Assembly (NCBI GenBank): GCA_038915815.1
Contig: JBCLCL010000002.1
Location: 33,521 to 97,520 of the forward strand
Length of the DNA: 64,000 nucleotides
Origin: Candidatus Limnocylindrales bacterium
GTDB taxonomy: Bacteria; Chloroflexota; Limnocylindria; Limnocylindrales; CSP1-4
Direction: 5' to 3'
The position numbers and the translations under genes were made by a program. This document shows positions 1 through 64,000 of the stretch, in pieces; position 1 is the stretch's first letter; each line of letters begins with the position of its first letter. The notes below the pieces were generated by a model. The model was not told where the DNA came from, made no database searches, and saw nothing but the letters and a program-made list of their open reading frames with translations.

Positions 1-1
1 C

Positions 2-499
2 GATACCGGGATCGGCTTCTACGACCATCTCCTCGGGTCGATGGCTCATCACGGTTTGTTCGACCTGGCGATCAGCGCCGATGGCGACCTGCAGATCGAC
101 GACCACCACAGCGTCGAGGACATCGCCCTGGTGCTCGGCGCCGCCTTCGCCGAGGCGCTCGGCGACCGGGCCGGGATCGCCCGCTTCGGGCAGAGCTCGG
201 TGCCGATGGACGAGTCGCTGGCGACGGCGGTCCTCGATCTTGGCGGACGACCCTACGCGGTCATCGACCTGCCCTTCCGCGGCGAGCGGGTCGGCGGTCT
301 GCCGCTCCAGCTCGTCGAGCATGCCCTCGAGGCGTTCGCACGCACGGCCGGCGCCACGCTCCACCTGTCGGGTACGGGACGCAACGATCATCACCTGGCG
401 GAGGCGGCGTTCAAGGCGTTCGGGCGGGCGCTGAGGATCGCCTGTGAGCTGGATCCGCGGCGGACTGGTGTCGCTTCGACCAAGGGCGTCCTCGGATGA
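2..499 (+). CDS. hisB: imidazoleglycerol-phosphate dehydratase, 5'-truncated by the window edge
   Basis: The frame from nt 2 reads DTGIGFYDHLLGSMAHHG...DDHHSVEDIALVLG...RNDHHLAEAAFKAFGRAL, which are HisB signatures. There is no start in the window. The stop overlaps the hisH ATG (ATGA). Confidence 0.93.
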   Translation, partial: DTGIGFYDHLLGSMAHHGLFDLAISADGDLQIDDHHSVEDIALVLGAAFAEALGDRAGIARFGQSSVPMDESLATAVLDLGGRPYAVIDLPFRGERVGGLPLQLVEHALEAFARTAGATLHLSGTGRNDHHLAEAAFKAFGRALRIACELDPRRTGVASTKGVLG

Positions 500-1137
500 G
501 TGGCCGGCCGCTCATCGCCGTGATCGACTACGGTGCCGGCAACCTGGTCAGCATCGACCAGGCTCTCACGACCGTCGGGGCCGACGTGCGCATCGCCGGC
601 GACGCGGCATCGCTCCACGACGTCGACGCCATGCTCGTGCCGGGCGTGGGCGCAGCGGCACCCGCGATGGCCAGCCTGGATCGCCGCGGATTGATCGGAC
701 CGATCGCCGCCTGGATCGCCGCCGATCGCCCGTTCCTGGGTATCTGCCTCGGGCTGCAGCTCATGTTCGAAGGCAGCGACGAAGACGGTGCCGCGACGTT
801 CGGTGCACTGCCGGGTCGGACGGTTCGCCTGGCAGCCGCGCCCACGCTGCCGCACATCGGTTGGAACCAGGTCGTCCGAACCCGCCCTCACCCGCTGTTC
901 GACGGTATCGAGGACGGCGCGGACTTCTACTTCGTCCATTCCTATGCCGGCGTGCCGCCGGCCACGGCGACGACCGGCAACGACGGACTCGTGCTGGCCC
1001 GGACCACCCATGGCGAGGCCTTCGTTTCGGCGGTCAGTCGCGGTGCCCTGCTCGGCGTGCAGTTCCACCCCGAACGAAGCGGGCCTGACGGCCTTCGCTT
1101 GCTCGCGAACTTCGTCGGCCTGGTCCGAGCGGCCTGA
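496..1137 (+). CDS. hisH: imidazole glycerol phosphate synthase, glutamine amidotransferase subunit
   Basis: 213 aa. [28 protein letters not shown] and VQFHPERS are class I GATase/HisH motifs. It lies within the his cluster. Confidence 0.93.
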
Positions 1138-1916
1138 TGCTTCGCCGGCGAGTGATCCCCTGCCTGGACGTGGCCGGCGGTCGGGTCGTCAAGGGGACCC
1201 GCTTCGTCGACCTGGTGGACGAGGGCGATCCACCTGAGCTGGCGGAGCGCTACGCGCGCGAGGGCGCCGACGAACTCGTCTTCCTCGACATCTCGGCCGC
1301 ACCAGAGCGGCGCGGCACGCTCCTCGACATCGTGGAACGGACCGCCCGCCGGGCGTTCATCCCGCTGACCGTGGGTGGAGGCGTCCGGACGGTGGCCGAG
1401 ATGCGCGATGTGCTGCGGGCCGGAGCCGACAAGGTGTCGCTCAACACGGCGGCAGTGGCGGACCCGACCTTGATCCGCGAGTGTGCCGAGCGGTTCGGGC
1501 GCCAGGCCGTCGTCGTCGCCATCGACGCCAGGGCGACGCGCGCGGGCGACGCCTGGGAGGTGACGGTCGAGGGCGGCCGGAGGGCGACCGGGCTGGATGC
1601 CGTGGCCTGGGCACGGCGGGCGGTCGAACTCGGTGCCGGCGAGTTGCTGGTCACGTCGATCGATCGGGACGGGACGGGTTCGGGCTTCGATATTGCGCTG
1701 CTCCGGGCGATCAGCTCGACGGTCGAGGTACCGGTGATCGCCTCGGGCGGGGCGGCCGGGCCCGCGGATTTCGTGGCGGCCGTTCGGGACGGCGGGGCGG
1801 ACGCCGTCCTCGCAGCGTCCATCTTCCACCGCCGGATCTACGCCATCAGTGAGATCAAGGCTGCCATGGCCGCCGCGGGATTGCCCGTGCGCCTCGTGCC
1901 GCAGGCCGTGGCGTGA
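1137..1916 (+). CDS. hisF: imidazole glycerol phosphate synthase, cyclase subunit
   Basis: 259 aa. [23 protein letters not shown] and [11 protein letters not shown] are HisF motifs. There is a TGATG overlap with hisH. Confidence 0.94.
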
Positions 1917-2599
1917 CCGCCGAAGGACAGGCGGCCGGCTCCTGGCCCGGACCGGACCTCCGATACGACGCCGCCGGCCTCGTCCCTGCGGTCGTGCAGG
2001 ACGCGACGGACGGCCGGGTCCTGATGGTCGCCTACATGGACGCGGAGGCACTCGCGGCGACCCTGGCCACCGGCGAGATCCACCTCCACTCTCGATCCCG
2101 CGACCGTCTCTGGCGAAAAGGCGAGACGAGCGGCCACCTCCTCCGGCTGGTCGGCCTGGCCACCGACTGCGACAGTGACGCGCTGCTGCTGACCGCGGAG
2201 CCGGTCGGCCCAACCTGTCACCGCGGGACGCGGAGCTGCTTCGACCCCGCCGACGCGCCGGCCGAACGATCGACCCAGGGGTTCGCCTGGCTGGAGACGC
2301 TCTGGGCGACGATCGGGGCGCGGGCTGCCGCCCGGCCGCCGGATTCCTACACCGTCGGCTTGCTCGCTGGGGGCGTGGATGCCGTGGCCCGCAAGGTCAG
2401 CGAGGAAGCGACCGAGGTCCTCATCGCCGCCAAGGACGACGCACGGGTCGAGGCGGTCGGGGCGGACCGCGAGGCGACGCGCTCGGCACTGGCGGGCGAA
2501 TCCGCCGACCTCCTCTATCACACGCTCGTCCTGCTCGCCGAGCGCGGCCTGGAGGCGAGGGCGGTCATCGATGCTCTGCGGGCCCGCCACCGGGTCTGA
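1913..2599 (+). CDS. hisIE: bifunctional phosphoribosyl-AMP cyclohydrolase / phosphoribosyl-ATP pyrophosphatase
   Basis: 228 aa. The N-terminal half is HisI-like ([23 protein letters not shown]). The C-terminal half is HisE-like ([12 protein letters not shown]...[13 protein letters not shown]). The GTG start overlaps the hisF stop (GTGA). Confidence 0.9.
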
Positions 2600-2770
2600 G
2601 GCCTTCGACCGGCGGACCAGATCCACGCTTAGCGTCTGCTCGCCACGCCTTCGTTCCGGCGATCTACGGCCTGTCTTGCCGCGGTGTCAGCCACACGAGT
2701 CGGGACATGAATATTCCGCCGACTGTTGGACCTCCCATGGCGCCAGCACCTTACCGCAACCCCGTCACGG

Positions 2771-4132
<1,362 letters not shown>

Positions 4133-4199
4133 GCCGTCTCGACCAACCGGAAGGCGCCTGACCGTTGATTCACGCCCCTATGCTATCGTGCGGCCGCAG

Positions 4200-7094
4200 A
4201 TGCAGACCAGCCTCGCGCGGCGCCAGCGCCACCGACGGGCCACCGGACGGCGCCCCGAGGGCGGGCGCGGGTCGACCGTCGCCACGGCCGTCGGCGCCAC
4301 CATCGTCGTCCTGTTGGTGGGATCGTTCCTCGTCGGGTTCATCGGGTTGGCCGTGGTCGTGAGCGCGTACAACCAGTACGCGGCCGGGCTGCCGGAACCC
4401 GCCGCAGCCCTGAACGAGATCCAGTTCGAGCAGCAGACGATCGTCTACGACCGGACGGGCAAGGTCGAACTGGCCCGGCTCGGGGACCTCAAGCGCGAAC
4501 TCGTGGAGTTCGGCGATATCCCCGGCGAGGTCCTCGACGCGACGACCGCGATCGAGGACAAGGACTTCTGGAGCAACCCCGGCTTTGACCCGTTCGCGAT
4601 CGTCTCGGCCGGCATCGACACGGTCAGTGGACGGCCGCGTGGAGCCTCCACGATCACCCAGCAGCTCGTCCGGGCGCGGCTGCTTCCCCCTGAGGCCTTC
4701 GAAGGCTCCACCGTCGAGCGGAAGATCCGCGAGATCATCCAGTCGATCCGGCTGACCGAAGCCTTCCCAGGCCAGGCAGGCAAGGAACAGATCATCACCG
4801 CCTACCTGAATCTGAACTTCTACGGCAACCAGAGCTACGGGGTCAAGGCGGCCGCCAGGAGCTACTTCGGCAAGTCGCTCGACGAACTCAGCCTCGCGCA
4901 GGCCGCCATCCTGGTCGCCATCCCGCAGTCCCCGACCCGGTTCGACCTGGTCCGCAACGCCGACTCGATCTGTCTCGAGGACGTCCCCGAAGGCACCGAG
5001 TGCACGAAGTTCAAGCTGGTCGTGCCGCCCGGGACGGAGATCGTCCAGCGCCGCGACTACGTCCTGGACCTGATGAAGACGCGCAGCCCGCTGACCGGCG
5101 ACCAGCACACGGCGGCCGAATACGAGGTCGCCAAGGACGAGCCGGTCGAGTTGCGCCAGCAGGTGTCGGTCAACTGGAAGGCGCCCCACTTCGTCTGGCA
5201 GGTACTCCGCCAGCTGGGCCAGATCCTCTGCCCGGAGACCCCGGACACCTGCCCACTGGTGGATTCCGGCGGCTACCGGGTCACCACGACCCTCGACTGG
5301 GAGATGCAGAAGGTCGTCGACAAGTGGGTCTATGTCGCGGCCCGCGCGCCCAATTCCTCGGACCCTGAAGCGGTCCTGACCGCACGCAAGATCCCCGCGG
5401 CGGCCCAGCGCTGGATCCTGGGCCTCCGCGGCCGCAACATCCACAACGCCGCCGCGGCGGTCATGGACTACCGGACCGGCGACATCCTCGCCTATGCCGG
5501 CAGCGCCAGCTACATCTCCAAGGGAAACAAGACGTTCCAGCCGCAGTTCGACGTGCTGGCCGACGGCTGGCGACAGCCCGGATCTGCCATCAAGCCGATC
5601 GACTACGCGATCGGGATCGACGACAAGGCGATCACCGCCTCGACGATGCTGATGGACGTCGTGACCGACTTCGGCAAGGAGTACACGCCCACCCAGGCCG
5701 ACAAGCTCGAGCGCGGTCCCGTCCGCGTCCGCTCGGCCCTGCAGTTCTCGCTCAATATCCCGGCGATCAAGGCCACGATCAGGACCGGGCTGGACCGCGT
5801 CTTCGCCCGCACGAAGGACTTCGGGCTGACCTACCCGGACTCGGCGATCCCGGTCGTCTCGATGGGGATCGGGACGCTGGAGCTCCATCCGATCGAGTTG
5901 CTCGGGGCGTACGCCACGATCGCCGACGGCGGCGTTCGGGTACCCCGACGGACGATCGACACGATCATCGATTCCGACGGACGGATCGTCTGGCCGGTGA
6001 CCGACGTCGCCGAGAGTGGCGCGCGGGTGATCAACGCCGGGACCGCGTACATCATCACCGACATCCTGGCCGGCAATACCGACAAGAAGGTCAATCCCTA
6101 CTGGGGCAAGTGGGCCATCTTCGATGGCGACACCCGCCGCCCTGCCGCGTACAAGACCGGCACCACCTCCGACAATCGCGATGTCGCAGCCTATGGGTTC
6201 CTCGCCCCGCCGGCGGACGAGACGAGCCCTGCGCTGGCGGTCGGCGTCTGGATGGGCAACAGCGACAACAGCCCCAATGACGGGAGGTTGTCACTGGATA
6301 CCTCGGCGCCCCTCTGGTCGGCCATCCTGACCGAGATCAGCCAGGGTTTCCCGATCGCCCAGTTCGTCCCGCCGAGCGACCTTGAAAGGGCCGAGGTGGA
6401 CGCCTTCACGGGCCTCAGGCCCGGGCCGTTCACGACCCGGACGGTCGAGGAGATCTTCCTGCCGGGCACGGTCCCGACCCAGAAGGAGACGCTCCGGGTC
6501 GCGCTGCCGATCGATGAGGCGTCCGGCCTGCTCTGGCAGGAGGGTTGCCTCGGTCCGATGGTCACCCACGGGTTCTTCGATCTCTCCGCGGTCGAGGCGA
6601 ATTTCGAGAACTGGCAACAGGCGAATGCCGCCTGGGGCGCGCGTGCGGCGCGAGGCGCCGGCGTCAGCGGCGGGCCGGAGAAAACGCGGACGTCGTACTT
6701 CTACAACAACTCGTTCGCCCCGTTCGGGCGGACCTGGGGGGCGCCATTCGCGCCGACCGAGCTGTGCCCGGTCGTGTTGCCGCCTGCCCCACCTCCGTGT
6801 GATCCGTTCTTCGGCCCGTGCGAGCCACCTCCGTGTGATCCGGTCTTCGGCCCGTGCGAGCCACCTCCGGTCGCGGAGGGCATGCCGGTGCCGAACCTCC
6901 GATGCCTGACCCTTGAGGCGGCCGCTGATAGCCTGACCGGCGCCGGGTTCGCCTTGGGCGACGTGAAGCCGAGCGACCCAGGCCCCGACTTCGTCGTCTC
7001 AGATACCAGACCGGATGCCGGTATCCCACTGCCACCTGGCAGCAGCGTCGACCTGACACTCCGCGCCCGCTCGAAGATCCCCGCCTGCCCGTAA
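4200..7094 (+). CDS. class A penicillin-binding protein (transglycosylase/transpeptidase) with C-terminal Cys-rich repeat and PASTA domain
   Basis: The ATG at 4200 gives an Arg-rich cytoplasmic head followed by a TM helix (IVVLLVGSFLVGFIGLAVVV). GT51 motifs are EDKDFWSNPGFD and GASTITQQLV. The transpeptidase motif is PGSAIKP (SxxK). The tail PVPNLRCLTLEAAADSLTGAGFALGDV...VDLTLRA is PASTA-like. The 3996 ORF-track start would overlap tyrS and is rejected. Confidence 0.9.
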   Translation: MQTSLARRQRHRRATGRRPEGGRGSTVATAVGATIVVLLVGSFLVGFIGLAVVVSAYNQYAAGLPEPAAALNEIQFEQQTIVYDRTGKVELARLGDLKRELVEFGDIPGEVLDATTAIEDKDFWSNPGFDPFAIVSAGIDTVSGRPRGASTITQQLVRARLLPPEAFEGSTVERKIREIIQSIRLTEAFPGQAGKEQIITAYLNLNFYGNQSYGVKAAARSYFGKSLDELSLAQAAILVAIPQSPTRFDLVRNADSICLEDVPEGTECTKFKLVVPPGTEIVQRRDYVLDLMKTRSPLTGDQHTAAEYEVAKDEPVELRQQVSVNWKAPHFVWQVLRQLGQILCPETPDTCPLVDSGGYRVTTTLDWEMQKVVDKWVYVAARAPNSSDPEAVLTARKIPAAAQRWILGLRGRNIHNAAAAVMDYRTGDILAYAGSASYISKGNKTFQPQFDVLADGWRQPGSAIKPIDYAIGIDDKAITASTMLMDVVTDFGKEYTPTQADKLERGPVRVRSALQFSLNIPAIKATIRTGLDRVFARTKDFGLTYPDSAIPVVSMGIGTLELHPIELLGAYATIADGGVRVPRRTIDTIIDSDGRIVWPVTDVAESGARVINAGTAYIITDILAGNTDKKVNPYWGKWAIFDGDTRRPAAYKTGTTSDNRDVAAYGFLAPPADETSPALAVGVWMGNSDNSPNDGRLSLDTSAPLWSAILTEISQGFPIAQFVPPSDLERAEVDAFTGLRPGPFTTRTVEEIFLPGTVPTQKETLRVALPIDEASGLLWQEGCLGPMVTHGFFDLSAVEANFENWQQANAAWGARAARGAGVSGGPEKTRTSYFYNNSFAPFGRTWGAPFAPTELCPVVLPPAPPPCDPFFGPCEPPPCDPVFGPCEPPPVAEGMPVPNLRCLTLEAAADSLTGAGFALGDVKPSDPGPDFVVSDTRPDAGIPLPPGSSVDLTLRARSKIPACP
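6789..6869 (+). repeat. 36-bp in-frame tandem duplication (2.25 units) inside the PBP gene
   Basis: Units 6789-6824 and 6825-6860 differ at a single base (gttc versus ggtc). A 9-nt partial third unit follows. The repeat encodes PPPCDPFFGPCE / PPPCDPVFGPCE / PPP. Confidence 0.95.
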
Positions 7095-7098
7095 CGCC

Positions 7099-9444
7099 CT
7101 ACAACTCGACGATCGTGGTGCCGTCGCCGCCCTCACCACGCTGGCCGGGGCGCAATGCGCGGACCAGCGGGTGATCCACCGCCTCGGCCCGGACCGCGTC
7201 GCGCAGGGCCCCGGTCCCAAGGCCGTGGATGATCATCACCTTGGGCAGGCCAGCCAGTCCCGCGTCGTCGAGGTAGCGCGCCAGGGCCTCCAGCGCCTCC
7301 TCGACGCGGGCCCCCCGCAGATCCAGCGACGAAGCGACCGAATCGGCTCGCTCGAGTCGGAGCGCTGACGCGTTCGAGGTGGCCGCCGCGGCGTCGCTGG
7401 TGCGTTCCGATGGTCCGAGGGCCGCGAGGACAAGATCCTCGACGTCGACGGTCACCCGCATGCTGCCGGCCTCCAGTGTCGCTCGCTTGCCGCCGCGCTC
7501 GAGCGCGGCGATCCGGCCTTCCCAGCCGCCGGATCGACTGCGGGCCCGTTCACCCAGTCGCCAGGTGCGTGGCGAGATCGGCTCGGGGACCGGCTCGGCA
7601 TCCACGCCCGGCAGTCGCCCGAGATCGGCCTCCGCCCGGCTGACCGCCTCGTCGAGTGATGCGGCAGTCAGCGTCTCGCGCTCGAGGGCCTGCCTCGTCG
7701 AGCTCACCTCGGCCCGCAGGTCCTCCACGATCCGCTCGGCTTCCGTCCGGGCTGCCAGCACCGCCTCGTCCCGCTCGCGGCGCGCTCGACGGCGCTCCTC
7801 CTCGGCGATCCTGAGCTGATCCGTGGCCCGCAGTTCGGCCAGGCGCGCCCGATCGAGCGCGTCACTCGTTTCGCCCTCGGTCGTCCGGATCGCCGCGAGC
7901 GTCGCCTCGAACGAGCGCTGCGACTCGGACAGCCTCGAGCGGGCGTCGGAGACGATCGGTTCCGGCAGGCCGAGCCGCTCGGCGATGGCGAATGCCTGGC
8001 TGCCGCCCGGCAGCCCGATCGTCAGCCGGTAGGTCGGCGAGAGCGTCTCGATGTCGAACTCGACCGCGGCGTTGCGCACGCCCGGTGTGGTGTGGGCGTA
8101 CGCCTTCAGCTCGGCGTAATGGGTCGTCGCTGCAACCAGCGCGCCTGCCCCGATGAAGTGGTCGAGCAGGGCCTGGGCCAGGGCAGAGCCCTCGGTCGGA
8201 TCGGTCCCGGCGCCGAGTTCGTCGAGGAGGACCAGTGTCCCCGGCCCGGCCGCCTCGACGATCCGGATGATCGAGCGAAGGTGGCCCGAGAACGTGGAGA
8301 GCGACTGGGCGATCGACTGCTCGTCACCGATGTCGGCGAAGACGTCGCGCCAGACCGGCAGCCGGCTCCCGGGCGCCACGGGCACGTGCAACCCGGCCTG
8401 GTGCATCAGACTGAGCAGGCCCAACGTTCGCAGGGTGACCGTCTTGCCACCGGTGTTGGGGCCGGTCACCACGAGGGCCGTGTAGCCGTCGCCGAGACGG
8501 ACGTCGATCGGGACGACCCGGCCGGTCAGCCCGGGATGGCGAGCGGAGAGCAGGACGACCTCGAAGCGCTCACCCGTCTCCGCCCGGACCGCACCCATCT
8601 CGGCAGCCAGCGCCGCCTTCGCTGCCCACAGGTCGAAGCGAGCGAGGGCGCCCAGGGTCTCGCGCAGGTCCGTCGCATTGGCGGCCACGAATGCCGACAG
8701 CTCATCGAGGATCCGGGCGACCTCCTCGGCTTCGGCGACCTGCGCCTCCCGCCAGGCGTTGCCGAGCTCGACCACGACGAGCGGTTCGATGAACAGGGTC
8801 TGGCCGCTCCCCGACGCGTCGTGGACGATGCCCTTGACCCGCGCTCGCGCTTCGGCCTTGACCGGCACCACGTAGCGCCCGTTGCGCAGCGTGACGATCG
8901 GTTCCTGGAGGGCGCTGCCCAGTTCCGTGCCGACGAGCGCGTCGAGGCGGCGACGCAACCGGTCGTAGGCCATCCGGACGGCAACGCGCAGGCCGCCAAG
9001 TCGCGGTGAGGCCGTGTCGAGCAGCTCGCCGACCGGATCGAAGCTGCGGGTCAGGGTCGAGCGCAGAGCCGGCAGCGCATGGAGCTCCCGGCCGAGGTCG
9101 CGCAGCAGGGGTCGCCGCTCTTCCGCCAGCATCGTCGCGAGTCGCGCCGTGGCATCAAGGGTCTCGCCGATCTCCAGGAACTGTCCGGGTTCCAGGCGTC
9201 CACCTCGAGCCGCCCGTTCGACCGCCGGCCCGATGTCGTGAGCGCCACCGATCCCCACGCCCGGCCGCTCCTCGAGCAGGCCGCGAGCCGCGTCGGTTTC
9301 GTCAAGGCCGCGGGCCACGATCAGCGGGTCGCTCGAAGGTTCGAGCGCCTCGGCAAGCTGCCGGGAGGGAGGGAAGGCGGTCACCTCTGCCAGTCGGGCG
9401 CGGACGTTCGGGAATTCGAGCAGGACGATCGAGCGCTGGTCCAT
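7099..9444 (-). CDS. mutS2: endonuclease MutS2 (MutS domain V ATPase plus C-terminal Smr domain)
   Basis: 781 aa. Walker A GPNTGGKTVTL, the MutS signature DELGAGTDPTEG, a long coiled-coil, and a C-terminal Smr (LDLRGARVEEALEALARYLD...IIHGLGTGALR). Confidence 0.92.
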   Translation of the reverse strand: MDQRSIVLLEFPNVRARLAEVTAFPPSRQLAEALEPSSDPLIVARGLDETDAARGLLEERPGVGIGGAHDIGPAVERAARGGRLEPGQFLEIGETLDATARLATMLAEERRPLLRDLGRELHALPALRSTLTRSFDPVGELLDTASPRLGGLRVAVRMAYDRLRRRLDALVGTELGSALQEPIVTLRNGRYVVPVKAEARARVKGIVHDASGSGQTLFIEPLVVVELGNAWREAQVAEAEEVARILDELSAFVAANATDLRETLGALARFDLWAAKAALAAEMGAVRAETGERFEVVLLSARHPGLTGRVVPIDVRLGDGYTALVVTGPNTGGKTVTLRTLGLLSLMHQAGLHVPVAPGSRLPVWRDVFADIGDEQSIAQSLSTFSGHLRSIIRIVEAAGPGTLVLLDELGAGTDPTEGSALAQALLDHFIGAGALVAATTHYAELKAYAHTTPGVRNAAVEFDIETLSPTYRLTIGLPGGSQAFAIAERLGLPEPIVSDARSRLSESQRSFEATLAAIRTTEGETSDALDRARLAELRATDQLRIAEEERRRARRERDEAVLAARTEAERIVEDLRAEVSSTRQALERETLTAASLDEAVSRAEADLGRLPGVDAEPVPEPISPRTWRLGERARSRSGGWEGRIAALERGGKRATLEAGSMRVTVDVEDLVLAALGPSERTSDAAAATSNASALRLERADSVASSLDLRGARVEEALEALARYLDDAGLAGLPKVMIIHGLGTGALRDAVRAEAVDHPLVRALRPGQRGEGGDGTTIVEL

Positions 9445-9453
9445 CGCGACTGG

Positions 9454-10059
9454 CTAACGGGCCCTGGCCGGGCCTGAGACCGAGGGGTTGCCGGCGATGC
9501 TGAGGCGCCATGGCCGGATCGTCCACGGCTCCCCGGCATAGCCGATCCCGATGCGCGGTGTCGCCCGGATCGAGGGCGGCGGCTCGTCGGCAGGGCGGCT
9601 TTCCAGGCGGAGTGGCGACGCCGCGTCGCACAGATCCATCCCGGTCCAGTTCGTGTCGAGCCCGAATGCGGCCGCGACCAGGCCCGGACCACTGGCCAGC
9701 CGCGCGTCCGCCGTCGCCTGGAGGCGCTCCAGATCGCTGGTCGTGCGTTCGGGCGATGGCTCGCGGCGGTTCGCGGCCGCGCGGGCGATCCGATCGGCGC
9801 GCATGCGCTCCATCCCCTCGAGCGGCTCCACGGCACGAACGAGCAGGGCGGCGGGTGAGCCCTCTCGCTCGGTGACCACGTTCAGGCAGGCATGCATCCC
9901 GTAGACAAGGTACACGTAGGCATGGCCCGGCGGCCCGAACATGACCCGGTTGCGGGCCGTCAGCCCGAAGCGAGCGTGCGACGCCAGATCTTCCGGCCCG
10001 ACGTAGGCCTCCACTTCGACGATCCGGGCGGTACGCCGGCCGTTCGTGTCGTCACGCAC
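9454..10059 (-). CDS. mpg: DNA-3-methyladenine glycosylase (Mpg/AAG family)
   Basis: RIVEVEAYVGPEDLASHA, NRVMFGPPGHAYVYLVYGMHACLNVV and LLVRAVEP are AAG-family motifs. The first canonical start is the GTG at 10059. Family-typical N-terminal sequence continues upstream to 10134 without ATG, GTG or TTG (see findings). Confidence 0.85.
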   Translation of the reverse strand: MRDDTNGRRTARIVEVEAYVGPEDLASHARFGLTARNRVMFGPPGHAYVYLVYGMHACLNVVTEREGSPAALLVRAVEPLEGMERMRADRIARAAANRREPSPERTTSDLERLQATADARLASGPGLVAAAFGLDTNWTGMDLCDAASPLRLESRPADEPPPSIRATPRIGIGYAGEPWTIRPWRLSIAGNPSVSGPARAR

Positions 10060-10141
10060 CAGGAGCGATCCGATGAGCGTCCGGCCGGCCTCCAGAGTGG
10101 TTCCGGCGAGCAGGGCTCGCTCGATGATGCGCAGACCGGCC

Positions 10142-10729
10142 TCAGCGCAGCGGGTAGGCGGCCTTGATGCCGTCAGGGATGAACAGGCCGATGAGCATGA
10201 AGCTCGACGGGATCAGGGTGTTGCGGAAGAGGACGGCGAACTGGGTATGGTCGAGACCGCCCCAGAACTCACGCAGGAGTGGGAGTTCCTGGGGGTCCTG
10301 CGGGATGCCGGGGATGCGGAAGAAGGTGTCGAGGATGATCAGCACCATCCCGAAGATGATGGCCGCCTGCAGCAGGCCGAGGAATCCGCCAAGGATCTCG
10401 TCGGCGAACCTCGCCTTCCTGAACAGTTGCTGCGGCTTGTAGTAGGTCTGGACGACGAGGGCAAGCGCGACGGCCGATGCCGAGAAGATCGTCCCGAAGC
10501 CGATCATGTAGCTGTACTGCCTCGGGAACTGCGTCCAGTGGTCGGCCAGGAAACGACCGAACGTATCGAACATGCTCGCCGCAAGCAGGAACGAGAAGAG
10601 GATGGAACCGAGCCCGATCAACCGGCGGATCGTCCCCTGGGCGAAGCCCAGAACGAAGAAACCGATGAAGTACAGCACGATGAGCAGGTCCACGGTCCCG
10701 AACCCGCCCACGAACTCCCCGAGGTCCAC
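10142..10729 (-). CDS. cvpA: CvpA family membrane protein
   Basis: Four predicted TM helices. The N-terminus VDLLIVLYFIGFFVLGFAQGTIRRL is typical of colicin V production protein family members. The chosen GTG at 10729 is preceded by GGAGG at a 7-nt spacing. The longer ORF-track start at 10813 adds a non-membrane Arg/Ser-rich head. Confidence 0.8.
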   Translation of the reverse strand: MDLGEFVGGFGTVDLLIVLYFIGFFVLGFAQGTIRRLIGLGSILFSFLLAASMFDTFGRFLADHWTQFPRQYSYMIGFGTIFSASAVALALVVQTYYKPQQLFRKARFADEILGGFLGLLQAAIIFGMVLIILDTFFRIPGIPQDPQELPLLREFWGGLDHTQFAVLFRNTLIPSSFMLIGLFIPDGIKAAYPLR

Positions 10730-10843
10730 GCATCTGCCTCCATGGACGGCGCTCCCGGCCCGCGTCGGTGACGAAGCCGCGCTAGGGTAGCAGCGGCCAT
10801 CCCGCCGCGGCAAGGGATGCTTGGGGTGGGGCCTCTGGCGAGG

Positions 10844-13330
10844 TCAGGTTCGGAGGTGTCCATCCACGTTGGCCGCCAGCCCGCGGGTCACGTCGGCGAT
10901 GGCACCGTCCACCTCGCCCTCGCTCAGGGTCCGGTCGTCGGCCAGGAAGGTCAGGCGGAATGCCAGGCTCTTGTGCCCGTCGGTCAGTGGGCGCCCACGG
11001 TAGATATCGAAGAGGGCCACGGATCGCATGAGCTCCCCGCCATGGTTGCGGATGGCCGCCTCCACAGCCGCAGCCCGCACGGGCTCCGCGACGATCACCG
11101 CCAGATCGCGTTCCACCGCGGGGTGGCGGGACGGCGTGACGCTGCGCGGGATGCTGGGTCGGCCACCGGACAGGCCGGCGATCGCGATCTCGGCGACGAC
11201 GACATCCGTCGTCCGGAGTTCGAGCGTCTCGGCGAGCGCCGGATGCAACGCCCCGACCCGACCGGCGAGCTCAGCCCCGGAGGAGACCCGGGCCGCTCGA
11301 CCAGGGTGGAGCCGCGGGTCGTCGATCAGGGCGACATACGATGGTGCCATCAGGCCGAGCCGCCGCGCCAGCAGGTCGATGATGCCCCTCGCGTCATCGA
11401 CGTCGTAGGGTCGCTCGGCGCGATTCCACGATGGGATCTCGGCGGCGCCGGTCAGCGCGAACCCAAGACGCCACCACTCGTGGGTCGAGTCCCCGTCGGC
11501 TGTCGCACCATAGCCCTTGCCGATCTCGAAGATCGCCACATCGGATCTCCCGTGGCGCAGGTTGGTCGAGACCACTTCGAGGAGACTGCCAAGCAGGCTC
11601 TGACGCATGATCGAGTGCTGGCTCGACAACGGGTTGGTGACGGTCACCGGCCGACCGCCTGCCTCCCCTTCCCCGTGGACCGGCGGGTCGTCGGCTGCCC
11701 CGAACCGCTCCGACATCGCGGGCGAAACGAGCGCGAACGTGACCGCCTCGCTCAACCCGGCGCCGGCGAGCGTCTCGCGCACGACGTCGCGCAGGCGCAG
11801 TGGTGAGTGTCGGTAGGCCGGCATCGAGGTGTGCGGCAGGATGTCCGGGATGACGTCATAGCCGCGGACGCGGGCGACTTCCTCGGCGACGTCGGCTTCG
11901 ATGACCAGGTCGCGCCGCCAGGTCGGGATGGTCGCGACCAGGCTCTCCGCGGCGCCGGGGTCCAGGTCGAGCGGCATCGGCGCTGGAGCGATGGCGATCG
12001 TCGTCCCGGCCGGAGCGACCTCGGTCACCACCCCGACCCGCGCCAGCAGGTCGCGCTGCTCGCTCGTCGGGAGATCGACCCCCAGCAACCGGCTGACCCG
12101 GGCGGGCCGGAAGGCCAGCCGTGTCGGCTGTGGCGGGGTCGGATCGGTGTCGACCGTGCCGGCCGAGACACGGCCTCCCGCCCACTCCGCGATGAGACGC
12201 GCCGCCCTGTCGGCCCCGAGCCTCGCCAGCCGGTGTTCCTGGCCCTTCTCGAAGCGCAGGCTCGCCTCCGATCGAAGGGCATAGCGAAAGGCGGTTCGGC
12301 GGATGCTGACTGGGTCGAAGATGGCCGACTCGACGATCACGTTCGCGGTCGCTGCGCTGATCTCCGAAGTCGCTCCACCGATCACCCCGGCGATCGCCAG
12401 CGGCCCGCTCGAGTCGGCGATGAGCAGGGTCTCGGGTTCCAGCTCGCGAGTGACGTGGTCGAGCGTCTCGAGGCGCTCCCCGGCCCTCGCCAGGCGGACG
12501 ACGATCCGTCCGTCATGGACGGCGTTCGCGTCGAAGGTATGGATCGGTTTGCCGAGCTCGAGCATGACGTAGTTGCTGACGTCCACCACATTGCTGACGG
12601 GCCGCTGCCCGGCGGCGATGAGTCGCATCTGGATCCGCTCCGGTGAGGGCGCCACGCGGACGCCGCTGATCCAGCGGCCAACGAATCGTGGGCAGAGAGT
12701 CGGTTCCTGGACGTCCACCCGGAGACGCCGCTCGACCGGGTCGTCCGACTCGGGTGGATCGGTTTCGGGAAAGCGGAGCGGTGCGCCGGTGAAGGCCGAG
12801 ATCTCGCGTGCGAGCCCGATCATGGCGAGTGCATCCCCGCGATTCGGCTTGACGTCCACGTCGAGGACGGTGTCACCATAGAGTTCGGCCAGCTGCGCCC
12901 CGATCCGTGCCTCGGCGGGCAGGATCAGGATCCCATCCGCGTCGACCGTGAGGCGCAGTTCGTCGCCTGAACAGAGCATCCCGTTGCTGACGACGCCCAT
13001 CTTCTCGGTCCGCTCGATCCTCCGGTTGCCGGGCAGGATGGCGCCTGGCAGGGCGACCGGAACGCGCTGCCCGGCGGCGATATTGGTCGCGCCGCAGACG
13101 ATCTCGAGGGGCTCACCGGAACCGAGATTCACCCGGGTCAGCGACAGTCGGTCCGCCCGCGGATGGCGCTCGACCGACAGCAGCTCGCCGACCACCACGT
13201 TGTCCCAGTCGCGGCCCCACGCTTCGACCGACTTGACTTCCATGCCGAGCAGGGTCAGGCGTTCGGCCAGCTGCTCGGGCGTCAGGTCGATGTCGACGTA
13301 CTCGCGCAACCACGAGAGGGGCGCCTTCAC
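10844..13330 (-). CDS. pheT: phenylalanine--tRNA ligase beta subunit
   Basis: VKAPLSWLREYVDIDLTPEQLAERLTLLGMEV is the canonical PheT N-terminus. tRNA-binding, B3/4, B5 and FDX-ACB-like regions follow. The GTG at 13330 overlaps the pheS stop (GTGA). The 13564 ORF-track start would run through pheS. Confidence 0.92.
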   Translation of the reverse strand: MKAPLSWLREYVDIDLTPEQLAERLTLLGMEVKSVEAWGRDWDNVVVGELLSVERHPRADRLSLTRVNLGSGEPLEIVCGATNIAAGQRVPVALPGAILPGNRRIERTEKMGVVSNGMLCSGDELRLTVDADGILILPAEARIGAQLAELYGDTVLDVDVKPNRGDALAMIGLAREISAFTGAPLRFPETDPPESDDPVERRLRVDVQEPTLCPRFVGRWISGVRVAPSPERIQMRLIAAGQRPVSNVVDVSNYVMLELGKPIHTFDANAVHDGRIVVRLARAGERLETLDHVTRELEPETLLIADSSGPLAIAGVIGGATSEISAATANVIVESAIFDPVSIRRTAFRYALRSEASLRFEKGQEHRLARLGADRAARLIAEWAGGRVSAGTVDTDPTPPQPTRLAFRPARVSRLLGVDLPTSEQRDLLARVGVVTEVAPAGTTIAIAPAPMPLDLDPGAAESLVATIPTWRRDLVIEADVAEEVARVRGYDVIPDILPHTSMPAYRHSPLRLRDVVRETLAGAGLSEAVTFALVSPAMSERFGAADDPPVHGEGEAGGRPVTVTNPLSSQHSIMRQSLLGSLLEVVSTNLRHGRSDVAIFEIGKGYGATADGDSTHEWWRLGFALTGAAEIPSWNRAERPYDVDDARGIIDLLARRLGLMAPSYVALIDDPRLHPGRAARVSSGAELAGRVGALHPALAETLELRTTDVVVAEIAIAGLSGGRPSIPRSVTPSRHPAVERDLAVIVAEPVRAAAVEAAIRNHGGELMRSVALFDIYRGRPLTDGHKSLAFRLTFLADDRTLSEGEVDGAIADVTRGLAANVDGHLRT

Positions 13331-14367
13331 CGGAACTGCTCCAGGAAGCGCAGGTCGTTCTCGAGGAAGAGGCGCAGGTCCGTGATCCCGTGCTTGAGCA
13401 TCTTGATCCGCTCGGGACCCATGCCGAAGGCGAACCCCTGGTAGCGCTCGGGGTCCAGGCCGCCGTACTGGAGCACGACCGGGTGGACCATCCCGGCCCC
13501 CAGGATGGTCATCCAGCCGGTGCGACCGCAGGCCGGGCAGCCCGAGCCGCCGCAGACCAGGCACTCGACGTCGAAGGCCACGGATGGTTCGGTGAAGGGG
13601 TAGTAGCCCGGCCGGAAGCGCGTCCGCTTGTCTGCCCCGAACATCGCCTTGGCGAACTGGCCGAGCAGACCCTTGAGATCGGCCATCGTGGTGCCCTCGT
13701 CGATCATCAGGCCTTCAACCTGGAAGAACTCCGAGGCGTGGCTGGCGTCGATCGACTCGTAACGGAAGCAGCGTCCCGGCAGGAGTGCACGGATCGGTGG
13801 ACGCTCCGTCTGCATGACCCGGATCTGACCGGGCGAGGTATGGGTCCGCAGCAGTTTGCCCTCGACATCGACGTAGAGGGTGTCCCACAGATCCCGGGCC
13901 GGATGATCGGGCGGGATGTTGAGCATCTGGAAGTTGGTCCGGTCGTCTTCGATCTCGGGACTCTCGTAGGTCACGAACCCGAACTGCTCGAAGATCTCGG
14001 CGATCTCGCGCATCGCCTCGATACTCGGATGAAGCGTCCCCCGGCGGATCGGGCGGCCGGGCGTGGTGACGTCCGTCGTCTCCGCGACCAGACGCGCTGC
14101 CAGCTCGCTGCCGCGCACGGCCGCGCCACGCTCGGCCAGGGCGACCTCGATCGCGCCACGCACGGCGTTGGCCACGGAACCCACCAACGGGCGATCGTCG
14201 GGTGGCAGCGTCCCGATCCCGCGCAGCACGCTCGTCAAGCGGCCCTTCCGGCCGAGCATCTCCAGCTCGAGGGAGTCGACCGCCGCGGCGTCTGACGCGC
14301 CCTCGATCGCCGCCAGTGCGTCGGTGCGAAGGGCTTCGAGGTCGCGGGTCAGGTCGGCGAGGTCCAC
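13327..14367 (-). CDS. pheS: phenylalanine--tRNA ligase alpha subunit
   Basis: HPARDLWDTLY, FRYESIDASHASEFFQVEG and GFAFGMGPERIKML are class II PheS motifs. The GTG at 14367 has AAGGA 5 nt upstream. The ORF-track TTG at 14394 has no Shine-Dalgarno sequence. Confidence 0.9.
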   Translation of the reverse strand: MDLADLTRDLEALRTDALAAIEGASDAAAVDSLELEMLGRKGRLTSVLRGIGTLPPDDRPLVGSVANAVRGAIEVALAERGAAVRGSELAARLVAETTDVTTPGRPIRRGTLHPSIEAMREIAEIFEQFGFVTYESPEIEDDRTNFQMLNIPPDHPARDLWDTLYVDVEGKLLRTHTSPGQIRVMQTERPPIRALLPGRCFRYESIDASHASEFFQVEGLMIDEGTTMADLKGLLGQFAKAMFGADKRTRFRPGYYPFTEPSVAFDVECLVCGGSGCPACGRTGWMTILGAGMVHPVVLQYGGLDPERYQGFAFGMGPERIKMLKHGITDLRLFLENDLRFLEQFR

Positions 14368-14408
14368 GTACGTCCTTACGTCCGAGTGGTGCAACCGGGA
14401 ATCACGAA

Positions 14409-14434
14409 CCCTCGACCGTCACCGACGTCGAGGG
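14409..14434 (-). terminator. GC-rich hairpin between rplT and pheS (candidate attenuator or partial terminator)
   Basis: On the minus strand CCCTCGAC-(10 nt)-GTCGAGGG forms an 8-bp perfect stem. It is followed by TTCGTGATTCC. It lies in the ~109-nt rplT-pheS spacer. Confidence 0.3.
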
Positions 14435-14476
14435 CTCGTCGAAGGGTAGCAGGGGCGAAAGCGACCGGGACGGCGG

Positions 14477-14827
14477 TCAGACGCCCTTGGCAAGCTCGGC
14501 GATCCGGCCGAAGGTGGCGGCATCGCGAACGGCGAGGTCGGCCAGGATCTTGCGATCCACCTCGACCTGGGCTTTCTTGAGGCCTGCGATGAACTGCCCG
14601 TAGGTCAGGCCGTTCAGGCGCGCGGCAGCATTGATCCGGACGATCCATAGCTCGCGCATCTTGCGCTTGCGCTGTTTCCGGTCTCGCGTCGCGTAGGCGA
14701 GTGCGTGCAGCAGTGCCTCACGGGCCGGCTTGATCAGGCGCGACTTGGCGCCCTTGCGACCCTCCGAATCCTGGAGAAGGCGCTTGTGACGCTTGTGGGC
14801 CGTGACGCCCCGCTTGACTCGTGACAT
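14477..14827 (-). CDS. rplT: 50S ribosomal protein L20
   Basis: 116 aa. MSRVKRGVTAHKRHKRLL...GYRGRK-type sequence. It sits in the conserved infC-rpmI-rplT order. Confidence 0.95.
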   Translation of the reverse strand: MSRVKRGVTAHKRHKRLLQDSEGRKGAKSRLIKPAREALLHALAYATRDRKQRKRKMRELWIVRINAAARLNGLTYGQFIAGLKKAQVEVDRKILADLAVRDAATFGRIAELAKGV

Positions 14828-14842
14828 GAGGTGAACCTGCTC

Positions 14843-15040
14843 CTAGAGGTACGGCAGCAGGCGACGGACCTGCTTGGCATGCTCGGGCCCGAGGACGGAC
14901 TTCCCGGCGTAGCGGCGTGTCCGGCGGGACGACTTGATCTCGAGGTGGTGGCCGCTCCAGGCGTTGACCCGGACGAATTTGCCGCTGCCGGTCACGCCGA
15001 TCCGCTTCTGGGCCGCTTTGTGGCTCTTGATCTTGGGCAC
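14843..15040 (-). CDS. rpmI: 50S ribosomal protein L35
   Basis: The GTG at 15040 gives (M)PKIKSHKAAQKRIGVTGSGKFVR, the canonical L35 N-terminus. GAGG lies 5 nt upstream. The longer ORF-track start at 15073 overlaps infC. Confidence 0.92.
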   Translation of the reverse strand: MPKIKSHKAAQKRIGVTGSGKFVRVNAWSGHHLEIKSSRRTRRYAGKSVLGPEHAKQVRRLLPYL

Positions 15041-15047
15041 TCTGGCC

Positions 15048-15758
15048 TCACTCTCCCGTTCGAACCGGCACAACTGCCGGTTCCTTGTCGATGGTCGTCC
15101 TGGCTGCAGCCGACGCTGCCGGTTTCGTTGCTGCCCGTGCCCGCTTGGCGGTCGCCGCCCGCACCGCGACCGCTGCCGCCGGTTCTGCGGCCGGTGCCGC
15201 GTCTGCCGGTGTGGCCGGCGTGGCCGCCGGACCGTCGTGACCCTTGGGCTTGTGGATCGACGCCATCGTGATGTGCATCGACTTGCCCTCGAGCAGCGGC
15301 GTTCGTTCTGCCACCCCGTGATCCTTGACCCGGTCCACGAACCTCGCGATGAGATTCCGACCGAGCTCCGGATGGGTCAACTCTCGCCCGCGGAAACGAA
15401 CGGTCACCTTGATCCGATCGCCGTCCTCGAGGAACTCCGTCGCCCGATTCACCTTGGTATCGAAGTCGCCGATGCCGATCTTCGGCGACAGGCGGACCTC
15501 CTTGAACGTCACCGAGCGCTGCTTGCGCTTGGCTTCCTTCTCCCGCTTCGTCAGTTCGTACTTGTACTGGCCGAAATCGAGGAACTTGACGACTGGCGGC
15601 GACGCCATCGGCGCGACCTCGACGAGGTCCAATCCTCGCTCCTGCGCCATCTCGAGCGCCCGCGGCGTGGGCATCACGCCCAGCTGGGCACCTTCTTCAT
15701 CGACCACCCGGACCTGTGGGATCCGGATCATCTGGTTTACGCGCAGGTCTCGGCTGAT
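15048..15758 (-). CDS. infC: translation initiation factor IF-3, probably initiating at a non-canonical ATC
   Basis: IRIPQVRVVDEEGAQLGVM, ALEMAQERGLDLVEV, KFLDFGQYKYE and IKVTVRFRGRE are IF-3 motifs. The first ATG is 15731. In-frame ISRDLRVNQ precedes it, starting at the ATC at 15758, which has AAGGGGA 6 nt upstream. There is a ~60-aa Ala/Pro-rich C-terminal tail. Confidence 0.9.
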   Translation of the reverse strand: MSRDLRVNQMIRIPQVRVVDEEGAQLGVMPTPRALEMAQERGLDLVEVAPMASPPVVKFLDFGQYKYELTKREKEAKRKQRSVTFKEVRLSPKIGIGDFDTKVNRATEFLEDGDRIKVTVRFRGRELTHPELGRNLIARFVDRVKDHGVAERTPLLEGKSMHITMASIHKPKGHDGPAATPATPADAAPAAEPAAAVAVRAATAKRARAATKPAASAAARTTIDKEPAVVPVRTGE

Positions 15759-15863
15759 GGTCTGTCCCCTTCGTTCCTGTCACTCCGTACGACCGGCGCC
15801 GGCGCACGACGACCCCGCACGGCCGAAGCGGGAGGATAGCATAGGCCTTCTGGAGCGACAATC

Positions 15864-15909
15864 GCGCGGCACACGTCCGGCGCGGCACACGTCCGGCGCG
15901 GCACGTGCC
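15864..15909. repeat. 16-bp tandem repeat GCGCGGCACACGTCCG, about 2.9 copies, in the thrS-infC spacer
   Basis: Units 15864-15879 and 15880-15895 are identical. A third unit (15896-15909) lacks 2 nt and creates the palindrome GGCACGTGCC. Confidence 0.9.
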
Positions 15910-15997
15910 TTGGCGCGCTATGACGTCCAGCCGCCGCTCGCCGGCCTCTTGCGTATCCAGTGTCCACTCCCAGTCGCGCCGGGGCAGCCTGGGACCA

Positions 15998-17833
15998 CTA
16001 GCCGACCCGCCGCTCACGCGATTCGGCAGCCAGTCGGTCGGCGAAGGCATCCCATGGTTCGGCCGGCTGCTGCTCCCCCGCGCGGGTCCGGGGTGACGCA
16101 GTCCGCGCCTCGATCTCGCGGTCGCCGAGCACGACCATGTACGGGATCTTCTGACCCTGGGCCAGGCGGATCTTGTTCTGCATCCGGTTGTCCGAGCCGT
16201 CCACCTCGACGCGCAGACCACGTGAGCGCAGGACCTCGGCGAACTCCCCGGCAGCGGGCAGATGACGATCGGCGATCGGGATGACGACCGCCTGGACGGG
16301 CGCCACCCAGAGAGGGAATGCGCCGGCGAAGTGCTCGATCAGGATGCCGATGAACCGTTCGAGCGAGCCGTAGATGGCGCGGTGGATGGCGATCGGACGC
16401 TGGGGCTGGCCCGTCTCGTCGATGTAGGTCAGGTCGAAGCGCTCGGGCAGCATCACCAGGTCCACCTGGATCGTCGCCATCTGCCACTCCCGGCCCAGGG
16501 CGTCGTCGATGTAGATGTCGATCTTCGGGGCGTAGAACGTACCGTCCCTGGGCTTGACCGAGTAGTTCCCGCCGGTCCGATCGAGGGCCTCGCGGATCAA
16601 CGTCTCGGCCCGTTCCCACAGGGCGGGATCGCCGAGCGCCTTGTCCGGCTTGGTGGCGAAGGCGAAGCGAGGCTCCAGGCCGAACCACCCGTACGCCTCA
16701 CGGACCTCGCCGAGCAATGCCTCGATCTCGTCGGCCAGCTGGTCCGGGCGGACGTAGAGGTGGGCGTCGTCCTGGATGAAGTGGCGGGCCCGGGTCAGTC
16801 CGCTGAGCGTGCCCGAGCGCTCGTTGCGATGAAGCCGGCCGTATTCGCTGAGTCGCAACGGCAGTTCCCGGTACGACCGCACCTTCGACCGGTAGATGAA
16901 CGTGCTTTCCGGGCAGTTCATCGGCTTGAGACTGAACGTCTGGCCTTCTGACTCGATCAGGAACATGTGGTCGCGATAGAGCTCCCAATGGCCGGATTCG
17001 CGCCAGAGTCGCTCGCTGACCAGGATCGGCGTGCTGATCTCCTGGTAGCCGCGTCGCTCCTGCAGTTCGCGCATCGCGCTTTCCAGGGTCCGCCACAGCC
17101 GCTGGCCCTTGGGGTGCCAGAAGGCTGAACCGGGACTGACGTCGTGGAAGCTGAACAGGTCCAGTTGGACCCCGAGACGGCGGTGGTCGCGCAGCTTGGC
17201 CTGCTCGCGGCGCCAGAGGTACTGCTCCAGCTCTTCCTGGCCGGACCAGACGGTGCCGTAGACGCGCTGGAGCATCGGTCGCTTCTCATCGCCGCGCCAG
17301 TAGGCCCCTGCGACGGCGAGCAACTTGAACGGGCCGATCCGACCCGTCGAGGCCACGTGCGGCCCCTTGCACAGGTCGACGAAGGCGCCGTGCTCATAGA
17401 CCGACGTCGACGGCATCGGCGTCCCGTCGCGCTTGGACTTCGCCGCCAGATCGTCAAGGATCTCCACCTTGAACGGCTGATCGCGCTCGACGAAAAAGGC
17501 ACGCCCTTCGCCGGGCGCCAGCTCCCGGTGGGCGAACGGGAGGTCCTCGGCAACGCTCTCCGCCATTCGTGCCTCGATCGCGGCCAGATCGTCCGGCGTC
17601 AGCGGCCGGGGCAGCGCAAAGTCGTAGTAAAAGCCATCGGCGATGGCCGGTCCGATGCCCAGCTTCGTCCCGGGAAACAGGTCCAGCACGGCCTCGGCCA
17701 TGACATGCGCCGCCGAGTGGCGCATCGCATCGAGCTCGCTGTGCGCGCCGGCATCGAGCAGCTCGTCGGCGGAGCCTCGATCTGGCGCTTCGAGGCCGAC
17801 GTCCTCCGCCTCGTCGATCCCCTGGTCCGTCAT
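15998..17833 (-). CDS. thrS: threonine--tRNA ligase lacking the N-terminal TGS domain
   Basis: The editing-domain motif MRHSAAHVMAEAV lies near the N-terminus. The class II core is RDHRRLG, FWHPKG, RELPLRLSEYGRLHRNE and QDDAHLY. An anticodon-binding domain follows. The ATG at 17833 is preceded by GGAGG at 5 nt. Confidence 0.92.
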   Translation of the reverse strand: MTDQGIDEAEDVGLEAPDRGSADELLDAGAHSELDAMRHSAAHVMAEAVLDLFPGTKLGIGPAIADGFYYDFALPRPLTPDDLAAIEARMAESVAEDLPFAHRELAPGEGRAFFVERDQPFKVEILDDLAAKSKRDGTPMPSTSVYEHGAFVDLCKGPHVASTGRIGPFKLLAVAGAYWRGDEKRPMLQRVYGTVWSGQEELEQYLWRREQAKLRDHRRLGVQLDLFSFHDVSPGSAFWHPKGQRLWRTLESAMRELQERRGYQEISTPILVSERLWRESGHWELYRDHMFLIESEGQTFSLKPMNCPESTFIYRSKVRSYRELPLRLSEYGRLHRNERSGTLSGLTRARHFIQDDAHLYVRPDQLADEIEALLGEVREAYGWFGLEPRFAFATKPDKALGDPALWERAETLIREALDRTGGNYSVKPRDGTFYAPKIDIYIDDALGREWQMATIQVDLVMLPERFDLTYIDETGQPQRPIAIHRAIYGSLERFIGILIEHFAGAFPLWVAPVQAVVIPIADRHLPAAGEFAEVLRSRGLRVEVDGSDNRMQNKIRLAQGQKIPYMVVLGDREIEARTASPRTRAGEQQPAEPWDAFADRLAAESRERRVG

Positions 17834-17930
17834 GTGCGCCTCCTGGAGAATCAAGACACCCCTCATCCGTCGACAGGACGAGAGGCGATCTCCCGTGGCG
17901 TTCCCGCTCGTTGCTGCTACGGCGATGTGG

Positions 17931-18007
17931 TGGTGGGCGACACTGGACTCGAACCAGTGACCTCTTGCATGTCAAGCAAGTGCTCTAACCAGCTGAGCTA
18001 GCCGCCC
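17931..18007 (-). tRNA. tRNA-Val (anticodon GAC), CCA encoded
   Basis: A hand-folded cloverleaf: GGGCGGC-TA-GCTC-AGCTGGTTA-GAGC-A-CTTGC-TTGACAT-GCAAG-AGGTC-ACTGG-TTCGAGT-CCAGT-GTCGCCC-A-CCA. Confidence 0.93.
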
Positions 18008-18115
18008 GATGTCGCCGGTTCCCCGTTCCGTTGGCCATGGATCCGTTGGCTCGCGAGTGTTCCACATCCGCGCCGAAGCCACGCCCGCGGGATCAAGGAG
18101 CCAGCGGCGAGCGGC

Positions 18116-18144
18116 ATCATACCCCGAGGCGCCCGGAGCGACAA
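18116..18144 (-). promoter_or_regulatory. sigma-70-like promoter candidate upstream of tRNA-Val/thrS
   Basis: The minus strand reads TTGTCG-(17 nt)-TATGAT, about 100 nt upstream of the mature tRNA-Val 5' end. Confidence 0.35.
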
Positions 18145-18202
18145 CGGCGCCCGACGGCGTGGTAGGGACATCCCAACGCCCGTACTGATCGGGCCGGAAT
18201 GA

Positions 18203-18344
18203 GCTGAGCGCCATGCGTCCGCCACGAGCGTGATGCTGGAGCGCATCATCCACGAGACATTTACGCTCGGTGGCCGCCGAGTCTCGACAGGACTCGGCCA
18301 GCGCCACGCTCATCTGTCCCGACATTGATGCTGTCCAGGATCAC
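18203..18344 (-). repeat. conserved intergenic element, copy A (candidate structured ncRNA)
   Basis: It aligns to 42878-43020 (plus strand) with 113 of 142 identities by hand count and one 1-nt indel. The flanks are unrelated. It contains the TGATGC-GCTCCA-GCATCA hairpin and other shared stems. Details are in the findings. Confidence 0.75.
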
Positions 18345-18450
18345 CCGGCTCACCGGGTCGGGCTCAGGGGCCCTGGCCCTCAGCGGCCTCACCCGGCGCG
18401 GACGATCAGATGCTTCCGACGGCACGGGACCGCGGGCGAAGCCGGGCGAA

Positions 18451-18470
18451 GCCGGGCGGATCCGCCCGGC
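18451..18470 (-). terminator. GC-rich palindrome just downstream of the acyltransferase stop
   Basis: GCCGGGCGGATCCGCCCGGC is a perfect 20-bp palindrome lying 17 nt after the stop at 18487. A U-tract is absent (TTCGCCC follows). Confidence 0.4.
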
Positions 18471-18486
18471 GTCGCCCCTGGCCCGG

Positions 18487-20613
18487 TCAGTGCGGGATCG
18501 GCAGCGCCGCGTCGAGCAGACCGGCCAGGGAGGCGGCGAAGGTGGCGGTCAGGTGGTGGTCGTCGCGCTGGACGATCATCTCCCCGACCACCGCCTGACA
18601 CGGATCGCCGGGACAGATCGCGTCGGACAGGTCGATCACGGTGGCAGCGGCAGCCTCGGCGGCGATCCGCTCGCGCACGAGTGGCCGGCGACCGAACGCC
18701 TCGATCCGCGCTGTCGCACAGCGGGTGATGTCGGCCAGGTTCTGCGACAGGCAGACCGGCACGTCAACGCGTGACGCCGGGCTATCCCCGACGATCGCGA
18801 TCGCGCCCGGGATCTGGTTCAACAGGCGGGCCATCGCCTCGCCCTGCCTCGTGGGATCGGCGTCGCCCTTGACCTGTGTGGGGAGCCAGCGGTCCGAGGA
18901 AACGATGGTCAGATCGGGCCGCTCGTCGATCAGGCGCTGCACGACGAGCGGCCGCCAGGCCTCGCACTCGGCGTACTGACGCTTGAGGATCGGCGAATAG
19001 ATCGGCAGGTCCACGAACACACATGACGCCTTGGTGAAGACCAGCAGACGCCAGCCGTGAGCCTGCGCGACCGCTTCGACCGCCGGGAACCAGTGCGCCG
19101 CATGGGAATCGCCGACGAGGGCCACGGTGAACGCACCGTTCGGATCGCCGTAGACGCAGTCGGGCGGCTTGCTTCCGCGGAGGCTCATGAAGCATCCGTC
19201 CGGGATGATTCGTTCGCGATCCGAGCGAGCCGTCGCCAGCGCTGGGCGGATCCCGGCGGGTAGCGGCCACGGATCCGGCAGGACCGCCGGATTGGTGGGA
19301 GCGCTCGGGAACAGGGCCACTGGCGAGGCGGTCGGCGCAGCGCTCGGACTGGCACCCGGTTCCGGGGTCGAATGAGCCTGCGTGGCGGTCGGCGCCGGTG
19401 TCGCGGAGGCGCCATCCAGCGACGGAGGCGTGGATCCCACGGGCGTCTGCGCGGCGCTCGCGGGCGCCGGTGATCCGGCAGGGGCACCCGATGGCACGGC
19501 TCCGACCGCCGCGACCCCGACCGCGGCGACCCGGCCGAGGCTGTAGTCGCCGATCCCGATGGCCATGACGGCCACCGCGGTGGCCGTGGTCAGCGCTGTG
19601 GCCAGCACGAGGCGCGGGCGGCGGATCCAGAACTGGCCACGTCTGAACGGTTCCTCGATCAGCCGCCAGCTGATGAAGGCGACCAGCACGGACGCCGCAC
19701 CGAGTGCACATCGAACCGCCAGCGGCAACGCCTCGCCGCTCGCCAGCACCGGGAGGACGAGGATCGGCCAGTGCCACAGGTAAAGCGAATACGAGATGCG
19801 CCCGATGAAGCGGACCGGTGCCAAGGTCAGGAGGGCCTGGACCGGCCCGCCGTGGCCGCCGCCGACGATCAACGCAGCAGCGCCCAGCGTGGGCAACAGG
19901 GCGGCGCTGCCCGGATATGGCGTCGCAAGGTCGATCAGCAGGAACCCCGCCAGGACGAGGCCGACGCCGAACCAGCCGACCGCGACGAGCACGAGACGCG
20001 GAACGCGGACGAACCACCCGGCTGCCACCGCCAGCAGTCCGCCGAGCGCGAGTTCCCAGAGCCGGCTCGGCAGCGAGTAGAAGGCCCACGGCGCGAAGGC
20101 GTCGGTCAGCCAGACGGCGAAGCCGAACGAGCCGGCGGCAAGCGCGCCCATCGTGAGCGCGCGACTCCAGCGAGCCTTGAGCGCGCCGAGAGCGACGATC
20201 ACAAGTGCCGGCCAGACCAGGTAGAACTGTTCCTCGACACCCAGCGACCAGAGGTGACGGAACGGCGAGGGATCGACATCGGCGAAGTAGTCGGTCGACT
20301 CCAGTGCGAAGCGCATGTTCCCGAGTGACAGCGCGGCCGCCGCACCGTCCTGGGCGATCGACGACATCCGGAGCGGCGCGATGGTGAGGGCAGCGACGAC
20401 CATCGTGACCGCGATCGTCGCCAGGACAGCGGGCAGGATCCGGCGCATCCGCCGCGAGTAGAAATGGCGCAGGTCGATCCGACCCGTCTGCTCGTACTCT
20501 CGGAGCAGCAGGCCCGTGATCAGGAAGCCGGAGATCACGAAGAAGATGTCGACGCCGCTGAATCCACCGCCCAGGCTCGGCAGGCCGACGTGGTACCAGA
20601 GGACCGCGAGCAC
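18487..20613 (-). CDS. acyltransferase family 3 membrane protein with C-terminal SGNH hydrolase-like domain (OafA/YrhL type)
   Basis: GVDIFFVISGFLITGLLL, multiple TM helices, SYSLYLWHWP, a Pro/Ala/Ser linker, then an SGNH-like VALVGDSHAAHW. The first canonical start is the GTG at 20613. Conserved EGLRAVAV lies upstream without a canonical start (see findings). Confidence 0.85.
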   Translation of the reverse strand: MLAVLWYHVGLPSLGGGFSGVDIFFVISGFLITGLLLREYEQTGRIDLRHFYSRRMRRILPAVLATIAVTMVVAALTIAPLRMSSIAQDGAAAALSLGNMRFALESTDYFADVDPSPFRHLWSLGVEEQFYLVWPALVIVALGALKARWSRALTMGALAAGSFGFAVWLTDAFAPWAFYSLPSRLWELALGGLLAVAAGWFVRVPRLVLVAVGWFGVGLVLAGFLLIDLATPYPGSAALLPTLGAAALIVGGGHGGPVQALLTLAPVRFIGRISYSLYLWHWPILVLPVLASGEALPLAVRCALGAASVLVAFISWRLIEEPFRRGQFWIRRPRLVLATALTTATAVAVMAIGIGDYSLGRVAAVGVAAVGAVPSGAPAGSPAPASAAQTPVGSTPPSLDGASATPAPTATQAHSTPEPGASPSAAPTASPVALFPSAPTNPAVLPDPWPLPAGIRPALATARSDRERIIPDGCFMSLRGSKPPDCVYGDPNGAFTVALVGDSHAAHWFPAVEAVAQAHGWRLLVFTKASCVFVDLPIYSPILKRQYAECEAWRPLVVQRLIDERPDLTIVSSDRWLPTQVKGDADPTRQGEAMARLLNQIPGAIAIVGDSPASRVDVPVCLSQNLADITRCATARIEAFGRRPLVRERIAAEAAAATVIDLSDAICPGDPCQAVVGEMIVQRDDHHLTATFAASLAGLLDAALPIPH

Positions 20614-20937
20614 CGCGACGGCGCGCAGGCCCTCGACATGCGGGAGGAAGGCTCGATCCGGCTGTGGACTCAGGTCAGGGTCGGAGATGACAAGGAACCT
20701 CGGGGAACGGCCGTACGGCGAATCACGCTGCGTTCATCTGCGGCCGCCGTCTGGCGGCTGGCCGGGCGGGATGAGACGGATCTGACGATCGACGCGTGAT
20801 GCCTCAAACGGCTTGCGACTGAGAACGTGCGCGCTGCAGCGACGGCCTCTGGGCACAACCCTACCGCACCTGTCCAGCCGTGGTCGTCGAGCTCCGAGCA
20901 GATGACGGCTTGCGTGGCGGCCTTCATCATCAGGACC

Positions 20938-21786
20938 ATGAGCCAGGAGCAGGCCTACGAACTGATCGACGTCGGGGGCGGCGCCCGCCTGGAGCGTTTC
21001 GGCGAACGGACGGTCGACCGACCCGATCCGGCGGCACTCGGATCGCGCGGCGATGCCGGCGCCTGGCGGGAGGCCGACCTGCACTTCGATCGCGAGCGAG
21101 GCTGGACGGGGCTCGACACCACCGAGGGCCGATGGAGGATCGAGATCGGGAGACTGACGCTCGAACTCCGCCCCACCGATGCCGGCCAGCTGGGTCTCTT
21201 TCCGGAGCACCTGGCGATGCTGCCGTGGCTGGCAGCCCGGGTGGCCGAGCGGTCGCCGGCGCGGGCCGCGCCGATGGTGCTGAACCTGTTCGCTCACACG
21301 GGCCTGGCGACACTCGCACTGGCGGCGGCGGGGGCGGCCGTGACGCACGTAGACGCCGCGCGGCCGACCGTCGCGTGGGCCCGGCGCAACGCGGAGGCCT
21401 CGGGCCTCGCCGCACGGCCGATCCGCTGGATCGTGGACGACGCGCGCGGGTTCACCCAACGCGAGGTGCGCCGCGGCCGCTTCTATGGCGGGGTCATCCT
21501 CGACCCACCGAGCTATGGCCACGGACCGGGAGCACGCCCCTGGCGCCTTGAGGATGATCTGGCACCGCTCCTGGCCGCCGCCGCACGGGTGCTCGAACCT
21601 GACGGGTTCGTCCTGCTGACAGCGCACACGCCGGGCTTCGATGGCCAGCGGCTCGCCGCCATGCTTGGCCCGGCGCTTGGCCGTGTCGGCACGGCTGTCG
21701 CGCACGGTGAACTGGCGCTCGCGACCGCCGACGGCCGTCGGCTCGAGCTCGGGGCGTTCGCCCGAACGCCCGGCGGCGCATCATGA
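20938..21786 (+). CDS. class I SAM-dependent methyltransferase (RlmI/YwbD-like, no PUA domain)
   Basis: NLFAHTGLATLALAAAGA..VTHVDAARPTVAWARRNA and GGVILDPPSYGHGP are rRNA m5C-methyltransferase-like motifs. The ATG at 20938 gives MSQEQAYELID. The ORF-track start at 20827 adds unlikely sequence. Confidence 0.75.
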   Translation: MSQEQAYELIDVGGGARLERFGERTVDRPDPAALGSRGDAGAWREADLHFDRERGWTGLDTTEGRWRIEIGRLTLELRPTDAGQLGLFPEHLAMLPWLAARVAERSPARAAPMVLNLFAHTGLATLALAAAGAAVTHVDAARPTVAWARRNAEASGLAARPIRWIVDDARGFTQREVRRGRFYGGVILDPPSYGHGPGARPWRLEDDLAPLLAAAARVLEPDGFVLLTAHTPGFDGQRLAAMLGPALGRVGTAVAHGELALATADGRRLELGAFARTPGGAS

Positions 21787-22631
21787 GCCGGATGTCCCCC
21801 GCTGCCACCCTGTTGACCAGTTTCGCCAACCCCAGGGTCCGGGCGGCCACCGCCCTGCGCCAGCGGCGCGAGCGTGATCGGTCGGGCCTGACCCTGGTCG
21901 ACGGCTCCCGCGAGCTGCGTCGTCTCCTCGATGCCGGAGCCGTCGTCGTGGAGGCGTTCGTCTGCGAACAGCTCCTCGCCGGCGCCGACGCCCGTGCTGT
22001 GCTGGATCGGTTCAGGGCGGACGGTACGACGGTCCACTCGACCAGCGAGGAGCTCTTCTCGAGGCTTGCCTTCGGCGAGCGGACGGAAGGCGTCATGGCC
22101 GTCGTCCGGATCCCGTCGGTGGCACTCGACGACCTGCGCCTCCCGGCTGATCCGCTCGTAGCGGTCATCGAGGGCGTCGAGAAACCCGGCAACGTGGGGG
22201 CCGTCCTGCGGTCCGCCGACGGCGCCGGAGCGAGCGCGGTGATCGCGGCCGATGCCCGGACGGACCTGTTCAATCCGAACGCGATCCGGGCCAGTGCCGG
22301 GACCGCCTTCAGCGTCCCGCTCGCCGCCGCGTCCACGGCGGAGACCATCCGCTGGTTGCGCGAACGAGGGTTGCGGATCATGGCGGCCCGTGTGGACGCC
22401 GATCTGCTCTACACGCGGGCTGATCTGACCGGCCCGCTGGCGATCGCCTTCGGTGCAGAGACCCAGGGTCTGACCGAGGCCTGGGCCGACCCGGTCATCC
22501 AGGCTGTGCGGTTGCCGATGCTCGGCGTCGCCGACAGTCTGAACGTGTCGGCCAGCGCCGCCGTCCTCCTCTACGAGGCGCGACGACAGCGCGACGACAG
22601 CGCGGCGAGCCCCCGGCGGCCTGAGGGCTGA
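21783..22631 (+). CDS. TrmH/SpoU family RNA 2'-O-methyltransferase
   Basis: VIEGVEKPGNVGAVLRSADGAGA, NPNAIRASAGT, IAFGAETQGL and VRLPMLGVADSLNVSASAAVLLYE are SpoU motifs 1-3. There is an ATGA overlap with the upstream methyltransferase. Confidence 0.88.
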   Translation: MSRMSPAATLLTSFANPRVRAATALRQRRERDRSGLTLVDGSRELRRLLDAGAVVVEAFVCEQLLAGADARAVLDRFRADGTTVHSTSEELFSRLAFGERTEGVMAVVRIPSVALDDLRLPADPLVAVIEGVEKPGNVGAVLRSADGAGASAVIAADARTDLFNPNAIRASAGTAFSVPLAAASTAETIRWLRERGLRIMAARVDADLLYTRADLTGPLAIAFGAETQGLTEAWADPVIQAVRLPMLGVADSLNVSASAAVLLYEARRQRDDSAASPRRPEG

Positions 22632-22638
22632 CCGGCGA

Positions 22639-24288
22639 CTACGCGTCGAAGACGACCCGCCCGTCCATCACGACGAGGGTGGGGCGAGTCGTCGCCAGTG
22701 CTCCGCCCGGCTCCACCGGCTCGCGCAGGGCCTCGGCCGGGATGACCACCAGGTCCGCCCGCTGTCCGACGGTCAGACGCCCGCGGTCCGACTCGCGGGC
22801 GGCGACGGCCGGGTCCACGCAGGCAGCCCGCAGCGCCCGATCCAGTCGGAGTTCCTCCTCGGGCGCGAAGGGCGGGGTGCCGTCCGGCCAGCGCGGATCC
22901 TCGCGTCGCACGGCGAGGGCGATGCCGGGCCACGGATCGAACGGTTCGACGGGCGCGTCCGTGCCGAACGCGAGGACCGCACCCGTGGCGGCGATCGACG
23001 CCCAGCTGTAGCCGCTCCGCTCGGCGCGCTCGCCCCACAGCAAACGCGCCTGCACGGCATCACTGCCAAGGTGGACGGGCTGGACGCTGGCCGCGATACC
23101 CGTCGCCACGAAGCTGGCACGATCGGCCCGATCCAGGAGCTGGACATGCTCCAGCCGGGGCATCAGTGGGACTCGGGCGACCGTCGGGGCGAGGACGTCG
23201 AGCGCCACACGGACGGCGGCGTCGCCGATGGCGTGGATCTGGGTCGCGATCCCGGCGTCGGCGGCTCGCTCCGCCAACTCCGCGAGGCGTCCCGGCTCGG
23301 TGATCCAGATCCCGCGCCGGCGTTCTGCCGGCAGCGGGCGGCCTGCCTCGGGTTCGATGTCAGCAAGCAGGGCGGCGGTGCGCGACCCGAGCGAGCCATC
23401 GGCGAAGCACTTCTGCCAGCCGATCCGGGCCCGTCCGTCCGGGTCCGCGCCGAGCGGAGCGCCGCTGCGCAGGCCGCGGGCGATGGCCGTCTCCAGCGCC
23501 TCGTCTCGCAGCGAAGCATGGACCCGAAGCGGAAGACGCCCGGTTTCCGACAGGTGCGCGTAGGCCGGGAACGACCAGTCGAGGTCGGGGTCGGGCGCCA
23601 GCCCACCCGGATCGTGGACGGCCACGATACCGAGCGACAGCAGCTCCGCCCCGACCGCCTCGAGTCCGGCTTCTAGGCTTGCCATCGAGGGCGCCGGCAG
23701 GTGGATCGTCACCAGCCGTGAGGCGGCCTCGTAGAGGACCCCTTCGGGCTCGCCGTCGGCGTCCCGTCTGACCATCCCCCCGGGCGGATCCGGGGTTTCG
23801 CGATCCAGCCCGCCGGCCCTCAGCGCAGCACGGCTGGCCAGGAGGGCGTGGTGATCGTGGGCCCAGATCGCGCAGCGACGGCCCGGGGCCGCCCTTTCCA
23901 GGTCCGCCGCCGTCGGCCAGCGACCCCAGCGGTCGGGATCCCAGCCGTGCCCTTCCAGCCAGGCGTCGGGATCGATCAGCCTCCCGTGCGCAGCCCGGAT
24001 CCTGGCCAGGCCATCGTCCAGCGTTGGCGCATCGGTCAGGTCCACCTGGTCACGCACCACCGCGCATCGGGCCAGATGGATGTGCGCGTCGGTCAATCCG
24101 GGGATCGCGACCTGGCCCGGCTCGAGATCGATCCGGACAGTGTGCGAATCGGCTCGCGTCGCGAGGTCCACCTCGCTCCCGGCGAATGCGACCCGGCCGC
24201 CGCGGATCCCGATGGCCTCCACCCAGCCGAAGCCCGCCGCGCCGGCGAGCGTGGCGATCCGCCCGGTGATGAGGGCATCGAGCGGCAC
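22639..24288 (-). CDS. amidohydrolase family protein (YtcJ-like, Amidohydro_3)
   Basis: ALITGRIATL...IGIRGGRVAFAG...PGLTDAHIHLA..., HAIGDAAV and AFGTDAPVEP. The GTG at 24288 abuts the MFS stop. The 24519 ORF-track start adds a PARPARPAR low-complexity head encoded by a 9-bp repeat that is better read as the MFS tail. Confidence 0.85.
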   Translation of the reverse strand: MPLDALITGRIATLAGAAGFGWVEAIGIRGGRVAFAGSEVDLATRADSHTVRIDLEPGQVAIPGLTDAHIHLARCAVVRDQVDLTDAPTLDDGLARIRAAHGRLIDPDAWLEGHGWDPDRWGRWPTAADLERAAPGRRCAIWAHDHHALLASRAALRAGGLDRETPDPPGGMVRRDADGEPEGVLYEAASRLVTIHLPAPSMASLEAGLEAVGAELLSLGIVAVHDPGGLAPDPDLDWSFPAYAHLSETGRLPLRVHASLRDEALETAIARGLRSGAPLGADPDGRARIGWQKCFADGSLGSRTAALLADIEPEAGRPLPAERRRGIWITEPGRLAELAERAADAGIATQIHAIGDAAVRVALDVLAPTVARVPLMPRLEHVQLLDRADRASFVATGIAASVQPVHLGSDAVQARLLWGERAERSGYSWASIAATGAVLAFGTDAPVEPFDPWPGIALAVRREDPRWPDGTPPFAPEEELRLDRALRAACVDPAVAARESDRGRLTVGQRADLVVIPAEALREPVEPGGALATTRPTLVVMDGRVVFDA

Positions 24289-24289
24289 G

Positions 24290-25840
24290 TCAATCCCGAT
24301 CGGACGGATCGGCCGGGCCGGGCGGGCCGGGCGGGCCGGGCGGGCCGGCTGCGCTGGTGGGCTCGGGTTGCTGCTCGACCTCCGTTCCGCGCGTGCCGGG
24401 CGGCGGTGGCGTCGCGACCGCCTCAGCGGACTCGCTCCAGCTGGGTCGATCGGCCCCGAGGGCCGCGGCGATCGGATCAACGGCGTGCGGGTCCGCGGCG
24501 GTTCGTGCGTCCGAGGCAAGCGGCCCCCGGGTCAGCAACGACGCGAGCCCCGCGAGGAGGACCCCGAGCGCGACGACGAAGATCACGGTCGTGGTCCCGA
24601 TCAGGTCGGAGATCGGTCCGACGATGATGATCGGCAGGAAGCTCGCCACCGAGACGAGCATGTTCAGGACGCCGAACACTCGCCCGCGTACGTCGGCCGG
24701 CAGGTCCTCCTGCAGCTGCGTCTGCGCAGGGATGGCCACCAACCCATAGGCGATGCCGGCGAAGAATGCGATCACCACGACGATCGCCAGGAGCGAAGTC
24801 AGCGCCGTGAGGTCCAGGCCACCGGGGCTGTCGGCGCGCTGCAGCAGCCGGCTGATCGGGCCCGCCACGGAGAGTGCCGCCAGCAGGGCTCCGAGCGCGA
24901 TCAGTCCACCCTCGATGACTCGCCGCCGGTGCAGGTAGCGACCGTAGGCGTTGAGCAGCAGGATCCCGGTCACGATCCCGAATCCGAGGGGCAGGACGAC
25001 GACGGTGAAGTCCTTCGCATCCAGGCCGAGCGCGGATTGGGCGAAGTCGGGGCCGAGGACGCCCAGGACGCCGACCAGCGATGCCGCGATGCCCAGGTAG
25101 AGGAGCGACCAGCCGATCGTCCGGTTGGAACGGATGAAGGCCAGTCCCTCGCGAAGCTGGGCGAACGTGGAGCTGACCGCCCGTTCCGCTTCGCCCACGG
25201 CCAGCAGGCCCGCGTGCGCGACACCTGCCGGCGGGGGTGAGCTCGGCAGCGTGAAGCAGAAGAGCGCGGCCAGCAGATAGAGCCCCGCCACCACCAGGAT
25301 GACGACTTCGGGGTTGGACAGGTTGACCACGAGCGGTCCGAGCAGGGCGAACCCGAGCGCGAACGCGGCATTGAGGGTCAGGGTGAAGATCCCGTTGGCT
25401 GCGAGTAACTGGCGGCGCGGGACGAGGACGGGGATCATCGCGGCCTCGGCGGGGGCGAAGAAGACGGTGATCGTGGAGATCGCCACGTTGAGCAGAAGGA
25501 TCAGCGCGAGGTTCGTTCCCACGAGGAAGAGCGCCACGAACGCCGCGCCGCGCAGGACATTGGTGGCGATCAGGATGAGCCGTCGGTCGATCCGATCGAC
25601 ATAGACCCCGGCGACCGCGGAGAACATCACGGCGGGCACGAGGAAACTCAGGATCAGCAGGCTCACCGCGGTGTTCGACTGGGTCGAGCTGACGACGATG
25701 ACGGTCAGCCCGTAGAGGACCATGTTGCCGCCGATCTGGGTGGTCGCCTGCGAGAGCCAGAGACGCAGGAAGGAAGCGTTGCGGAAGACGGCCAGGCCAC
25801 CCGAGTCGATCGGCTCCGGGGCCGAGGACGCAGCCGTCAC
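24290..25840 (-). CDS. MFS transporter with Pro/Gly-rich C-terminal tail
   Basis: About 12 TM helices. FRNASFLRLWLSQATTQIGGNM and RIDRRLILIATNVLR are MFS_3-like. The GTG at 25840 overlaps the DUF951 stop (GTGA). A GTG at 25849 is also possible. Confidence 0.85.
   Translation of the reverse strand: MTAASSAPEPIDSGGLAVFRNASFLRLWLSQATTQIGGNMVLYGLTVIVVSSTQSNTAVSLLILSFLVPAVMFSAVAGVYVDRIDRRLILIATNVLRGAAFVALFLVGTNLALILLLNVAISTITVFFAPAEAAMIPVLVPRRQLLAANGIFTLTLNAAFALGFALLGPLVVNLSNPEVVILVVAGLYLLAALFCFTLPSSPPPAGVAHAGLLAVGEAERAVSSTFAQLREGLAFIRSNRTIGWSLLYLGIAASLVGVLGVLGPDFAQSALGLDAKDFTVVVLPLGFGIVTGILLLNAYGRYLHRRRVIEGGLIALGALLAALSVAGPISRLLQRADSPGGLDLTALTSLLAIVVVIAFFAGIAYGLVAIPAQTQLQEDLPADVRGRVFGVLNMLVSVASFLPIIIVGPISDLIGTTTVIFVVALGVLLAGLASLLTRGPLASDARTAADPHAVDPIAAALGADRPSWSESAEAVATPPPPGTRGTEVEQQPEPTSAAGPPGPPGPPGPADPSDRD
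24311..24348. repeat. 9-bp tandem repeat CCGGGCGGG, about 3.5 copies
   Basis: Three perfect units lie at 24318-24344 with partial units on both sides. On the minus strand this reads (GPP)n in the MFS frame or (PAR)n in the amidohydrolase-extension frame. Confidence 0.9.
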
Positions 25841-26088
25841 GTGCTCGACTCCGGCGGAGGGCCCTCGACGGCGGCTGTCAGCGCGGCATCGCCGCGCGTG
25901 ACGAATCCAGCGAGCCGGCGCTCGACCAGGCGACGTCCGACCAGGACGTGCCGAGCGCAGGTCTGGCAGCGCAGTCCGATGTCGGCACCCAGGCGATCCA
26001 CCAGCCAGGTGTCGCCACCGCACGGATGCCGGCGCTTGAGGCGGACGACGTCACCGAGGAGCAGCGCGAGGACCGGCGTGTCTGGCAT
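25837..26088 (-). CDS. DUF951 family small protein
   Basis: 83 aa. GDVVRLKRRHPCGGDTWLVDRLGADIGLRCQTCARHVLV matches the DUF951 pattern (K..HPCG...W...R.GAD..L.C..C...V). Confidence 0.75.
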   Translation of the reverse strand: MPDTPVLALLLGDVVRLKRRHPCGGDTWLVDRLGADIGLRCQTCARHVLVGRRLVERRLAGFVTRGDAALTAAVEGPPPESST

Positions 26089-26104
26089 CGGGCGGGTCAG
26101 GGTA

Positions 26105-26779
26105 TCAAAGGCGCGGATGGCCGTGAGCCGGGACGAGATCGCGGGTGGTGGCCGGCAACTCGATCCGATCGACCGGCGTGACGGTCACGGTCACCTCCGG
26201 TTGGGTCGCCGCCAGCTGGGCGATCACACCACCGGAACGGGTCAGCGAGCCGGTCAGCTTGTCGGGCGCTCCGATCGCCGACAGTTCGAAGACCTCGCCG
26301 AGCGGGATCCCGTCGATCGAGGCGGCGCCGGGCCGGCCGGTGACCACCACGCCGGTCACGACCCGGGCACCGCTGGCCCCGATCGCCTCGGCTCCGGCGT
26401 TGCGCAGCTCGTTGAGCAGCTCCTCCACCCCCGAACCGTCGATCGGACCGCTGATCGAGATGGTCACGCCCGGACCCCCGACCGGGTCAAGCCCGGCATA
26501 CGCCCGAACTCGCCGCAGATCGGCGCGCAGCTCGTCCACGGAGGCCTCGCCGCGTGCCCGGTTCTGGTTGAGTGCGGCGAGCTCGACCTCCAGTGACGAG
26601 ACTTCGCGACGCAGCTGGTCGTTGCGAGCATTGAGGTTGGCGACCAGGACGGTCAGGTCCTGGGACGACAGCTGGGCAAGGCCGGCTCCGCCCGCCTGGG
26701 CGCGCAGCTGGACGACGATCAGCAGCCCGAGCGCAAGGGCGACCGCGGCCATCGCCAGCTGACTCCGGGTCCGGTGCAC
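26105..26779 (-). CDS. DUF881 domain protein (paralog 1)
   Basis: An N-terminal TM helix, a coiled-coil, then AGLDPVGGPGVTISISGP...ELRNAGAEAI and VITSIG-like SAIGAP. This is DUF881 architecture. Confidence 0.8.
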   Translation of the reverse strand: MHRTRSQLAMAAVALALGLLIVVQLRAQAGGAGLAQLSSQDLTVLVANLNARNDQLRREVSSLEVELAALNQNRARGEASVDELRADLRRVRAYAGLDPVGGPGVTISISGPIDGSGVEELLNELRNAGAEAIGASGARVVTGVVVTGRPGAASIDGIPLGEVFELSAIGAPDKLTGSLTRSGGVIAQLAATQPEVTVTVTPVDRIELPATTRDLVPAHGHPRL

Positions 26780-26781
26780 GG

Positions 26782-27567
26782 CTAGCCTCCCGGGCTCGTG
26801 TCGAGGGCGCCTGCGGGAGCCGCCGAGGGCGACGCCAGCGGGCGTGAGTAGCGCAGGGTGACCGTCCCGGCGAAGGCCGGCATGTCGATCGAGTCCGGCT
26901 CGGCGAACGAGAGGCGGATCCCGTAGGTTTCGGCTCGCGTACGTACGAAGTCGATGAAGCCCGGTGAGTGGCTGAGGCGGTCGTAGAGGTCGGCCGCGCC
27001 GAGCGCCGTCACCTGGTACGGCGGCGCGAGATACGCGGAATTGACCAGGAGCGAGGCCCCGATGTCGATGATCGCCGTGGTCGGTGTGACGCGTTCACCG
27101 TTGATCGCGATGGCCTCTGCGCCGGCGGCCCACAGCTCTTCGACGACGGACCGGATGTCCCGTGAACCCACGAGGTAGTCAGCCTGGCTGTCTCCGGGCG
27201 GCACGACCGCCTGCGAATCGTCGAGCTGGAGGACGATGCCGGTCCCGGTCAACGGGATCAACCCGGCCGCGATGCGCGCCTCCTCGAGCTGGGCGTTGAG
27301 CTGTCTGACCAGGTCGGCCGATCCGGAGCCCTGGCCCTCGACGCCCTGGATATCCTCGCGCAACTGGAGGATCCGTCCCTTGAGCTCATCCTGTCGCGCC
27401 TGGAGTTCCGTGGCTGTCTCCAGCAGCGGCGCCCGCTCCTGGGTCGTGTAGCGGACCCGCGGCCCTTCCGCACCGAGTTGGGCGGCGACCAGGAAGCCGA
27501 GTGCCAGGAGTGCCACGCCCAAGGTGATCTGCCAGCTCGGGATCTCGCGCAGCCGCTTGAGCATCAT
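26782..27567 (-). CDS. DUF881 domain protein (paralog 2)
   Basis: A TM helix, a coiled-coil, AAGLIPLTGTGIVLQLDDS, VVEELWAAGAEAIAINGERV and QVTALGA. There is an ATGA overlap with the upstream peptidase gene. Confidence 0.8.
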   Translation of the reverse strand: MMLKRLREIPSWQITLGVALLALGFLVAAQLGAEGPRVRYTTQERAPLLETATELQARQDELKGRILQLREDIQGVEGQGSGSADLVRQLNAQLEEARIAAGLIPLTGTGIVLQLDDSQAVVPPGDSQADYLVGSRDIRSVVEELWAAGAEAIAINGERVTPTTAIIDIGASLLVNSAYLAPPYQVTALGAADLYDRLSHSPGFIDFVRTRAETYGIRLSFAEPDSIDMPAFAGTVTLRYSRPLASPSAAPAGALDTSPGG

Positions 27568-28949
27568 CCGGGGCTCCCGTGATCGCCCCGGCGCCGTCGA
27601 ACGGTGAGGCCTGCGAGGACGAGCAGGACGGCCAGGGCGCCGACGAGCGAGACGAGCGCCAGGGAGGCTCCGTCATCGGAGGGCGGAGCGTCTCCGCCCG
27701 GAGGAGGTGAGGCTCCCGTTGGCTCCGTCGGTCCGGTGCCCTCCGGAGGTGAGCTGGGGGTCATGTCGACGAGCCAGGCGGACGGCACCGGGCCAGGAGG
27801 CGCTGGCTGCGGCCCGTAGCGGGTCGGAACGGCCGCACCCAGGTCCTCCAGCCAGGCGGCACCGAACGCGGAGGTGTCGATGCCGAGCGCCGCGCCGAAC
27901 GCTTCGTCGTCCGAGCGACCTACGGCATACGAGCGGATCAGCGAGACCAGCGAGTCCTGGCCATGGGTCCGGATGAAGTACTCGACAGCCGAGACGCTCT
28001 CGGCATAGGCCAGCGAGAAACGCTCGTAGCTTGTCGGAAACTCGCCGGTCAGGCCGTCGAGCGGGATCAGGGCACCGGAAATGGCCGCGGCTTCGACCGC
28101 CCCTCGATCGGAGGCGTCGTAGCCCTGGCTCAGGTAGACGGCCAGTCCCTCATTGAGCCAGCGCGGCGGGAAATGGTACGGGTTGTCCGCCGCGGTATCC
28201 AGGACGAGATGGGTCAGTTCGTGCGGGATGACGGTGCCGACCCACGGAAGGTCGATGTCGGTCGGCGAGATCAGCGCAAAGAGCGTGCGGATCTCCGCGT
28301 TCGCCTGCCCGCCCACGTTTTCACGGGTACCCGGACCCAGTGCGTCGTAAAAGGCGGCCTGGTCGGCGTAGATGTAGAAGTCGATCGGATCGGATTCGGT
28401 CACCTGCAGGAGGTTCGATACCTCGCGGACGGCATCCTGGCCGATCTTGAGCGCTCGTGCGCCGAAGGCGTCCGACCCCTCGTACCAGTGGACCCGGACC
28501 AGGGCACCGGCCTCGGTGCGCCACTCGAACCGATCGTCGGAGTAGGTGACGCGGACCTCGGGCCCGAGCTCGACAGCGTCCGGGCCGTCGACACCGATCA
28601 CGCGCCAGCGGGCGACCAGCGGCGTATTCGGGGGCAGGTGTCCGTCGACCGCCGGGTCGAACAGGTAGGTCAGGATCCTGGCGCCGGTGCCGGACGGGAC
28701 CGGCTGCGAGATGACCGTCGATCCGTCCGCATCGGCGATGGTCAGCAGCAGCTCGACCCGAGCCAGCGTCCGGTGGATGCTGACCGGCTGACTGAACCGG
28801 ACACCGGTGGTGAATGAGGACTCCCCGACTGGATCGCCGAACTCCGCCAGGCTCGACGCCGCCGCGACGGGCGCGACCGGCGAGAGGCCCAGTGCCACGC
28901 CAGCCAGCGTGACGAGGAGGAGGCCCCGGAGCGCGCGAGAGGGGCTCAC
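27564..28949 (-). CDS. MA-clan zinc metallopeptidase-like protein (peptidase_MA_2 type), signal peptide plus C-terminal TM anchor
   Basis: HELTH (HExxH) is followed by WLNEGLAVY as the third-ligand Glu motif. The N-terminal signal is RALRGLLLVTLAGVALGL. A Pro-rich stalk and the hydrophobic LALVSLVGALAVLLVLAGL precede RRRR. The GTG at 28949 overlaps the SBP stop (GTGA). Confidence 0.75.
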   Translation of the reverse strand: MSPSRALRGLLLVTLAGVALGLSPVAPVAAASSLAEFGDPVGESSFTTGVRFSQPVSIHRTLARVELLLTIADADGSTVISQPVPSGTGARILTYLFDPAVDGHLPPNTPLVARWRVIGVDGPDAVELGPEVRVTYSDDRFEWRTEAGALVRVHWYEGSDAFGARALKIGQDAVREVSNLLQVTESDPIDFYIYADQAAFYDALGPGTRENVGGQANAEIRTLFALISPTDIDLPWVGTVIPHELTHLVLDTAADNPYHFPPRWLNEGLAVYLSQGYDASDRGAVEAAAISGALIPLDGLTGEFPTSYERFSLAYAESVSAVEYFIRTHGQDSLVSLIRSYAVGRSDDEAFGAALGIDTSAFGAAWLEDLGAAVPTRYGPQPAPPGPVPSAWLVDMTPSSPPEGTGPTEPTGASPPPGGDAPPSDDGASLALVSLVGALAVLLVLAGLTVRRRRGDHGSPG

Positions 28950-30499
28950 TCGGTCCACGTCAATCCCGCCATACGGATGACGCCGAGCCCATTCTGAGTC
29001 GCACCCAGCAACCCCGTTCGCGAGAGCGCCCAGCCTGCGGCATATGTCACAGGCACGACCGGGACCTCATCGCGAACGATCCGTTCCGCTCGATCGTAGG
29101 CCGCCGTGACGGCGGCCGGCTCGGTCGCCGACCCCGCTTCGGCGATGGCGGCGTCGAAGCCGGCCGAGTTCCAGCGGCCGTAGTTGCTCAAGGAGCCGGT
29201 ACCCAGCAGGACGCCCAGGAAATCGTTGCGGCCCGGGTAGTCGGCGACCCAGCCGAGCGACCACATCTGCGGAGGAGCTTCAGCCAGGCGGTCGAAATAG
29301 CCGTCGCCCATGGTCTCCCACTGGAGGGTGATCCCGAGCTCGCGTCGGACCTCCGCGACGATCGCCCTGTCGTAGCCACCACCAAAGGTCATCAGCGTGG
29401 TGGTCGGGAACCCGGCTCCGCCCGGGTAGCCGGCCTCGGCCAACTGGCGGCGCGCCTCGTCGGGGTCGTAGATCGGCAGGAAGTCCTCGTCGCTGCGGCC
29501 CGGGATCCCGGGCGGGACCATGGAGTTGGCCACGTCGAGCTCGGAAGTAGCCAGGGTCGCGATCCGCCGCCAGTCCACCGCCTTGCCGACGGCCCGACGA
29601 ACCCGCACGTCGTCGAACGGCGGCCGGGTCGCATCGAAGCCGTAGTACTCGACCGAGAGTGAGCTGACCTCGCGCAGCTGCGGACCGAGCGTCTCGTCGT
29701 AGGCGATCCAGGCAGCATCGATGCTGCCGATCGGAGCATAGTCGAGCTCGTCCGCCTCGAAGGCCGCGACCGCGCTGCGGCCGCCGAGGTCGCCGATCAG
29801 CTCGATCGTCTCGACCGCCGGGGGACCTGCCCAATAGCCGGGGTTGGCGGTCAGGGTCAGAGCCGTCTCCGTCGCGCCACTGAGCACGTAGCCGCCGCTG
29901 GCGACGAAACCTTCGCCCGGCAGCAGGGCGGACGGGTCGTGCCCGAGACCCGGCGGAACCACCGCGAAGGTCGGACCCGCCACGATGTTGGGGAAGTCCG
30001 ACGCGGGCCGGACGAGGTCTACCGCGAGGTCACCAGTTGCGTCGTCGGCGTGGAGCCCGACGGAGGCCGGATCGGGATTCTCGCCCCGCAGGTACGCTCC
30101 CGACCCCTCGATGTCCAGCGCGAGGGAGGCCAACGGCGACGGCTGCGCCGGGTCGATGAGTCGAAACCAGCTCCGCGCGACGTCGGAGGGGCGCAGCGGA
30201 GTGCCATCCGAGAAGACGAGGCCCGGCCGCAGGTGGAACGTGATCCGCCGGCCACCATCGTCGAATCGCCACGAGTCGGCCAGCGCGGGCCGGATCGTCA
30301 GGTCGGCGTCGAACGCCGTGAGCGATTCGAACAGCTGGGCACTGATCGCGGCGCTGCCGGCGTCACCCAGGACTGCCGGGTCGAGCGACGTCGGTGTGCC
30401 CGCCAGGATCCTGACCGGGCGGCTGACGGCCGCACCGCTCGCCGGAGCGCACGATGCGAGGAGCACAAGAACGGCGAGGCTGGCGATCAGGCGACGCAT
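28946..30499 (-). CDS. ABC-transporter substrate-binding lipoprotein, family 5 (peptide/nickel type); no permease or ATPase adjacent
   Basis: The ATG at 30499 gives MRRLIASLAVLVLLASC, a lipobox LASC. The body has SBP_bac_5-like sequence (LDPAV.., FESLTAFD, GYWAGPP, EYYGFD, YPGRNDFL). Confidence 0.82.
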   Translation of the reverse strand: MRRLIASLAVLVLLASCAPASGAAVSRPVRILAGTPTSLDPAVLGDAGSAAISAQLFESLTAFDADLTIRPALADSWRFDDGGRRITFHLRPGLVFSDGTPLRPSDVARSWFRLIDPAQPSPLASLALDIEGSGAYLRGENPDPASVGLHADDATGDLAVDLVRPASDFPNIVAGPTFAVVPPGLGHDPSALLPGEGFVASGGYVLSGATETALTLTANPGYWAGPPAVETIELIGDLGGRSAVAAFEADELDYAPIGSIDAAWIAYDETLGPQLREVSSLSVEYYGFDATRPPFDDVRVRRAVGKAVDWRRIATLATSELDVANSMVPPGIPGRSDEDFLPIYDPDEARRQLAEAGYPGGAGFPTTTLMTFGGGYDRAIVAEVRRELGITLQWETMGDGYFDRLAEAPPQMWSLGWVADYPGRNDFLGVLLGTGSLSNYGRWNSAGFDAAIAEAGSATEPAAVTAAYDRAERIVRDEVPVVPVTYAAGWALSRTGLLGATQNGLGVIRMAGLTWTE

Positions 30500-30715
30500 C
30501 GCGCGGAGTATAGGGGCCGCGTCCTGCGAGTCCTCGGGGCGCACCGGTGGCGAACACGACATGAGGCCTCGCAGCCCACATCGCCGGGGGAACGATGGAC
30601 GGCCCGCGAGGCCTCTGCACCGACAACGACGGCCAGACCGGAACGTTAGGGTCGGATCCCGGCCATATAGCCGTTCGGAGCGCGGTGGGCAGCCCTATTC
30701 GGTTGTTCACGGGGA

Positions 30716-30897
30716 TATCGCCGATACCGTTTGTTTCGGCGTTCGGAAGCCCCCATCGGCGGGCTGATGTCCGGTTGATCCCACCTTGTGGCCCGAATCG
30801 TCACGGAATATCGCCCTGGCCGATGGCGGTGCCGTTAACCGCCATCGGCGATCGACCTGTCGGGTTGGCAATCCTGAACACAACGGTATCGGCGATA
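30716..30897. repeat. ~180-bp element bounded by 22-bp inverted repeats with a central strong hairpin (MITE-like, sRNA-like or paired operators)
   Basis: The left arm at 30716-30737 is TATCGCCGATACCGTTTGTTTC. The right arm at 30876-30897 reverse-complements to TATCGCCGATACCGTTGTGTTC (16 of 16, then 3 of 6). The central hairpin at 30819-30849 is GCCGATGGCGG-(9 nt)-CCGCCATCGGC. Confidence 0.7.
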
Positions 30898-30919
30898 CGC
30901 GCAGGACCAACCCGTCGGG

Positions 30920-30933
30920 CCGGGGCGCCCCGG
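30920..30933 (-). terminator. GC palindrome downstream of the GT2 gene
   Basis: CCGGGGCGCCCCGG is a perfect 14-bp palindrome, 17 nt after the stop at 30950. Confidence 0.3.
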
Positions 30934-30949
30934 GCTGCGGTGGCGCCGC

Positions 30950-31918
30950 TCAACCAGGCCGGATCAACAGGTCTCGGCGCGCCCCGAAACGGTCGATGAT
31001 CCGGTAGAAGTTGCGCTTGCTGAGGCGGTCGCGCTCGGCGTCGGGCAGGCTGGCGTAGCCGCGGTGCTCGTGCCGGACGATCGGAAGACCCTCCAGGCTC
31101 ACGGCGCGTCGCGCGGGCACGTCGGCACCGCTGTCGCGCAGGACCAGGCTCCACCAGATGTCGAGGTTGCGATAGAACGTGAAGCGCTCGTCGAGGGGGC
31201 CCCGCTGGACGTAGTCGCCACGCCGGAAAGCCTGGCAGTAGCCCTCGATCGCATCGACCTCGCCGGCCGGCGCATCCTCGAAATGGCGAAGATCCTTCGA
31301 GACGATCCCCCATCCGCCCGCGATTGCGACCGCCGGATCGTCCAGCGCTCGGACCAACGGCGTCACGATGTCGCCGATCGGCTCGACGCTCGTGTCGAGC
31401 AGGAGCGTGATGGGGGCGCCGGCGCGCCGCAGGCCCGCGTTCGTGGCGGCCCCGTGACCGAGCCGCTCGCGAGTCCAGACGACCTCGATCGGGAGCGCGT
31501 CGGCGGGAGCGGCCTCGAGGGCCTCAAGGGCGGCCGTCTGCTCGGCCGACGGGTCGTCGGCGACGATGACGACCGAGGCGCCCAGCGGGGTCCCGGCCCG
31601 CAGACCAGCGAGCGCGCGCTCCAGGTCGGCAGGCCAGTCCGTGGCGATCACGACGACCGTGGCGAGACCGACCGGCGCCTCGCCCAGCCGCGTTGGGACA
31701 TTCCCGCTGGCGCCATACCGGACCCGTTCACCCTCGGCGAGGTCAGGCGGTACCGCGGGCGAGAGGGCGAAGTCCGTGCCACGGTCGACGACCCTCCAGC
31801 CGGCCGCCTCGATCGCCTGCCGCAGGCGGTCGGCCTCGGGCCAGTCGTGCGCCTCGCGGGCGCGGGCCCGGGCGTGGGCTGTCGAGAGTACGTCCTCGGG
31901 AATGTGCCGGCGCGTCAC
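30950..31918 (-). CDS. glycosyltransferase family 2-like protein with N-terminal CysRS-C-terminal-like domain
   Basis: The core is VVVIATDWP...VVIVADDPS...NAGLRRA...LLLDTSVEP (GT-A fold, DxD-like). N-terminal residues ~15-55 are RARAREAHDWPEADRLRQAIEAAGWRVVDRGTDFAL. This resembles the extreme C-terminal domain of cysteinyl-tRNA synthetases. Confidence 0.7.
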   Translation of the reverse strand: MTRRHIPEDVLSTAHARARAREAHDWPEADRLRQAIEAAGWRVVDRGTDFALSPAVPPDLAEGERVRYGASGNVPTRLGEAPVGLATVVVIATDWPADLERALAGLRAGTPLGASVVIVADDPSAEQTAALEALEAAPADALPIEVVWTRERLGHGAATNAGLRRAGAPITLLLDTSVEPIGDIVTPLVRALDDPAVAIAGGWGIVSKDLRHFEDAPAGEVDAIEGYCQAFRRGDYVQRGPLDERFTFYRNLDIWWSLVLRDSGADVPARRAVSLEGLPIVRHEHRGYASLPDAERDRLSKRNFYRIIDRFGARRDLLIRPG

Positions 31919-31984
31919 CCGGGCAGGATAGCCGCGGTCCCGGCACAGCGCCCGATCATGGTCGCCGGTCAGGGGTCCTGAGGG

Positions 31985-32398
31985 TCAGGCGGTCCTGGAC
32001 GGGACGAGTTCGGCTCCCAGCTGCTCGAACATCGCCAGGTGGTCCGTCTCGTGCCAGTGCTGGACCACGCGGCCATCCACGAACTCGAAGATGTCGATCC
32101 CGGTCAGTTCGTAGGACCGCCCGCTCGCTGGAAACCACGAGAAGTCCCCGGTGTGGCGGCCGCGATAGGTCACCCGGCTGATGACCCGGTGGCCGACCGT
32201 GAACAGCTGATCGACGGTCACGTTGAACCCGTCGAAGTGGTCCCGCCAGCGGGCCGCCCGGATGGCGAACGCGGCGGGTGAGGCTTCATCGTGGTTCTCG
32301 CGATAGGTCGGCGCGTAGAACTCCTCGGCGTACTCCATCCGCCCTTCGGTCCAGAGCTCGCGCCAGTACCGCTGGACCTTTGCCTCGTTCGCCTCCAC
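31985..32398 (-). CDS. SnoaL-like / ester cyclase (NTF2 superfamily) protein
   Basis: 137 aa. VQRYWRELWTEGRMEYAEEFYAPTY...H and GIDIFEFVDGRVVQHW are typical ester-cyclase family patterns. Confidence 0.7.
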   Translation of the reverse strand: MEANEAKVQRYWRELWTEGRMEYAEEFYAPTYRENHDEASPAAFAIRAARWRDHFDGFNVTVDQLFTVGHRVISRVTYRGRHTGDFSWFPASGRSYELTGIDIFEFVDGRVVQHWHETDHLAMFEQLGAELVPSRTA

Positions 32399-32404
32399 GC
32401 TGCC

Positions 32405-34990
32405 CTACCCTCCTGATACGGAGCGCGCCGGCACGCCTTCTCGGGCGCCGAAGCGGGTCGCGAGCTCGGCGCTCGCGCGCGCTCGCAGGGCCGCGAAGAG
32501 CCGCTGGCGTTCCATCGCCTGCACGAGCGAGAGGTGGTGCGACGGGATGTCATGGTCGGCGAAGAACGCCTGCACATCGGCGACCTGATCGGGGGTCGTG
32601 AGCGTTCGCGCGCCCTGCGCGAGGCTGATCACGTTGGAGGCGGCGAAACGGGAGCACAACTCGTCCCAGTGGTCGCGCACGAATCGCCACGCCATCTCGC
32701 CGAGGTCGCGGTTCATCTCCGCCCGCGCCAGCACGAACGGCGCATCCTGTGGGCGGATCGCATCTGACGCCGCCAGTTCCAGAGTGCGCTGCATCAACGC
32801 TGGCTCGCGGAACCGGGCGAGCGCGTACCTGTAGCGCTCCTGCTCCTGCGGGGTCGACGCGTCGTCCATGTGCGCTCGAAACGCGTCGTAGTCGGCCGGC
32901 CCGCCCACGAACGCCACCACGTCCACCACCGCTGCGGCGACTGCGGGCTCCACGGCGGTCCCCGCTCGTGAGCGAGCCTCGGCCACACGTGCCATGGCCT
33001 GCGTCTCGGGGTCGTTGCCGAGCACGGCGAGGGCCCGGATCAGGTCACCTCGCAGCTCCTTGTCCAGGTCGGACTCCGCGTCGCGCGGATCCCAGCCCAG
33101 CCTTTGGAGCGCGGGTCGCACGAGCTCGCGGACCGTCTCGCGGAACCGTTCGCGCGGCTCCCCTTCCAGGAACCGGTCGCACCAGTTCAGGCCGGTGATG
33201 ATCGTCTGCCACACCGCCGGCGCCGTTTCCCCCGCGAACCCCGAGGCAAGGTCGAGGAACGACGAGATCGGCGCCGCGCCCGCCACGACCGCGGCCCAGG
33301 CGTCATCGACCAGGCTCTGCCGCTCAGCAGGCGTCAGATCGAAGGCGGCTCGCTCCACCAGCCGGGCACGCAGCACGTCGTCGTAGAAGGTCCGCACGAA
33401 AGCCACGGACCCGGCATTCGCCACGACCAGCGCATCGGGATGCGCGAGCGGCAGCTCCAACCCGCCCACCTCCACCAGCACATGCTCCACGAGCTCGCCA
33501 TCGGGCAGCACCTGGCGCACGATCAACGGCACCGGCCAGGTCGTCGAGTCGTCGGGCAGTGACGGCGCGAACCGCCGAGCCGTCAGGCGGATCCGGTCGC
33601 CGTCGAGTCGGACCGAGACCGCGGGGTAGCCGGGCTGGAAGATCCAGGCGTCCATGATCCGGCGGACCGGCTGGCCGCTCGCTGCCTCCAGCGCGTCCCA
33701 CAGATCGTGCGTTTCGGTGTTGCCGTAGGCATGGGCAGCGAGGTAGCGCCGGATGCCGTCCCGGAATCGTTCCGGACCAAGCCACTGCTCGAGCATCCGA
33801 AGCACGGCACCGCCCTTCGTGTACGTCAGGACGTCGAACATGCCGGTGGCATCGTCGGGTGACTGGACCGGGAACTCGATGGCTCGCGTGCTGGCCAGGC
33901 TGTCCACCTCGAACGCGGCGACCCGCTGAGCCTGGAACGCGTCGAAGACACGCCACGACGGCTCGAGTGCATCGACACACAGGTAGGACATGAACGTGGC
34001 GAACGCCTCGTTCAACCAGATGCCGTTCCACCAGCGCATGGTGACCAGGTCGCCGAACCACATGTGGGCGAGTTCGTGCGCGATCGTCTCGGCCACGTCG
34101 AGCCGTTCGGAAGGCGCCGCCTGCGATGGATCGAGCAGCAGCAGCGTCTCCCGGTAGGTGACCAACCCGGTGTTCTCCATGGCACCCTGCGAGAAATCCG
34201 GGATCGCCGCCTGATCCAGCTTCTGCTCGGGGTACGGGATATCGAAGTAATCGGCGAGCCAATCGAGGGCGAAGACGCCAACCTTGCTCGCGTAATCGGT
34301 CAGGTGGAGCCGGTCCGGCCGGCACGCGACGCGCATCGGGACGCCCCGGGAGAACGTCGGCGGCGTCAGGGCGAGCCGCCCCACGAGGACGCACACGAGG
34401 TAGGTGGACATCACCATCGACTCGGCGAAGCGCACCCGCGTGAACCCGGGGTCGGCGGCCTCGCGACCGATCTCCGGCGTATTCGCCAGCGCGGTCATCC
34501 CGTCGGGCACGACAAGCGTCATCGTGAACGACGCCTTGAGGTCCGGTTCGTCCCAGCACGGGAAGTTCCGTCGAGCGTCGGTGGCCTCGAAGTGGGTCGT
34601 GATCACGATCTGCTCGTCGCCGGCGTCGTCGCGATAGCGGGAGCGATAGATCCCCACCATGTGATCGTTCAACGGCGCCGAGAACGCGAGGCGGAGCGTG
34701 TGGTCGCCGGCTGGAAGCGGCGAACCCGGCGTTAGCGTCGATCGCTCGGCCTCGACGTCCGGGACGATGTTCTGCAGCTCGATGACGGTTCCGTCTGCGG
34801 TGTCGATGGTGCCGGCGAGGATCGTCAGCTCCTTGGCGTTGAGCACGATCTCGCCGACGGCCGCGTGCGCGGTCAGCGCGATGTCGACCGTGCCTTCGAA
34901 GGTCGGCGCGCCCGGATCGAGGCGCAACTCGATGTCGTAGCGCGACGGTGTGACGGTGCGCGGCAGGCGATATGCCGAACCCTGCGTCAT
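32405..34990 (-). CDS. pepN: aminopeptidase N (M1 family)
   Basis: YRLPRTVTPSRYDIEL, GAMENTG, HELAHMWFGDLVT...WLNEAFA and a C-terminal ERAP1-like domain. The ATG at 34990 gives MTQGSAY. Confidence 0.92.
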   Translation of the reverse strand: MTQGSAYRLPRTVTPSRYDIELRLDPGAPTFEGTVDIALTAHAAVGEIVLNAKELTILAGTIDTADGTVIELQNIVPDVEAERSTLTPGSPLPAGDHTLRLAFSAPLNDHMVGIYRSRYRDDAGDEQIVITTHFEATDARRNFPCWDEPDLKASFTMTLVVPDGMTALANTPEIGREAADPGFTRVRFAESMVMSTYLVCVLVGRLALTPPTFSRGVPMRVACRPDRLHLTDYASKVGVFALDWLADYFDIPYPEQKLDQAAIPDFSQGAMENTGLVTYRETLLLLDPSQAAPSERLDVAETIAHELAHMWFGDLVTMRWWNGIWLNEAFATFMSYLCVDALEPSWRVFDAFQAQRVAAFEVDSLASTRAIEFPVQSPDDATGMFDVLTYTKGGAVLRMLEQWLGPERFRDGIRRYLAAHAYGNTETHDLWDALEAASGQPVRRIMDAWIFQPGYPAVSVRLDGDRIRLTARRFAPSLPDDSTTWPVPLIVRQVLPDGELVEHVLVEVGGLELPLAHPDALVVANAGSVAFVRTFYDDVLRARLVERAAFDLTPAERQSLVDDAWAAVVAGAAPISSFLDLASGFAGETAPAVWQTIITGLNWCDRFLEGEPRERFRETVRELVRPALQRLGWDPRDAESDLDKELRGDLIRALAVLGNDPETQAMARVAEARSRAGTAVEPAVAAAVVDVVAFVGGPADYDAFRAHMDDASTPQEQERYRYALARFREPALMQRTLELAASDAIRPQDAPFVLARAEMNRDLGEMAWRFVRDHWDELCSRFAASNVISLAQGARTLTTPDQVADVQAFFADHDIPSHHLSLVQAMERQRLFAALRARASAELATRFGAREGVPARSVSGG

Positions 34991-35242
34991 GCAGGGACCC
35001 ATCCGGTCAGCGGCACAGATGAGCCAGCCGGTTTCGCGAGCGAAGTCTCACTGGACCCTCCCATACCCGTTGAGATCTGCCCACGCCACGGTCGGCTTTG
35101 CCCTGCCCCAGGACGACCGCCTCGCATGGTACGCGACGGCGGGTTCGTCGCGCCGAGGTCCCGGCTCCACTCGGACCGAGTCGGGCGCAATCAGGTTGCT
35201 GTGATCCGAGCCAATCGACGCAGACGACGCATGCGACAGCAG

Positions 35243-35318
35243 TGGCGCCCCCGGACGGACTCGAACCGCCGACGCAGGCCTTAGGACGGCCTCGCTCTGT
35301 CCACTGAGCTACGGGGGC
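35243..35318 (-). tRNA. tRNA-Arg (anticodon CCT), CCA encoded
   Basis: Hand fold: GCCCCCG-TA-GCTC-AGTGGACA-GAGC-G-AGGCC-GTCCTAA-GGCCT-GCGTC-GGCGG-TTCGAGT-CCGTC-CGGGGGC-G-CCA. Confidence 0.9.
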
Positions 35319-35407
35319 GCGGATGCCATCGTACCGCGCCTGTGTCAGGGACTCGGCAAGTAGCCATCCCGGGCCGCCCCGGGCCCCTCGCATACAATCC
35401 GACCGAG

Positions 35408-35686
35408 ATGCGCCTCACTCCCCTCCCCGACCTGATCCTGTACGGCCGGCCCGGCTGCGGGTTGTGCGACGAGACGCGCACGTTCGTCACTGGCCTCCTC
35501 GAGGCGCGTCGGAGCGCCGGCCTGCAGACCCCCATGCTCGTGGAGCGTGACATCGAGACGGATCCGACCTGGGAGCGGGCCTATTTCAGCTCGATCCCGG
35601 TGGTCGAGCTCGGCGATCGCCGCCTGGATCTCGCGATCAGCCCGGCGAAGGTCGGCCGACTCCTCACCGACATCCTCGACGCCTGA
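35408..35686 (+). CDS. glutaredoxin-like protein (DUF836 type)
   Basis: LILYGRPGCGLCDE (CxxC) ...IPVVELGDRRL. The ATG at 35408 is preferred over 35342, which is 24 nt from the tRNA. Confidence 0.7.
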   Translation: MRLTPLPDLILYGRPGCGLCDETRTFVTGLLEARRSAGLQTPMLVERDIETDPTWERAYFSSIPVVELGDRRLDLAISPAKVGRLLTDILDA

Positions 35687-35689
35687 ACG

Positions 35690-36517
35690 ATGGCCGGCAC
35701 CGACCTGACGATCCTGTTGGCCCTGGCGGCGGGCGTGATCAGCTTCCTGTCGCCCTGCGTGCTGCCGCTCGTGCCGGCCTACATCGGCCAGTTGAGCGCG
35801 ATCGCGGTCGCCTCCGCGGCCGACGGTTCACGACCCTCGCGCTGGTCCGCGATGCGCCATGCGTTCGCCTATGTCGCCGGCTTCGGTGCGATCTTCACGC
35901 TCCTCGGCATCACCGCGACGTTCGCGGCCGGCCCGCTGGTCGACTACCTGCCGGCGCTTCGAATCCTTGGCGGGGCGGTTCTGATCGTGCTCGGCCTCAA
36001 CCTGGCCGGCATCCTGCACATCCCGCTGCTCGATCGCAGCTGGCGACCGCTCGACGCCGGCGCCGCCGGATCCCTCGCCAGCGCAACCGGATCGATGAGC
36101 TTCGGCGCCGGTGCGGCCGGACCAGCCGGGCCCGGCATGGGCGATCGACTCGGTGGCCGGATCGTCAGCGCTCGCGGCGGGTGGCTCGCGTCGTTCGGTC
36201 TCGGGGCGATCTTCGCCATCGGCTGGACGCCGTGCATCGGGATCATCCTCGGCGGCATTCTGACCCTGGCGGCCACCTCGACGTCGGCGCTCCAGGGAAC
36301 CATGCTGCTGGTCGCCTACACGATCGGCCTCGGGTTGCCGTTCCTGCTCATCGCCGCGGTCTACGATCGGGCGCCCCGGCTGATGGCGCCGCTGCTTCGC
36401 CACGGTGGCACTGTTGCCCTGATCGGCGGCCTGCTCGTCGCGTTCATCGGTGTGGCCATGATCTTCGACTGGCTCTCGCTCTTCCCGCGCTATTTCAACT
36501 TCAACACGGCCATCTGA
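35690..36517 (+). CDS. ccdA: cytochrome c biogenesis protein CcdA (DsbD-family thiol-disulfide transporter)
   Basis: SFLSPCVLPLVPAYIG and GWTPCIGIILGGIL are the two conserved Cys motifs. There are six TM segments. Confidence 0.88.
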   Translation: MAGTDLTILLALAAGVISFLSPCVLPLVPAYIGQLSAIAVASAADGSRPSRWSAMRHAFAYVAGFGAIFTLLGITATFAAGPLVDYLPALRILGGAVLIVLGLNLAGILHIPLLDRSWRPLDAGAAGSLASATGSMSFGAGAAGPAGPGMGDRLGGRIVSARGGWLASFGLGAIFAIGWTPCIGIILGGILTLAATSTSALQGTMLLVAYTIGLGLPFLLIAAVYDRAPRLMAPLLRHGGTVALIGGLLVAFIGVAMIFDWLSLFPRYFNFNTAI

Positions 36518-37225
36518 GTGACACAGCGACCGGGCTTCACCCACCGGCCCGAGCGGCATGGACTGGTGGGGCCGTTCAGCGGTCGGCAGCTGCTTGCGGC
36601 CTTCGGAGCCGTGGTCGTCGCGATCGTCGTCCTCGCGGCGATCACCACGCCGCTCGGTAACACCGCGAGCGGGCCCGGGACGGTGGACCCGCGCCCGACC
36701 CAGTACATCATCGGACCGGCGCCGCAGGAGGGACTCCAGCCCGGTGACCTAGCGCCGGAGTTCGAGGCCACGCTCGACGACGGTTCCACCTACCAGCTGA
36801 CCGACCTCGACGGCGCGCCGATCCGGCTGGCCGACCTGCGCGGCAGGGCCGTCTGGGTCAACTTCTGGGCGACCTGGTGCCCGCCCTGCCAGCAGGAGAC
36901 CCCGATCATCCGCGAGCTCGCCGAGCGCTACGGCGACGCCGGGCTCGTGGTCGTCGCGATCGCGGTGCAGGAGACCTCGCCGGCCGACATCCGTGCCTAT
37001 GCCGAACGCTACGACCTGGGCTACACGATCGGCTTCGATGCGTCCGGCCACATCTTCCGCCGCTACCGCGTCTTCGGGCTGCCGACCCAGTTCTTCATCC
37101 GGCCGGACGGGGTGATCGACTCGGTCGGCAAGACCGTCGATGAGGCGGCTGCGATCGCCGGGATCGAGGCGATCCTGCCGGCCGCCGGGGTCGATCCCAG
37201 CCCGGGCGCCAGCCCGACACCGTAG
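36518..37225 (+). CDS. TlpA/ResA-like membrane-anchored thiol-disulfide oxidoreductase
   Basis: An N-terminal TM helix and VNFWATWCPPCQQETP (thioredoxin fold, WCPPC). The GTG start directly follows the ccdA stop. Confidence 0.85.
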   Translation: MTQRPGFTHRPERHGLVGPFSGRQLLAAFGAVVVAIVVLAAITTPLGNTASGPGTVDPRPTQYIIGPAPQEGLQPGDLAPEFEATLDDGSTYQLTDLDGAPIRLADLRGRAVWVNFWATWCPPCQQETPIIRELAERYGDAGLVVVAIAVQETSPADIRAYAERYDLGYTIGFDASGHIFRRYRVFGLPTQFFIRPDGVIDSVGKTVDEAAAIAGIEAILPAAGVDPSPGASPTP

Positions 37226-37237
37226 GCCGGAGAGGGT

Positions 37238-38104
37238 TCAGTCCGCCTCGTAGCGGAAGCGGTCGCGGTCGCGGACCAGTCGCCCGATCGGCCGCTCGCG
37301 TTCGTGCGACAGGACCACGATCCAGCCCTCGTCGGCGGCCTGGGCGAACAGATCGGCCTTGCGCACAACCGAATCGAGCGGGAAGTCGTCGAACGCGCTG
37401 ACCCAACGCGGGTTGGCCGCCCACGGCCGCATCATCAGGTCCCCGAAAAAGGCCAGCGTCCGACCGCCGGCTCCCCCACCCCGTACGACCACAGCCTGGT
37501 GCCCCGTGGAGTGGCCGCCCGTCGGCACCACGGAGACGCCCGGCAGGATCTCGCGCTCTCCCTCGACCCATCCCTCCGCGCCCCAGTCGCGGACCAGGGC
37601 CAGCTCGGGCTGCACGTACGAGGCGACCAGGCGCGGGTTATCGCCCAGGGCGACCTCCCACTCGGCTCGCTGGGCGATGATCGAGGCGCGCGGAAACGCC
37701 CGCTTCCCATCTGCCCGCAGCAGCCCGCCGGCATGGTCGAAATGGAGATGGCTCATGGCCACGATGTCGACGGTCTCCGGCTCGAACCCCGCCGCCGAGA
37801 GCGCCGGCACGATCGCCGGTCCCTCGTAGACCCGCATCGCTCGGGTCTTCTCGTCGACCCGTTCGCCGATCCCGGTCTCGACCAGGACGCGCCCGGCCGA
37901 CGTCTCGATCAGCAGGCAGTTCAGGGCCTGGAGCAGGCGCCGATGCTCATCGACCTCGTCGCCAACCAGTCCGCCCCACAGCGACCAGGGCACGGGGCCG
38001 AACAGCGCGCCGGCGTCCGAACGGAACGTGCCGGCCTGGACCAGGGCGACCCGCACGCCACCGCCCAGCTCCCGGGCCCAGTCAACCGCATCGTTGATCG
38101 CCAT
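37238..38104 (-). CDS. MBL-fold metallo-hydrolase
   Basis: VAMSHLHFDHAGG (HxHxDH) and the later GGHSTGH. Confidence 0.82.
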   Translation of the reverse strand: MAINDAVDWARELGGGVRVALVQAGTFRSDAGALFGPVPWSLWGGLVGDEVDEHRRLLQALNCLLIETSAGRVLVETGIGERVDEKTRAMRVYEGPAIVPALSAAGFEPETVDIVAMSHLHFDHAGGLLRADGKRAFPRASIIAQRAEWEVALGDNPRLVASYVQPELALVRDWGAEGWVEGEREILPGVSVVPTGGHSTGHQAVVVRGGGAGGRTLAFFGDLMMRPWAANPRWVSAFDDFPLDSVVRKADLFAQAADEGWIVVLSHERERPIGRLVRDRDRFRYEAD

Positions 38105-38107
38105 GGC

Positions 38108-38707
38108 CTACGACCGCGACGGATCCCCGGTCCCGCGCCCGGCGTCGAAGTCACGGTGGAAGGCGGACGCGGTCGGCTCCGACTGCCCCTGGTACTTCGA
38201 CCCGAGCTCGGGCGACCCGTACGGTCGCTCAACCGGGCTCGACATCTTGAAGAAGCTGATCTGTCCGATCCGCATCCCGGAATAGAGCGCGATCGGCAGG
38301 TTGGCCACGTTGGACAATTCCAGGGTCAGGTTGCCCTTCCAGCCGGGATCGACGTAGCCGGCCGTGGAGTGAATCAACAGGCCGAGGCGGCCCAGGGACG
38401 ACTTCCCTTCTAAGCGCGCGACCAGGTCGTTGGGCAGCTCGACCCATTCGTGCGTCTGGCCAAGAACGAACTCGCCCGGATGGAGGATGAACGGCTCGTC
38501 TTCCTCGATCGTCAGCAGCTCGGTCAGGTCCGGCTGCGGAGCGCGCACGTCGATGAACGCGTAGCGATTGTTGCGGAAGACGCGAAAGCGCCGGTCGAGA
38601 TGGAGATCGACCGACGACGGCTGGAGGTCGTGCGCGTCGTACGGCTCGATCCTGACCGTGCCGGCCTCGAGTGCACTCCGGATGTCGCGGTCGGAGAGGA
38701 CGCTCAT
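38108..38707 (-). CDS. dcd: dCTP deaminase
   Basis: [10 protein letters not shown]..., [36 protein letters not shown] and YQGQ. The ATG at 38707 overlaps the nrdR stop (ATGA). The 39091 ORF-track start runs through nrdR and is rejected. Confidence 0.92.
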
Positions 38708-39180
38708 TTCGGGAAGCTCCCGCTGCCCCGCTCGGCGTAGAGCGAGTCGACCTCGCGCTTCAGGGCCTCGAGGTCCTCGAAGCTCTGGTAGACGCTGGCG
38801 AACCGGATATAGGCGATCTGGTCGATGCCGCGGAGCTGCTCCATGGCGAGGGCGCCGATCCGCGACGACGGTACCTCGCTGACCCCGGCCGAGCGCAGTT
38901 CGGCCTCGATGGCGTCGGCTGCCTCCTCCGCGGCGCCATCGGCGACCGGTCGTCGGGTCAGCGCCTTTCTCAGCCCGGAGACCAGCCGCTCCCGATCGAA
39001 CTCCTGGCGAGCGCCGTCGCGCTTGATCACGATGAGCCGGGCGGCCTCGACGCGCTCGTAGGTCGTGAACCGGAAGGTGCACCCGGCACACTCGCGCCGG
39101 CGACGGATCGTGGCCGAGTCATCGAGGTCTCGCGAGTCGACGACGCGGGTCTCACGCTCGCCGCACTGGGGGCAGCGCAT
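38704..39180 (-). CDS. nrdR: transcriptional repressor NrdR (zinc ribbon plus ATP-cone)
   Basis: [45 protein letters not shown] followed by an ATP-cone ([16 protein letters not shown]...AYIRFASVY). The ATG at 39180 has AGGAG 6 nt upstream. Confidence 0.93.
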
Positions 39181-39202
39181 CGCTCTCCTGGTGGTGGCGG
39201 AT

Positions 39203-39220
39203 ACCACAAGGGCTTGTGGT
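39203..39220 (-). promoter_or_regulatory. NrdR-box-like palindrome 1 (ACCAC-N8-GTGGT)
   Basis: ACCACAAGGGCTTGTGGT lies 23 nt upstream of the nrdR ATG. Its arms match the CAC...GTG arms of the NrdR box consensus as I recall it (acaCwAtATaTwGtgt). Confidence 0.55.
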
Positions 39221-39233
39221 GCAGGCCGAGGAT

Positions 39234-39251
39234 ACCACTAGATGGTGTGGT
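39234..39251 (-). promoter_or_regulatory. NrdR-box-like palindrome 2 (ACCAC-N8-GTGGT)
   Basis: ACCACTAGATGGTGTGGT. Both boxes are preceded by AT. The centre-to-centre distance to box 1 is 31 bp, about three helical turns, the typical tandem NrdR-box arrangement. Confidence 0.55.
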
Positions 39252-39783
39252 CAGAGGCGACTTCATCCGGCGTCAGGTCCTCGGCACGAAGAGCATGCCG
39301 CGCGAGCGCCTCGCGAGCGTGGATCAGGTTCAGATAGCCGCGCTTGATCGAGGTCTGGGCTTCCAGGTCCCGGCTCCCGCGCCGCGATGAGGTCAGCATG
39401 TCGGCGCCGTGCTCGACCATGCCGAGCGCTCGACTCGCCCGCTCGAGCTCGGCGGTGAGGTCGTCCCGGATCGCCTGGGCACGGCGCGGCCCCTTGAGAC
39501 TCCGGGCTTCATCGACATAGCGTGCCAGTGCCTCCGCTACGTCGGCGACCGCCTGGCCGATCAGTTCGGGGCCGGCCTGATGGTGGCGGACGGCATCGAT
39601 CTGCTCGGTGGCCGACCCGAGGGACGCGTCGATCCGGGCGGCCAGGTCCTTGACGCCGCCCCGAAAGCGCTGGATCTCGCGCGCCCGTGCGGCGAGCCGG
39701 CTCGTCCCGCGGAAGACCACGACGAGGCCGGCTGCCAGCGCGATGAACGCCATGATCGGCAGGAGGACGATCGCCGATTCCAC
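39238..39783 (-). CDS. hypothetical membrane-anchored coiled-coil protein
   Basis: 181 aa. An N-terminal TM helix (IVLLPIMAFIALAAGLVVVF) then helical Ala/Arg/Glu-rich sequence. GC3-rich codon usage is consistent with coding. No family was recognised. Confidence 0.55.
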   Translation of the reverse strand: MESAIVLLPIMAFIALAAGLVVVFRGTSRLAARAREIQRFRGGVKDLAARIDASLGSATEQIDAVRHHQAGPELIGQAVADVAEALARYVDEARSLKGPRRAQAIRDDLTAELERASRALGMVEHGADMLTSSRRGSRDLEAQTSIKRGYLNLIHAREALARHALRAEDLTPDEVASDHTI

Positions 39784-39804
39784 GGGGGCCCCCGGGTGCC
39801 GCGC

Positions 39805-40791
39805 TCAGCCCGGTCGGGCGCGCAACTGCTCGAGCAGCGCGTTGCCGACCTCGAACAGGTCGCCGACGATCAGGAGGTCGGCGAAATCGGCGATCGGCGC
39901 ATCCGGGTCGCGGTTGATCGCCACGATGCTGCCGGCGGTCTGCATCCCGACCTTGTGCTGGATCGCGCCGCTGATCCCGAGCGCGAGGTATAACTCCGGC
40001 TTGACGATCTTGCCGGTCTGGCCGACCTGCTGGCTATAGCCGATCCAGCCCGAGTCCACCGCGGCGCGGGTGGCTCCGACCGCTCCACCGAGTGCCGCTG
40101 CGAGCTGCTCGACGACACGGAAGCCGTCCGGCCCAGCCACGCCGCGACCGCCGGCGACGATGATCCGTGCCTCCTCGATCGGGGCGGCGGCGCCGACCTC
40201 ACTGACCCGCTGGACGACCTTCACCGCGGGGAGTGCCGGACCGGTCACCTCCCGGGATTCGATCCGCCCGGTCGAGCCGGCCGGCTCGGCGGTCACGACG
40301 TTCGGTCGGACGGTGACGATGCCGCGCCCACCACTGAATCCGGACGTCGTCAGGATCTTGCCGCCGAACGCGCTCATCTCGACCGCGAGTCCGGCATCGG
40401 ACCAGGCGGCGGCCGTCGCGCCGGTGAGCACCCCGAGACCGGTGAGCGCCGAAAGCGCGCCGGCGAGATCCCGGCCGTCGGGGCCGGCGCCCACGAAGAT
40501 CGCGTCGGGTCTCTCCGTCGGTCCGGCGGCGGCCAGCAGCCCCGAAACCCGGGCCGCTGCGGGCGCGGACCAGGCATGGTCGGCGGCGGCCGGGTCCGTG
40601 ATCGCCAGCACGACCGGCAGAAAGTCGGCCAATCCGCTGGCCGCCGCGGTCGGCTCCGCTGCGACCACGACGCCGACCACGTTCCTCCCGCCGGCAGCCC
40701 CGAGTGCGCGCGCCAGTGTGGCCACTTCGGTGCTGATCCGCGCCAGCCCCCCGTCCGGACCGAGCTCACCGACGACCCACAGGTCGCCCAT
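39805..40791 (-). CDS. etfA: electron transfer flavoprotein alpha subunit
   Basis: The ATG at 40791 gives MGDLWVVGEL.... The C-terminal FAD-binding region is IIVAGGRGV, ATRAAVDSGW, QVGQTGKIVKPELYLALGISGAIQH and IVAINRDPDAPI. There is a TGATG junction with etfB. The 41301 ORF-track start is out of context. Confidence 0.92.
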   Translation of the reverse strand: MGDLWVVGELGPDGGLARISTEVATLARALGAAGGRNVVGVVVAAEPTAAASGLADFLPVVLAITDPAAADHAWSAPAAARVSGLLAAAGPTERPDAIFVGAGPDGRDLAGALSALTGLGVLTGATAAAWSDAGLAVEMSAFGGKILTTSGFSGGRGIVTVRPNVVTAEPAGSTGRIESREVTGPALPAVKVVQRVSEVGAAAPIEEARIIVAGGRGVAGPDGFRVVEQLAAALGGAVGATRAAVDSGWIGYSQQVGQTGKIVKPELYLALGISGAIQHKVGMQTAGSIVAINRDPDAPIADFADLLIVGDLFEVGNALLEQLRARPG

Positions 40792-41585
40792 CAGATCAGC
40801 CTCCGCTGGGCCAGGAACTCGACGATCCTCGTCGCCCCCTCTTGGGCTGTGCCCCGGATGACCTCCGTGGCCGCGCGGGTCGGTGGCACCTTGGTGGCGA
40901 GCACCGTCGTGGTCGCCGCAGCACCGCCGACGGTCGTGCTGTCGATCCCCAGGTCGGCGAGCGAGCGCGTCGCGATCTCCTTGGCACGGGCCGCCATGAT
41001 CCCCTTGAGCGACGGATAGCGCGGCTCGCCGAGCGCCTGCGTGCAGGAGATCAAGGCAGGCATCGCGGCCTCGAGCAGGTCGTACCCGGTCGGACTGATC
41101 CGCCGGACCCGCACCAGCCCGGCCTGCTCGTCCGGCTCGATCCGGGCGGCATACGAGAGGAAGGGCAGGCCCAGGCGGGCGGCGACGGCCGCCGGGACCG
41201 TCCCCCCCACCCCGTCGGAGGTGTCGATCCCAGCCAGCACGAGGTCGAACTCGAGTCCCTCGAGGGCAGCGGCCAGGACCCTGGCCGTGGATACGGCGCA
41301 CGATCCGGCCAGGGCGGGATCCGTGACGTGGATCCCGCGGGTGGCGCCCATGGCCAACGCCTTGCGGAGGGTCTCGGGGGCCGAGGCCGGCGCCATGGAG
41401 AGGAGCGTGACCTCGCTTCCCTCGCCGGCGGCCGCGGCCAACTTGAGTGCCGCCTCAAGGGCGTACTCGTCGTTGCCGTTGACCACCGCGGGCGCTGCGG
41501 CCCGATCGAGCCGGTCGTCCGGACCCAGGCGTTCGCCCCCGGACGCCGGGTCTGGAACGGGTTTGACGAGAACGACGATATGCAC
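40791..41585 (-). CDS. etfB: electron transfer flavoprotein beta subunit
   Basis: MHIVVLVKPVPD..., NGNDEYALEAALKL, LVLAGIDTSDG and PRYPSLKGIMAA. Confidence 0.92.
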   Translation of the reverse strand: MHIVVLVKPVPDPASGGERLGPDDRLDRAAAPAVVNGNDEYALEAALKLAAAAGEGSEVTLLSMAPASAPETLRKALAMGATRGIHVTDPALAGSCAVSTARVLAAALEGLEFDLVLAGIDTSDGVGGTVPAAVAARLGLPFLSYAARIEPDEQAGLVRVRRISPTGYDLLEAAMPALISCTQALGEPRYPSLKGIMAARAKEIATRSLADLGIDSTTVGGAAATTTVLATKVPPTRAATEVIRGTAQEGATRIVEFLAQRRLI

Positions 41586-41608
41586 GAGCTGGAGATCCTC
41601 CCTATCGG

Positions 41609-42802
41609 TCAGCCGTCGTTGCCAAGCAGCGCGCGCGCGATGACGAGCCGCTGGATCTGCTGGGTCCCTTCGTAGATCTGGGTGATCTTGGCGTCGCGCA
41701 TCATGCGCTCGACCGGGAAGTCGTCGATGTAGCCATAGCCGCCCAGGACCTGGACGGCGTCCGTGGTGACCCGCATCGCCGCGTCCCCGGCCACGAGTTT
41801 ACACATCGCCGACCAACGAGCGGCGTCGGGCGAGCCGGCATCGATCTCGACGCAGGCCTTGTAGAGCAGCTGGCGGGCCGCTTCGGTGGCGGCATCCATG
41901 TCGGCCAGCATCGCCCCGATCAACTGGAAGTCGCCGATCCGCTGACCGAACTGGCGTCGCTCGGCCGCATAGCGCGTCGCGACCTCGAGGGCGCCCTGGG
42001 CGATCCCGACGGCCTGGGCGGCGATCCCGGGGCGACTGCGCTCGAAGGTTCGCATGGCGATCGCGAACCCGTCGCCCTCCACGCCGACCAGGTTGGCCGC
42101 CGGAACACGGACAGCGTCGAAGGCGAGCTCGGCGGTCGGGCTCCCGCGGATCCCCATCTTGTGCTCGAGGCGCGAGACGGAGAAGCCGGCTGCGGGGACT
42201 TCGACCATGAAACACGACATCCGTCGGTGACGAGGCGCGTCAGGGTCGGTGACGGCGAAGACCGTGATCAGATCGGCCACCGAGCCGTGGGTGATGAACC
42301 GCTTCGACCCACTGATGACGTAGTCGTCGCCGTCGCGCACGGCGCGAGTGCGGCCCGCCGCGGCGTCGGAGCCGGCCTCCGCCTCGGTCAGCGCGAATGC
42401 GATGAGGAACTCCCCGGACGCCAGCCTCGGGATCCAGCGGGCCTGCTGCTCGGGCGTGCCCGCCTGCAGGAGTGGCAAGGCGCCCAACGCGTGGACCGCG
42501 AGGATCAGGCCGGTCGTGGCACACGCTCGGCTCAGCTGCTCCACCGCCAGGCAGACCGAGAGCAGGTCTCCGCCCAGGCCGCCGTGCTCGACCGGGAATG
42601 GCAGGGCCAGGATGTCCTGGGCAGCCAGCAGCTGGCGCAGATCCTCGGGGAATTCGGCGGTACGGTCGATCTCCGCGGCGCGCGGCGCCACGCGCTCGTC
42701 GGCAACCACGCGGACGGCGTCGCGCAGGAGTCGCTGCTCCTCCGTCAACCGATAGGGGCCGTGGGTCGAGCTCGAGGCGGTCACCGCGGCCGATCGTAGC
42801 AC
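41609..42802 (-). CDS. acyl-CoA dehydrogenase
   Basis: LTEEQRLLRDAVR, FALTEAEAGSDAA, GSKRFITHG, QFGQRIGDFQLI and YEGTQQIQRLVIAR. The start is GTG at 42802 or GTG at 42784. Confidence 0.9.
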   Translation of the reverse strand: MLRSAAVTASSSTHGPYRLTEEQRLLRDAVRVVADERVAPRAAEIDRTAEFPEDLRQLLAAQDILALPFPVEHGGLGGDLLSVCLAVEQLSRACATTGLILAVHALGALPLLQAGTPEQQARWIPRLASGEFLIAFALTEAEAGSDAAAGRTRAVRDGDDYVISGSKRFITHGSVADLITVFAVTDPDAPRHRRMSCFMVEVPAAGFSVSRLEHKMGIRGSPTAELAFDAVRVPAANLVGVEGDGFAIAMRTFERSRPGIAAQAVGIAQGALEVATRYAAERRQFGQRIGDFQLIGAMLADMDAATEAARQLLYKACVEIDAGSPDAARWSAMCKLVAGDAAMRVTTDAVQVLGGYGYIDDFPVERMMRDAKITQIYEGTQQIQRLVIARALLGNDG

Positions 42803-42877
42803 CCGGCCGGGCCGAACCCTTGAGCGAGCATTCCGTGCGTCGTGGTCACGGCCGGCGGTTTCGATCCACTGACGCGT

Positions 42878-43020
42878 GTGATCCGTGCCGGCATCACGGT
42901 CGAGACAGATGAGCGTGACGCAGGCCGAGTCCTGTCGAAACTCGACGGCAGCCGTGCGTGGCTGGCTATTGAATGATGCGCTCCAGCATCAGGCCGCCGA
43001 CGGGCGGATGGACGCTCAGC
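42878..43020 (+). repeat. conserved intergenic element, copy B (candidate structured ncRNA)
   Basis: It is homologous to 18203-18344 (minus strand). It lies in the divergent spacer between the acyl-CoA dehydrogenase start (42802) and a small zinc-ribbon gene (43163). Details are in the findings. Confidence 0.75.
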
Positions 43021-43162
43021 CCCGACCCGCGGGACGGACGTTGCGACAGGTGCGTGCGGGGGCATGGTCCATCTTGCCCTTGGCCGGACCCCGCGCGTAC
43101 CCTGTTCGCAGCCGGCAGCCGCCGCTCCGAGGGCCGCGGCTCAAGCCAGGCGAGGTGCCGCC

Positions 43163-43384
43163 ATGGATCAGACGCAGCAACTCCTGGCGATGACGATCGC
43201 AGCTGGCGTCGGCATCCTTGCGACGCTCGTGATCCTGCGCAGGCAGCGGCGGGCCCAGCAACCGCCGCCCGAGTCGAGGTTCGCGGCCTCGACCGAGGGC
43301 GAGAAACTCTGCCCCGAATGCGGGATGGGGAGTCTCTGGACGGACGACCACTGCATCTCGTGCGGGGCGAAACTTCCGGGCTGA
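43163..43384 (+). CDS. small membrane-anchored zinc-ribbon protein (73 aa)
   Basis: The ATG at 43163 has GAGGTG 6 nt upstream. It encodes a TM helix (LLAMTIAAGVGILATLVIL), then RRQRR, then CPECG-(12 aa)-CISCG. It occupies otherwise empty space between convergent and divergent neighbours. Confidence 0.55.
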   Translation: MDQTQQLLAMTIAAGVGILATLVILRRQRRAQQPPPESRFAASTEGEKLCPECGMGSLWTDDHCISCGAKLPG

Positions 43385-43407
43385 GCCGTCCCGCGACGCT
43401 TCGACCG

Positions 43408-45525
43408 CTACCCGATCACCGGCAAGCGCCGATCTGCCGGCGCGGCGGCGATCCGGGCGGCCAGGATCTCGCTGACGTCCATCGTGGCGACGGACGTGCC
43501 CTCCGCGGCCGCCAGGCCGTCGGTCATCATCACCATGCAGAACGGGCAGGACGTGGCCACCGTTTCGGCGCCCGTCTCGAGCACCTGGCGAGCGCGCTCG
43601 GCGTTGATCCGTGTGCCGCGCGTCTCCTCCATCCACATCCGCCCGCCGCCGGCCCCGCAGCAGAAGGTCTGCTTGCCACTCTTCTCCATCTCGGTGATCG
43701 TGACGCCCGCCGCCCCGAGGACGGAGCGCGGCGCGGTCACCACGTTGTTGTAGCGGGCCAGATAACACGAATCGTGGACGGTCACCGATCCCGGCCGATG
43801 ATCACCGGTCGTCGAGGCGGCGTCCTCCGGCAGCGTCGCAAGGCGGCCCGACGAGACGAGTTCGGCGAGGTAGGTGCTGTGATGGAGGATCCTGAACGCC
43901 CCGCCCAGCTGGCCGTACTCGTTGCCGATCGTGTTGAAGCAGTGCGGACACGCGGTGACGATGGTTCGTTCGCCCATGCCGTAGCGGTTGAGCGTCTCGA
44001 CGTTGCCGGCCGCCAGGATCTGGAAGACGTAGTCGTTGCCCATCCGGCGGGCCGGGTCACCGGTGCACGACTCTTCCTGGCCAAGGACCGCGAACTCGAC
44101 GCCGGCGGCGTGGAGACAGGTGGCCACGGCTCGCGCGACCTTCTGATTGCGCGGGTCGAAGGCCGCCGCGCAGCCGACCCAGTAGAGGACCTCGAGTTCG
44201 CCGAGCCGGCCGGCGGCGGCGACCTCGGCGACGATCGGCACGGTGAACGGGAGCCCCCTCGTCCATTCGGTCCGGGCACTCGACGGCTGACCCCACGGGT
44301 TGCCCTGGGTCTCCATCGCCCGGAAGGCCGGGGTCAGCTCCTGCGGGAAGCGGCTCTCCTCGAGCACGAGGTTACGGCGCAAGCCGACGATCTTGTCGAC
44401 GTGCTCGATGAGCACCGGGCAGGCCTCCACGCATGCGCCGCAGGTGACGCAGTCCCAGACCGCGTCATAGGGGATGGCCGTATCGACGATCGGCCTTGCC
44501 AGCGCCGCGGCGGACGGACTGGTGTCGTCGAGACCGTACGTCTCGCGCACGATCGGCGAGTTCGGGATCAGGTCGATCCCCTGCTCGGCATCCACCGCCA
44601 TGTCGCGGATGCCCATGATGAATGTCTTGGGATTGAGCGGTTTGCCGGTCGCCCAGGCGGGGCAGGCCGCCTGGCAGCGACCGCATTCGGTACAGGTGAA
44701 GCCGTCGAGCAGATCCTTCCAGCCGAGATCCTGGAGTGTCCTGAGGCCGAAGGTCGCGCTTTCGTCCTCGAGGTCCATCTGGGGCAGTTCGCCGCGCGGG
44801 GCGAGCTTGCGGAACAGGATGTTCGGGAAGCTCGTGACGATGTGGAGGTGCTTCGAGAAGGGCAGGTAGCACAGGAACGCGGCGACCAGTCCGATGTGGC
44901 CCCACCAGAGCAGCGCGAACGCCGCTTCCAGGACCACCGGAGCAAGGCCGCGTAGCGGGATGGCCAGCGCGTTCGAGACGAAGGCGCCCGCGATCTCACC
45001 GTAGCGGGCCACCTCGAAGATCTGGGCGACCAGTTCGGTGGCGACGACGCCGCCGATCATGCCCAGGATCAGCAGGGCGTCGCGGTTGAAGGTCAGGCGT
45101 GCCGGGCGGGTGACCAGTCGGCGCACGTATGCCCAGGCGATCGCCCCGAGCACGATCAACGCGACGACGTTCTGCATCGCGCTGACGGCCGCCCAGAGCA
45201 GGCCCTCGAACGGGGCCGCCGCGATCTTCTGGATGATCCCGCCGGTGACGATGTCCGCTGTCCCGATCGTCAGCAGGATGAAGCCCCAGAAGATCCCCGC
45301 ATGCATGAGGCCCGCCCGAGGGTCCTTGAACATCTTCGTCTGGACGAAGGCGTACTGGACCAGGCCCCCCAGGCGGGCGGGGACGTTGGCGAACGGGCGC
45401 GACGGTCGGGCGACGGCGAAGATCCGCAGGTGGCGGCCCATCGCCAGCGCGAAGAAGGCAGCCGCACCCCAGAAGACCGGGAAGACGAGCAGGTAGGCCG
45501 GGACCTCGGCGAACGGCTCGGACAT
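43408..45525 (-). CDS. membrane-bound (Fe-S)-binding oxidoreductase, EtfD / HdrD-GlpC-like (N-terminal multi-TM domain, two 4Fe-4S motifs, two CCG domains)
   Basis: 705 aa. About six N-terminal TM helices. CTECGRCQAACP and CVTCGACVEACP are ferredoxin motifs. CPHCFNTIGNEY and FCCGAGGGRMWMEE are CCG-type motifs. It lies near etfBA and an ACAD gene, as with M. tuberculosis EtfD (Rv0338c), from memory. Confidence 0.85.
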   Translation of the reverse strand: MSEPFAEVPAYLLVFPVFWGAAAFFALAMGRHLRIFAVARPSRPFANVPARLGGLVQYAFVQTKMFKDPRAGLMHAGIFWGFILLTIGTADIVTGGIIQKIAAAPFEGLLWAAVSAMQNVVALIVLGAIAWAYVRRLVTRPARLTFNRDALLILGMIGGVVATELVAQIFEVARYGEIAGAFVSNALAIPLRGLAPVVLEAAFALLWWGHIGLVAAFLCYLPFSKHLHIVTSFPNILFRKLAPRGELPQMDLEDESATFGLRTLQDLGWKDLLDGFTCTECGRCQAACPAWATGKPLNPKTFIMGIRDMAVDAEQGIDLIPNSPIVRETYGLDDTSPSAAALARPIVDTAIPYDAVWDCVTCGACVEACPVLIEHVDKIVGLRRNLVLEESRFPQELTPAFRAMETQGNPWGQPSSARTEWTRGLPFTVPIVAEVAAAGRLGELEVLYWVGCAAAFDPRNQKVARAVATCLHAAGVEFAVLGQEESCTGDPARRMGNDYVFQILAAGNVETLNRYGMGERTIVTACPHCFNTIGNEYGQLGGAFRILHHSTYLAELVSSGRLATLPEDAASTTGDHRPGSVTVHDSCYLARYNNVVTAPRSVLGAAGVTITEMEKSGKQTFCCGAGGGRMWMEETRGTRINAERARQVLETGAETVATSCPFCMVMMTDGLAAAEGTSVATMDVSEILAARIAAAPADRRLPVIG

Positions 45526-46046
45526 CAGGGCGTCGGCTCTCCTCCGGCGAGCGGGGTGTCGCGGTGATCGTACGGCCCCGCGAGGGTCTCCAGCGCGTGG
45601 TCCAGCACACCGGCGATCGCCTCGAGCGACTCGAGGGCACCCTTCGGGCTGCCCGGCAGATTGACGATCAGGGACCGACCCCGGACCCCGACGACGCCCC
45701 TCGACAGGTCGGCGAACGGCGTCTTCGCCCGACCCGCGGCGCGCATCGCCTCGGCCAGCCCGGGGACCTCGTAGTCGGCCACGGCCAGGGTCGCCTGGGG
45801 CGTCACGTCGCGCGGGGTCAGGCCGGTGCCACCGGTCGTCACGATGAGGTGGTGGTGGGCGGCACCGTCCTGGAGCGCCTCCTCGATCGCGGTTTGCTCA
45901 TCCGGGATGACCAGCCGCTCCACGGCAAAGCCCAGCTGGGCAAGACGATCGGCGACGCGGAGACCCGATTCGTCCGAGCGAACGCCGGCTGCCGCGCCGT
46001 CGCTGGCCGTGATCACGAGCGCCGAGCGGATGGGCCGATCCGTCAT
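45525..46046 (-). CDS. MogA/MoaB family molybdenum cofactor biosynthesis protein
   Basis: 173 aa. ALVITASDG, IVTTGGTGLTPRDVTPQA and NLPGSPKG. Confidence 0.88.
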   Translation of the reverse strand: MTDRPIRSALVITASDGAAAGVRSDESGLRVADRLAQLGFAVERLVIPDEQTAIEEALQDGAAHHHLIVTTGGTGLTPRDVTPQATLAVADYEVPGLAEAMRAAGRAKTPFADLSRGVVGVRGRSLIVNLPGSPKGALESLEAIAGVLDHALETLAGPYDHRDTPLAGGEPTP

Positions 46047-46633
46047 GCGTTGCCCTTGCGTCTCGATCCCACCCGGCCGGCGATCCGGTCGCCGGGACGC
46101 CGAGTCGGCCGATCGTCGACGGGGCCCGGGGAGCGTACCCAGGTCCCGCTCGAGCCACCGGTCTTCGAAATGAGACGGACGCCTCGGATCTCGACTCCAC
46201 GCTCCACACCCTTGACCATGTCATAGACGGTGAGGGCCGCCACGGACGCCGCCGTCATCGCCTCCATCTCGACCCCGGTCTGGCCGGTCGTGGCCGCCTC
46301 CGCGCGGATGCGCAGGACGCCGGCCACGCGGTCCGGGGTGATCGCCACGACAAGATCCGTCAACGGCAGCGGGTGGCAGAGAGGGATCAGCTCGCTGGTG
46401 CGCTTGCCGCCCATGACGCCTGCAAGCTCGGCGACGCTCAGGACGTCGCCCTTGGAGCCGCCGCCGTCGATCACCAGGCTCATCGTCTCGGGCGAGACGG
46501 CGACCAGCGCCTCCGCCACGGCACGCCGCGCGGTGATCGGCTTGGCCGAGACGTCCACCATCCTTGGCCGGCCGGAGCGGTCCACGTGCGAGAGTCGGCG
46601 TCGTTCGGCACGAGGGGCGGGCTTCTGGTCCAT
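46043..46633 (-). CDS. moaC: cyclic pyranopterin monophosphate synthase MoaC, with ~35-aa basic C-terminal tail
   Basis: LSHVDRSGRPRMVDVSAKP, KGDVLSVAELAGVMGGKRTSELIPLCHPL and TGVEMEAMTAASVAALTVYDM. GGAGG lies 5 nt before the ATG. Confidence 0.92.
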   Translation of the reverse strand: MDQKPAPRAERRRLSHVDRSGRPRMVDVSAKPITARRAVAEALVAVSPETMSLVIDGGGSKGDVLSVAELAGVMGGKRTSELIPLCHPLPLTDLVVAITPDRVAGVLRIRAEAATTGQTGVEMEAMTAASVAALTVYDMVKGVERGVEIRGVRLISKTGGSSGTWVRSPGPVDDRPTRRPGDRIAGRVGSRRKGNA

Positions 46634-46661
46634 CGGGTCCTCCGGTCGATTGGGGGCGGTT

Positions 46662-46712
46662 GGTGCGGTCGGGCGGTGCGGTCGGGCGGTGCGGTCGGGC
46701 GGTGCGGTCGGC
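46662..46712. repeat. 13-bp tandem repeat GGTGCGGTCGGGC, about 3.9 copies, in the moeA-moaC spacer
   Basis: Three perfect 13-mers lie at 46662-46700, followed by a 12-nt variant. The repeat ends 3 nt from the moeA stop. The unit is not a multiple of 3. Confidence 0.92.
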
Positions 46713-46715
46713 GGT

Positions 46716-48050
46716 TCAGGCGCGATCGAGCCACCAGAGGCTCACCTCGGCGCCGGCCGGGAGCGAGTCGGTGGCTTCAGGGATGATCGCAAGGGCGTCG
46801 GCGGCGGCCAGCGCCGAGAGGACGTGACTTCCCTGTCCGCCAGCGAGGCGGACCCTGACCCGACCTCGTTCGTCGCGGCTTGGGGCGCCGTCATCCTCGC
46901 GCTCGGCCATGACCCGCAGGAAGGCCCGTCGGTCGTGACTCTTGGTCACGGGTTCGGTCAGGACGGCTCGATCCGCCGGTCGCTGGAGGTCGTGCCGGCC
47001 GGCCAGGCGTCGGATCGCCGGACGCACGAAGAGCTCGAATGTGACGGCCGACGAGACCGGGTTACCCGGCAGCCCGAAGACCAGGATCGGCGCACCGCCC
47101 CCTGGCCGGGCTGCCGTTCCGAACGCGAACGGCTTTCCCGGCTGCACCGCGACGCGCCAGAGATCGACCCGACCGATCGTCTCCATGGCCGTCCTGACGA
47201 CGTCGTACGGCCCGACCGAGACGCCACCGGAGACGATCAGGACGTCCACTCCGACCTCGATCCCGCCGCGCAGCCGCTTCAGGAGATCGGCGAGCTCATC
47301 GCCCGCGATCCCGAGGTCGATCGCTTCGGCGCCGGCGGCAGTCACCTGGGCGCGCAGCCCGGGTCCATTCGCGTCGGGGATGCCGGCCGGACCAAGCGGC
47401 TGGCCGGGTGCGCGGACTTCGTCACCAGTGGCGAGCACGCCGACCCGAGGCCGCCGGTGGACGACGATCTGTTCGACACCCGCGCCCGCAGCCAGGGCGA
47501 CGGTGGCGGCGGTCATCCCCGAGCCGGGTTGGAGGAGCGTGTCGCCGGCGTGCAGGTCGCTCCCCTCCTCTCGTACGGACCCGCCCACCGGCACCGCCTG
47601 GTGGATGAGACAGCCCGCCGGGACGGGACCGGTCGCGTCGCGGCCACGATGCCCCGGTCGTCCCTCGCCGTCCAGCGGCGTGGTCAGCTCGACCGGGGCG
47701 ACCGCATCGGCGCCGTTCGGCATCCGGGCCCCGGTCGCGATCCGCGCCGCGGTCCCCGGGCCCAGTTCGATCGTCGGGGCCGCGCCGGCGCGGATGTCGC
47801 CGATGACCCGCAGCTGGATCGGCGTGTCGTCGCGAGCGCTCTCCGTGTCCGCGGCCCGGAGCGCGTAGCCGTCCATCGCCGAGTTCGCCCACGGCGGCAA
47901 CGAGACGCGCGCCACCACGGCTTCGGCGACGACGCGCCCCATCGACGCCGCGGCGATGACCCGTTCGGTCCCGACGGGCTCGACATCGGCCAGGACCGAG
48001 TCGAGCGCTGCCTCGACGCTGAGCAGGCCCTGGATCGCGGACGCCGTCAA
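46716..48050 (-). CDS. moeA: molybdopterin molybdenumtransferase MoeA
   Basis: GLLSVEAALDSVLADVEPV...SLPPWANSAMDGYALR, TGARMP, GDEV, SGGVSVGPYD and GLPGNPVS. The TTG at 48050 overlaps the upstream stop (TTGA). The longer ORF-track start at 48380 reads through the neighbouring gene. Confidence 0.9.
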   Translation of the reverse strand: MTASAIQGLLSVEAALDSVLADVEPVGTERVIAAASMGRVVAEAVVARVSLPPWANSAMDGYALRAADTESARDDTPIQLRVIGDIRAGAAPTIELGPGTAARIATGARMPNGADAVAPVELTTPLDGEGRPGHRGRDATGPVPAGCLIHQAVPVGGSVREEGSDLHAGDTLLQPGSGMTAATVALAAGAGVEQIVVHRRPRVGVLATGDEVRAPGQPLGPAGIPDANGPGLRAQVTAAGAEAIDLGIAGDELADLLKRLRGGIEVGVDVLIVSGGVSVGPYDVVRTAMETIGRVDLWRVAVQPGKPFAFGTAARPGGGAPILVFGLPGNPVSSAVTFELFVRPAIRRLAGRHDLQRPADRAVLTEPVTKSHDRRAFLRVMAEREDDGAPSRDERGRVRVRLAGGQGSHVLSALAAADALAIIPEATDSLPAGAEVSLWWLDRA

Positions 48051-48751
48051 CGGCCGGGTTCCGGACTCGGAGCAAGCGCTGCGGTCGCGCCGGTGTTCTC
48101 CGGCGGCACGACGCGTGCACCGCGGCGACCGGCGATCAGGGCCAGCGCCAGGGCGACGGCGATGATGACGACACCGACGACGACCGCCGTCTCCTCCCAG
48201 AACTGGAACGGGAAGAGCTGCACGAGCCGTTCGGTCGCCGGGTCGAAGGTGTACGAGCCCGTCGAGAAGAAGACCCGATGGAAGAGCTCGAAGAGCGCAT
48301 CGAAGGCGACGAGGGCGACCACCCCGATGACGGCGATCGCCCCGGCCAGGCCCAGCGCGCCGCCACGGACGGCGCGCCACGTGGCGGCTCGGTCCCGCCG
48401 CCGGCTCGCCACCCGCAACACGATCACGGAGACAGCAGCAAGGAACCAGAGGCCCACGAAGACCGACCGGACATCGCGCATGTGGCCGCGCTCACGGTCG
48501 TCCAGGACGGGCTCCCCGCGAACCTCGACGGTGAAATTCGGCGGCCCGAAGGTGAGGTCCGCCAGGATCGCGTCGGTCGCCGCTCGCAGCTCGTCGGGAG
48601 GATAGCCTGTCCACCCGGCGGCATCCGACCGGCCCTGTTCGAAGGCGACCCACTGCGGGGTCAGGAACGGCAGCACAGCGACGGCCACGATGACGACGGC
48701 GACCGCCAGAGCGACGAGGAGCGACGAGACGCGACCGACCAGGGCGTTCAC
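48047..48751 (-). CDS. TIGR01906 / DUF1461 family integral membrane protein
   Basis: 234 aa. Four TM helices. ERGHMRDVRSVF and FHRVFFSTGSYTFDPATERLVQLFPFQFW are family-typical. Confidence 0.78.
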   Translation of the reverse strand: MNALVGRVSSLLVALAVAVVIVAVAVLPFLTPQWVAFEQGRSDAAGWTGYPPDELRAATDAILADLTFGPPNFTVEVRGEPVLDDRERGHMRDVRSVFVGLWFLAAVSVIVLRVASRRRDRAATWRAVRGGALGLAGAIAVIGVVALVAFDALFELFHRVFFSTGSYTFDPATERLVQLFPFQFWEETAVVVGVVIIAVALALALIAGRRGARVVPPENTGATAALAPSPEPGR

Positions 48752-48779
48752 CGTCTCATCCTAGCCCGTCGGGGCGAGG

Positions 48780-49169
48780 TCACTCGTCCTCGAGGGTCCT
48801 CGCCTGGTCCCACCAGCCCTCCATGGTGAGATCGGAGGGCGGATCCATCTTGAGCTCGATCGCGGCGGTCCGGACCCTCTCCCGGAATGCCTCGAGCGAC
48901 AGGTCCAGGATCTGGCGCAGACCTTCGATCTCGGCCTGGATGAGGAGCTGGTGTTCGGCCGGACCGAAGCTCGCCAGGTTCAGCATCAGCGCCTCGTCGC
49001 GCCACATCAGGACGTCGTTCGTGGTGGCGTCCAGCTGGTCGGCCAGGGTCTGGCGGCGGGTCGGCGTCTCCGACACCTCCAACAGCAGGCCGGTGGTGAA
49101 GATACCCTGGTGGTCGAGCCGGTCCAGGTGCGCCGGCTCGATACGCGTCAGCTCATTGATCGGTGGCAC
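48780..49169 (-). CDS. DUF4332-like (helix-hairpin-helix repeat) protein
   Basis: 129 aa. LTRIEPAHLDRLDHQGIFTTGLLLE and a second FGPAEHQLLIQAEIEGLRQIL unit resemble the two HhH-like repeats of DUF4332. Confidence 0.55.
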   Translation of the reverse strand: MPPINELTRIEPAHLDRLDHQGIFTTGLLLEVSETPTRRQTLADQLDATTNDVLMWRDEALMLNLASFGPAEHQLLIQAEIEGLRQILDLSLEAFRERVRTAAIELKMDPPSDLTMEGWWDQARTLEDE

Positions 49170-49448
49170 GGGTCAGGCGAGGCCTCCATCGAGGTGGGTG
49201 GGTCGCGATGCCGCCATTATCGGGTCTCGGGGCGACCGTCGTCAGCGGCCGCAGGTGCGGGTACGCACAGATCCCCACCTGGCTCGACCAGGCGGTGATG
49301 CAGCGGGTGCATCATCTGGGTCGGTTGCACGCTCAGCGACGCGCCGTCTCCGCAAACAATGGGAGGCGCCACGCACGAATATGGTGGTGACGATGCCCAC
49401 GCGCATCAGCACCTTCGGAATTCGCCCATGTCGCGCTCCATCGAGCCT

Positions 49449-50945
49449 TCACCCGTCGACGACCTGCTCGGCCGCTGCCGCTCGCAGCAATTCCCAGGCA
49501 CGCTCGACGTGGCGCGCTTCCGTTCGAAGGTTGCCGATCGCGATCCGGATCGTGAACCGGCCGGCGAGACGGGTATGCGACAGGAAGACCTCGCCCGTTC
49601 GATTGACCGCGTCCATGATCGCGGCGTTGGCCTCGTCGAGACGCTCGGCGACGGCCGGCTCGTCGGCCCGGACGGCCAGCGCCGCCGGCCGCCAGCGCAA
49701 GCAGACGGTCGAGAATGGGACGGGCGCCAGCAGCTCCCAGTCCGGGTCGGCTTCGATCGTCGCAGCCAGGGCGGCCGCCAGTCCCAGGTGGTGTTCGATC
49801 CGGCGTCGAAGCCCGTCGAGTCCGAACCAGCGCAGCTGGACCCACAACTTGAGCGCCCGAAAGCGCCGGCCCAGTTGCGGCGTGTACTCGGTGTAGTCGC
49901 GGCCCGGCGGCGCGCGATCGAGCGTCCGCAGGTACTCCGGGACCAGGCTGAAGGCCGCTCGCAGCTCGCCCATCCGGCGGGTCAGCAGCAATGACGCATC
50001 GAGCGGCGTGAACAGCCACTTGTGCGGGTTGATCACGATCGAGTCGGCGCGTTCCCAGCCGTCAAACGCGGCCCGCCGATCCGGCAGCATCGCCACGACC
50101 CCCGCATACGCCGCATCGACGTGCAGCCAGAGCCCCTCTCGTGCGGAGATCTCCGCGATCGGCGCGATAGGGTCGACCGAAGTTGACGAGGTGGTCCCGA
50201 TCGTCGCCACGATCGCGATCGGCCGCAGGCCCGCGGCCCGATCGGCCGTGATCGCCTCGGCCAGGGTGCCGGGAAGCATCTCGTAGCGCTGGTTGGTGGG
50301 GATCCGGACGAGCGAGGCGCGTCCCAGGCCCAGGGTCATGCACGCCTTCTCGACCGAGCTGTGCGCCTCGGCCGAGGCGTAGACCCGCAGGCCGCTCCCA
50401 AGGTCGTCGCGCCCCGCCAGCCCTCGCGCGGCAGCGTCGGTGCCAGCGGCCTCGCGTGCGGCGGCCAGGGCGATCAGGGTCGAGGTCGATGCCGTGTCGG
50501 TCAGCAGCCCATCGAACGCCTCCGGAAGGCCGAGCGCCTGGCGCAGCCAGTCGACGACCACCTCCTCCAGTTCCGTGCCGATCGGCGAGGCCCGCCAGAG
50601 CATCGGGTTCTGGCCCAGCGTCGCCACAAGCATCTCCCCGAGGATCCCGGGGCCGGATGCCGTCGTCGGGAAATAGGCGAAGAAACCCGGGTGCTGCCAG
50701 TGCGTGGCGTTGGGCTCGATGAGCCGGGCGTAGTCCGCCAGGATCGCCTCGATCGACTCGGGGTCCTCCGGTGCGAACGCCGGAAAGAGCGGTCGCAGCG
50801 AACCTGGCTTGACCTGGGGAAGGACCGGCCGGGTCTCGACGGTTTCCAGGTAGTTCGCCATGATGTCCACGACTGCGTGGGCCGCCGCCCGGAAGGCGTC
50901 GGGATGCATGTCCAGCAAGGGCGCGCTGTCGTTGGGTCGGGTCAC
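49449..50945 (-). CDS. pyridoxal-dependent (group II, aromatic-L-amino-acid type) decarboxylase
   Basis: 498 aa. HWQHPGFFAYFP, LHVDAAYAG and INPHKWLFTPLDASLL (the PLP-binding Lys). Confidence 0.88.
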   Translation of the reverse strand: MTRPNDSAPLLDMHPDAFRAAAHAVVDIMANYLETVETRPVLPQVKPGSLRPLFPAFAPEDPESIEAILADYARLIEPNATHWQHPGFFAYFPTTASGPGILGEMLVATLGQNPMLWRASPIGTELEEVVVDWLRQALGLPEAFDGLLTDTASTSTLIALAAAREAAGTDAAARGLAGRDDLGSGLRVYASAEAHSSVEKACMTLGLGRASLVRIPTNQRYEMLPGTLAEAITADRAAGLRPIAIVATIGTTSSTSVDPIAPIAEISAREGLWLHVDAAYAGVVAMLPDRRAAFDGWERADSIVINPHKWLFTPLDASLLLTRRMGELRAAFSLVPEYLRTLDRAPPGRDYTEYTPQLGRRFRALKLWVQLRWFGLDGLRRRIEHHLGLAAALAATIEADPDWELLAPVPFSTVCLRWRPAALAVRADEPAVAERLDEANAAIMDAVNRTGEVFLSHTRLAGRFTIRIAIGNLRTEARHVERAWELLRAAAAEQVVDG

Positions 50946-51396
50946 ACGGCCAGTGTATGGCCGCAGCCAGTGAGCCAGACGGTAGGGGCGATCAGGCAGC
51001 TGACATCACTCGGGCGACCGAGAGCAACCCACGGCCCGACGTCCTTGGAAACCGCCTGAGCACACGATCCCGCTCGTGTACTGTCGGCCTGTCAGGAGGG
51101 CCGGACATGACGATCCACGATCAGCGCCCTGGACCGCCTCACCGGAGCGCGTTGTTTGCTGGCCTGGTGGTTTCAGCCGGTGCCCCTCGACCAGATGGTG
51201 ACGATTGTCCGCTATCTCACCAGCCATCCCGAAGACCGCCCGAGGATCGGCCGTGCGGACCCTGACGAGTGGCTCCAGACGCGCCAGACCGCGGGCCAGG
51301 GAGACGTTTGACGGCGCGTCGAGGTCGAACGCCGACGGCCGCGGCTGGAGGTCGCCGACGATGGTTAGAGCGAGGCTCCCCCTGTTGGGAGGACTC

Positions 51397-54021
51397 ATGA
51401 CAGAGACGAAGCGTTCGGGTCGGTCGCACCCGCTAGTCGTTGCCCAAGCGGTCCTGTTGGCGTTCGTCCTGAGCGCCGGGCCGATTGCCGAGGTGGCTCT
51501 CGGTGCGGGGCCGGCCCGCAGCCCGATCGAGGTGTCGAGCCACGCAGACGCCCGGGAGATCCTGCGCGGTCCACTCCGACGGCTTGCGGCCGGACGACTC
51601 TCGCAGAACGAGCAGCGGACACTGCTCCGTGGGACGATGACCGCAGGTCCGGCCCTCCGACCGGAGGTGGCCGTGACCGTCCACTTCGACGAAACCGTGA
51701 CCGCGCCGATGATCGCCGGGATGGCGTCGGCTGGCGCCCGGGTCGTGAATGTCGGAAGTCAGGACGTCGAAGCCTACGTGTCGCCGGATCGCCTGGCGGC
51801 GCTGGCGCAGGTTGCGGGCGTCCGCTCCATCCGACCGATCATGGCCAATAGGCCCAGCGGTTATGTGAGCCCCGCCGTCGCTCTCCACGGCTCCAACGCA
51901 TGGCAGACCGCCGGTTACACGGGGTCGGGCGTCAAGGTCGGGATCATCGACCTGGGGTTCACCGGTCTCGCGGCGCTCCTGGGGACCGAACTGCCGGTCA
52001 CCGTCCAGGCCCGTTGCTACACGTCGATCGGTTCGTTCACCACGGACCTCTCCGGCTGCGCCAACGGCGAAACGCACGGCACGGCGGTCGCCGAGACGGT
52101 CCTAGATATGGCGCCCGGGGTTGAGCTCTACATCGCAGTCCCGATCTCGCACGGTGACCTGCTCCAGGCGACCGAGTGGATGACCGCGAACGGGGTGAGG
52201 ATCATCAATGCGTCCTTTGGAACCATGTTCGACGGTCCGGGCGACGGAACCTCTCCCTACAGCAACTCCGTCTACGCCGTGGTGGATCAGGCCACCGCGG
52301 CCGGTACGTTCTGGGTGAACGCCGCCGGGAACTCGGGCGATGCGGGCTGGACGGGTGCGTGGACCGACGTGAACGCCAACGGCCGACTCGAGTTCGCGAA
52401 CGGCGACGAGCTGAACAGCGTGACCCTCGCCGCGGGCGATGAGATCGCGGTCGCGATCCGCTGGGCCGACCCGTGGGGCGCGTCCTCGAACAACTACGCG
52501 CTGGCCCTCTACTCGGGATCGACACTCGTCGCGTCGAACGACGACTACCAAGCGGGAGCCGGCGATCCGTTCGAGATCCTTGAATACACCGCCACCACGG
52601 CCGGCACGTACGACATCGCGATCAGCCGCATCTCGGGCGCTGCGACGCCTCGGATGCAGCTCCTCGTCGATGGCCTCCGCATCGGGCAATCGCTCCAGCA
52701 CCGGGTGGCATCCGGCACCCTCCCGTCCCCCGCGGACAGCAGCAACCCCGGGATGGTCACCGTCGGCGCGGTGAACTTCGCGACACCCGGTACGATCGAG
52801 TCGTACAGCTCGCGCGGACCAACGCTCGACGGACGCATCAAGCCTGACCTCGTCGCCGCGGACTGCGCCCCCACGACGGTCGAGTCTCAGTTCTGCGGTA
52901 CGAGCGAGTCCGCGCCAATCGTCGCCGGAGCGGCGGCCCAAGTCCTCCAGGCCTACCCGACCCTCACACCTTCCCAACTCGCTGACTGGCTCCGGTCCCA
53001 TGCGCTGCCACTCGGGAGCCCCGCGCCGAACTCGAACTTCGGCTGGGGGCGGCTCAACCTTGGCCCAGTTCCCGTGGCACCGGCCACGGGCGTCGCGTTC
53101 ATTTCGCCGCCGACGGGTGCTGTGGCCGGCGCAGCGCTGACCGGACAGCCCACGATCAAGATCATCGACGCAATCGGAGGGATCATCGGCTCCGGCCCCC
53201 AGGGCACCTCGCCGATCTCGATCTCGCTCGCCGCGAACCCGACGGGCGCGACGCTCTCGTGCCCCGGCGGCCTCACTCGGTCGGCCCAGGCGGGCGTGGT
53301 GTCCTTCGCCGGGTGTGCGATCGACACCCCTGGGACCGGGTACACGATCCAGGCGCAGGTGAACGGCCTCCCTCCTGTCGTGTCGGTGCCGTTCGATATC
53401 CTCGCGCCGGGTTCGGCGCTCCCGCTCACACTCTCGCTGAGTCCGACCACGATCACCTACGGCACCAGCGTGTCGCTGACGGCCCATCTGGCCCCCGCGC
53501 CAACCAGCGGGAGCCGCTCGCTGGAGGTCCAGTTCGCGATCGACGGGCTCGCCTGGAAGTCGACCGGGGCACTCAGTACCGACGCCACTGGCCAGATGCT
53601 CGCCACCTCAAAACCGAACGCGTCGGGTTGGTATCGCGTCTTCTTCAGCGGAGCCGCGGACCTCGCGGCGGCCACGAGCTACCCGGTGCGGGTGACCGTC
53701 AGGCAATCGATCGCGCTGACCGCATCGCTCACGCCGCCGAGAACGATCCTTCGGGGTACGGCCGTGACCTTCACGTCGACGGTCCGACCCCAGTCGGATC
53801 CCTCGGCGCGGATGTCGGTGGCCTACGTCATCTACCGACGCGTCGGCACATCCTGGGTGCTCTACAAGCGCGCCTATGTGACGGCGGACGCGAACGGTCG
53901 AGCCAGGTTCAGCTGGAAGTTTGGGACGGCCGGTTCCTGGTACGTGCGCTCGTTGGCGCGTGCCACCCCGTATAACGCCGCGAGCAGATGGAGCACGATC
54001 GCCCGGTACGACGTCCGATGA
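51397..54021 (+). CDS. secreted S8 (subtilisin-family) serine peptidase with C-terminal Ig-like/beta-rich repeats
   Basis: The ATG at 51397 has GGGAGG 5 nt upstream and is followed by a signal-like VVAQAVLLAFVLSAGP. The catalytic residues are Asp (VKVGIIDLGF), His (HGTAVAE) and Ser (GTSESAPIVAGAAA). About 330 aa of Thr/Ser/Ala-rich beta-repeat tail follows. Confidence 0.88.
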   Translation: MTETKRSGRSHPLVVAQAVLLAFVLSAGPIAEVALGAGPARSPIEVSSHADAREILRGPLRRLAAGRLSQNEQRTLLRGTMTAGPALRPEVAVTVHFDETVTAPMIAGMASAGARVVNVGSQDVEAYVSPDRLAALAQVAGVRSIRPIMANRPSGYVSPAVALHGSNAWQTAGYTGSGVKVGIIDLGFTGLAALLGTELPVTVQARCYTSIGSFTTDLSGCANGETHGTAVAETVLDMAPGVELYIAVPISHGDLLQATEWMTANGVRIINASFGTMFDGPGDGTSPYSNSVYAVVDQATAAGTFWVNAAGNSGDAGWTGAWTDVNANGRLEFANGDELNSVTLAAGDEIAVAIRWADPWGASSNNYALALYSGSTLVASNDDYQAGAGDPFEILEYTATTAGTYDIAISRISGAATPRMQLLVDGLRIGQSLQHRVASGTLPSPADSSNPGMVTVGAVNFATPGTIESYSSRGPTLDGRIKPDLVAADCAPTTVESQFCGTSESAPIVAGAAAQVLQAYPTLTPSQLADWLRSHALPLGSPAPNSNFGWGRLNLGPVPVAPATGVAFISPPTGAVAGAALTGQPTIKIIDAIGGIIGSGPQGTSPISISLAANPTGATLSCPGGLTRSAQAGVVSFAGCAIDTPGTGYTIQAQVNGLPPVVSVPFDILAPGSALPLTLSLSPTTITYGTSVSLTAHLAPAPTSGSRSLEVQFAIDGLAWKSTGALSTDATGQMLATSKPNASGWYRVFFSGAADLAAATSYPVRVTVRQSIALTASLTPPRTILRGTAVTFTSTVRPQSDPSARMSVAYVIYRRVGTSWVLYKRAYVTADANGRARFSWKFGTAGSWYVRSLARATPYNAASRWSTIARYDVR

Positions 54022-54053
54022 ACGCAACGCCGTGAGGAGTCCCGTCGCGCCGC

Positions 54054-56051
54054 TCAGATCTCGGCAGCTACCTTGAGGCCCTCCAGCACCGCTTCTTCGA
54101 CGGTCCGCGGCGCGAGGCAGTCGCCGATCCCGTGGACCTCCCCGTCGAAGGCACCCGGGGTCTCCAGCTCGACCAGCAACCCGTCCACCGGATCGTGGCC
54201 CTGGGCGAGGACCAGGCCGGCCGCGCCCTCCACGATGACCGGCTCGCCGGTCAGGACGTGCTGGAAGAAGACCGCCGAACCGTCATAGCCGAAGAGTCGC
54301 ACGAGTGGGATGATCTGGACGCCGGCCTTCGTCACCGCGCCGGTCATCGCATCCCGAACGTACTGCTGGATCCGCTGGCCCGGCATGTAGCCGTCCACCC
54401 CCAGGGTCACCTTGCGCCCACGCTCGGCCAGGAGCTGGGCGAGGCCAAGGCCGATCCAGTCGCAACGCCAGTCGGCGACGACCAGCCGCCCGTCCGGGAT
54501 CTCCGCCCCCCGGAGCACCTGCCAGGCGTCCAGGACGACAGGGTCGCCTGACAGCTCCATCGGTGGTCGGCGCGGACCGGCCCCGGTGGCGACGATGACG
54601 ACCTCGGGACGCTCCCGCCGGATGAGCTCCAGATCGACGGTCGTGCCGACGACGACCCGAACGCCGGCCCGCTCGGCCTCGCCGGCGAGGTTCGTCACCA
54701 CTCCGCCGAACTCCGCTCGACCCGGCAGTCGCTCGGCGAGCAGGACCTGGCCGCCGACCCGGCGGGCCGCTTCGTAGAGGGTGACTCGATGGCCGCGCTC
54801 GGCAGCGACCGTGGCCGCCTTGAGCCCGCCCGGGCCGCCACCGACCACCATGACATCGCGGGCGCGACTCGCAGGTGCCAGCCGTCCGAACTGCAGTTCC
54901 CGGCCGCTCTCGGGGTACTGGATGCAGGAGATCGGGTAGCCGGCGTGGAAGTGGCCGATGCAGGCCTGGTTGCAGCCCACACAGGCCCGGATCTCGTCGG
55001 TACGGCCGTCAGCCGCTTTGCGGGGCATGAGCGGATCGCTGATGAGGGCGCGGGTCATCGCGCAGGCGTCCGCCTGCCCGAGCTCCAGGACCCGCTCGGC
55101 CTCCTGCGGCTGGTTGATCCGTCCGGCGACGATGACCGGGACGGAGACGACCGCCTTGGCTCGGGCGGCGAGGGGCGCAGTGTAGGCGTTGGGCACCGTC
55201 ATCGGCGGGACGATGTGATCCGAGCCGGCAAGCGTTGCCGACGTCCCGGCGACGACGCTGACATAGTCGATCAGGCCGTCGGCGTCGAGCACGGCCAGGG
55301 CGGGCAGGACGTCGTCCGGGGTCAACCCCTCGGGGGTGATCTCGTCGATCGAGACCCGCAGACCAACGACCGGCTCGCGACCGACCTCGGCGCGGATCGC
55401 GGCGATCGTCTCGCGCAGGAAGCGCAGCCGGTTCTCCGGGCTGCCGCCGTAGCGGTCGGTCCGCAGGTTCACCCGCGGATTGAGGAACTGGGCGGGAAGG
55501 TAGCCGTGGCTCGCCACCACCTCCACGCCATCGAGTCCGGCGTCGCACAGACGCCGCGCAGCCGAAGCGTAGCCGGCCCGGATCTCCTCGATCAGCGGGA
55601 TCGGCATGGCACGGGGCATGACGTGGAACCGCTCGTTCGGCACGGCCGACGGGGCGAGCGCGACCGGCAGCGACCCGTCCTGCGACTCCATCAGCTCCCG
55701 GCCGTCGTGGAAGATCTGGCCGACGATGGCGCTCCCATGCGCGTGGACGGCCTCCGCCAGACGACGGAAGCCCGGGATGCACTCGTCCTCGGTCGCCATG
55801 AGGATGTGCGAGGTGTAGCGGGCGCTCTCGTGGACGCCGGAGACCTGGACCACGATCAGGCCGACCCCACCGGCCGCACGCGCCGCCTGATAGGCGATGA
55901 GCTGGTCGGTGACCAAGCCGTCGATCGCCATGACCGTGTCGTGTCCCGACGAGACGATCCGGTTGCGCAGGGTCACGCTCCCGATCCGGAGCGGCTCGAA
56001 GAGCCGCGGGAAGTGTTGGGCGGGCGTGGTCGCGGCGGACATGTCGGTCAT
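54054..56051 (-). CDS. NADH:flavin oxidoreductase / 2,4-dienoyl-CoA reductase-like (OYE TIM barrel plus 4Fe-4S plus FAD/NAD(P) domain)
   Basis: LRNRIVSSGHDT, GVEVVASHGYLPAQFL, CVGCNQACIG and VVGGGPGGLKAA. Confidence 0.88.
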   Translation of the reverse strand: MTDMSAATTPAQHFPRLFEPLRIGSVTLRNRIVSSGHDTVMAIDGLVTDQLIAYQAARAAGGVGLIVVQVSGVHESARYTSHILMATEDECIPGFRRLAEAVHAHGSAIVGQIFHDGRELMESQDGSLPVALAPSAVPNERFHVMPRAMPIPLIEEIRAGYASAARRLCDAGLDGVEVVASHGYLPAQFLNPRVNLRTDRYGGSPENRLRFLRETIAAIRAEVGREPVVGLRVSIDEITPEGLTPDDVLPALAVLDADGLIDYVSVVAGTSATLAGSDHIVPPMTVPNAYTAPLAARAKAVVSVPVIVAGRINQPQEAERVLELGQADACAMTRALISDPLMPRKAADGRTDEIRACVGCNQACIGHFHAGYPISCIQYPESGRELQFGRLAPASRARDVMVVGGGPGGLKAATVAAERGHRVTLYEAARRVGGQVLLAERLPGRAEFGGVVTNLAGEAERAGVRVVVGTTVDLELIRRERPEVVIVATGAGPRRPPMELSGDPVVLDAWQVLRGAEIPDGRLVVADWRCDWIGLGLAQLLAERGRKVTLGVDGYMPGQRIQQYVRDAMTGAVTKAGVQIIPLVRLFGYDGSAVFFQHVLTGEPVIVEGAAGLVLAQGHDPVDGLLVELETPGAFDGEVHGIGDCLAPRTVEEAVLEGLKVAAEI

Positions 56052-56094
56052 CGTCGGAGGCTACCAGCGCGAGCAGGAGCGCGTCGACCTGCCG

Positions 56095-56994
56095 TTAGTA
56101 GCTCTCGCAGCCGATGCCGTCATGGTTGCCGTCGAAGCCATGGATATCGATACCCACGACGGTGACCCGATGGGCGATGTCGGCGCAGTCGAGATCGTAT
56201 GAAACGATGGGGACGCAGTAGCCGGCGTAGTTCGGGTCACACGCCCCTCCGGCGGTGGGCGTCGGCGTCGGTGTCGCAGTCGTCGTGGCTGTGGGCGTCG
56301 GGGAGGCCGAGGTCGCTGCCGGGATCACGGCCACGGTCGCCGTCACCTCCGCGCAGCCTGTCAAGATTCGCTTGAGAGCGGCGCGCTCGAGTGTATCCAC
56401 GCTGAGGCTCCAGCGTACCTTGACCACCACCCACTCCCTCGCGTAGGTACACCGGAAGCTCGTCAGCGTCGGCAGCCACTGTCCCGGATCCTTGTCGCTC
56501 TTCGAACGGTTCGAGGCCGCCGAGACGGCGCGGAGTGAGCGCCAGTCACCCAGGTCGTTGGCGTACGACTTGCGGCGTGCCGAGGTCCAGTCCCAGGCAC
56601 CCGAATCCCAGGCTTCCTTGAGCGCGACGACGTGGTCGATGTCGAACCCAGATGCAGTGGTGGTGGTCAGCCCGTCATACGCCGAGCGCCACGACCCGGT
56701 GACGGAACAGCCCGTCCCCACCTTCGCGGTCGTCCGCGATTCCGCGATCAGGACTTCGCTGCGGGTGCTGCAGCCGTCCTTGTCGGCGTCGATCCAGTGG
56801 ATGAACAGGGCCCGGTCGTAGCCGGCCGGGTGCTCGGGTATCGTCGCAAGACGGGCCAGGAGCTTGAGCCCGGTGCCGCTGACGGTCGCGGCGGCGTTCG
56901 CCGGTGCGCCGTTCGAAGCGGCAAGTACCGCCGCTGCGAGGAGCACGACCAGGCGGGCGGCGATGCGTTGGCGCGTCCCTGGTGTCCCGATCAT
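56095..56994 (-). CDS. secreted DUF1524/HNH-type nuclease with C-terminal Excalibur calcium-binding domain
   Basis: The ATG at 56994 gives a signal-like RIAARLVVLLAAAVLAAS. DIDHVVALKEAWDSGAWDW...YANDL...LRAVSAASNRSKSDKDPGQWLP is the DUF1524 nuclease core. A Thr/Pro linker follows. YDLDCADI...DIHGFDGNHDGIGCE is Excalibur-like. Confidence 0.8.
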   Translation of the reverse strand: MIGTPGTRQRIAARLVVLLAAAVLAASNGAPANAAATVSGTGLKLLARLATIPEHPAGYDRALFIHWIDADKDGCSTRSEVLIAESRTTAKVGTGCSVTGSWRSAYDGLTTTTASGFDIDHVVALKEAWDSGAWDWTSARRKSYANDLGDWRSLRAVSAASNRSKSDKDPGQWLPTLTSFRCTYAREWVVVKVRWSLSVDTLERAALKRILTGCAEVTATVAVIPAATSASPTPTATTTATPTPTPTAGGACDPNYAGYCVPIVSYDLDCADIAHRVTVVGIDIHGFDGNHDGIGCESY

Positions 56995-57174
56995 GAGTCT
57001 CGTCGCATCACTCGCTTCAGTCCTCGGTGCGCGAACCAGCCGACCCACCGACGTGACGCATCATGCGCCGACCGGTCAAGACGGCTTCGGCCACGGCGAA
57101 CCGGGGTCGCGATCGACTGAGACCCTGTGGCCGAAATACGCGGGACAGCCATGCACCTGCCGGACTGAGGCTGC

Positions 57175-57804
57175 TCAGATGTGCTGGTTGAGCAGGGTGA
57201 GGAGGGCGACGACCATCGGGTGATGATGGCCACGCATCGAGGTAGCCGCCGCGGCGGCATAGACAAGATCGGCCGGCCGGGGCTTCAGCGCCAGGAAGAA
57301 GGGCAGTCCGTAACGGACGGCGACCCAGTTGACCCACAGGCGGGCGATCCGTCCGTTGCCACTCGCAAGAGGATGGATCCGCACCCACTCGCCGTGGGCG
57401 ATCGCCGCGATCTCGAGGATCGCGTAGAGATCGGTGGCAGTGGTGGGCTGCGCACCGACCGGGATGACGCCGTCCATGCGGGCGACAACCGCTTTGAGGC
57501 CGGCCTCAAAGCCGGCGAGCGCAGCCGGGACATCGGCCGACGGCATTCCGGGTGCTGAGCCGACCGAGACCTCGTAGCCGAACAGCTCGGGATAGATCGG
57601 GTCGCTGTCGCGGATCTCACCAGCGTAGTAGGGCACCGGCAGCGGAATGCCGCGGTAGGTCTCTCGGTGCCACTCCTGGGCCATCGCCACGGTCAGCGGA
57701 AGCCGGAGAGCAGCGTCGCCGACGACCTGGCCGCCGATCCTCTTGAGGTTGTCGATGATCCGGGCGTCAGAGCCCGGCGGATCCTCGTTCCACGGGATCG
57801 GCAC
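57175..57804 (-). CDS. Fic/Fido domain protein with a variant active-site motif
   Basis: 209 aa. The motif HPLASGNGRIARL compares with the canonical HPFx(D/E)GNGRxxR. An upstream helical Fido core follows (LYAILEIAAIAHGEWVRIHP). Confidence 0.8.
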   Translation of the reverse strand: MPIPWNEDPPGSDARIIDNLKRIGGQVVGDAALRLPLTVAMAQEWHRETYRGIPLPVPYYAGEIRDSDPIYPELFGYEVSVGSAPGMPSADVPAALAGFEAGLKAVVARMDGVIPVGAQPTTATDLYAILEIAAIAHGEWVRIHPLASGNGRIARLWVNWVAVRYGLPFFLALKPRPADLVYAAAAATSMRGHHHPMVVALLTLLNQHI

Positions 57805-57807
57805 GGG

Positions 57808-58149
57808 TCAGCGCACACCCTCGGCAGCAGCGGCAAAGGTGCGAGCGATGTCGTGGGGGTCCTCGCGGGGCGCGACCATACGAGCCTGCAAAGGATCGTG
57901 ATAGGCCACCTCGGCCTCGGCAAAGCGGGCCACGTCGCGGGCCGACTCTCCCCGGTAGTCAGCCAGCCGCGCGAGCGTGTGTGACAGGTCCTCCTGGAGG
58001 GCCAGCGCGAGATCGCCGATCTCGTTCTTGATCATCGTCTCTGCGAGGCGGTTCATGGATACGTCGAGACGGCCGGCCAGCAGCGCCAGGAGGTCGTGCG
58101 TCGCCTGATCCTCGAACCGGATGGTGAACGATCGACGATGATTGCTCAT
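57808..58149 (-). CDS. ribbon-helix-helix (CopG/Arc-like) protein, putative antitoxin or regulator partner of Fic
   Basis: The ATG at 58149 gives MSNHRRSFTIRFEDQATHDLLALLAGRLDVSMNRLAETMIKNEI, a beta-strand, helix, helix pattern. It ends 3 nt before the Fic start. Confidence 0.65.
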   Translation of the reverse strand: MSNHRRSFTIRFEDQATHDLLALLAGRLDVSMNRLAETMIKNEIGDLALALQEDLSHTLARLADYRGESARDVARFAEAEVAYHDPLQARMVAPREDPHDIARTFAAAAEGVR

Positions 58150-58166
58150 GACCTGATTCTGGCGCC

Positions 58167-58197
58167 TGTGACGGCACACGTCAAGTTTGCCGTCACA
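58167..58197. promoter_or_regulatory. perfect 10-bp inverted repeat upstream of the RHH gene (candidate operator)
   Basis: TGTGACGGCA-(11 nt)-TGCCGTCACA lies 18-48 nt upstream of the RHH ATG. On the minus strand the spacer contains TTGACG. Confidence 0.5.
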
Positions 58198-58392
58198 TCA
58201 GGTCGACTCGACGCGCAGCTCGGTCCTCCCGGGCGTGAGGATCGGCACCGACGGCGAGGCTTTCAGTCAAGCCCCTGCCGGCCGAGACCAGAAGGGCTCA
58301 ACTCCTGGCCTGCCGAAATGCCGCTTGGCAGGTCGAATGCTCGGACAGCGAGTTTGTTCCGACACTCGGAGTGCCATTTCCTGAGGGGAATA

Positions 58393-58469
58393 TGGTCGGG
58401 GCGGCCGGATTTGAACCGACGACCACCAGTCCCCCAGACTGGTGCGCTACCAGACTGCGCCACGCCCCG
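58393..58469 (-). tRNA. tRNA-Pro (anticodon GGG), CCA encoded
   Basis: Hand fold: CGGGGCG-TG-GCGC-AGTCTGGTA-GCGC-A-CCAGT-CTGGGGG-ACTGG-TGGTC-GTCGG-TTCAAAT-CCGGC-CGCCCCG-A-CCA. Confidence 0.92.
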
Positions 58470-58498
58470 ACGCCCCCGCAGTCTAGCAGAGGCCCCGA

Positions 58499-59548
58499 TC
58501 AGCTCCGGGGAGGGCGCCCGAGCTGCTCGACCCATCGTTCGTAGTCGGCCAGCTCGTCCTTGGACTCGCGGGCCAGCAGATCGATCAGGCAGCGCTGGAC
58601 GCTCTTGCCCTCGAACAGCGCGTTGTGAACCTCCTGCGCGATCGGCATCTCGACTCCCAGCCGCCGGGCGAGCGACAGCGCCGCATCCACGGTATAGGCG
58701 CCCTCGGCAGTGCCGGGCATGGTCACCTCGATCTCCGGCCACGATCGGCCGCCGGCCAGCTCGGCCCCCAGGCGGTGATTGCGCGACAGGCCGGATCCGC
58801 ACGTGGCGATGACGTCGCCGACGCCGGCCAGGCCGGCGAACGTGAGCGGATTCGCGCCGGCGGCGATCCCGACCCGGGTCATCTCGGCAAGGCCCCGGGT
58901 GATCAGCCCGGCCTTGCCGTTGTCGCCGAACCCGAGCGCATCGGCGGCGCCGGCGGCGATGGCCACGATGTTCTTGAGCGCCCCGCACAGTTCCACGCCC
59001 AGGATGTCGCGGTTGACGTAGAGCCGGAACTCACGGCGCCCGAGACGGGCCACAACCCGCCGAGCCAGCTCCGGATCCGCGGCGGCGATCACCGACGAAG
59101 CGGGCAGTCCCCGGGCGATCTCGGGCGCAAGGTTGGGGCCGGACAAGGCGGCGATCCGCCCAGGCGCAAGGGCGCCGGCGTCCGCGATGACCTCGCTCAT
59201 CCGCAGCAGGCTGTCGGCCTCGAGGCCCTTGACCACGGAGACCAGGTCGGCACCGGCCGGGAGATGTGGGGCGACCAGGCCGACCGTCCCGCGCAGGTGG
59301 CGCGACGGGGTCGCGAAGAGGACGAGATCGACGGCATCGGTCAGCGTCGCGGGATCGGCAGTGGCGAGGATCCGCTCGGGCAGGTCGATCCCCGGCAGCC
59401 GCCGCTCATTGCGGCGGGTACGCGAGATCTCGTCGGCGACCTCGGGGGAATGGCAGAGCAGCGTCACCGGCTCCGCCCCGGCGATGAGCCTGGCCAGGGT
59501 CGTCCCCCACGCGCCGGCCCCGACGACCGCGACCCGCGGACCGGCCAT
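58499..59548 (-). CDS. gpsA: NAD(P)H-dependent glycerol-3-phosphate dehydrogenase
   Basis: VAVVGAGAWGTTLA, NPLTFAGLAGVGDVIATC, SRNHRLG and GKS. Confidence 0.92.
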   Translation of the reverse strand: MAGPRVAVVGAGAWGTTLARLIAGAEPVTLLCHSPEVADEISRTRRNERRLPGIDLPERILATADPATLTDAVDLVLFATPSRHLRGTVGLVAPHLPAGADLVSVVKGLEADSLLRMSEVIADAGALAPGRIAALSGPNLAPEIARGLPASSVIAAADPELARRVVARLGRREFRLYVNRDILGVELCGALKNIVAIAAGAADALGFGDNGKAGLITRGLAEMTRVGIAAGANPLTFAGLAGVGDVIATCGSGLSRNHRLGAELAGGRSWPEIEVTMPGTAEGAYTVDAALSLARRLGVEMPIAQEVHNALFEGKSVQRCLIDLLARESKDELADYERWVEQLGRPPRS

Positions 59549-61164
59549 CAGCTGGGCTTGCGCGCGCGCCCGGCAATGGCGCCGCGTCGAGCTCCCCCGC
59601 CGGCCGATGCTGGCGCGCTGCGCAGCTTCCTGCGGCGCGGCAGCTTGACCGAAGTCCGATCGCGGAAGACGAGCCGGATCGGCGTGCCATCAAAGCCGAA
59701 CTTGTCGCGCAGCCGGTTCTCGAGGTAGCGCCGGTAGCTGAAGTGGACGGACGACGCATCGGAGGCGAAGAAGACGAAGGTCGGCGGCGCGACGGCGGCC
59801 TGGGTCGCGTAGAAGAGCTTGGGCCGATGGCCGCGGACCGGCGGCGGCGGCGTCCGCTCGGTCGCCGCCATGAGCACGCGGTTGAGCTCACCGGTCGAGA
59901 TCCGCTTGCGTCGCTCGCCCCAGATCTCGACGGCGGCCTCCAGCACACGGCCCACGCGCAAGCCGGTCTTGGCGCTGATCGAGACGATCGGGGCGAAGTC
60001 GAGGAACGGGACCTCGTTGCGGATCCACTCGGTGTACTGGTCGAAGGTCCGGTCCGTCTTCTCGGCGACCAGGTCCCACTTGTTGACCGCGATGATCAGG
60101 CCCTTGCCTTCCTCGACGATGTAGCCGGCGACGTGGGCATCCTGCGACGTCAGCCCCTCGACGGCATCGACCACCAGGACCGCCACATCAGCTCGTGACA
60201 GGGCGTGCAGGGCGCGGAGCGTCGAGTAGCGCTCGGCCGCCGGGCCCGAGGCGACCTTCCCGCGACGTCGGATCCCGGCGGTGTCGATCAGGATGACCTC
60301 GCTGCGTCCCCACGCGAGGCGCGTATCGATGGCATCGCGCGTCGTGCCGGGCACCTCCGAGACGATCGCCCGTTCTTCCCCGAGCAGGGCGTTGAGCAGG
60401 CTGGACTTGCCGACGTTCGGGCGCCCAACGAAGGCGATCGCCGCCGGCTCACCGTCGGCATCCGCAGCCATCGCCGCGTCCCAGCGCCGGGCTTCCGCCT
60501 CGGTCGGGTCGAGGACGTCCCCGTCGAGATCGTCCTCATCGCCTTCCGCATCGCCGACGACGAACGGCTCAAGTCTGCCGGCGGCCACCTCGGTCGCCCA
60601 GGCCTCGGCCTCCGCCTCGCGAACCTTGCGCGCCAGCTCCGCTTCGCTCTCCGGCGGAAGCGCCCAGACGATCGCGTCGAGCAGATCGCCGGTCCCGCGG
60701 CCATGCGTCGCCGAGATGGCGTAGGTCTCCTCCCAGCCGAGCGAGTGGAACTCGGCGGCCTCGAACTCGCGCTTCTCGTTGTCCGCCTTGTTGACGGTCA
60801 CGATGACCGGGGCCGTCGCGCGCCGGAGGATCGACGCAGCCTCCAGATCGGCAGGCGTGAGTCCGCTGATCGCGTCGACGATGAACAGGATCACGTCCGC
60901 TTCGGCGATGGCCAGGCGGGCCTGCTCCTGGACGCGCACCTCGATCGGATCGTCCGGGTCCACTTCCAGGCCGCCGGTGTCCACGATGACGAAGCGCCGG
61001 CCGTTCCATTCGGTATCGCCGTAGATCCGATCACGGGTCGTCCGCGCCCGATCCTCCACGATGGCCGAGCGCCGACCGAGGAACCGGTTGAACAGGGTGC
61101 TCTTGCCGACGTTGGGTCGCCCGACGATCGCGACGACGGGGATCCCGCCCCTCGCGTTCGCCAC
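59548..61164 (-). CDS. der: ribosome biogenesis GTPase Der (EngA), with acidic inter-domain insertion and basic C-terminal tail
   Basis: Two G domains ([12 protein letters not shown] / DTGG / NKAD, and [12 protein letters not shown] / DTAG / NKWD) and a KH-like C-terminal domain. The GTG start is at 61164. Confidence 0.92.
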
Positions 61165-61166
61165 GG

Positions 61167-62162
61167 TCAGGCCGCGCCGGGCGAGGTGGTCTGCGCGGAG
61201 GCGTCGGAGCGCGGCGGCGTCGGGAGCGAGGTCGTCCGCCCGGCCGGCGTCGCGGCTCGCTGGAGCGCGCCACGGGCCAGCTCGACGGCCCTGGCCCGGA
61301 CCTGGGCCGTCCCGGCGAGCGCCAGGATCCGTTCGGCCACGTCGCGCAGATCCTCGATCGGCGTGGAGGTCCCGCCGGTCACGCCGACGATCCGGGCGCC
61401 TTTGAAGACCGACGCGGCGGTCAGGTCCCTGGCACTCTCGATCTGGATCGCGGCGGTGCCCGCGATCTCACACAGCCGGGTGAGCTCCTTGGTGTTCGCG
61501 CTCGAGCGTCCACCGACGACCACCATCAGGTCCACCTCCCTGGCCGAGTCCAGGGTGTCCTGCTGGCGCCGGATGGTGACCGGGCAGACCGTGTTGACGA
61601 TCTTGAGTTCGTGGGCGCGCGAGACCATGAAGGCGGCCAGTCGCTCGAACTTCCAGGGGGGCTGGGTCGATTGCGAGATGAGCGCCATCCGCTTGCGCCG
61701 CGGGATCGCCGCCTCCCACTCGTCTTCGTCGTCCACGACGATCGCCTCGGGGGCGAAGCCGAGCAGGCCCACGACCTCAGGGTGCTTCGGCGTGCCGAGC
61801 AGGACGATCGTGTAGCCGTCCTCGACGAGCTTGACGAGTTCGCGCTGTTCCTGGATCACCCAGGTGCAGGTGCCGTCGATGACCTCCAGGCCACGCGCCT
61901 CGGCGCGTTCCATGACGTCCGGGCGAACGCCGTGGGCGCGGATGACGACGGCGGCGCCGTGGTCGACATCGTCGAGCGAATCGACGGTCTGGATGCCGAG
62001 ATCCTGGAGGTCGCGCACGACGCCCTCGTTGTGGACGACCTGCCCGAGGGTATGCGTCGTCTTGCCGGCGGCCGATGCTTCCTTGGCCATGTCGATCGCC
62101 TCGCGAACGCCATAGCAGAAGCCGGTGCGCTTCGCGATGCGGACTTCCTGGACCGTACCCAC
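61167..62162 (-). CDS. ispH: 4-hydroxy-3-methylbut-2-enyl diphosphate reductase
   Basis: [38 protein letters not shown] and [11 protein letters not shown]. The GTG at 62162 gives (M)[10 protein letters not shown]. The 604-aa ORF-track product is this gene plus an out-of-context upstream extension across plsC. Confidence 0.88.
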
Positions 62163-62188
62163 GATCCGATTATCACACGGAGGCCCCT

Positions 62189-62911
62189 TCAGGCCTCCCG
62201 AGCGCCACCGTAGACGCCGCGCTGGGCGGGCGGCAGGAGCGCGGCGATGCGCTCCATGATCTGCCGCGTCACGAGGTGTTTCGCGGCCCGCCGGTCCGTG
62301 CCGGGCGGCAGCTCCTCGACGGGGCGGAACGGGCTCCCGGCACGGACGCTGACATGGCCACCGGGGTGCGGCAGCTTCTGGCCCTTTGGCCAGACCCGGA
62401 ACGAACCGGAGATCCCGATCGGGACGATCGGCGCCCCCGTGCGGATGGCCAGCACGGCCACGCCGTCGCGTGCCTCCTGGAGCGCGCCGTCCGGGCTGCG
62501 CGTCCCCTCCGGGAAGACGAACAGGACATGGCCCTCGTCCAGGATCCGCTGCGCCAGACGGAAGGCGTCGATGTCGGCCGCATCGCGATCCACCGGGTGG
62601 ACACCGCCGTTCGCGGCGACCCAGCCGATGATCGGCCAGTCGAACAGCTCCTTCTTGCCGAGCCAATGGATCCGCCGTCCCAGGCGCGGGATCAGATATG
62701 ACCCGATGACCGGCACGTCGAGGTTCGAGGCGTGGTTGGCGGCGATGATCAGCGGTCCGTCGTGCGGAAGCTCGTCGAGCGCGCCCTCGATCGAGATGCG
62801 ACTCATCGCGCTCGAGAAGATCCTGGCTGCCAGGCTGACGATCGAGATCAGTGGCGTGATCGAGCTGTCGATCGGAGGCCGGGCGCTGATCGCGCGGTCC
62901 GGGCGCGTCAT
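62189..62911 (-). CDS. plsC: 1-acyl-sn-glycerol-3-phosphate acyltransferase
   Basis: The HX4D motif AANHASNLD, plus VFPEGTRS and PIVPIGISG. Confidence 0.9.
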   Translation of the reverse strand: MTRPDRAISARPPIDSSITPLISIVSLAARIFSSAMSRISIEGALDELPHDGPLIIAANHASNLDVPVIGSYLIPRLGRRIHWLGKKELFDWPIIGWVAANGGVHPVDRDAADIDAFRLAQRILDEGHVLFVFPEGTRSPDGALQEARDGVAVLAIRTGAPIVPIGISGSFRVWPKGQKLPHPGGHVSVRAGSPFRPVEELPPGTDRRAAKHLVTRQIMERIAALLPPAQRGVYGGAREA

Positions 62912-63618
62912 CGGGTACCGCTGGGCTCGGGTTCTTCCGCACGGCGCGCCTGGGCGTCGAGGATCGCCCCGACGACCGCATCCACGGTGTCCTCGAAGCG
63001 GTTGCCGTCGGTGGCGATGATCCGGGCGTCGGCGGCCGGATAGAGCGGAGCCACGGCGCGGGTCGAATCCTGCTCGTCCCGCTGCCGCAGCGCGCCCAGG
63101 ATCGTGGCAGCCTCCGGCCCGTCCGGATCGAGGAATCGCTCCTCAGCGCGGCGACGGGCCCGTTCCTCGACCGATGCCTCGAGGAAGAGTTTCAGGTCAG
63201 CGTCGGGGAGCACGACCGTTCCGATATCGCGTCCGGCCATCACGATCCCGCCGGCCGCGGCGAGCGCGCGCTGTCGTTCCAGCAGCACGGCGCGAAGCTG
63301 TGGGACGGCGGAGACGGCCGAGACGGCCGCATCCACGGGTGGCGTGTGAACCTCGGCGGTTCGATCTACGCCGTCGACGAGCACGCGGGCCAGTCGGCCG
63401 GCTCCGTCGGATGCCAGCTCGACCTCGGCAGCGAGGGCGCGCAGCGCTTCGGGGTCCGTAGGGGGCACGTCGCGGACCAGGGCGAGCCAGGTGACGGCCC
63501 GATAGAGCAGCCCCGTATCGCAGAAGCGGTAGCCGACCTCGAGTGCCGCGGCGGCGCCCACGCTGCTCTTGCCGGACGAGCCGGGACCATCCAGCGCGAC
63601 GACGAGCCCGTGGCTCAT
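62908..63618 (-). CDS. cmk: cytidylate kinase
   Basis: VVALDGPGSSGKSSV, DTGLLYRA and GRDIGTVVLPDA. There are 4-nt overlaps on both sides. Confidence 0.92.
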   Translation of the reverse strand: MSHGLVVALDGPGSSGKSSVGAAAALEVGYRFCDTGLLYRAVTWLALVRDVPPTDPEALRALAAEVELASDGAGRLARVLVDGVDRTAEVHTPPVDAAVSAVSAVPQLRAVLLERQRALAAAGGIVMAGRDIGTVVLPDADLKLFLEASVEERARRRAEERFLDPDGPEAATILGALRQRDEQDSTRAVAPLYPAADARIIATDGNRFEDTVDAVVGAILDAQARRAEEPEPSGTR

Positions 63619-64000
63619 GTCCTGTCTCCGGGCGGCGGCCGATCCGGGCGCGGGCGAGTCCGTCCTGCGCTCCGCCCTGGCCAGGCGGGCCGGGCCGGTC
63701 GCGCGGGACGCTGATCCGAGCCCGGCCGCTCCGGCCGCTCCGCGGGCGATGGCTTCGCTCCGACAACCCCGGCGCGGCTCGTCCCGGCCCCGGCGCCCAG
63801 GCCGCGGACCTCGGGTGCCCGAAGACGACGCGCTCGGCCGCTCGGCAGGTCGTCAAGCCGGACCGGACCCATCCGAACGCGGACCAGTCGCTCGATCGGC
63901 GCCCCGACCGACCCGAACATCCGGCGCAACTGGCGTTTCCAGCCCTGGGCCAGGATCGAGCGGTACCAGACGAGATCGCCCGGCCGGGGCGAGATGAGTT
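63615..64000 (-). CDS. pseudouridine synthase (RsuA/RluB family), N-terminus outside the window
   Basis: The reading frame is open to the window edge. ...GWKRQLRRMFGSVGAPIERLVRVRMGPVRLDDLPSGRARRL matches the conserved C-terminal (G.NRQ.RRMF..vG..V..L.R...G...L..L..G..R.L) region. An Arg/Pro-rich tail follows. Confidence 0.8.
   Translation of the reverse strand, partial: LISPRPGDLVWYRSILAQGWKRQLRRMFGSVGAPIERLVRVRMGPVRLDDLPSGRARRLRAPEVRGLGAGAGTSRAGVVGAKPSPAERPERPGSDQRPARPARPAWPGRSAGRTRPRPDRPPPGDRT

Follow-up and report, generated by a model that had tools for sequence, protein, structure and literature searches.

The intergenic DNA upstream of the tRNA-Val gene of a Candidatus Limnocylindrales bacterium contains a unit of 142 nt which recurs, with changes, some 25 kb away, and the question that it raises is whether such a unit is an RNA gene, a regulatory site or a piece of mobile DNA. 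The window considered here is a 64,000-nt stretch of assembly GCA_038915815.1 (JBCLCL010000002.1:33521-97520), with a G+C content of 70%, and same-species MAGs at NCBI (GCA_0389151xx to GCA_0389163xx) are 96-99.6% identical to it. Homologues of the proteins encoded around the unit carry Chloroflexota or Candidatus Limnocylindrales labels, from which the host is not an actinobacterium. A preliminary description, based on the sequence of the window by itself, recognised two copies of the unit, A and B, and proposed that they represent a novel structured RNA with a multi-stem junction.

Copies A and B

Copy A occupies 142 nt on the minus strand (18203-18344), between an acyltransferase gene and the tRNA-Val promoter. 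Copy B occupies 143 nt on the plus strand (42878-43020), in the divergent intergenic region between an acyl-CoA dehydrogenase gene on the minus strand and an open reading frame for a 73-aa zinc-ribbon membrane protein on the plus strand (43163-43384). The two copies are 79% identical (blastn E 5e-30) and are the sole pair in the 64-kb window that is similar at the sequence level. Aligned end to end, they are identical at 113 of 143 columns, with one 1-nt indel near the 3′ end, which recovers the colinear alignment that had been counted by hand. Similarity between the flanks, over 150 nt on each side, is not above that of shuffled controls; the sequences outside the copies are thus unrelated, as had been stated, and the unit is sharply bounded. 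The substitutions between A and B are of mixed types (G>A 6, A>G 5, T>G 3, and others).

Conservation between the copies had been called blocky. The named blocks are all present, but their arrangement is not beyond chance. The three longest stretches of identity measure 19, 16 and 14 nt, and when the 30 differences are placed at random, the longest run reaches at least 19 nt in 24% of the trials and the sum of the three longest runs is equally high in 6%.

Every item of the genomic context given earlier for copy A can be located. The unit is preceded by the AT3/SGNH acyltransferase gene (18487-20613, minus strand) and a G+C-rich palindrome (18444-18477), and is followed by a promoter-like site for tRNA-Val, TTGTCG-17-TATGAT (18116-18144, minus strand), by tRNA-Val itself (17931-18007, minus strand) and by thrS (15998-17866, minus strand). 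The promoter-like site lies outside the element and is conserved in relatives L058, L059 and L060.

The 73-aa protein encoded next to copy B is predicted to have a single membrane helix and has, at its C-terminus, a zinc-ribbon-like CxxC...CxxC motif. Its 72 homologues, of about 71-111 aa, all lack a Pfam domain, and its gene adjoins the acyl-CoA dehydrogenase/ETF operon in the three relatives examined. It is a conserved uncharacterised small protein of the lineage. On the other side of the same intergenic region, by the start of the acyl-CoA dehydrogenase gene, the motif CGATCGTAGCACC (42794-42806) is kept in relatives L055 and L056, in which the rest of the intergenic DNA is unalignable; this motif may be a leader or an operator.

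Palindrome doublets and copy C

Each unit is built on two 18-bp imperfect palindromes of the form TGAT(G/C)C-N6/7-G(C/G)ATCA, whose starts are exactly 95 nt apart in A, in B and in a third copy, C. The pair lies at element positions 2-19 and 97-114 in A and B and is absent from the preliminary description. In copy A, the first palindrome, P1 (18326-18343, minus strand), reads TGATCC-TGGACA-GCATCA and has one mismatch to TGATGC-N6-GCATCA, while the second, P2 (18231-18248, minus strand; TGATGC-GCTCCA-GCATCA), is perfect. In copy B, P1 (42879-42896, plus strand) reads TGATCC-GTGCCG-GCATCA, also with one mismatch, and P2 (42974-42991, plus strand) is the same perfect TGATGC-GCTCCA-GCATCA. A and B agree at each of the 24 positions of the arms and differ at four of the six positions of the P1 loop. 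Beyond P2, the two copies have a tail of 27-28 nt in common. The tail of A (18203-18229, minus strand, 27 nt) ends in ATGG-CGCTCAGC and is about 71% identical to that of B.

Copy C is a diverged third member, found by a palindrome-doublet scan (TGATGC-N6/7-GCATCA, with at most one mismatch). It lies on the minus strand at 49296-49409, in the interval that separates the genes for a pyridoxal-dependent decarboxylase and a DUF4332 protein. Its P1 (49391-49408, minus strand) reads TGATGC-GCGTGG-GCATCG, the last arm being GCATCA in three of four loci examined from the same species, and its P2 (49296-49314, minus strand) reads TGATGC-ACCCGCT-GCATCA; the 95-nt distance between the starts is here measured on the plus strand. 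The scan gives six palindrome sites in the window, which form three doublets, all of them intergenic, compared with 0.27 sites and 0.03 doublets in shuffled windows. About 110 kb of DNA from related species, scanned for the palindrome pattern, has no site.

Neither nhmmer nor a covariance model made from A and B finds copy C, and the same two methods detect no extra copies over 358-669 kb of DNA. Copy C keeps the palindrome arms despite a spacer that has diverged beyond detection by nhmmer or the covariance model. Its spacer has a weak similarity to that of A (z 2.9, 6/1000 shuffles), and its minus strand has GATGATGC...GCATCAC in common with A. The most robust conserved features of the three copies are the palindrome arms and their spacing. 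Elsewhere in the window, three matches to TGATGC-N6-GCATCA with two mismatches each are grouped in 210 nt of coding sequence inside the CvpA/colicin V gene (10165-10374, plus strand); this cluster is probably due to chance, and it has no score by nhmmer or the covariance model (E 9.5).

The three copies lie within 31 kb, each in an intergenic region and 130-220 nt upstream of a gene start, B being within a divergent promoter region. All three are oriented toward the next downstream gene, an arrangement with a chance of about 1 in 8. The downstream units are tRNA-Val/thrS for A, the 73-aa open reading frame for B and a DUF4332-molybdopterin operon for C.

Coding potential and searches of sequence collections

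The two open reading frames that overlap the copies (17972-18325, minus strand, and 42885-43193, plus strand) both exist as described. No frame of A or B matches Pfam to E 10, and a profile of the six frames of both copies has no match among 5.8 billion predicted proteins. On these results the unit is indeed non-coding, and its description as a discrete, dispersed, non-coding element is borne out. Several protein-based or protein-linked candidates can be set aside. A histidine-kinase pseudogene is rejected by the absence of any Pfam frame or six-frame profile match. The N-terminus of a PIN toxin, suggested by ‘VILDS..DE..AGRV’ in frame 1, has no Pfam or profile match either, and the changes between A and B fall mostly at codon position 2 of this frame. 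A type I toxin-antitoxin repeat is rejected since the six-frame translations are without a conserved hydrophobic peptide. The template/variable pair of a diversity-generating retroelement is not in accord with the mixed substitutions, and no reverse transcriptase is present among the window genes examined.

Two large collections were searched with one exact block each, the 19-mer ATGATGCGCTCCAGCATCA for genomes and the 5′ block for metagenomes, from which diverged copies would escape: the 19-mer has 49 exact matches among 185,579 species genomes, each only 19-26 nt long, and the 5′ block has four chance matches, of 21-22 nt, among 241 million metagenome records. Neither scan adds a member to the family. 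Copy A has 25 identical bases in common with eight Streptomyces loci (L009, L011, L026, L029, L030, L037, L046 and L048). In L029, the one locus inspected, the match is inside a histidine-kinase gene, at the ‘VMLERIIHNLLENA’ box (‘VMLERIIH’, the start of the ATPase N-box). The 19-mer hits are a coincidence of a common high-G+C coding word and not homology, and the Streptomyces matches illustrate how such words can fill an exact 19-mer scan.

BLAST searches of plasmid and phage collections give no match. Viral scans give chance or unrelated matches, one of them inside a coding region of related phage contigs. The others fall in a repeat of a giant-virus MAG in IMG/VR, GVMAG-M-3300027892-69 (L083 and L087-L091; 34-38% G+C). 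This repeat is abundant, forms the hairpin TGATGCCC-NN-GGGCATCA between inverted flanks of greater length, and occurs as doublets on six stretches of the bin. It is probably an unrelated MITE-like family that has only the palindrome arms in common with the element.

Folding and structural conservation

Positions 1-115 of copy A (18230-18344, minus strand) form one long, imperfect hairpin; it has 42 pairs, its centre is GCCGAGTC/GACTCGGC and its folding energy is -58.8 kcal/mol (z -5.0 relative to shuffles). The spacer of A is self-complementary, and nhmmer aligns the copy with itself in reverse complement (E 7e-6). Between P1 and the reverse complement of P2, 15 of 18 positions agree. The inverted ends, positions 1-19 against 97-115, match at 16 of 19 positions in A and at 12 of 19 in B, the right end being non-terminal in that homology between the copies runs on for another 27-28 nt.

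The A-type hairpin is not maintained in B, where 12 of its 42 pairs are broken and none is compensated, which gives B the appearance of a decaying copy. Imposed on B, this hairpin has an energy of -30.3 kcal/mol, compared with a minimum free energy of -46.2 kcal/mol for the same 115 nt. The ends of C pair (z -2.8). Across the three copies, a formal count of complementarity between the P1 and P2 loops is not above shuffled controls, and the inverted orientation of P1 and P2 is clear in A only. Taken as whole units, A (z -2.4) and B (z -1.4) have different minimum free energy folds, and these z-scores are modest.

A structure common to A and B finds little further backing. On both strands, the RNAalifold consensus of the two copies does no better than alignments with shuffled columns (z -1.36 and -1.51). 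The helices proposed in the preliminary description can be drawn in both copies, but 19 of their 22 pairs are invariant and no double change occurs, so that compensatory change contributes nothing in their favour. Among 47 predicted pairs there is one double change, and the covariation term is positive. Two pairs of the GCCGAGTC/GACTCGGC register are lost in B, and two pairs of the alternative GTCGA/TCGAC register are broken in a same-species variant, L053. The G-U pairs, which had been taken to support one orientation, are ambiguous in this respect, since the opposite-strand consensus keeps six pairs through G-U on that strand only.

No sigma-70-like promoter or intrinsic terminator is found within or at the ends of A or B. 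At the gathering score, Rfam 15 recognises three tRNAs in the whole window and nothing else. Searched to E 10, the regions of A and B have no credible match, the best (E 0.16) being a 15-nt fragment outside the element, and the region of C, searched to E 1, has none. The statement that the unit matches no known riboswitch, ribozyme or sRNA family therefore holds. T-box leaders are expected upstream of thrS in some phyla, and such a leader is rejected here for want of an Rfam match. The proposal of a novel structured RNA with a multi-stem junction fares less well: the consensus z-scores are weak, compensation is lacking, no promoter or terminator signal accompanies the unit, and relatives are without the element. 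The preliminary description had itself named an absence of homologues with compensatory changes as refuting the idea, and by that measure it is refuted. No test supports a conserved structured RNA at A and B.

Relatives and sister strains

The element is missing from all three loci in the relatives examined. At the locus of B, L055, L056 and L057 have shorter, unrelated intergenic DNA of about 100-290 nt without the element, and the small downstream protein of these three relatives is 82%, 70% and 66% identical to that of the window. At the locus of A, L058, L059 and L060, whose thrS is 86-90% identical, keep the tRNA-Val promoter and have other DNA in place of the element; they become similar to the window again near 18148-18151. 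In L058, where the acyltransferase neighbour is the same, a gene for a 186-aa protein stands in place of A. At the locus of C, the two flanking genes abut in L055 and copy C is absent, which makes C lineage-specific.

Within the species, copy A is identical in MAG locus L061 and is absent at its position in L062, one of the two sister-strain loci examined, the entire region upstream having been replaced there by an integrase island. Copy B occurs, with a few polymorphisms, in each of the five loci examined from the species (L050-L054), and copy C in all four, with one polymorphic arm position. The strains sampled (five of five with B, four of four with C) have no presence/absence polymorphism attributable to excision. 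Copy B is polymorphic at 5 sites per 143 nt, compared with about 6 per 235 nt in the flanking intergenic DNA; since its polymorphism is no lower than that of its flanks, B is not visibly protected. A further 17 kb of same-species DNA and about 16 kb of strain-specific islands contain no additional copy.

Gene content around the tRNA genes varies among these genomes. GCA_038915655.1 has two integrase-bearing islands at tRNA genes. The island at L062:1-7015 encodes a phage integrase and an AAA_25 protein and abuts the 5′ end of tRNA-Val, displacing the promoter, copy A and everything upstream. The island at L074:12944-21617, beside tRNA-Pro (the window equivalent ends near 58358), encodes an integrase, HTH proteins and a Prim-Pol. 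Upstream of the tRNA-Val promoter, in the interval that corresponds to 18150-18490 of the window, the DNA differs in every relative: L058:6317-6877 is the 186-aa gene, which is lipoprotein-like, L059:6604-9642 contains Tad pilus genes and L060:6316-9632 contains two large hypothetical genes. These differences suggest that the region upstream of the tRNA-Val promoter is a hot spot of gene turnover. Some 5-6 kb outside the left edge of the window, sister strains differ by 12-83 nt in the length of the intergenic DNA that separates the genes for EF-G and a Trp-repressor-like protein (L067-L072, about 4440-4915), and in L070 the same region has an IS (DDE_Tnp_1, 570 aa) and an extra His_biosynth gene.

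Comparison with known repeats

REPINs, which are doublets of REP sequences, consist of conserved REPs around a variable spacer (PMC3337134) and are moved by RAYT transposases (Bertels and Rainey 2011; PMC3337134; PMC3116915). The present units resemble them in several ways. They are extragenic, and each has a pair of short, imperfect palindromes set apart by a spacer of tens of bases, which is conserved less well than the palindromes themselves; decay is visible in older copies and the family is confined to a single lineage. In copy A, the unit can form a single long hairpin. REPINs are present in tens to hundreds of copies, whereas three of the present units, which sets a minimum for the family, were seen; no RAYT gene occurs in the DNA examined and the palindrome sequence is unrelated to described REPs. 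The 27-28-nt tail past the second palindrome, co-inherited in A and B, is another difference, and the systems described are mainly from proteobacteria, the host here being a MAG of the Chloroflexota.

The units are also like MITEs in being 100-150 nt long, non-coding and intergenic, in their strong hairpin potential, in their patchy occurrence among close relatives and in the inverted ends of about 19 nt in copy A (16/19). Unlike MITEs, they have no target-site duplication, and the homology of A and B extends past the right inverted repeat. Nor was a parent IS with matching ends found, the DDE_Tnp_1 IS of L070 being without such a palindrome.

Elements derived from IS200/IS605 have subterminal hairpins at both ends, make no target duplication and have asymmetric distances between the hairpins and the ends. 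Compared with this general picture, the unit is similar in its subterminal hairpins, lack of target duplication and asymmetric ends, and different in that its copies have no shared 5′ target tetranucleotide and no Rfam guide-RNA match, and no TnpA or TnpB gene was seen. The Sib/Ibs (‘QUAD’) repeats of E. coli occur as a few intergenic copies of about 140 nt within a narrow lineage. The unit has a similar length, low number of intergenic copies and narrow distribution, but it does not have a conserved small hydrophobic open reading frame, promoter or terminator signals or structural conservation.

Origin and maintenance of the doublets

Conserved arms with a variable spacer, a hairpin, an extragenic position, restriction to one lineage and signs of decay together make up a REPIN-like anatomy. 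Based on this anatomy, the chances are about even that A, B and C belong to a lineage-restricted REPIN/MITE-like family of extragenic palindromic repeats that is partly decayed. Such a unit would have spread as non-autonomous mobile DNA, by means of an enzyme encoded elsewhere in the genome. The enzyme would recognise the palindromes; a RAYT/IS200-IS605-type tyrosine HUH transposase, which would act on single strands folded as hairpins, is one example. The copies seen today would then be, for the most part, decaying passengers and not RNA genes. Evidence against mobility comes from the number of copies seen, only three in the 64-kb window, from the tail that continues past P2, from the lack of excision polymorphism among the strains sampled and from the loop complementarity, which does not exceed that of shuffled controls. 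The borders of A, B and C have no direct repeat that would represent a target-site duplication, and the gene tables of about 100 kb of same-species DNA list no suitable transposase, including any with a Y1 domain.

Two arrangements on a larger scale were also considered. With A and B inverted, they might be the ends of a 24.8-kb composite transposon or of an invertible segment, but the intervening genes are a syntenic core in relatives without the repeats, no recombinase is found among the genes examined between A and B and there is no target duplication. A role as a marker of the replication origin or terminus is rejected since there is no GC-skew switch.

Functional explanations begin from what the copies have kept. 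One possibility is that the copies are paralogous genes for small RNAs, or leaders that act in cis, each transcribed in the direction of the next gene and working through its hairpins. This would account for discrete, non-coding and sharply bounded units, for the co-orientation of all three copies with the downstream gene, for hairpin arms kept in every copy and for the stable folding of A (z -2.4 for the whole unit and -5.0 for positions 1-115). Such genes are nevertheless unlikely here: they have no Rfam family, the consensus z-scores are -1.4 to -1.5 on both strands, and the helices receive no compensatory support, with B breaking 12 of the 42 pairs of the A hairpin and the L053 strain variant breaking the central hairpin. 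The units lack promoter-like and terminator-like signals, relatives with the same neighbouring genes are without the element and polymorphism is not reduced. Alternatively, the doublet may be a cis-regulatory DNA module, at which a dimeric or tetrameric protein binds the in-phase palindromes and loops the DNA upstream of three transcription units. A palindrome of 6-N6-6 geometry, as found here, is typical of the sites of helix-turn-helix dimers; the spacing of 95 bp, about nine helical turns, is the same in three copies although the spacer of C has diverged, one loop varies freely between conserved arms, and the copies are 130-220 nt upstream of gene starts, B in a divergent promoter region. 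The downstream units, however, are functionally unrelated (translation, a small membrane protein by fatty-acid oxidation genes and molybdopterin synthesis), and no regulator gene is adjacent. Since the operons are retained in related species that have no such sites, these genes do not need the palindromes. The constant spacing may reflect descent with few indels, and one arm position is polymorphic within the species. A looping module, too, is improbable.

The copies could also be inert leftovers of local duplication, in which a fragment was copied by recombination or repair within 31 kb and has neither mobility nor function. The clustering of three copies within 31 kb, with none in 17 kb beyond the window, the statistically uniform divergence of A and B and the neutral appearance of the polymorphism are what such an origin would produce. 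Uniform neutral decay, though, would not be expected to leave the arms of C intact with its spacer at the edge of detection. Three sharp-ended intergenic insertions are also hard to obtain by segmental duplication, because the genes between the copies are syntenic core genes in relatives, and this origin is quite unlikely. There is likewise a rather small chance that the doublets are kept in place for a function, either as a new lineage-specific long-hairpin RNA made from each locus or as a portable ‘paired-operator’ module, at which a protein would loop about 95 bp of DNA upstream of unrelated operons. What speaks for functional maintenance is that copy C keeps the arms and their exact spacing although its spacer has diverged almost completely, and that all copies face the downstream gene. 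As a family of extragenic palindromic repeats, the three copies are best filed as a known kind of object, of which they are a new low-copy example in Limnocylindrales-like Chloroflexota.

Biological significance

If the units are mobile repeats, they are an ordinary object in a poorly studied uncultured lineage. They open no new RNA class, and they would carry greater weight only if the palindromes were bound or transcribed in place. Copies A and B are inverted relative to each other, with 24.5 kb of core genes between them, and could support an inversion of this segment. Repeats of this kind are useful as strain markers and act as breakpoints in the assembly of MAGs, and they can provide a lead to the enzyme responsible for their movement.

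Follow-up and report, generated by a model that had tools for sequence, protein, structure and literature searches.

A repeated element in two intergenic spacers

The window analyzed here, a 64-kb stretch of DNA in its entirety, carries a non-coding sequence element in two intergenic spacers. Copy B is located between an acyl-CoA dehydrogenase (ACAD)/etfBA operon and a gene for a 73-aa membrane zinc-ribbon protein (43163–43384). Copy A is located between the post-stop hairpin of an AT3-SGNH acyltransferase gene and the promoter-like boxes of tRNA-Val/thrS. The two copies are on opposite chromosomal strands and occupy non-orthologous sites. The features of the element and its flanks are as follows.

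42855–43050 (+): copy B, full A-like extent; core 42878–43020
18163–18372 (−): copy A, full extent; core 18203–18344, long imperfect palindrome ∼18211–18370
42879–42896 (+): palindrome P1 of copy B, TGATCC-GTGCCG-GCATCA, with a conserved C·C mismatch in the stem
42974–42991 (+): palindrome P2 of copy B, TGATGC-GCTCCA-GCATCA, identical in copy A
18326–18343 (−): palindrome P1 of copy A, TGATCC-TGGACA-GCATCA
18231–18248 (−): palindrome P2 of copy A, TGATGC-GCTCCA-GCATCA
42899–42949 (+): central block of copy B, GTCGAGACAGATGAGCGTGACGCAGGCCGAGTCCTGTCGAAACTCGACGGC, ∼90% identical to copy A; holds the symmetry center (CTGTCGA loop)
43013–43020 (+): block CGCTCAGC, shared by both copies; TGAGCG at 42911–42916 is its inverted counterpart
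43074–43103 (+): promoter-like TTGCCC-N18-TACCCT of the zinc-ribbon gene; flank outside the repeat, conserved in element-free relatives
18116–18144 (−): promoter-like TTGTCG-N17-TATGAT upstream of tRNA-Val (17934–18007); flank outside the repeat, where homology to relatives resumes
49290–49415 (−): probable copy C, strongly diverged (12081–12221 in the sister-strain sequence L001); two palindromes and a collinear GCGTGGCGC block

The original prediction that positions 42878–43020 of the plus strand hold the same element as positions 18203–18344 of the minus strand is borne out in both sequence and coordinates, with the copies ∼80% identical. A blastn comparison aligns 42875–43020 (+) with 18203–18344 (−) at 79.6%–79.9% identity over 144–147 nt (E = 1.8e-24), and this pair is the sole strong match within the 64-kb window. 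With a profile built from A and B, nhmmer extends copy B to 42850–43053 (E = 4.8e-61). Similarity between the copies continues for ∼23 nt on the 5′ side beyond P1 and, more weakly, for ∼30 nt beyond the 3′ end first reported, where the weaker match noticed earlier (ACGGGCGTTGGGA / ACGGACGTTGCGA; copy B 43034–43046) is also found. Conservation is uneven along the element: A 35-nt core has only two changes, and ∼20 nt are invariant at P2. Since A/B similarity runs past both palindromes, the ends of the element are not sharp, and no sharp termini can be defined from the copies. Likewise, neither copy is bordered by direct repeats that could represent a target-site duplication.

Both copies lie upstream of, and outside, recognizable promoters. 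In each case, a −35-like box follows ∼25–30 nt after the end of the copy and ∼94–98 nt from the center of P2. The boxes at 43074–43103 were inferred from conservation and were not called by a consensus scan. On the other side of copy B, the start of the ACAD gene had been placed at 42802, 76 bp from the element. This position requires correction: Sister assemblies call the start at 42784, which gives a protein of 391 aa, as long as the majority of its homologs, and leaves copy B 94 bp away. The GTG start is preceded by a −10-like hexamer, TACGAT, which ends ∼7 nt upstream of it (42784–42800, − strand) and is shared by the window and two relatives (L147 and L149), and the arrangement of these sequences suggests that the ACAD gene is leaderless. 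Complementarity between P1 of copy B and the start region of the zinc-ribbon gene was also considered and was judged to be due to chance, because the likely promoter is downstream of the element and the complementarity has no counterpart in copy A.

Homologs of the flanking proteins carry the names Chloroflexota and Candidatus Limnocylindrales. Several NCBI metagenome-assembled genomes (MAGs) of the same species (GCA_0389151xx–0389163xx) carry A and B at 98%–100% identity. Every sister MAG seen has A and B, as well as copy C described below, and no presence/absence polymorphism was observed within the species. At the B locus, within-species variation amounts to three events in the 143-nt core versus six in the 235 nt of surrounding spacer. 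This shows that copy B is under no extra constraint relative to its own spacer within the species.

Two short palindromes as apparent arms of a longer one

Each copy carries two palindromes of the form TGATSC-N6-GCATCA, with centers 95 bp apart in A and B, exactly as originally described. The accompanying observations were reproduced as well: P1 has a different spacer in each copy (TGGACA in A, GTGCCG in B), and P2 and its 5′ flank are invariant over ∼20 nt. The half-sites TGAT(C/G)C and GCATCA are invariant in both copies, while the P1 spacer differs at five of six positions. Within the window, this pattern occurs at four sites only, all of them in A and B, versus an expectation of 0.03 (SD 0.17), and none of 100 shuffled sequences reached four. 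The palindromes therefore occur well above chance frequency; occurrence at the level expected from composition had been named at the outset as evidence that would count against the element.

Copy A is one long imperfect palindrome of ∼160 bp. When aligned locally with its own reverse complement it scores 86, compared with 43 ± 10 for shuffled sequences, and it matches the A+B profile in reverse orientation with an E-value of 2.8e-7 (nhmmer). Its folding also beats that of shuffles on both strands (z = −2.7 and −3.9). Copy B has no significant self-complementarity when compared with its own reverse complement, and its folding is near that of shuffles (z = −0.97); it has lost most of the long-palindrome symmetry. 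P1 matches the reverse complement of P2 at 16 of 19 positions in A and at 11 of 19 in B. P1 and P2 appear to be mirror partners, the two arms of one long palindrome, and this relationship would by itself explain the 95-bp spacing. On this reading, there is no need to regard them as separate operators placed in phase.

The isolated 18-bp hairpins are weak, with predicted energies of −0.4 to −6.2 kcal/mol as DNA, and P1 of copy A barely folds. Because of this weakness, conservation of the half-sites appears to be sequence-specific rather than purely structural. Pairing in the longer arms was assessed by comparing the copies. One double change between A and B (A-U to U-A, alignment columns 66/99) keeps one arm paired. 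RNAalifold applied to A and B gives one compensatory pair versus ∼20 broken pairs, a covariation term of +3.3, and seven one-sided changes that keep pairing. When copy C is added to the alignment, apparent covariation is equal on the two strands (12 versus 11 pairs), as a DNA palindrome would give and a strand-specific RNA would not.

A probable third, diverged copy and related palindromes

Only two copies had been recognized in the window, and this count probably needs to be raised to three. A spacer flanked by a DUF4332 gene (48780–49172, − strand) and a gene for a 519-aa protein (49449–51005, − strand) contains two palindromes of the same type with centers 93.5 bp apart. One of these, at 49391–49408, reads CGATGC-CCACGC-GCATCA on the plus strand; its first base is T in sister strain L001, which gives an exact TGATGC half-site. 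The other, at 49296–49314, reads TGATGC-AGCGGGT-GCATCA and has a spacer of 7 nt. Local alignment of copy C with A and B gives z values of 3.2–4.5 in three of four comparisons, with the comparison between B and the plus strand of C not significant. On the basis of these sequence similarities, positions 49290–49415 are a probable third copy, which would be old and strongly diverged.

Together, A, B, and C contain six palindromes of the type TGATSC-N6/7-GSATCA, all of which are intergenic. Apart from the first base of CGATGC noted above, their half-sites do not vary, while the spacers differ in sequence and, in one case, in length. A relaxed search of the window (spacer of 5–8 nt, at most one mismatch) finds 11 palindromes versus 1.3 expected. 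Those with one mismatch at 10125–10215, 11380, and 23147 appear to lie in coding sequence and were judged to be codon-driven chance occurrences. Outside the species, a single palindrome of this type (GGTGATCC-GCTACC-GCATCAG; 3201–3218) is present in relative L147, whose ACAD protein is 90% identical. This palindrome is located in a convergent spacer of ∼125 bp downstream from the small zinc-ribbon gene; the corresponding spacer is 23 bp in the window species. The presence of a lone palindrome in a different spacer suggests movement or turnover of this motif family in the lineage. In a further ∼20 kb of flanking sequence from the same species, and in the corresponding loci of relatives, nhmmer detected no additional copy.

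Orthologous spacers of relatives lack the element

The original prediction proposed to examine whether orthologous intergenic regions retain the element, and we compared both loci with those of the nearest relatives available, whose flanking proteins are 87%–90% identical. The element is absent at both loci, while the genes and promoter-like boxes are kept. At the B locus of L149 (ACAD 87% identical), the spacer is only 131 bp and retains the ACAD start region and the boxes of the small gene, with the element missing. L147 and L148 (ACAD 90% identical) have a 428-bp spacer of unrelated sequence that lacks the element, and the locus in L150 is rearranged and also lacks it. At the A locus, L153 (ThrS 90% identical) carries a gene for a 186-aa protein (2961–3521, no Pfam match) in the place of copy A, between the acyltransferase gene and tRNA-Val, which indicates that this spacer is evolutionarily fluid. 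L154 (ThrS 87% identical) is without the element at this locus. In both L153 and L154, homology to the window resumes near 18148, at the tRNA-Val promoter.

With flanking genes and boxes conserved but the element missing, neither a structured cis-regulatory RNA nor a paired-operator module that is conserved at these genes is supported. These comparisons indicate that the element was added recently, in this lineage, to spacer DNA that is itself variable, and that it is not a conserved regulatory feature of its neighbors. The same sequence data argue against a regulon that would link tRNA/thrS with β-oxidation, and against a new conserved regulatory RNA. Of the original proposal of a structured RNA or operator module, the repeated non-coding element with paired palindromes stands, and the conserved regulatory role does not, given that relatives lack the element.

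Coding capacity, known RNAs, and database searches

A small open reading frame or pseudogene was considered, because one frame is open in both copies. The differences between A and B are distributed 10/12/7 over the codon positions when the frame is taken from the first aligned base (the other two frames give cyclic permutations of these values), and this distribution has no codon-position bias. The open frame of the element has no match in Pfam, and a concatenated six-frame translation of A and B has zero matches at E ≤ 1 among 5.8 billion proteins. We therefore rejected a coding function.

In a search of Rfam 15, only tRNAs pass the gathering score; the best other models at E ≤ 10 score 11–17 bits, far below their cut-offs. 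A hammerhead-like core (CAGAUGAG...CGAAAC) was examined and rejected. The first motif of the hammerhead core consensus is CUGAUGA. The element has CAGAUGA at this position, GAAAC is replaced by GAGAC in copy A and by AUCAC in L003, and no Rfam hammerhead model matches at E ≤ 10. Known operator consensus sequences, compared as generally described (CRP/GlxR, Fur, LexA, HAIR, and CIRCE), do not appear to fit the palindromes in spacing or sequence.

Searches for further members were extended to larger collections. No member was found in plasmids or phages, and a scan of viral contigs returned chance matches only. The exact 18-mer pattern of P2 has at least 114 matches in GTDB genomes, and among the matches listed all are chance or coding occurrences. 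Among the matches listed, Dehalococcoidia/SAR202 MAGs contribute an excess of the 18-mer TGATGCGCTCCAGCATCA (L038, L057, L062, L068, and L072; L022, L040, and L042). This excess arises because two conserved families of coding sequences encode ...LMLERI..., and it is unrelated to the element. A search of JGI metagenomes with the core pattern gave 28 matches, most of them seed-only, with no true member among them; the one extended match inspected (L141) lies, by eye, in an apparent HD-domain coding sequence. A literature search for repeats in Limnocylindria returned nothing relevant.

Genes that might mobilize the element were also sought. The genes called in ∼84 kb of sequence from this species include no transposase, no RAYT, and no other candidate for a mobilizing gene. 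The only insertion sequence seen is in strain GCA_038915905.1 (L161 2758–5622), where a DDE_Tnp_1 transposase and an extra His_biosynth gene are inserted upstream of the his operon and truncate a Trp_repressor-like gene. This insertion sequence has no nhmmer similarity to the element.

A dispersed palindromic repeat and its alternatives

The explanation that we favor, to which we give somewhat less than an even chance, is that the element is a lineage-specific, non-coding, dispersed palindromic repeat of ∼160–200 bp resembling REPIN, MITE, or ERIC sequences. Such a repeat is probably present in low-to-moderate copy number and is probably selfish or neutral. The element would consist of one long imperfect palindrome in which two short palindromes are placed symmetrically ∼95 bp apart around a conserved core. 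Small non-autonomous or selfish repeats of this type invade intergenic DNA that lacks promoters and decay afterwards. A transposase or recombinase encoded elsewhere and acting in trans could recognize the half-sites together with a single-stranded DNA hairpin formed by the two arms. Any effect on the neighboring genes (ACAD/etfBA, the zinc-ribbon gene, or tRNA-Val/thrS) would be incidental. Both mobility and a role of the half-sites as recognition sites for a trans-acting enzyme are inferred from the features of the copies. The repeat hypothesis is supported by the unrelated genomic contexts, the presence of the element in both orientations, copies at different stages of decay, and empty sites in relatives. 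On the opposite side, conservation is highest in the central block and P2, a pattern that might point to function instead of neutral decay. The fixation of A, B, and C in sister MAGs, the lack of significant self-complementarity in copy B, the weakness of the short hairpins, and the failure to find sharp termini, target-site duplications, a mobilizing gene, or further copies also weigh against it.

Several features of the palindromes and their positions could be explained if the element were a composite protein-binding module in which a dimeric factor binds two 18-bp operators, loops the ∼95 bp between them, and controls the promoters immediately downstream. We consider this unlikely. Invariant half-sites that flank a P1 spacer changed at five of six positions, a spacing of exactly 95 bp (∼9 turns) in both A and B, the similar distances of both copies from a −35-like box, and isolated hairpins too weak for structure alone to account for conservation are all expected of such a module. 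However, orthologous promoters in relatives function without it, and in one strain of the same species tRNA-Val is cut off by an integrase island from both copy A and the promoter-like boxes. Copy C has a 93.5-bp spacing and a 7-nt spacer in one palindrome, and the longer spacer would be poorly tolerated by a rigid dimeric operator. Moreover, the three contexts have no common functional theme, promoter regions elsewhere in the 64 kb contain no further exact half-site pairs, none of the copies has a linked regulator gene, and the 95-bp spacing would be a trivial consequence of a two-armed palindrome. An RNA function has a lower probability still. The copies could be paralogous small RNA (sRNA) genes, or a species-specific structured RNA module, with the forward strand (plus for B, minus for A) transcribed and folded into several helices. 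The original assessment that RNA and DNA readings are inseparable from two copies was correct. Blocks conserved beyond what hairpin stems need (the 35-nt core and the invariant nucleotides at P2), the one-sided changes that keep pairing in the RNAalifold model, and the shared orientation of A and B relative to the next downstream gene would fit such an RNA. So would several changes in the predicted helices that produce G-U pairs in the forward strand and not in its complement, such as GUCGAG/CUCGAC in B versus GUCGGG/CUCGGC in A. The pattern of broken pairs in the A+B model, the equal covariation on both strands once C is included, and the folding of copy B no better than shuffles are evidence against it, as are the lack of promoter-like or terminator-like signals in or around either copy, the lack of an Rfam match, and the lack of conservation in relatives.

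An explanation that involves neither function nor mobility is also improbable in our judgment. Here, A and B would result from passive segmental duplication or from a gene-conversion tract of intergenic DNA. This would be consistent with only two clear copies, both fixed in all sister MAGs, with no target-site duplications, no transposase, and no members found outside the species. It does not readily account for the probable third copy or for the lone palindrome in L147, and the strong palindromic architecture of A and the uneven conservation are unexpected of randomly duplicated spacer. Returning to the dispersed palindromic repeat, a more ambitious version can be proposed, although its chances appear slim. 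The element might be the first described REPIN-like or hairpin-transposon family of Limnocylindria-type Chloroflexota, or else a species-specific family of structured sRNAs. In this proposal, a dedicated putative protein would recognize the stems and the ∼50-nt core, and the copies, placed preferentially just upstream of promoters, could modulate them.

Comparison with known repeats

Repetitive extragenic palindromes (REPs) and their inverted doublets (REPINs) are found mainly in Proteobacteria and are mobilized by RAYT transposases of the Y1/HUH type. REPIN families are recognized by a single-copy RAYT (Y1_Tnp) gene flanked by REPs and by tens to hundreds of copies per genome. The element is alike in having short imperfect intergenic palindromes with conserved stems and variable loops, diverged copies, and a lone palindrome (in L147). 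It is also alike in that two palindromes are placed symmetrically ∼100 bp apart; copy A, though not copy B, could fold over its full length into one long hairpin. The element differs from REPs and REPINs in that it has no GTAG-type 5′ tetranucleotide (its palindromes are preceded by GG or GT before TGATSC), no RAYT is seen in ∼84 kb, and its copy number may be low (two clear copies and one diverged copy in 64 kb). In addition, the host is a Limnocylindria-like member of the Chloroflexota, and the central block of ∼50 nt is more conserved than the usual inter-REP spacer. By analogy, the element seems most like a REPIN. Because the GTAG-type 5′ motif is absent, we label it REPIN/MITE-like and do not classify it as a member.

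Other classes share some of these characteristics; the features used for comparison are those generally known for REPINs, for MITE, ERIC, and Correia repeats, for PATEs, and for looping operators. Like MITE/ERIC/Correia-type repeats, the element is ∼130–200 bp long, non-coding, imperfectly palindromic, intergenic near promoters, and absent from orthologous sites of related species. Filled and empty sites, as expected of MITEs, are observed between species at both loci (relatives with flanking proteins 87%–90% identical). In contrast to these repeats, neither sharp-ended terminal inverted repeats nor a target-site duplication, parent insertion sequence, or within-species insertion polymorphism was found. 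The PATEs derived from IS200/IS605 are similar in carrying two subterminal hairpins in direct order, a conserved mismatched stem base, and flanking sequence on both sides, with no terminal inverted repeats or target-site duplications. However, the stems of the element are only 6 bp and weak, there is no TnpA or TnpB gene nearby, and no Rfam match of the HEARO or ω-RNA type is found. Paired looping operators (lac, gal, and deo) provide a further parallel, with two dyad 18-bp sites separated by integral helical turns upstream of promoters. In contrast to these operators, the sites of the element are not kept with the genes in relatives, the spacer length varies in copy C, no regulator is linked, and the sites are inside a larger repeat.

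To our knowledge, dispersed palindromic repeats are hardly catalogued in uncultured soil Chloroflexota and are essentially undescribed in the phylum. A defined family would aid the masking and annotation of MAGs and would help to explain why contigs break and why spacers vary in length. Should a cognate enzyme of the HUH or DDE type come to light, the family would point to a new mobilization system.

Variable DNA at neighboring tRNA genes

Directly after the stop codon of the acyltransferase gene, positions 18424–18487 hold a strong GC-rich hairpin with 17-nt arms that are 94% complementary, together with two copies of a tandem 10-bp repeat, CGGGCGAAGCCG. This hairpin is probably the terminator of the acyltransferase gene, and it is located just upstream of copy A.

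In sister strain GCA_038915655.1, a tyrosine-integrase island abuts the 5′ end of tRNA-Val (L152 2773–3826 compared with window 18013–18116; L170 4385–4755). The island is inserted between the −10 box of the tRNA-Val promoter (18116) and the tRNA itself (18013). Islands that target tRNA genes are normally found 3′ of the gene, and a 5′-side island is unusual. The possibility that the element serves as a recombinase att site was rejected, since the island junction is outside the element, between the −10 box and tRNA-Val.

A second tRNA gene is also associated with variable DNA. In one strain, an island with integrase, HTH, and Prim-Pol/AAA_25 genes (L155 15150–20711) follows tRNA-Pro(GGG) on its downstream side. 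Other strains (L156 and L157), and probably the window as well (∼56000–58400), have Fic and GmrSD_C genes at this site. The region downstream from tRNA-Pro(GGG) is a hotspot for variable tRNA-linked islands.
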